Shown here: piece after piece, positions 1-11,537 of the stretch | How positions within the stretch are numbered: the stretch's first letter is position 1 | Layout: each line of letters opens with the position of its first letter | Assembly (NCBI GenBank): GCA_964645485.1 | Contig: CAZXZO010000012.1 | Location: 39,509-51,045 of the forward strand | DNA: 11,537 nt | Reading direction: 5' to 3' | Origin: an uncultured Candidatus Poseidoniales archaeon | GTDB lineage: Archaea; Thermoplasmatota; Poseidoniia; Poseidoniales; Thalassarchaeaceae | Position numbers and translations under genes: made by a program | The notes under the pieces: generated by a model | What the model was told of the DNA's origin: nothing | Database searches by the model: none | Seen by the model: only the letters and a program-made list of their open reading frames with translations

Positions 1-74
1 ACTCCATCTTGTTGAAGGATTTCAGTGAGTTCCTCAACTCGGTCTTTCTTCCAACTAATTACTTTTGGAATCAT
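1..74 (-). CDS. rpl10: 50S ribosomal protein L10 (uL10/P0), 5' fragment running off the left edge
   Basis: Manual translation from ATG at 74-72 gives MIPKVISWKKDRVEELTEILQQDG, matching the archaeal P0 N-terminal pattern (WKxxxVEEL). The ATG overlaps the rpl1 stop (TGATG). SD GGAGGTG lies at 89-83. Position after rpl1 is the expected one. Confidence 0.85.
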   Translation of the reverse strand, partial: MIPKVISWKKDRVEELTEILQQDG

Positions 75-718
75 CAGACCAGCACCTCCACTTTGATAGC
101 AGGGCCCATGCTTGTCTTGATGTAAAGTGAACGAATATTGTCTGCGCCACGTTCTAACTTTGATGTGACTCGCTTCCACATTTCAAATGCGTTTTCAGAG
201 ATGTGTACTTCAGTTTGGCTTCTTGCCCCTACAACTGTGTGGAATGTGATTTTATCTCGACTACGAATAATTGCAGTGCTACCAAGACCATCTGCGATCA
301 TGCCAGGGTCAACATTAGGAGGTACAGGGCGGGGCATCTTACCACGAGGACCTAGAACGATACCAAGGAATCTACCTATTGTTGCCATATGTGGGACTTC
401 AGATAAGAAAAAGTCGTGCTTTCGTGCCAACTTTCGTGCTTTTTGCCGGTCTCCACCTAAATCCTCAATTTTGTTTGGGTCGATGACAACAATTCCTGCA
501 GCCTTTGCTTTGGTCGCCATTTCACCCTCAGCAAACATAGCAACGCTGATTTTTTTACCGCGGCCATGTGGGAGGCGGACATTTTCTTCAATTCTGTTTG
601 TTGGATTTTTTAAATCGACATCTTTGATGGTAAATGCCATCTCAATGCTCTCAACGAACTTTCTTTCTGGCGCTTCTCCAAGCGCTTTTCTTACTGCTTC
701 GGTAATTTGTTCTTCCAT
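74..718 (-). CDS. rpl1: 50S ribosomal protein L1
   Basis: 214 aa with typical L1 motifs (RKFVESIE, VDLKNP, LPHGRG, LGPRGKMP, KTSMGP). SD GGGGTGA at 731-725. Expected position between rpl11 and rpl10. Confidence 0.97.
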   Translation of the reverse strand: MEEQITEAVRKALGEAPERKFVESIEMAFTIKDVDLKNPTNRIEENVRLPHGRGKKISVAMFAEGEMATKAKAAGIVVIDPNKIEDLGGDRQKARKLARKHDFFLSEVPHMATIGRFLGIVLGPRGKMPRPVPPNVDPGMIADGLGSTAIIRSRDKITFHTVVGARSQTEVHISENAFEMWKRVTSKLERGADNIRSLYIKTSMGPAIKVEVLV

Positions 719-731
719 TTTTTCTCACCCC

Positions 732-760
732 TGCGGTCAGCGAGGTTTCCCTCTACCGCA
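732..760 (-). promoter_or_regulatory. Stem-loop with GAAA tetraloop (k-turn-like) between rpl11 and rpl1
   Basis: mRNA strand reads UGCGGU-A-GAGG-GAAA-CCUC-GCUG-ACCGCA. It has a 6-bp outer stem, a 4-bp inner stem and a GNRA loop, and ends one base before the rpl1 SD. The structure is read from sequence; the function is inferred. Confidence 0.55.
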
Positions 761-769
761 ACCCGTGTT

Positions 770-1075
770 TCAATTGAATTTGTCGTCATGATCTCCTGCT
801 TTCACCTGTTTAATGAATTCTTTTGGCACGATGCCTTCGATATGACAGCGCATAGATACACATGTTCCCATGACTTCTAATGAGCGTTGCTTGACACCTT
901 TACCAGACAAATCATCCGCTTTCTCTTTTGAGATAGTAATGATTTGGTCGAGTGTAATATTGTGAACTGATGGGTCTGAACCAACATCGGTTTCTCCTTC
1001 CCAAGAGCCGTTGAATTTGATGCCCTTACCAATAACTGCTGTGCGTATGCGTCGTGCAGTCCAGTTATCTGACAT
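770..1075 (-). CDS. rpl11: Ribosomal protein L11, C-terminal rRNA-binding domain only (101 aa)
   Basis: NITLDQIITISKEK...EVMGTCVSM...IEG...KAGDHD matches the archaeal L11 C-terminal domain. Canonical position between spt5 and rpl1. SD GAGGTGA (1086-1080) lies 4 nt before the ATG. Confidence 0.85.
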   Translation of the reverse strand: MSDNWTARRIRTAVIGKGIKFNGSWEGETDVGSDPSVHNITLDQIITISKEKADDLSGKGVKQRSLEVMGTCVSMRCHIEGIVPKEFIKQVKAGDHDDKFN

Positions 1076-1117
1076 TGATTCACCTCATTGTTTGGGTTTC
1101 GGCCGACCTGCTTCCCC

Positions 1118-1124
1118 TATTTAA
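1118..1124 (-). promoter_or_regulatory. Candidate TATA box upstream of rpl11
   Basis: TTAAATA on the minus strand in the spt5-rpl11 spacer. It would put a start site near 1095, about 20 nt before the ATG. Confidence 0.45.
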
Positions 1125-1149
1125 CCGCCGCGAGAACCCTATTGGGTAC

Positions 1150-2067
1150 TCAGACAACACGCTCCGTTACATGCACGTTGTCAGCACGCATTGTGATAGG
1201 GATTGGAACTGCTGCTTCGAATAACTCTACAGTAACCTCTTCTTTTCCTTCTTCGACTCCAGTTACACGGGCGCGATTTCCTTTGAAATGCCCAACTCTG
1301 ATTTCAACAACACTACCAACTTCTATTCCAGCAGTTGCCGATTTCGGCTCGAGATAATTGGAAACAACTCCTAATGGTGCTTCGCCTGGAAGAACTTTGG
1401 AACAACCACGCATTGGTGTAGTTACACCACCAGCACGTCCAATCAACTTCTCAACGTGGTGCTTTGCACTTGCTTCAACAAAGATATATCCGCGCATGAG
1501 TCGAGGATGAATGACTGAGAAAACTTCGCCTTGAACATCTCTCAGAGAGCCAGTTCCAGAAATACGTGCATGTATTTCATTAGCGATTTTCTGTTCTTGA
1601 CCAATTGTTGTTTTGAGCATGTAGAGGAAACTCGAGACATCCCCATACATATCCCCAAGTTGGGAAACCGTTGGTCGGGTTTGAATAGCGGAGATATCGT
1701 CATCTGAATTATCCATCTCATCAGGGCTCAAAACATTGAGATAACCAGGGTCAACCCACATTGCTTCATCGTAAAGGGTACGTGGCTCTATTTCTGAGGT
1801 GTCACTAACAAACAGAATAGGAGTAACCTCGTTTAGTCGGTTACCAAATTCAATTCCACGTGCATCTCCCATTCGAACTAAGGTTAGAGAGGATGATTGA
1901 ATACCTGTGGAGTCTTCAATTCTCATGAACACATGGTCAAGATCATTATGGTCTCCAACCCCGTAAACTCCATCCCAGCAATTTGCGAAATCGGTGACTT
2001 CCTCGCCACGCTTCAGCAAAAGTAATTTGTCTTCATGTCGAATAAAAACGATGAACCCATCAGACAT
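1150..2067 (-). CDS. spt5: Transcription elongation factor Spt5 (NusG family, NGN+KOW) with fused N-terminal Nudix-like domain, 305 aa
   Basis: The C-terminal ~160 aa have Spt5 motifs (KTTIGQE, RGYIFVEA, GSVVEIRVGHFKG..ARV, VTVEL...VPIPIT). The start is better placed at ATG 2067 (MSDGF...), which has GGAGGT at 2079-2074 and avoids overlap with secE. The listed 2109 start lies inside secE. Confidence 0.93.
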   Translation of the reverse strand: MSDGFIVFIRHEDKLLLLKRGEEVTDFANCWDGVYGVGDHNDLDHVFMRIEDSTGIQSSSLTLVRMGDARGIEFGNRLNEVTPILFVSDTSEIEPRTLYDEAMWVDPGYLNVLSPDEMDNSDDDISAIQTRPTVSQLGDMYGDVSSFLYMLKTTIGQEQKIANEIHARISGTGSLRDVQGEVFSVIHPRLMRGYIFVEASAKHHVEKLIGRAGGVTTPMRGCSKVLPGEAPLGVVSNYLEPKSATAGIEVGSVVEIRVGHFKGNRARVTGVEEGKEEVTVELFEAAVPIPITMRADNVHVTERVV

Positions 2068-2093
2068 TTTGAAACCTCCAATTCTAAATTTGT

Positions 2094-2357
2094 TTAACCA
2101 ATAAGCCAACGGAAGAATTTGGGTAATTCAGTATCCATTAGCCATAACATGACAAAGCCGATGAATCCAAGTACAAACATACCGATTCCACAAACCCAGA
2201 TAGTTTGTCTGAATTCCATTTTACTTGGTTTACGAGCCATTCGAATAATTCGAGCCCACGAACCACGACCAAAACTGCGAACCCATGTCTCAAACTGGTC
2301 TTGTCGAGCTTGAACTCGGTCCTCAAAGGACTTACTTGTAGAGTCTTCACTAGCCAT
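2094..2357 (-). CDS. secE: Protein translocase subunit SecE (Sec61-gamma)
   Basis: 87 aa with an amphipathic helix, the ARKPSxxEF motif and one C-terminal TM helix (GIGMFVLGFIGFVMLWL). Expected position between ftsZ and spt5. Confidence 0.92.
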   Translation of the reverse strand: MASEDSTSKSFEDRVQARQDQFETWVRSFGRGSWARIIRMARKPSKMEFRQTIWVCGIGMFVLGFIGFVMLWLMDTELPKFFRWLIG

Positions 2358-2397
2358 GGTAAAACCCCTTTAGGGTTCATGCCGACATGGGAGTCCT

Positions 2398-2403
2398 CTT
2401 TAA
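2398..2403 (-). promoter_or_regulatory. Candidate TATA box upstream of secE
   Basis: TTAAAG on the minus strand in the ftsZ-secE spacer, about 40 nt before the ATG. It resembles the TTAA boxes before ftsZ and rpl11. Confidence 0.35.
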
Positions 2404-2418
2404 CATCAACGGGTCAAC

Positions 2419-3555
2419 TCAATTGATGAATTCAAGACTACGATTACGCATTGTACGCATTTGTTGATGTGCGGTAGCGCCAAAAATTTGCTGGCTTTTT
2501 ACTCCGGTTAGAACTAACAAAACACGCAACTCATTGCCCATAGTTTGGTCAACCGTTGCACCCCAAATAATTCTAGCATAGGGGTTAATTCTCTCCCGTA
2601 TTTCTTGAGCACAGCGTTCTGCTTCTCCCAGTGTTAGTGATGGGCCACCGACCACATTTACCAGAGCACCGCGAGCATCGGAGATGTCAATGTCAAGAAG
2701 TGGTGAGGATAGGGCTTCTGCAGTTGCATCGATTGCACGTTCGTTGCCTGTTGCTTCTCCTAGGCCAATCATTGCCATTCCACCGCCATTCAGCATCACA
2801 CTTCTCAAATCTTCAAAGTCGAGGTTAACAAGACCTTCTTTGGTAATCATTTCTGTGACCCCAGCAATTGAACGCATGAGCAATTCATCGGCAACTCGGA
2901 AGGCTGCTTCGATTGGCAAATCTTTGACACCTTCAACTTCTAACAATTTTTCATTAGGGAGTACCACAACTGTATCACAAACTTCTCGTAATCTCTCCAA
3001 TCCCCATTCAGCATTTTGTCGGCGTAGTGTGCCTTCTGAAACAAATGGGTATGTCACGACTGCAATAGTGAGGGCGCCTGCTGCCTTTGCTAGTCTTGCG
3101 ACTACGTGTGCCGAGCCAGTTCCTGTGCCACCGCCAAGTCCTGCTGTGACAAAAGCAAGGTCGCAATCATCAACAATATTGACAAGCGTACGTTCTGATT
3201 CATAAGCGGCTTTCTCACCTTTTTCAGGATCTCCGCCAGCACCTCTGCCGCGAGCAGTTCTGCCAATCAGAATTTTTTTGTTAAGTTGTGAGCGAAGTAG
3301 GTGCTGGGCATCTGTGTTTACAGCATATCCAGAGATATGGTCTCCGGCCAACAATCCTTCATCTTCTAGGCGCTGAACAGTGTTACAACCGCACCCTCCG
3401 CATCCAAAAACTCGAATTCGAGGTGCTAAACTTGCTAATAATTCTACTAATTCCTCATCGCCTTGATTAGACACACCCTTAGTCTCCTCTTCGTTTTCTG
3501 GCAAGGATTTTTCATCCTCTTGTAGTTCTAACACGCGGTCAATTAAATGGCGCAT
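2419..3555 (-). CDS. ftsZ: Cell division GTPase FtsZ (FtsZ1-type by gene context)
   Basis: 378 aa with the tubulin/FtsZ signature AGLGGGTGTG, plus VNTDAQHL, GRGAGGDPEKG and a T7 loop NLDFED. It has the acidic N-terminal extension typical of archaeal FtsZ and lies next to secE-spt5. Confidence 0.98.
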   Translation of the reverse strand: MRHLIDRVLELQEDEKSLPENEEETKGVSNQGDEELVELLASLAPRIRVFGCGGCGCNTVQRLEDEGLLAGDHISGYAVNTDAQHLLRSQLNKKILIGRTARGRGAGGDPEKGEKAAYESERTLVNIVDDCDLAFVTAGLGGGTGTGSAHVVARLAKAAGALTIAVVTYPFVSEGTLRRQNAEWGLERLREVCDTVVVLPNEKLLEVEGVKDLPIEAAFRVADELLMRSIAGVTEMITKEGLVNLDFEDLRSVMLNGGGMAMIGLGEATGNERAIDATAEALSSPLLDIDISDARGALVNVVGGPSLTLGEAERCAQEIRERINPYARIIWGATVDQTMGNELRVLLVLTGVKSQQIFGATAHQQMRTMRNRSLEFIN

Positions 3556-3577
3556 GAACCTAGCCTCGCTAAAGTCG

Positions 3578-3583
3578 CCTTAA
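3578..3583 (-). promoter_or_regulatory. Candidate TATA box for ftsZ (would give a leaderless or near-leaderless mRNA)
   Basis: TTAAGG on the minus strand, centred about 26 nt upstream of the ftsZ ATG, which is standard archaeal TATA-to-start spacing. Confidence 0.45.
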
Positions 3584-3717
3584 CCTTGACGCTCGGTTTG
3601 GGGTTGCTCAAGTGGGTTCGCGCACCCCTTCGGAATTGCCGAAAATAGAGAAAGTCCTCCCTTTAGGGAGGTCATTTAGCCCGAAGGTCAAAGTGTGAGG
3701 GCTTATGTCGGGGCTTG

Positions 3718-6700
3718 ATGAAGTCTAAGTCGCTACTTCTTGTAATTATTCTAATTGTCTCTTCACAGTCAATATTTTTCAGTTCTGAAATCCCAACAAT
3801 TGCTGAATTAGATGAGGGCGAACCGATGTCGCAATCAGTGGCCAGTCAATGGCAGATGACTGACGCACCAACCATCCAATCAGGTTGGTCAGCGAATACT
3901 TGGCAACCAGACCCGAAGGGCCCACTTTGGGACTTAGATTTCAGTCCTGATGCAACTAAGATTGCGGGAGTTGAAATTTCAGATAACAGACTCTTTGTTT
4001 GGAATATCTCTGACGGCAGAGTTTTACTTTGGATTCATCATTCGGCTGCGATTGTAGATGTTGTCTGGCTTTCTGATGAATGGGTGTTGGTTGCAGATTC
4101 TGGAACAAATTGGTATTCATATCATGTTGTGGACAATGGTTCTTCTACTCCTCATACATCTACCGCCATGCGTTCAGGTCAATGGAGTGATGGCTTAACT
4201 GGCACATATAACGGGTTTCTGTGGGGGCTTGATGCCTCATTGAATCATTCAAAGGTGGCATTTTGTGGTAACATCAACCAGATGAATATGGGTGGAGAAA
4301 TTGTCATTGCAGATTTAGCCCACTTCATTGATGGTTCACCACCCAATGTGCAACATTTCTTCCCGCAGTATTGGTCGGTAGATTGTGCAATTTCACCTAG
4401 TGGTTCAATGGTTGCTGCAATCGGTCGCAATTTAACGACGTATTCCGATGGTAATGTCACTTACCGAGATGTTGTATACGGTGTTGATGTTGCAACGGGT
4501 GGACTTCAATGGGAACGATTTGTTGGTGGTGATAATTCAAGTGCCTGGGCAGTAACTTGGGAACCGGGTGGAGGAAGTTACACCATAGCATACAATCACC
4601 CACTTCCAAGTCAACCAAATGTTTGGGAGGGTGTTGCAACCGCTTACGCTGAGGCTGATGGCTCGGTATTTTGGTATTCACCAATACCCCAAAATGTCAG
4701 TAGTCTTAGATGGCTTCCAGACGGATCTTACCTTGGAGTCGGATTATACGACCCCGGAAGGATTTCATTCATTGATACTGCAGGGCAAATTCAAACTGAT
4801 TTTGGATGGCATGCCGTAAAGTCAGGCTTATCTTCACTTCCAGAGGATATAACCGCGGTAACTACAGCTACGATTCCTGCTCAAACCACAGCAAATCAAT
4901 TGATGGCCTCCGCTGGTCGTGATGGTGCAATTGAGATTTGGAAAATTGATGTCACCACTTTTGAAATTCTCCCTTATAGGAGATTAGGCCCCGCCCATGT
5001 GAGAGAAATTGCTAGTCATCCAATTCTTGATTTAGTCGCTATAGCCGACTCATCAGGAGTGGTAACCGTGCGCGCCGAAAACGGTTCAATTGACCGTCAG
5101 TGTTTCCATCCCGAGTTTGGTATGGTGGTTTATGAAATTCCTTATGCTAAATCTGTTGACTGGATAAATGATGATGCGATAGTAGCGTTCAGTGATGGGG
5201 TAATTATTGCTTGTAATGAATTCAGTAAGTGGTCCTGGACTTTTGACTTAAGAGACCACAAAACGGTTGGTGCCTTTGGAAGAATTGCGATGCATCAAAC
5301 CAGCAATTATGCAGCAATATCTTGGTCATCTAATACTCTCAATACATCATTGGATGGGCACGTTGCAATAATTGAGCCAATGTCTGGACAATTTTTCAAC
5401 GAATGGCAGTACGCAGAATCTCATTGGACAATGGCATTCAATGATTTTGGAACAATCTTGGCGTCGGTAGGACAAACTGGGGATGTAAGATTGTGGAACA
5501 CTAGTGACCCAAATCCACAGAACTGGATGGATGATGGTTCACCTTACTCGCACAATGGATATGTTGGGGTTACGGAATGGATGCCCGGGGCTGACTTGTT
5601 AGTAACCGCAGGTTGGGATAAGCAACTAATCATGTGGGATGTTCAAAGCCAATCTCAAATGCAACAAATTACTTTGGGCCAAGAAGCGTTTGCATTCGCG
5701 GAATTACTTAATGAAGGTGAGATTGTTATCGCAACTGGTAACGCGCAAAATTCACTTTCAGGACAGTTGGAATTCTATGATATCCAAAATAGCACTTTAG
5801 TCAATACTTACCAGGTTAATCATATTCCTCGCGGTTTAGATGTATTACCTAGTGGCCAGGCTCTAGTTGTGGTGAATCATTCAGGAACTATGTTAGTTCT
5901 CAAGCAGGATGCAGATGGAGATGGGTGGATAGATGTTGATGATGATTTTCCAAATGACCCAACTCAACACCAGGATACTGATGGTGATGGCTGGGGGGAT
6001 GACCAAACTCAGCCCAATGGTGATGATTGTCTAAACACACAGGGGAGTAGTTACCAAGATAGAAATGGATGCCCTGATAGTGATGGAGATGGTTATAGTG
6101 ATGCAGACGCCACTTGGCTTGCTCACCCTCTTGGTGCCGCTGATGCGTTTCCAAACATGCCTACACAATGGCGTGATACTGATGGGGATGGTCACGGTGA
6201 TGAGTACTCCTTCACTGTGGATAACGATGGTCTACGGGTTGGCGAATCCGGTGATGCGTTCATCAATGATTCATCTCAATATCGCGATTTAGATGGGGAT
6301 GGATGTGGTGATAATTACACCTATGGTGATGACAATGGGATGCGAATAAATGAAGCCGGAGATGCATTCGTCTCAGACCCCACACAATGCAATGATTTTG
6401 ATGGTGATGGATATGGTGATAACTACACTTTCACATTAGATACAGGAGGTTTACGAGTTGAGGCAGGAGATGCCTTCCCAAGTGATAACATGGCGTGGTC
6501 TGACTTAGACGGAGATGGTTGCCCTACTAGTTCTGCAACCGGTCTTGCAATCGACCTATATCCTACAGATAGCGAAAATTGTGACGAAGAATTACCATTT
6601 TGGTTGCCGGTTAATTTAGCACTATTGATTTCAAATGATGCCTCATCATGGTACCTAGATATCTCATGGGATTCTGCTGCAGACAATACCGATATCATTC

Positions 6701-7398
6701 GGTTAGAATATGCATTGAATAATGAAACATCAAGCCCAATTGATTCGCAATATGTTGCGATTCAAGTTTGGACTTCAACCGATGCTGTCAATGAGAATTT
6801 GAGTATTAATCCGGTTACGGGAAATAATTTCCTTCACATTAGATTGACTGGAGTCCCTGATGACGGTGCTTCAATTAGTCGAAATTGGACCTCAGTTTGG
6901 GTTGTATACTCAATTGGTGATGGCACAAATCAAAATGGTTCAGAAAATGGTACTAATAACAACCCTGATTCAGATGGAGATGGTGTAATTGATTCAATGG
7001 ATAATTGTCCTAATGAGCATGGGACGATAGCGAATCAAGGATGCCCAGCGACAGATGATACATCTAATCAGACTGGCAATGAGGAAACTAATCTAGATGA
7101 CGAACCAGCCGAAACTGCTGGAATCTGGTATGCGTTAATTGCGGCAATGATTGCAGCAATTGCTATCCTAGCAGTTATGGGGATACGGTATAATCGCAAG
7201 ACAGATAAGATTGTAGAAGGAGTCCATTCAATGGCCCAACCTGATTCCTTTGCCCCACCTTCAACACCACCATCTCCAAACGTGCATTTGCCTTGCAAAA
7301 TGTGTGGAGGATTTGTTCAAGAAGTGATGCATCAAGGAAATCTGTGGACTTGGTGCCCATCTTGTAGGGAATGGCAAGATTTCCTCGGGAAGAAATAA
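3718..7398 (+). CDS. Large single-pass surface protein: signal peptide, 14 WD40-like blades, thrombospondin type 3-like Ca-binding repeats, beta-rich domain, TM helix, cytoplasmic Zn ribbon
   Basis: N-terminal MKSKSLLLVIILIVSS signal (ATG at 3718; the ORF track starts at TTG 3715). WD-like repeats such as LMASAGRDGAIEIWKI and LVTAGWDKQLIMWDV; eight DxDGDG motifs; TM GIWYALIAAMIAAIAILAVMGI (7120-7185); CKMC-x16-CPSC near the C-terminus. Confidence 0.9.
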   Translation: MKSKSLLLVIILIVSSQSIFFSSEIPTIAELDEGEPMSQSVASQWQMTDAPTIQSGWSANTWQPDPKGPLWDLDFSPDATKIAGVEISDNRLFVWNISDGRVLLWIHHSAAIVDVVWLSDEWVLVADSGTNWYSYHVVDNGSSTPHTSTAMRSGQWSDGLTGTYNGFLWGLDASLNHSKVAFCGNINQMNMGGEIVIADLAHFIDGSPPNVQHFFPQYWSVDCAISPSGSMVAAIGRNLTTYSDGNVTYRDVVYGVDVATGGLQWERFVGGDNSSAWAVTWEPGGGSYTIAYNHPLPSQPNVWEGVATAYAEADGSVFWYSPIPQNVSSLRWLPDGSYLGVGLYDPGRISFIDTAGQIQTDFGWHAVKSGLSSLPEDITAVTTATIPAQTTANQLMASAGRDGAIEIWKIDVTTFEILPYRRLGPAHVREIASHPILDLVAIADSSGVVTVRAENGSIDRQCFHPEFGMVVYEIPYAKSVDWINDDAIVAFSDGVIIACNEFSKWSWTFDLRDHKTVGAFGRIAMHQTSNYAAISWSSNTLNTSLDGHVAIIEPMSGQFFNEWQYAESHWTMAFNDFGTILASVGQTGDVRLWNTSDPNPQNWMDDGSPYSHNGYVGVTEWMPGADLLVTAGWDKQLIMWDVQSQSQMQQITLGQEAFAFAELLNEGEIVIATGNAQNSLSGQLEFYDIQNSTLVNTYQVNHIPRGLDVLPSGQALVVVNHSGTMLVLKQDADGDGWIDVDDDFPNDPTQHQDTDGDGWGDDQTQPNGDDCLNTQGSSYQDRNGCPDSDGDGYSDADATWLAHPLGAADAFPNMPTQWRDTDGDGHGDEYSFTVDNDGLRVGESGDAFINDSSQYRDLDGDGCGDNYTYGDDNGMRINEAGDAFVSDPTQCNDFDGDGYGDNYTFTLDTGGLRVEAGDAFPSDNMAWSDLDGDGCPTSSATGLAIDLYPTDSENCDEELPFWLPVNLALLISNDASSWYLDISWDSAADNTDIIRLEYALNNETSSPIDSQYVAIQVWTSTDAVNENLSINPVTGNNFLHIRLTGVPDDGASISRNWTSVWVVYSIGDGTNQNGSENGTNNNPDSDGDGVIDSMDNCPNEHGTIANQGCPATDDTSNQTGNEETNLDDEPAETAGIWYALIAAMIAAIAILAVMGIRYNRKTDKIVEGVHSMAQPDSFAPPSTPPSPNVHLPCKMCGGFVQEVMHQGNLWTWCPSCREWQDFLGKK
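5908..6525 (+). repeat. Protein-level DxDGDG (TSP3-like) calcium-binding repeat array
   Basis: Seven motifs occur in this interval (DADGDG, DTDGDG, DSDGDG, DTDGDG, DLDGDG, DFDGDG, DLDGDG), most followed by D-x-F/C. An eighth lies at 6967-6984. Confidence 0.85.
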
Positions 7399-7421
7399 TC
7401 AACAACAAAGCGCAATTAGAA

Positions 7422-8207
7422 TTAGCGACTAGATTGTGAATATTCATGGTAGTCTACAGTAGGTTGGAGTGAGTCAATAGCAGTTTGAAGTTTAGCACTC
7501 GCCGCTTGTTCTCCAGATTCGATTGATGCGATTTGCTTGCGTATTGATTGCAGTCTAATAGAGAGAGAGTTAGCCACATCCTGTTTTAGTTCGGATGATG
7601 GTTGGATCCAACGTTCTAAAGAGGTGGTGACTTTTTCGACGGATGTTGTGAGCCCACTACTTGAAATGAGAATAAATTCACCTTTCTCAAGATTAACTGG
7701 CCCACATTCTCCGAGTGCATTTTCCAATTTTTTTGCAACTTTTGTTGCTCTCTTTAACGAACCTTTGCATTTTTCAAATGCTTCTACAGAAAGCAGATGA
7801 GCCTCGATATGACCAGTTTTTGCTGCTGTTGAAAACCCATTCAATGCCTTCTTCAAATTACCAATTTGTAAATGTAATCTTCCCATTTGCATAGAATCTT
7901 CAATTTTTAGCGCGGCTTCTGTACCATCTCCAATAAGACCTTCCTTTGCTCTCATTTGAGTTAGTTTAGTGGATTCTTTTGACAAGGTTTTGGCTGCTTT
8001 CATACTCAATTTCCACTTTTGTCTAATTTCTAGAATGTTAGCATGATCTCGCAAAGCGAGTACCAACAGTTCTTGCTTCTGAATTGTTCTCTTCTTTTCG
8101 GATAACAAAAGAGATGTTAACTCCTCAGCCATCACTTCTGAAATTTCTAAACGACCATCAGCAACATAATTTCGTAACTGATTTAGAACTTTGACCGGGT
8201 CATCCAT
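7422..8207 (-). CDS. Hypothetical alpha-helical protein (TPR-like segment, C-terminal coiled coil), about 261 aa
   Basis: Uninterrupted ORF filling the gap between the two large genes, with no signal peptide or TM segment. MGRLHLQIGNLKKALNGFSTA fits a TPR helix pattern. The start is uncertain: GTG 8225, TTG 8216 or ATG 8207. SD GAGGTGA at 8228-8222 favours TTG 8216 or ATG 8207. Confidence 0.75.
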   Translation of the reverse strand: MDDPVKVLNQLRNYVADGRLEISEVMAEELTSLLLSEKKRTIQKQELLVLALRDHANILEIRQKWKLSMKAAKTLSKESTKLTQMRAKEGLIGDGTEAALKIEDSMQMGRLHLQIGNLKKALNGFSTAAKTGHIEAHLLSVEAFEKCKGSLKRATKVAKKLENALGECGPVNLEKGEFILISSSGLTTSVEKVTTSLERWIQPSSELKQDVANSLSIRLQSIRKQIASIESGEQAASAKLQTAIDSLQPTVDYHEYSQSSR

Positions 8208-8309
8208 GCCAAACAAAAGCCTCACCTCACCATGCGAGAGTAGCCATCACGCATTACCACTCCTGTTCTTCGTGTTGTGGAGAGATATACAGAAGAGTAT
8301 TGATAAAAC

Positions 8310-11300
8310 TCAATTTCGGCGTTTTACTGCTCGGCGCTTTGGTTTTTTCTTAGATGTTGGTCGACGTTTCTTCGGTTTCCTCTTTTTCGGGGCTTCCTCT
8401 TCATCATCATCATCATCACCCCAATCATCGTCATCATCAAAGTCATCGTCATCATCAGAGTCCTCATCATCGAAGTCATCTTCCTCTTCTTCGACAACAG
8501 CCTTCTTTCGGCGCTTCTTCTTGTCTGCTTTGTCGGTAGCGAATGGGTCATCTTCATCGTCTAGTGTTTTGGTTTCCTTTGGTCCTTCAAGTTCTGCTAA
8601 GCCAGCATCGGCAGCATCACCTGAACCACCACCATCTCCACCACCCATGAATTCCATCATCCAATCATCTTCTTCGTCAAACTCATCGTCACCCTTCTTC
8701 TTCTTGGATGGGTCTTGAGCCGCTAGTACACCCATCATGATTGCAAAGAATAGTAGTAACAAGTTGAAGGCTGCAACTGCGATGATGATTACGTAAGGTG
8801 GGCTAGTTAGAGAAATTGGGGCCTCAGGCTCCTTTTCACCTTCATTGAATGGGCTGTTACCGCTTTGACAGAGAGTGATTCCACTGATATTTTCAAAACA
8901 GTGGTCTACATAGAAGGTGGTTGTGAATAATTTTTCATTACCCGCAGAATCTTTTGCCATGATTTTCAATATGTGATTCCCTGGGTCTTCAAATGTTGAT
9001 GCAGGTTCTGTCATGCTGAATACTATAGTGTTTGAAGGTGCTCCAAGTGGGGTGATGTCAGTGACGTTCTCCCATTCAAATTCCTCATTGAAAAATTCTC
9101 CCACATTAGTGAATTGGTATTTTACTTCAACAAGTCCAACGTCATCGGTGACGACACCATGAATTTTGATCTCAGTACCATAAAGATACTTGCTTGAAGA
9201 AGATGGTGAAAATAACTCGATAGTTGGTGATTTTGAATCAACTGACCAATTCGTTACAATGAAAGATTGTGAATTTCCAACAATGTCAACCAATGTAGCA
9301 GTGATTGTGACGTTATTTGTATCCATTCCATTTGGAATTGGGAAATCCCAAATGAAGTGAGTATCTGATGCTAAGAATGGTGTGGCGCGTGTAACTTCAC
9401 CTTCTGGAGTGAAGGTAGTGCCAATCGCTGAACCCTCAATGTAGTCCTCTGTATGTACTTGAATCATGGGGAATTCCTCTAGTGGCTCTCCACTATGAAT
9501 ATGCAATCGGTAATCCCCACTCTTGAGTGGTCCACCTGCCATTCCTTCTTCTCCTCCAATGCCGAGTAAAATTTCTACTTCAGGAGGTGTGGTGTCTTCA
9601 TGAACAAGCCAGACGTTGGAACGGTTTGTGACAGAATCTCTTGAATTACCCCATGAATCTGCAATAATAAGGGCATACCAAGCATGGCGGTCTAAGTCCT
9701 CTTCAAGAGATAATTCACGTAAAATTGTGGTTTCAGATGGCAGCGGTAGATAACTGTCAATCATTAATTCCCAGCCCTCGTCATCGGACAAGTTCCCAGT
9801 TTCATTATTTTCAAATGGTGAACCAAGATGACGCCAGATTGAGTAAGTTTCATCCTCTTCAGCCAAGGAATTAATCCAAGATAATAAAATGCTATTTTGG
9901 CCACCTTGAAGCATAGGTTGTGCTAGTTGTACTGGGGCAGGTGGTAGCGTATCTTCACGCAATGACAATTGTATACAATTTTGGATGAAGCGTGTATCTT
10001 CATATGTTGCATTGAGATGATTGTATCTAGAAACTGAGGTTATGCAGTAATAAGAAAGCCTGTCCTTATCTGGTGGAACTGGAACTAACGCGTATTCAAC
10101 ACCATCGGGTACTGTTGCTGCAAGGGTTGCTTCAAGAGTGAGATTACTCGCTGCTGAAAGTTTAGTCCAAGAGTGCCAGATGTGATAATACTCACCTTCT
10201 GCACCCATTTGGTCAGTCCAAGTGACATTTGTCCACCCTCCACCCACATATTCGGCTTGAACATTGGTTGGTTCTGCTACCCATGGGTCGAACGCATTCT
10301 CCATGATAGGCCCGGCTATAGATGAAGGTTGAACTGTGCTGTTGTGATTACCCCTCGCATCAGCGGCGGTTACTGCATAGTATGCATATCCTAGAGTCCC
10401 TCTCTCAACTTCATAGCGGTAGGTAGTAACACCAGAAGGAACCACAGCGATATGTTCGATGTTTGGATCTAAAGTGTCATTGAATGGTGCACCTGATCGC
10501 CATACATGATACATGGCACCAACTTCTTCGGGAATGTCAACCCAGGTTATTGTTGTATTTCCTGTGCCACCAAGTGATTCTGCTATGAACGACGCGTCAA
10601 CGCCTCCAACATTGATAGGAGCGACATTATCTTCAGCAACAGGGAAATCCGCATCCATGGTGTTAACACCTCCAATAAACCGAGTATCTTCGTAACCAAG
10701 ATATGAGTAAGTTACGGAATAATATGCATTTACATCAGTGTCAGGAGGGACATCATATGATGTGCTTGAAACGCCAGCAGGTTCGCTCGCAATCAATGTT
10801 TTTTGCATCCCAAACCAACTCGCTCTCGTGGCTGGAGAAAGGTGTCGATAAATGTTAGAGATGTAGGCATTCGGACCTGTCTCGAGCAATGTGCCAGGTT
10901 GGAGTTGGTTCAGATTAATCCAATCTATTTTTGTTCTACTCGTTTCTGGATAAAATGTAGCATTTACCCCAAAAGGTGCGGTAATATCGTGTGTATTTTC
11001 GGGTATCGGGTCAGGAATATGAGAATATCCTAACTCCATGAATGCCTTGATTGAACCATCTGCTAGTTGAGTAGCCACACCATAATAGAAGGTGCCATTG
11101 ATTCCTGGGGGTAATGGGTGGTTGACTGAATGTTGCTGACCGGGACAACTGACGACATTCCCAGTGCAAGCAGAGATGTTAGCAATGTAAGGTATGCTTC
11201 CATTTTGAATAATGCTAGAATTCATCTGAGATGCACTACGATATACAAGGTACCTGCTTGTCTGAAGCATTTGCGCAATTGTCAAATTTTGCGTTTGAAC

Positions 11301-11480
11301 ATTTTCCCAAATTACAGCAGTTGATTCAGTAAATTCATCAAAAATTGCTTCAATGTTCTGGGCTTGCATATCTTGTGGTGAGGCCTGATCTGCGTCAACC
11401 ACAGGTACGAAAGGTAGCGCAGAAACTAGTAACATGAGTGCAGTTATTAGAATTGATTTACTCTTCAAAATACAGCGCAC
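8310..11480 (-). CDS. Large single-pass surface glycoprotein: signal peptide, five FN3-like repeats, Ig-like domains, TM helix, acidic/basic cytoplasmic tail
   Basis: Signal KSKSILITALMLLVSALPFVPVVDA; repeated P-x-N-V-x-A...T-x-[IV]-x-W...Y-x-[VI]-[WY]-R units; DSKSPTI / DSAGN Ig-like motifs; TM VIIIAVAAFNLLLLFFAIMMGVLAA (8792-8718); many N-x-S/T sequons. The start is probably GTG 11480 (GGAGG 8 nt upstream) rather than TTG 11486 (2 nt from that SD). Confidence 0.9.
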   Translation of the reverse strand: MRCILKSKSILITALMLLVSALPFVPVVDADQASPQDMQAQNIEAIFDEFTESTAVIWENVQTQNLTIAQMLQTSRYLVYRSASQMNSSIIQNGSIPYIANISACTGNVVSCPGQQHSVNHPLPPGINGTFYYGVATQLADGSIKAFMELGYSHIPDPIPENTHDITAPFGVNATFYPETSRTKIDWINLNQLQPGTLLETGPNAYISNIYRHLSPATRASWFGMQKTLIASEPAGVSSTSYDVPPDTDVNAYYSVTYSYLGYEDTRFIGGVNTMDADFPVAEDNVAPINVGGVDASFIAESLGGTGNTTITWVDIPEEVGAMYHVWRSGAPFNDTLDPNIEHIAVVPSGVTTYRYEVERGTLGYAYYAVTAADARGNHNSTVQPSSIAGPIMENAFDPWVAEPTNVQAEYVGGGWTNVTWTDQMGAEGEYYHIWHSWTKLSAASNLTLEATLAATVPDGVEYALVPVPPDKDRLSYYCITSVSRYNHLNATYEDTRFIQNCIQLSLREDTLPPAPVQLAQPMLQGGQNSILLSWINSLAEEDETYSIWRHLGSPFENNETGNLSDDEGWELMIDSYLPLPSETTILRELSLEEDLDRHAWYALIIADSWGNSRDSVTNRSNVWLVHEDTTPPEVEILLGIGGEEGMAGGPLKSGDYRLHIHSGEPLEEFPMIQVHTEDYIEGSAIGTTFTPEGEVTRATPFLASDTHFIWDFPIPNGMDTNNVTITATLVDIVGNSQSFIVTNWSVDSKSPTIELFSPSSSSKYLYGTEIKIHGVVTDDVGLVEVKYQFTNVGEFFNEEFEWENVTDITPLGAPSNTIVFSMTEPASTFEDPGNHILKIMAKDSAGNEKLFTTTFYVDHCFENISGITLCQSGNSPFNEGEKEPEAPISLTSPPYVIIIAVAAFNLLLLFFAIMMGVLAAQDPSKKKKGDDEFDEEDDWMMEFMGGGDGGGSGDAADAGLAELEGPKETKTLDDEDDPFATDKADKKKRRKKAVVEEEEDDFDDEDSDDDDDFDDDDDWGDDDDDEEEAPKKRKPKKRRPTSKKKPKRRAVKRRN
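8394..8492 (+). repeat. Low-complexity (TCA/TCG/TCT)n trinucleotide tract encoding poly-Asp/Glu on the minus strand
   Basis: Runs such as TCATCATCATCATCATCA. On the minus strand, 28 of 33 codons are D or E. Confidence 0.85.
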
Positions 11481-11537
11481 GCTCAATCCCTCCGTAAAGG
11501 GGGGTGGTAACGAAGCGGTTATGAGGCTGACGCATTG

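What the first reader, a model, noticed from the sequence alone, without database searches (positions are those of the whole stretch)
770..1086. Ribosomal protein L11 lacking its whole N-terminal domain at the canonical locus
Seen in sequence: 101 aa starting MSDNWTARRIRTAV, with a strong SD. An in-frame TGA lies four codons upstream, and only 74 nt separate the gene from spt5. The GGKA.PGPP.GP proline-rich N-terminal domain therefore cannot be encoded here, and I found no such motif in any ORF of the window. The ORF is otherwise intact and keeps the EVMGTCVSM rRNA-contact region. It has a short insertion (FNGSWEGETDVG), and the usual SMG reads SMR. Established: full archaeal L11 is about 160 aa; its N-terminal domain contacts translational GTPases and the stalk and forms part of the thiostrepton site. 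Inference: either this lineage has a remodelled GTPase-associated centre, possibly thiopeptide-insensitive, or this is a CTD-only paralogue that could compete for the 23S site with a full-length copy elsewhere.
Basis: partly seen in the sequence, partly recalled or inferred. Interest (0 to 1): 0.7.

Follow-up and report, generated by a model that had tools for sequence, protein, structure and literature searches.

The report
Ribosomal protein uL11 lacking N-domain
This marine archaeon (Marine Group II, Poseidoniales), like every relative sampled in its order, encodes only the rRNA-anchoring half of the universal ribosomal protein uL11, so these abundant plankton probably translate without the half that normally touches translation factors and forms the thiopeptide antibiotic pocket.

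Summary
ORF 773-1075(-) encodes a 101-aa protein that is the C-terminal rRNA-binding domain of uL11 and nothing else. It begins at the inter-domain linker and sits in the canonical secE-spt5-L11-L1-P0 cluster.

It is neither an assembly error nor a paralogue:
- No L11_N domain was found in six-frame searches of this genome.
- None was found in any Poseidoniales genome sampled, closed genomes included.
- Sister families of the same class and 97% of other sampled Thermoplasmatota keep a full-length L11 of about 156 aa.
- The short forms are one clade, so one ancient loss is the simplest reading.
- Within the genus, dN/dS is 0.06, the same as for neighbouring L1.

The factor-binding platform is otherwise canonical. 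23S H43/H44 keeps the A1067 and A1095 equivalents, and P0 and P1 are normal in a closed relative. One rRNA change (E. coli U1083 to G) and an SMG-to-SMR change in L11 are fixed on the same branch.

Loss of thiopeptide sensitivity and altered factor docking are inferences.

I found no paper describing this. The scan has reported it before on other MGII genomes. I also saw CTD-only L11 genes in a few small-genome archaea. I class it as a new variant of a known protein, with moderately high interest.

The parts
770..1075 (-). uL11 gene reduced to the C-terminal rRNA-binding domain (101 aa; stop codon at 770-772)
   Evidence: - ORF list.
- Pfam PF00298 only.
- PDB sequence matches to residues 69-158 of archaeal L11.
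- AF2 model whose best Foldseek hit is M. jannaschii L11, 5d8h_C, TMq 0.71.
- Alignment A1 shows the protein starts at the inter-domain linker.
1080..1086 (-). Shine-Dalgarno GAGGTGA, 4 nt upstream of the ATG
   Evidence: Read from the sequence. GGAGG/GAGGTG-like motifs precede the same start codon in orthologues across the order.
1085..1087 (-). In-frame TGA four codons upstream of the start, which caps the reading frame at 104 codons
   Evidence: Read from the sequence. The open frame is 104 aa in 19 of the 22 same-genus genomes in the match table, own included (116 aa in two, 103 aa in one).
1076..1149 (-). 74-nt spt5-L11 intergenic spacer, too short to encode the 65-residue N-terminal domain
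   Evidence: The six-frame HMM search for L11_N finds nothing anywhere in the genome.
1150..2109 (-). Context: spt5 with a long N-terminal extension (NGN domain starts at residue 162, KOW at 264). It is the canonical upstream neighbour of L11.
   Evidence: Pfam PF03439 and PF00467.
74..718 (-). Context: uL1 gene, the canonical downstream neighbour. It served as the selection control.
   Evidence: Pfam PF00687, E = 1.6e-43. dN/dS is 0.065 over the same genome pairs.
1..73 (-). Context: first 24 codons of P0 (uL10). The rest is cut off by a run of about 100 N in the assembly just before the window.
   Evidence: The full canonical 338-aa P0 is seen in closed relative G026.

Best explanation
This is the sole, functional uL11 gene of a Marine Group II (Poseidoniales, Thalassarchaeaceae) archaeon. 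An ancestor of the whole order deleted the roughly 65-residue N-terminal domain cleanly at the inter-domain hinge and gained a new start codon there.

Shown: the remaining domain has the canonical L11 C-terminal fold and sequence signature. Inferred: it binds the conserved 23S H43/H44 element beside P0 and stabilises that rRNA fold. The laboratory fragment L11-C76 is known to do this on its own.

Inferred: translation factors are recruited and activated by the remaining parts of the centre, namely the P0(P1)n stalk, H43/H44 and the sarcin-ricin loop. They do this without the mobile N-domain that in other organisms touches EF-G/aEF2, release and rescue factors and the tRNA elbow.

Inferred: because that N-domain forms one wall of the thiostrepton/micrococcin pocket, these ribosomes probably bind thiopeptides poorly.

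The confidence given applies to the core claim (sole, selected, order-wide CTD-only uL11). The mechanistic inferences are less certain, roughly 0.5-0.6.
For: Domain content and locus
- The ORF carries PF00298 only, in the secE-spt5-L11-L1-P0 order.
- It aligns to residues 69-158 of solved archaeal L11.
- The AF2 model matches M. jannaschii L11 (5d8h_C, TMq 0.71).

Sole copy
- PF00298 hits only this ORF in the genome, and PF03946 hits nothing at E <= 1.
- The sister-order N-domain used as a protein query finds nothing at E <= 10 in five MGII genomes, two of them single-contig.

Order-wide
- 0 of 41 relatives are over the L11_N cut-off.
- Short open frames of 92-143 aa occur in 40 of 41 relatives.
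- At class level, f1 is 0/38 and f3 is 0/58, against sister f4 20/22 and f5 2/2.
- At phylum level, 219 of 301 genomes have L11_N. Nearly all misses are f1 (0/24) and f3 (0/50).
- Among the 80 best public loci, 76 are short and come from Poseidoniales MAGs or single-cell genomes.

Clean hinge deletion
- MPKPWTS / MSDNWTA aligns with GTPPAAS of the sister order.

Single origin
- The short forms are one clade, SH-aLRT 99.

Selection
- dN/dS median is 0.06 over 187 pairs. It equals L1 (0.065) over the same pairs, with a lower dN.

Partner elements conserved
- H43/H44 keeps the A1067 and A1095 equivalents.
- P0 and P1 are canonical in G026.

Thiopeptide relevance
- Solved entry 5D8H is the M. jannaschii stalk base with thiostrepton (title only).
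Against: - No expression, proteomic or ribosome-structure data were available to me. Incorporation into the ribosome is inferred.
- The own genome is only 82% complete. Absence of an N-domain gene rests mainly on the relatives, including closed genomes.
- A replacement protein with no sequence similarity to L11_N cannot be excluded by HMM searches.
- Between families the domain is unusually divergent: 30% identity against 63% for L1 in the same genome pair. The tree also has long inner branches. Constraint has therefore changed at times.
- Thiopeptide insensitivity and altered factor docking were not tested.
Confidence: 0.9

Rival explanations
1. It is a CTD-only paralogue, and a full-length uL11 is encoded elsewhere in the genome.
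For: The own genome is 82% complete, so a second gene could lie in the unassembled part.
Against: - PF00298 has one hit in the genome, and it lies at the canonical locus.
- No L11_N was found in any Poseidoniales genome searched, including single-contig G026 and G081 and many genomes more than 95% complete.
- Each relative shows one match to this protein.
Confidence: 0.02
2. It is an assembly or binning artefact, or a decaying pseudogene whose 5' part was lost.
For: The scaffold has a run of about 100 N some 700 nt downstream, inside P0, so this assembly is not flawless.
Against: - The same start, frame cap and length appear in 19 of 22 same-genus genomes, and equivalent short genes appear across three families.
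- They occur in MAGs from many studies and in single-cell genomes.
- dN/dS is 0.06, equal to L1.
- A Shine-Dalgarno motif is conserved before the start.
Confidence: 0.01
3. The N-domain's job is supplied in trans by an unrecognisably divergent or unrelated protein, or by a change in P0, aEF2 or rRNA. On this reading the centre is functionally complete, only built differently.
For: - One rRNA substitution (E. coli U1083 equivalent to G) is fixed on the same branch as the loss. G occurs in 48 genomes, all Poseidoniales. U occurs in 5 genomes, all from sister families.
- The Gly-to-Arg change in the SMG motif and the KGSG-to-CNGS loop change are also order-specific.
Against: - P0 and P1 show ordinary domain content and length.
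- The weak L11_N-like hits in relatives lie off-frame inside other genes.
- The co-occurring changes are one shared branch, that is one event, so they are not evidence of coupling.
- No candidate replacement protein was identified.
Confidence: 0.15
4. The loss was driven by selection for resistance to thiopeptide antibiotics made by marine bacteria, rather than by neutral loss of a dispensable domain.
For: From established knowledge, thiostrepton and micrococcin bind between the L11 N-domain and H43/H44, and N-domain mutations give resistance in bacteria and haloarchaea. PDB 5D8H shows thiostrepton on an archaeal stalk base (title).
Against: - Nothing in the sequence data speaks to the selective cause.
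- The rRNA positions that also give resistance (A1067 and A1095 equivalents) are unchanged.
- CTD-only L11 also occurs in small-genome archaea from other settings. That fits dispensability at least as well.
Confidence: 0.2

Closest known systems
Canonical archaeal uL11 (L11P; Pfam PF03946 + PF00298), e.g. M. jannaschii L11 (PDB 5COL, 5D8H), P. furiosus (4V6U chain BH), H. marismortui (1S72 chain I)
   Same: - Same C-terminal domain by sequence: profile E = 2e-25 to 7e-22 over chain residues 66-70 to 155-158.
- Same fold.
- Same archaeal C-terminal tail (..G.YD..F) and same GTC motif.
- Same gene neighbourhood.
   Different: - The whole N-terminal domain of about 65 residues is absent.
- SMG reads SMR.
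- The KGSG loop reads CNGS or FNGS.
- This genus has an extra 8-residue loop insertion.
L11-C76, the laboratory C-terminal fragment of bacterial L11 used for the L11-rRNA complex (PDB 1HC8, 1ACI/1FOW series)
   Same: It covers the same domain boundaries. The order's profile matches positions 7-75 of the 76-residue fragment. From established knowledge, this fragment alone binds and stabilises the 58-nt rRNA domain.
   Different: That fragment is an engineered piece of a two-domain protein. Here the fragment is the natural, complete gene product of a whole order, and it carries the archaeal C-terminal extension.
uL11 of the sister families in the same class (f4 and f5; by my inference the Marine Group III relatives)
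   Same: They are the closest full-length relatives. The C-terminal domain is 33-40% identical to the window protein. At least one of these genomes (G062) shares the H44 U-A stem pair with MGII.
   Different: - They are 156 aa with an intact L11_N, 86 bits.
- They read SMG.
- Their 23S has U at the position equivalent to E. coli 1083.
CTD-only L11 genes in other uncultured small-genome archaea (loci L147, L151, L148; genomes G359, G417, G464)
   Same: PF00298 only, starting at the linker, with no room for an N-domain. Spt5 overlaps the L11 start in L147 and L151. G359 has no L11_N anywhere in its genome.
   Different: - They are unrelated lineages, and the loss is narrow: 77 of 81 genomes in that class and 25 of 31 in that family keep L11_N.
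- They keep SMG.
- Several carry a 50-100 residue Lys/Glu-rich C-terminal tail.
- In G359 the gene sits after L29 instead of after spt5.

Membership tests
uL11 (ribosomal protein L11/L12e) | C-terminal rRNA-binding domain (Pfam PF00298) | tested here: met
   28 bits against a cut-off of 21.4 for the window protein. 40 bits over profile positions 2-68 for orthologue G026. PDB profile hits are all L11.
uL11 (ribosomal protein L11/L12e) | N-terminal factor-contacting domain (Pfam PF03946) on the same polypeptide | tested here: not met
   It is absent from the ORF, from the genome in six frames and from all Poseidoniales genomes sampled. The positive control worked in 14 of 14 reference genomes.
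uL11 (ribosomal protein L11/L12e) | Three-dimensional fold of the L11 C-terminal domain | tested here: met
   AF2 model with pLDDT 71. The loop at residues 17-32 has low confidence. The top Foldseek PDB hits are all uL11 chains; the best is 5d8h_C, TMq 0.71, E = 3.5e-5.
uL11 (ribosomal protein L11/L12e) | Position in the conserved archaeal secE-spt5-L11-L1-P0-P1 cluster, as a single copy | tested here: met
   Gene order in the window and in G026. There is a single PF00298 hit in the genome.
uL11 (ribosomal protein L11/L12e) | Cognate rRNA site (23S H43/H44, E. coli 1051-1108) present and conserved | tested here: met
   The own 23S fragment aligns to the archaeal LSU model through H43/H44, with the GCUUAGAAGCAGCC and GUAACA loops intact.
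uL11 (ribosomal protein L11/L12e) | Physical presence in the 50S subunit at the stalk base | not testable with these tools
   No proteomic or structural data are available for this uncultured lineage.
Thiopeptide (thiostrepton/micrococcin) target site | Cleft between the proline-rich L11 N-domain helix and the A1067/A1095 rRNA loops | tested here: not met
   The rRNA half is present. The protein half is absent. The functional consequence is not testable here.

The most novel reading that the evidence does not exclude
Poseidoniales ribosomes run elongation, termination and rescue on a GTPase-associated centre that has no uL11 N-domain. This state would be compensated by co-fixed changes, such as the 23S U1083-equivalent to G substitution, SMG to SMR in uL11, or changes not yet examined in aEF2, aRF1 or aPelota. 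It would make one of the ocean's most abundant archaeal groups intrinsically insensitive to thiopeptides. Together with independent losses in small-genome archaea, it would show that the 'universal' N-domain is a dispensable accessory of the archaeal ribosome.
Probability: 0.3. Interest if true: 0.8.

Novelty: new variant of a known kind. Interest (0 to 1): 0.6.

Why it matters
- uL11 is treated as a universal two-domain protein. Its N-domain is central to current pictures of how translational GTPases, release and rescue factors and thiopeptide antibiotics engage the ribosome.
- A whole, globally abundant, free-living order that lacks the N-domain under strong purifying selection is a natural deletion experiment. 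It says which contacts are dispensable in archaeal translation.
- It predicts intrinsic thiopeptide tolerance.
- It gives concrete constructs to test in model archaea.
- There is also a practical side. PF03946 is one of the 43 marker genes that CheckM extracts (PMC7024585). It will therefore be systematically missing from MGII genomes. By my inference this depresses completeness estimates and leaves gaps in marker alignments.

Tried and rejected
- Weak L11_N hits in relatives (E = 0.03-0.8). On inspection, the ones I examined lie on alternative frames inside unrelated genes, for example a ketopantoate-reductase-like gene. I treat them as noise.
- Co-loss of the L11 methyltransferase PrmA (PF06325). 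Every genome matches only the generic SAM-methyltransferase core (profile positions about 150-233), in MGII and sister families alike. The test is uninformative.
- My first rRNA pattern search failed. The cause is a compensatory G-C to U-A pair in H44. That pair is also present in a sister-class genome with full-length L11, so it predates the loss and is not linked to it.
- The search for homologous proteins returned only 11 near-identical proteins.
- The ESM Atlas returned eukaryotic PF00298-only clusters, probably partial gene models. Neither result helped.
- P0039, a 93-aa 'CTD-only' protein with SMR, looked like a possible intermediate. It is a full-length L11 with an in-frame TAG near the domain border, split by the gene caller.
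- The whole-window Rfam scan found nothing.
- Eight literature searches found no description of a natural N-domain-less L11.
- I could not test the earlier scan note that Aeropyrum has the same trait.

Full report
**1. What is in the window**

On the minus strand the window carries these genes:

| Coordinates | Gene |
|---|---|
| 2419-3555 | ftsZ |
| 2094-2357 | secE |
| 1150-2109 | spt5 with a long N-terminal extension |
| 770-1075 | the ORF in question |
| 74-718 | uL1 |
| up to 73 | first 24 codons of P0 |

The ORF is 101 aa. Its ATG (1075-1073) follows GAGGTGA (1080-1086). An in-frame TGA lies four codons upstream (1085-1087). Only 74 nt separate it from the spt5 stop codon.

**2. What the protein is**

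- Pfam finds only the L11 RNA-binding domain, PF00298.
- Against PDB sequences, the protein and the profile of its orthologues match residues 69-158 of archaeal L11, which is the C-terminal domain. The chains are P. furiosus 4V6U, M. jannaschii 5COL/5D8H and H. marismortui 1S72.
- The profile also matches the engineered fragment L11-C76 (1HC8, 1ACI) end to end.
- An AlphaFold2 model (pLDDT 71) has a low-confidence loop at residues 17-32. That loop holds the genus-specific insertion.
- The model retrieves only uL11 chains from the PDB. The best is 5d8h_C, TMq 0.71.
- Aligned with the 156-aa L11 of sister families, the short proteins begin exactly at the inter-domain hinge: MSDNWTA / MPKPWTS against GTPPAAS. 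They lack the preceding 65 residues.

**3. Not a paralogue, not an artefact**

- In the window's own genome (1.94 Mb, 55 contigs, 82% complete), PF00298 hits only this ORF. PF03946 (L11_N) hits nothing at E <= 1 in six frames, while the control rings in 14 of 14 reference genomes.
- Among 40 relatives from three families of the same order, none reaches the L11_N cut-off. The sub-threshold hits I inspected are off-frame noise.
- 39 of those 40 have one short L11 gene in an open frame of 92-143 aa.
- The sister-order N-domain used as a protein query finds nothing at E <= 10 in five MGII genomes, two of which are single contigs.
- Public records name these organisms Candidatus Thalassarchaeaceae, Poseidoniales or Marine Group II. 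They include MAGs from many projects and single-cell genomes.
- 76 of the 80 best loci are short. The four full-length ones come from other lineages and read SMG.

**4. Phylogenetic extent**

- Class level: families f1 (0/38) and f3 (0/58) lack L11_N. Sister families f4 (20/22) and f5 (2/2) have it.
- Phylum level: 219 of 301 genomes have it. Apart from f1 (0/24) and f3 (0/50), only a handful of incomplete MAGs lack it.
- On a tree of the C-terminal domain the short forms are one clade (SH-aLRT 99), so a single loss suffices.

**5. Selection**

- Within the genus, Nei-Gojobori dN/dS has a median of 0.06 over 187 usable pairs.
- Over the same genome pairs it is 0.062 for L11 and 0.065 for neighbouring L1. 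L11 has the lower dN.
- Between families the domain is more divergent than L1: 30% against 63% identity for G000 versus G026. The tree shows long inner branches.
- I read this as episodic change after the loss, followed by tight constraint.

**6. The rest of the GTPase-associated centre**

- The genome's partial 23S rRNA aligns to the archaeal LSU model through H43/H44.
- The loops carrying the A1067 and A1095 equivalents are unchanged.
- A G-C to U-A swap in the H44 stem is shared with a sister-class genome that has full-length L11, so it predates the loss.
- One substitution tracks the loss perfectly among assembled 23S genes of the class, at the position equivalent to E. coli U1083:

| Base at 1083-equivalent | Genomes | Distribution |
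|---|---|---|
| G | 48 | all Poseidoniales; sister families 0/45 |
| U | 5 | all sister families; Poseidoniales 0/176 |

- This is one shared branch. It is a candidate co-adaptation, not evidence of coupling.
- P0 (338 aa; L10 domain, archaeal insertion domain and acidic tail) and P1 are canonical in the closed relative G026.
- In the window's own assembly P0 is interrupted by a run of about 100 N.
- Order-specific protein changes are SMG to SMR (82 of 82 distinct short sequences) and KGSG to CNGS or FNGS.

**7. How it most likely works**

Shown: the gene is intact, it is the sole copy, it is selected, and it encodes a complete L11 C-terminal domain next to a conserved rRNA site.

From established knowledge:
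- That domain alone binds and stabilises the 58-nt rRNA element.
- The N-domain is a mobile module that contacts EF-G/EF2, release and rescue factors and the tRNA elbow.
- The N-domain supplies the protein wall of the thiopeptide pocket.
- L11 is dispensable for viability in E. coli and yeast, at a growth cost.

Inferred:
- MGII ribosomes anchor H43/H44 with the half-protein.
- They rely on the P stalk, the rRNA and the sarcin-ricin loop for factor recruitment and activation.
- They probably bind thiopeptides poorly.

**8. Prior knowledge**

Eight full-text searches found no description of a natural N-domain-less uL11.

The scan itself has reported the same trait on other MGII genomes, with the same conclusion. 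My tests were run independently of those notes. I could not test it.

**9. Wider context, found in passing**

A profile search of 1.84 billion representatives returned many short L11-like proteins.
- One I checked is a gene-calling artefact (L146, in-frame TAG).
- Others are real CTD-only genes in uncultured small-genome archaea:
  - In L147 and L151, spt5 overlaps the start of a PF00298-only L11 with a Lys/Glu-rich tail.
  - In L148, a 253-nt stretch with no called gene (two stop codons in the frame I tried) precedes a 94-aa CTD-only L11.
  - Genome G359 (1.0 Mb) has a 93-aa L11 after L29 and no L11_N anywhere.
  - Two relatives, G417 and G464, are alike.
  - 77 of 81 genomes of that class and 25 of 31 of that family keep the N-domain.
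- Loss of the N-domain therefore recurs in archaea. Poseidoniales is the only large, order-level case I saw.

**10. Verdict**

The 'lineage-wide' reading is supported and the 'paralogue' reading is rejected. This is a new variant of a known protein, of moderately high interest, with clear experiments available.

Noticed in passing
window 1150-2109 (-): The only spt5 gene here has about 160 extra N-terminal residues before the NGN domain (NGN at 162-225, KOW at 264-295). An earlier scan note reads the extension as a degenerate Nudix domain conserved across the order.
   Followed up: no
window 715-775 (-), hairpin about 732-760: The L11-L1 spacer folds into a stable hairpin just upstream of the L1 Shine-Dalgarno motif (-17.7 kcal/mol, z = -2.45). 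There is no Rfam match. It could be an L1 autoregulatory mRNA site or a k-turn-like element, as another first-reader note suggests.
   Followed up: partly
G000:C12, just before window position 1 (locus L062, about 2909-3010): A run of about 100 N interrupts the P0 gene, so this assembly shows only 24 N-terminal and about 137 C-terminal residues of P0. The closed relative G026 has a normal 338-aa P0. It is a scaffold gap or a withheld stretch, not biology.
   Followed up: yes
23S rRNA: L051 (G000:C6) about 770-788, and 47 other Poseidoniales genomes: The position equivalent to E. coli U1083, in the small 1082-1086 hairpin of the GTPase-associated centre, is G in every assembled Poseidoniales 23S (48 genomes). 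It is U in the sister families (5 genomes). It was fixed on the same branch as the L11 N-domain loss.
   Followed up: partly
L147:2501-2926, L151:2001-2489, L148:2001-2285, L149:2001-2282 (G359), L152 (G464), L153 (G417): CTD-only L11 genes occur in other uncultured archaea with small genomes. Some carry 50-100 residue Lys/Glu-rich C-terminal tails, and one lineage has the gene relocated behind L29. G359 has no L11_N in its genome, while most of its class (77/81) keeps it.
   Followed up: partly
L146:180-650: A Logan metagenome contig carries a full L11 with an in-frame TAG one codon before the VGVPP hinge, so gene callers split it into a 62-aa N-domain and a 93-aa C-domain. Its C-domain reads SMR like MGII. 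It could be a read error, a pseudogene or a recoded TAG.
   Followed up: partly
window 3715-7398 (+) and 8310-11486 (-): There are two very large predicted surface proteins (1227 and 1058 aa), each with an N-terminal hydrophobic leader and a single C-terminal transmembrane segment. The first has many DxDGDG calcium-binding-like repeats and ends in a CxxC...CxxC motif. The second ends in a 135-aa tail of alternating acidic and basic blocks.
   Followed up: no
window 7422-8225 (-): A 267-aa ORF with no Pfam match at E <= 0.01.
   Followed up: no
L097 (CAXRAI010000037.1): A contig labelled as a Salinimicrobium sp. MAG (a bacterium, from my own knowledge of the genus) carries an MGII-type short L11 (MAKPWTAE..AMR). 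The contig is probably mis-binned.
   Followed up: no

What the first reader, a model, noticed from the sequence alone, without database searches (positions are those of the whole stretch)
1150..2067. Spt5/NusG fused to a catalytically degenerate Nudix domain
Seen in sequence: a single ORF joins ~145 extra N-terminal residues (2067 to ~1630) to a complete NGN+KOW Spt5. The extension (FIVFIRHEDKLLLLKRG...WDGVYGVGD...MRIEDSTGI...LTLVR...VTPILFVSD...AMWVDP) follows the stereotyped Nudix sequence order. At the Nudix box (~1962-1900) the canonical REUxEExGU reads MRIEDSTGI, so the metal-binding glutamates are replaced. An acidic linker (DEMDNSDDD) follows. Established: archaeal Spt5 is normally ~150-160 aa with only NGN+KOW and is the universal RNAP processivity factor. 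Inactive Nudix folds act as ligand or RNA sensors elsewhere (CFIm25, NrtR). Inference: this module rides on elongating RNAP and could read nucleotide metabolites (ADP-ribose, NAD, NpnN) or the 5' end/cap of nascent RNA. That would link metabolism to elongation, termination or transcription-translation coupling. The gene sits at the canonical spt5 locus, so it is probably the housekeeping copy. I do not recall this fusion being described, but could not search.
Basis: partly seen in the sequence, partly recalled or inferred. Interest (0 to 1): 0.82.

Follow-up and report, generated by a model that had tools for sequence, protein, structure and literature searches.

The report
Spt5 carrying a dead Nudix domain
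In this marine archaeon and its whole order (apparently Marine Group II), the only copy of the universal transcription elongation factor Spt5 carries a conserved extra N-terminal domain: a former Nudix hydrolase that has lost its catalytic residues, so it probably binds something rather than cutting it.

Summary
Window 1150-2067 (-) is one 305-aa gene. Residues ~147-305 are a normal Spt5 (TIGR00405, 111 bits). Residues 1-146 are a true Nudix fold (AF2 pLDDT 90.9; Z 13.8 to 3grn; all top structural hits are Nudix proteins).

All the Nudix-box metal-binding glutamates are lost or variable.

It is neither an artefact nor a paralogue:
- The domain was found in 150 of 151 genomes of the order (22 of 22 genera), always in frame with Spt5.
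- Five near-complete genomes each hold a single Spt5.
- The sister order has a plain Spt5.
- dN/dS of the Nudix core is about 0.07.

Points added here:
- The 'acidic linker' is a variable insertion inside the Nudix domain. The last Nudix helix runs straight into NGN strand 1, so the two domains look rigidly joined.
- The domain descends from a stand-alone canonical Nudix family of other Thermoplasmatota, often encoded just downstream of a PIN-ATPase-KH gene.
- New invariant residues (R10, D32, R49, Y99) occupy former active-site positions.
- The domain is strongly acidic (net -10.7).

Function is untested. The sensor idea is plausible but unproven, and direct RNA or DNA reading looks less likely. 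No paper describing the fusion was found. This scan had already found it in other Marine Group II genomes.

The parts
1150..2067 (-). Whole gene: pseudo-Nudix-Spt5, 305 aa (stop codon 1150-1152)
   Evidence: 99-57% identical full-length orthologues
2074..2079 (-). Shine-Dalgarno-like GGAGGT, 6 nt upstream of the ATG at 2067
   Evidence: the start position is conserved in the 28 orthologues tabulated (30 aligned in all)
1732..2067 (-). Nudix-fold core, residues 1-112 (strands 3-11, 14-20, 34-37, 61-66, 70-74, 77-88, 99-105; Nudix helix 43-54)
   Evidence: AF2 pLDDT 90.9, pTM 0.84; Foldseek top 50 all Nudix; VIA Z 13.8, rmsd 2.1 over 112 aa to 3grn
1900..1962 (-). Degenerate Nudix box, residues 36-56. 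Box E6 is lost together with a 2-residue deletion in this protein (4 in one family), R14 becomes M (variable), E15 becomes R49 (30 of 31 orthologues), E18 becomes D52 (variable E/D/S/A/Q/T), E19 becomes S53 (variable A/S/V/C/T)
   Evidence: alignments against stand-alone relatives with canonical boxes
1672..1731 (-). Variable acidic insertion, residues 113-132 (low pLDDT, relaxed selection, absent in many genera)
   Evidence: pLDDT 55; dN/dS about 0.58
1630..1671 (-). Last helix of the Nudix domain (137-144, TVSQLGDMYGDV) and its 2-residue junction to NGN strand 1; Y141 and G142 are invariant
   Evidence: pLDDT 85-88; homologous to the C-terminal 'TVPKLxE..' helix of stand-alone relatives
1363..1629 (-). 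Spt5 NGN domain, residues about 147-235
   Evidence: PF03439 E 5.9e-11; Foldseek hits to 3p8b_B and 9bct_G
1153..1362 (-). Spt5 KOW domain and C-terminus, residues about 236-305
   Evidence: PF00467 at residues 250-281; TIGR00405 match reaches residue 302
2094..2357 (-). Context: secE immediately upstream
   Evidence: PF00584, weak hit
770..1075 (-). Context: L11 gene immediately downstream, only 101 aa, without its N-terminal domain

Best explanation
This gene encodes the organism's only Spt5, the housekeeping transcription elongation factor. In the whole order it has a former Nudix hydrolase joined to its N-terminus. Shown here: the extra domain has a complete Nudix fold and is homologous (25-35% identity) to a small stand-alone Nudix family of other Thermoplasmatota that has a canonical catalytic box, from which it probably derives. 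It has lost or randomised every metal-binding glutamate. It evolves under strong purifying selection. Its last helix runs with only two residues into the first strand of the NGN domain. Inferred: it no longer hydrolyses anything and is held in a fixed orientation on the NGN domain, so it rides at the top of the RNA polymerase cleft on every elongation complex. My preferred mechanism is that the remodelled former active site is a metal-free binding pocket for a phosphate-bearing small ligand, most likely nucleotide-derived. The pocket would be formed by new invariant R10, D32, R49 and Y99 together with the ancestral R20, W31 and W104. Ligand occupancy would then modulate how Spt5 acts on the polymerase. 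I give this roughly a one-in-three chance. That the domain is a non-catalytic binding module of some kind I hold at about 0.85.
For: Identity and reality:
- TIGR00405 scores 111 bits.
- There is a single Spt5 in the window's own genome and in 5 near-complete genomes of the order, two of them single-contig.
- The N-domain is found in 150 of 151 genomes and 22 of 22 genera, always in open frames of about 290-390 aa.
- 30 extracted orthologues align over residues 1-305 with a conserved start ATG.
- The sister order has a plain Spt5 of about 180 aa.

Fold:
-.

Loss of catalysis:
-.
- Stand-alone relatives keep the Gx5Ex7(R/K)ExxEExG box and a DWEH motif. The fused form has neither.

Selection:
- dN/dS is 0.066 for the Nudix core against 0.017 for Spt5.
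- Invariant residues are listed.

Rigid junction:
- Helix 137-144 is followed by strand 147-153 at pLDDT 85-88.
- Y141 and G142 are invariant.
- The helix is homologous to the C-terminal helix of the stand-alone proteins.

Neo-functionalised site:
- Former catalytic or substrate positions are not simply decayed.
- R49 replaces box E15 and Y99 replaces the His of DWEH. Both are fixed order-wide, whereas box positions E18 and E19 drift.
Against: No ligand, partner or activity was tested. I could not read the model's coordinates, so it is not shown that R10, R20, D32, R49 and Y99 cluster in one pocket. An Arg replacing a metal-binding Glu could simply salt-bridge with neighbouring acidic residues and stabilise a dead site. 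The family's own substrate-binding motif (DWEH) and part of the box loop are gone, so the ancestral ligand pocket is heavily remodelled. The relative orientation of Nudix and NGN rests on one AF2 model: pTM 0.67, with the four other models at lower mean pLDDT of 67-71. Other Thermoplasmatota carry unrelated N-terminal additions on Spt5, either acidic tails or a beta-rich domain. That suggests the shared requirement may be bulk or charge rather than a pocket.
Confidence: 0.5

Rival explanations
1. The domain is an acidic docking platform. It works through its surface charge and shape, not through a pocket. It would be a folded counterpart of the acidic N-terminal region of eukaryotic Spt5, binding a basic protein partner (a chromatin protein, ribosomal protein or termination factor) or repelling or mimicking nucleic acid near the upstream DNA. 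The Nudix fold would be only a scaffold.
For: Net charge of the Nudix core is -10.7 (range -17 to -7) with pI 4.4 across 31 orthologues, against NGN pI 9.0. There are extra acidic insertions and N-terminal acidic extensions in several lineages. The sister order's Spt5 has a short acidic N-tail. Other Thermoplasmatota Spt5 carry acidic low-complexity N-tails of 180-260 aa. Non-enzymatic Nudix-fold proteins that act as structural or interaction modules appear among the structural matches, namely mitoribosomal proteins and the MutY C-terminal domain.
Against: It does not explain why specific former active-site positions became invariant Arg, Tyr and Asp. No histone was found over the cut-off in this genome, which is 82% complete, so the eukaryote-like histone-handling analogy has no evident partner. 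No partner was identified.
Confidence: 0.25
2. The domain is a nucleic-acid reader. It would bind the 5' end or cap of the nascent RNA (as RppH, Dcp2 or CFIm25 do), or read the non-template or upstream DNA (as the MutY Nudix-like domain does).
For: RppH-RNA complexes and MutY are among the structural matches. Stand-alone relatives lie directly downstream of a PIN-ATPase-KH gene in 13 of 26 loci, which is a nucleic-acid-related context. Some orthologues add an N-terminal SAP domain, a DNA-binding motif by Pfam's description.
Against: The domain is strongly acidic. It is fixed to NGN, not to KOW, the domain nearer the RNA exit (established Spt5 structures; my knowledge). Shared fold says nothing about shared ligand.
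Confidence: 0.08
3. The domain is a relic kept for folding, stability or expression of Spt5, with no binding function of its own.
For: Catalytic residues are gone. Function is unknown.
Against: Conservation is order-wide with dN/dS about 0.07 and about 30 residues that are invariant or nearly so, including surface-type polar residues. A relic would be expected to decay or be lost in at least some of 22 genera.
Confidence: 0.08
4. It is still an enzyme, with non-canonical chemistry.
For: Some Nudix-clan members work without a canonical box, for example IPP isomerase. There is a weak IPP isomerase hit at E 0.14, and 1hx3 scores Z 10.9.
Against: No acidic residue on the Nudix helix is conserved. 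The only invariant acids are D32 and D106. The IPP isomerase hit is far below its cut-off.
Confidence: 0.04
5. It is an artefact: a mis-assembly, a stop-loss joining two genes, or a gene-calling error, with only a short Spt5 made from an internal start.
For: None found.
Against: The same fusion occurs in 150 of 151 genomes, including single-contig genomes. The start ATG is conserved and has an SD. Met140 is Leu in several orthologues and Met150 is Ile or Val, so there is no conserved internal start. Stand-alone relatives are never next to spt5.
Confidence: 0.01

Closest known systems
Canonical archaeal Spt5 (NCBIfam TIGR00405; solved: P. furiosus 3p8b_B, M. jannaschii 4zn1/4zn3, T. kodakarensis 9bct_G)
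   Same: The NGN+KOW body, 34-36% identity to the solved chains, the same secE-spt5-L11 locus, a single copy per genome, and Spt4 also present in the genome.
   Different: It is twice the length, with a 146-residue Nudix-fold domain in front of NGN and essentially no linker.
Stand-alone small Nudix hydrolases of other Thermoplasmatota (131-141 aa, e.g. L015:3888-4289:-), often just downstream of a PIN-PilT ATPase-KH gene
   Same: They align collinearly over the whole domain, including the C-terminal helix, at 25-35% identity with E 1e-9 to 1e-14 in phmmer searches of each locus's ORFs. Closest solved fold: 3grn, MutT-related protein of Methanosarcina mazei.
   Different: They keep the canonical Nudix box and a DWEH motif, are separate genes not linked to spt5, and are less acidic.
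Non-catalytic Nudix-homology domains: NrtR (3gz5/3gz8), CFIm25/NUDT21, DBC1, TRPM2 NUDT9-H, MutY C-terminal domain
   Same: Nudix fold with a degenerate box, used as a binding module within a regulator. NrtR (Z 12.1) and MutY/MUTYH (Z 10.1-11.3) are among the structural matches. The class is described in PMC5389931.
   Different: There is no specific sequence relationship to any of them. The partner domain (NGN-KOW of Spt5) is unique. Ligand binding is not shown.
Eukaryotic Spt5 N-terminal acidic region, and other N-terminally extended Thermoplasmatota Spt5 (acidic tails; beta-rich domain)
   Same: An acidic addition placed directly before the NGN domain.
   Different: Here the acidic module is a compact folded ex-enzyme, not a disordered tail. 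There is no evidence of shared partners.

Membership tests
Archaeal Spt5 (TIGR00405 equivalog) | Score above the curated cut-off over the full NGN+KOW model | tested here: met
   111 bits against a cut-off of 69.95; model positions 1-141 of 145
Archaeal Spt5 (TIGR00405 equivalog) | NGN and KOW folds | tested here: met
   Foldseek E 4e-14 to 1e-13 to 3p8b_B and 9bct_G; TM (target) 0.75 to 9bct_G
Archaeal Spt5 (TIGR00405 equivalog) | Housekeeping copy: canonical locus and single copy | tested here: met
   secE upstream and L11-L1-L10 downstream; one match per genome
Archaeal Spt5 (TIGR00405 equivalog) | Binds the RNAP clamp and Spt4 | not testable with these tools
   An Spt4 gene is present in the genome; binding was not tested
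Nudix homology clan (fold level) | Alpha/beta/alpha Nudix fold of about 130 aa | tested here: met
   pLDDT 90.9; Z 13.8, rmsd 2.1 over 112 aa to 3grn; all 50 best Foldseek hits are Nudix proteins
Nudix hydrolases (PF00293, active enzymes) | Nudix box Gx5Ex7REUxEExGU with its metal-binding glutamates | tested here: not met
   E6 lost, E15 replaced by R49, E18 variable, E19 replaced by A/S/V/C/T in 31 orthologues
Nudix hydrolases (PF00293, active enzymes) | Pfam model match | tested here: not met
   No hit for this protein at E<=1; 2 of 38 orthologues hit at E<=0.01
Nudix hydrolases (PF00293, active enzymes) | Pyrophosphohydrolase activity | not testable with these tools
   Needs an enzyme assay
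Non-catalytic ligand-sensing Nudix domains (NrtR-like) | Binds a nucleotide-derived effector that changes the activity of the attached regulator | not testable with these tools
   Only indirect: new invariant Arg, Tyr and Asp at former active-site positions

The most novel reading that the evidence does not exclude
The gain of the pseudo-Nudix domain on Spt5 and the loss of the N-terminal domain of ribosomal protein L11, encoded by the next gene, are functionally linked. Both occur in every genome of this order that I examined, and neither occurs in its sister order. Together they would represent a lineage-specific rewiring of the contact between the transcribing polymerase and the ribosome's factor-binding stalk base. 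A less extreme version, at about 0.3, is that a metabolite bound by the dead Nudix pocket gates the universal elongation factor.
Probability: 0.05. Interest if true: 0.9.

Novelty: new variant of a known kind. Interest (0 to 1): 0.62.

Why it matters
Spt5/NusG is the only transcription factor conserved in all three domains of life, and archaeal Spt5 is regarded as a minimal NGN+KOW protein. Here an entire order carries a second, conserved, folded domain rigidly mounted on the part of Spt5 that closes the polymerase cleft. Going by the source names, this order is Marine Group II, among the most abundant planktonic archaea. If the domain binds a metabolite or a partner, basal transcription elongation in these organisms has a regulatory input unknown elsewhere. 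It is also a clear natural example of an enzyme turned pseudoenzyme and recruited into the core gene-expression machinery. The organisms are uncultured, but the domain is small and soluble-looking, so binding and structure experiments with recombinant protein are feasible.

Tried and rejected
- Does the new domain replace Spt4? No. An Spt4 gene scores over the cut-off in the genome.
- Is the stand-alone Nudix gene a neighbour of spt5 in other lineages, which would point to fusion of adjacent genes? No Spt5 lies within about 4 kb in 6 loci.
- Do the long upstream open frames in some genomes (357-389 aa) encode extra domains? No. They are out-of-frame read-through over secE. True SAP-bearing forms do exist in metagenomic relatives.
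- Is there an internal start for a short Spt5? Met140 and Met150 are not conserved.
- Is there a histone partner, by analogy with eukaryotic Spt5N? PF00808 finds nothing over its cut-off in this 82%-complete genome.
- Sequence-only detection of Nudix gave only marginal results: Pfam none; NCBIfam only IPP isomerase at E 0.14; a PDB profile search gave E 0.03-0.09 to NudC and MutT.
- Literature searches combining Spt5 or NusG with Nudix, Marine Group II or Poseidoniales found nothing relevant.
- I could not map conserved residues onto the model, because coordinates are not exposed.

Full report
**1. The observation**

On the minus strand, window 1150-2067 is a single 305-codon frame. The ATG at 2067 is preceded by GGAGGT six bases upstream. 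It lies 26 nt after the stop of a secE-like gene.

NCBIfam's Spt5 equivalog TIGR00405 matches residues 149-302 at 111 bits, against a cut-off of 69.95. Pfam finds NGN at 148-211 and KOW at 250-281.

Sequence models hardly recognise residues 1-140:
- There is no Pfam NUDIX hit.
- The only NCBIfam hit is to IPP isomerase, a Nudix-clan enzyme, at E 0.14.
- A profile of 30 orthologous N-domains reaches only E 0.03-0.09 against NudC and MutT chains of the PDB.

**2. The fold**

AlphaFold2 was run with a 30-sequence alignment of the N-domain. It gives mean pLDDT 90.9 and pTM 0.84.
- Foldseek against the PDB returns Nudix proteins in all 50 best rows, with probability 1.00 and query TM 0.6-0.79.
- An independent all-against-representatives alignment gives Z 13.8, rmsd 2.1 Å over 112 residues, to the MutT-related protein 3grn. 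This is followed by 49 further Nudix-fold chains.

The full-length model has pLDDT 81.2. Its C-terminal half matches archaeal Spt5 structures 3p8b_B and 9bct_G at E about 1e-13.

**3. It is real, fixed and the only Spt5**

- The protein search found 700 relatives. The 120 listed cover essentially the whole query at 57-99% identity. Where a source names them, they are called Spt5 from Thalassarchaeaceae, Thermoplasmatota or 'Euryarchaeota' MAGs. That naming is my basis for calling the order Poseidoniales (Marine Group II). The genome handles themselves are unnamed, so the identification is an inference.
- The N-domain alone was found in 150 of 151 genomes of the order and in 22 of 22 genera, always in an open frame of about 290-390 aa. 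The one genome without it is 86% complete.
- Thirty orthologues taken from those genomes align from residue 1 to 305. An ATG sits at the same position in the 28 tabulated.
- The window's genome has one Spt5 match. Five near-complete genomes of the order, two of them single contigs, each have exactly one TIGR00405 match, in a frame of 299-318 aa.
- In the sister order of the same class (probably Marine Group III, by inference), Spt5 is about 180 aa with only a short acidic N-tail.
- Between the window and its closest extracted relative, dN/dS is 0.066 for the Nudix core, 0.017 for the Spt5 part and about 0.58 for residues 113-132.

An assembly artefact, a split gene and a recent stop-loss are therefore excluded. 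No internal start is conserved: Met140 is Leu in several genera, and Met150 is Ile or Val.

**4. Origin and what was lost**

Outside the order, the domain's best relatives are separate genes of 131-141 aa. They share 25-35% identity, with E down to 1e-11 genome-wide. They are found in roughly half of the sampled Thermoplasmatota and are not next to spt5.

They align collinearly with the fused domain, including a C-terminal helix ('TVPKLxE..LL'). They carry a canonical box, Gx5Ex7(R/K)ExxEExG, and a conserved DWEH motif.

In the fused form:
- Box E6 is gone, together with a 2-4-residue deletion.
- Box R/K14 is variable.
- Box E15 is Arg (R49, 30 of 31).
- Box E18 drifts (E/D/S/A/Q/T) and box E19 is A/S/V/C/T.
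- DWEH is replaced, with its His now an invariant Tyr (Y99).

No acidic residue on the Nudix helix is conserved. Classical Nudix catalysis is therefore very unlikely.

The site has not simply decayed. F5, R10, D32, R49, Y99, D106 and G108 are new and fixed across the order, alongside the ancestral R20, W31, G33, G36, G55, P83 and W104.

In 13 of 26 loci, mostly from two families, the stand-alone gene lies directly downstream of a PIN-PilT-type ATPase-KH gene, often overlapping it by 4 nt. The window's genome has a homologue of the ATPase part, without a PIN domain and with no Nudix gene beside it. This is a lead on the ancestral context only.

**5. Anatomy of the junction**

The acidic stretch DEMDNSDDD lies in residues 113-132. 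That segment is absent in many genera and different in one family. It has low confidence (pLDDT about 55) and relaxed selection.

After it comes helix 137-144. This helix is homologous to the terminal helix of the stand-alone proteins, and it is followed after two residues by NGN strand 147-153, with pLDDT 85-88. Y141 and G142 in this helix are invariant.

The Nudix domain therefore spans about 1-146 and is joined to NGN without a flexible linker. This suggests a fixed orientation on the polymerase-bound NGN. That is an inference, because I could not inspect coordinates or inter-domain error estimates.

**6. Physico-chemical character and variants**

Across 31 orthologues the Nudix core has mean net charge -10.7 (range -17 to -7) and pI 4.4, whereas NGN has pI 9.0.

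Some relatives add an acidic N-terminal extension. Others add a SAP domain plus an acidic linker in front of the Nudix domain (SAP E 2e-13 and 2e-10). In the one SAP-form contig examined (P0021), the gene still follows secE.

Other Thermoplasmatota have Spt5 proteins of 330-413 aa whose extra N-terminal part is either a long acidic low-complexity tail or a beta-rich region of about 200 aa. The N-terminus of Spt5 therefore seems to be a preferred place for additions in this phylum.

Spt4 is present in the genome, so the new domain does not replace it.

**7. How it most likely works**

Established knowledge from solved archaeal and eukaryotic complexes places NGN on the clamp coiled-coil, closing the cleft over the DNA. 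KOW lies nearer the RNA exit. A domain rigidly attached before NGN strand 1 would therefore sit on the outside of the cleft lid on every elongation complex.

- **Preferred reading (about one in three).** The remodelled former active site is a metal-free pocket for a phosphate-bearing small ligand. The replaced positions became invariant Arg, Tyr and Asp instead of drifting.
- **Main rival (about one in four).** The domain is an acidic docking surface. This fits the charge and the acidic tails seen in related Spt5 proteins.
- **Nucleic-acid reading.** Direct reading of RNA ends or DNA is disfavoured by the charge. The SAP variants and the ancestral gene context keep it alive.
- **Residual catalysis, a functionless relic, or an artefact.** All are unlikely.

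None of these was tested experimentally.

**8. Comparison with what is known, and novelty**

The protein passes every testable criterion for Spt5. At fold level it belongs to the Nudix clan. It fails the defining sequence features of active Nudix hydrolases.

Functionally it resembles the non-catalytic Nudix-homology domains (NrtR, CFIm25, DBC1, TRPM2 NUDT9-H, MutY C-terminal domain), a class reviewed in PMC5389931. It has no specific relationship to any of them.

That review does not contain the terms NusG, KOW or 'elongation factor'. Full-text searches combining Spt5 or NusG with Nudix, Marine Group II or Poseidoniales found nothing on this architecture. Source databases name the protein simply 'Spt5' or 'NusG'. 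Atlas clusters carry NGN, with NUDIX on at most 21% of members.

This scan had already found the same fusion in several other genomes of the group, and follow-up agents reached the same basic verdict. My tests are independent of theirs and agree.

- the junction anatomy;
- the stand-alone ancestor family and its gene context;
- the neo-conserved site residues;
- the charge contrast between the Nudix core and NGN;
- the co-occurrence with the loss of the L11 N-terminal domain.

**9. Verdict**

The feature is real, order-wide and apparently undescribed. It is a new domain architecture of a universal factor, so I class it as a new variant of a known kind. Its mechanism is open. Interest 0.62.

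Noticed in passing
window 770-1075 (-): The L11 gene next to spt5 encodes only 101 aa: the rRNA-binding C-terminal domain plus a short leader. The L11 N-terminal domain (PF03946) gave no hit in this genome. No hit reached the cut-off in any of 51 genomes of the order that are at least 90% complete. All 9 genomes of the sister order have it at E about 1e-25. Orthologues in the order are 90-104 aa as read from the first ATG. The loss therefore has the same phyletic pattern as the gain of the Nudix domain on Spt5.
   Followed up: partly
L015:4286-6121:- with L015:3888-4289:-; likewise L014, L018, L050, L053, L055, L057, L059-L061, L063, L064, L069: In other Thermoplasmatota, the stand-alone canonical Nudix gene related to the Spt5 domain lies directly downstream of a PIN-PilT-like ATPase-KH gene in 13 of 26 loci, often overlapping it by 4 nt. 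This suggests an operon of unknown, nucleic-acid-related function.
   Followed up: partly
L070:1345-2730:- (own genome, contig 18): The window's genome has a homologue of that ATPase (46% identity over query residues 155-533). It has no PIN domain hit and no Nudix gene beside it.
   Followed up: partly
P0223, P0237, P0242; P0227, P0230, P0252, P0262 (relatives found): Other Thermoplasmatota Spt5 proteins of 330-413 aa carry either a very long acidic, Pro/Glu/Ser-rich N-terminal tail or a beta-rich N-terminal region of about 200 aa with no Pfam family. The Spt5 N-terminus seems to be a hot spot for additions in this phylum.
   Followed up: partly
P0014, P0018, P0020-P0025; L071:3001-4173:+: Some close relatives (72-77% identical) carry a SAP domain and an acidic linker in front of the pseudo-Nudix domain. 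In L071 the L11-L1-L10 genes lie on the opposite strand upstream of ftsZ-secE-spt5, so the usual spt5-L11 linkage is broken there.
   Followed up: partly
L016:3538-4335:-; P0153; P0139: Relatives of the same stand-alone Nudix family occur fused to a DUF126 (aconitase-X swivel-like) domain, to a ribose-1,5-bisphosphate isomerase/eIF2B-like domain, and as a triple-Nudix protein.
   Followed up: no
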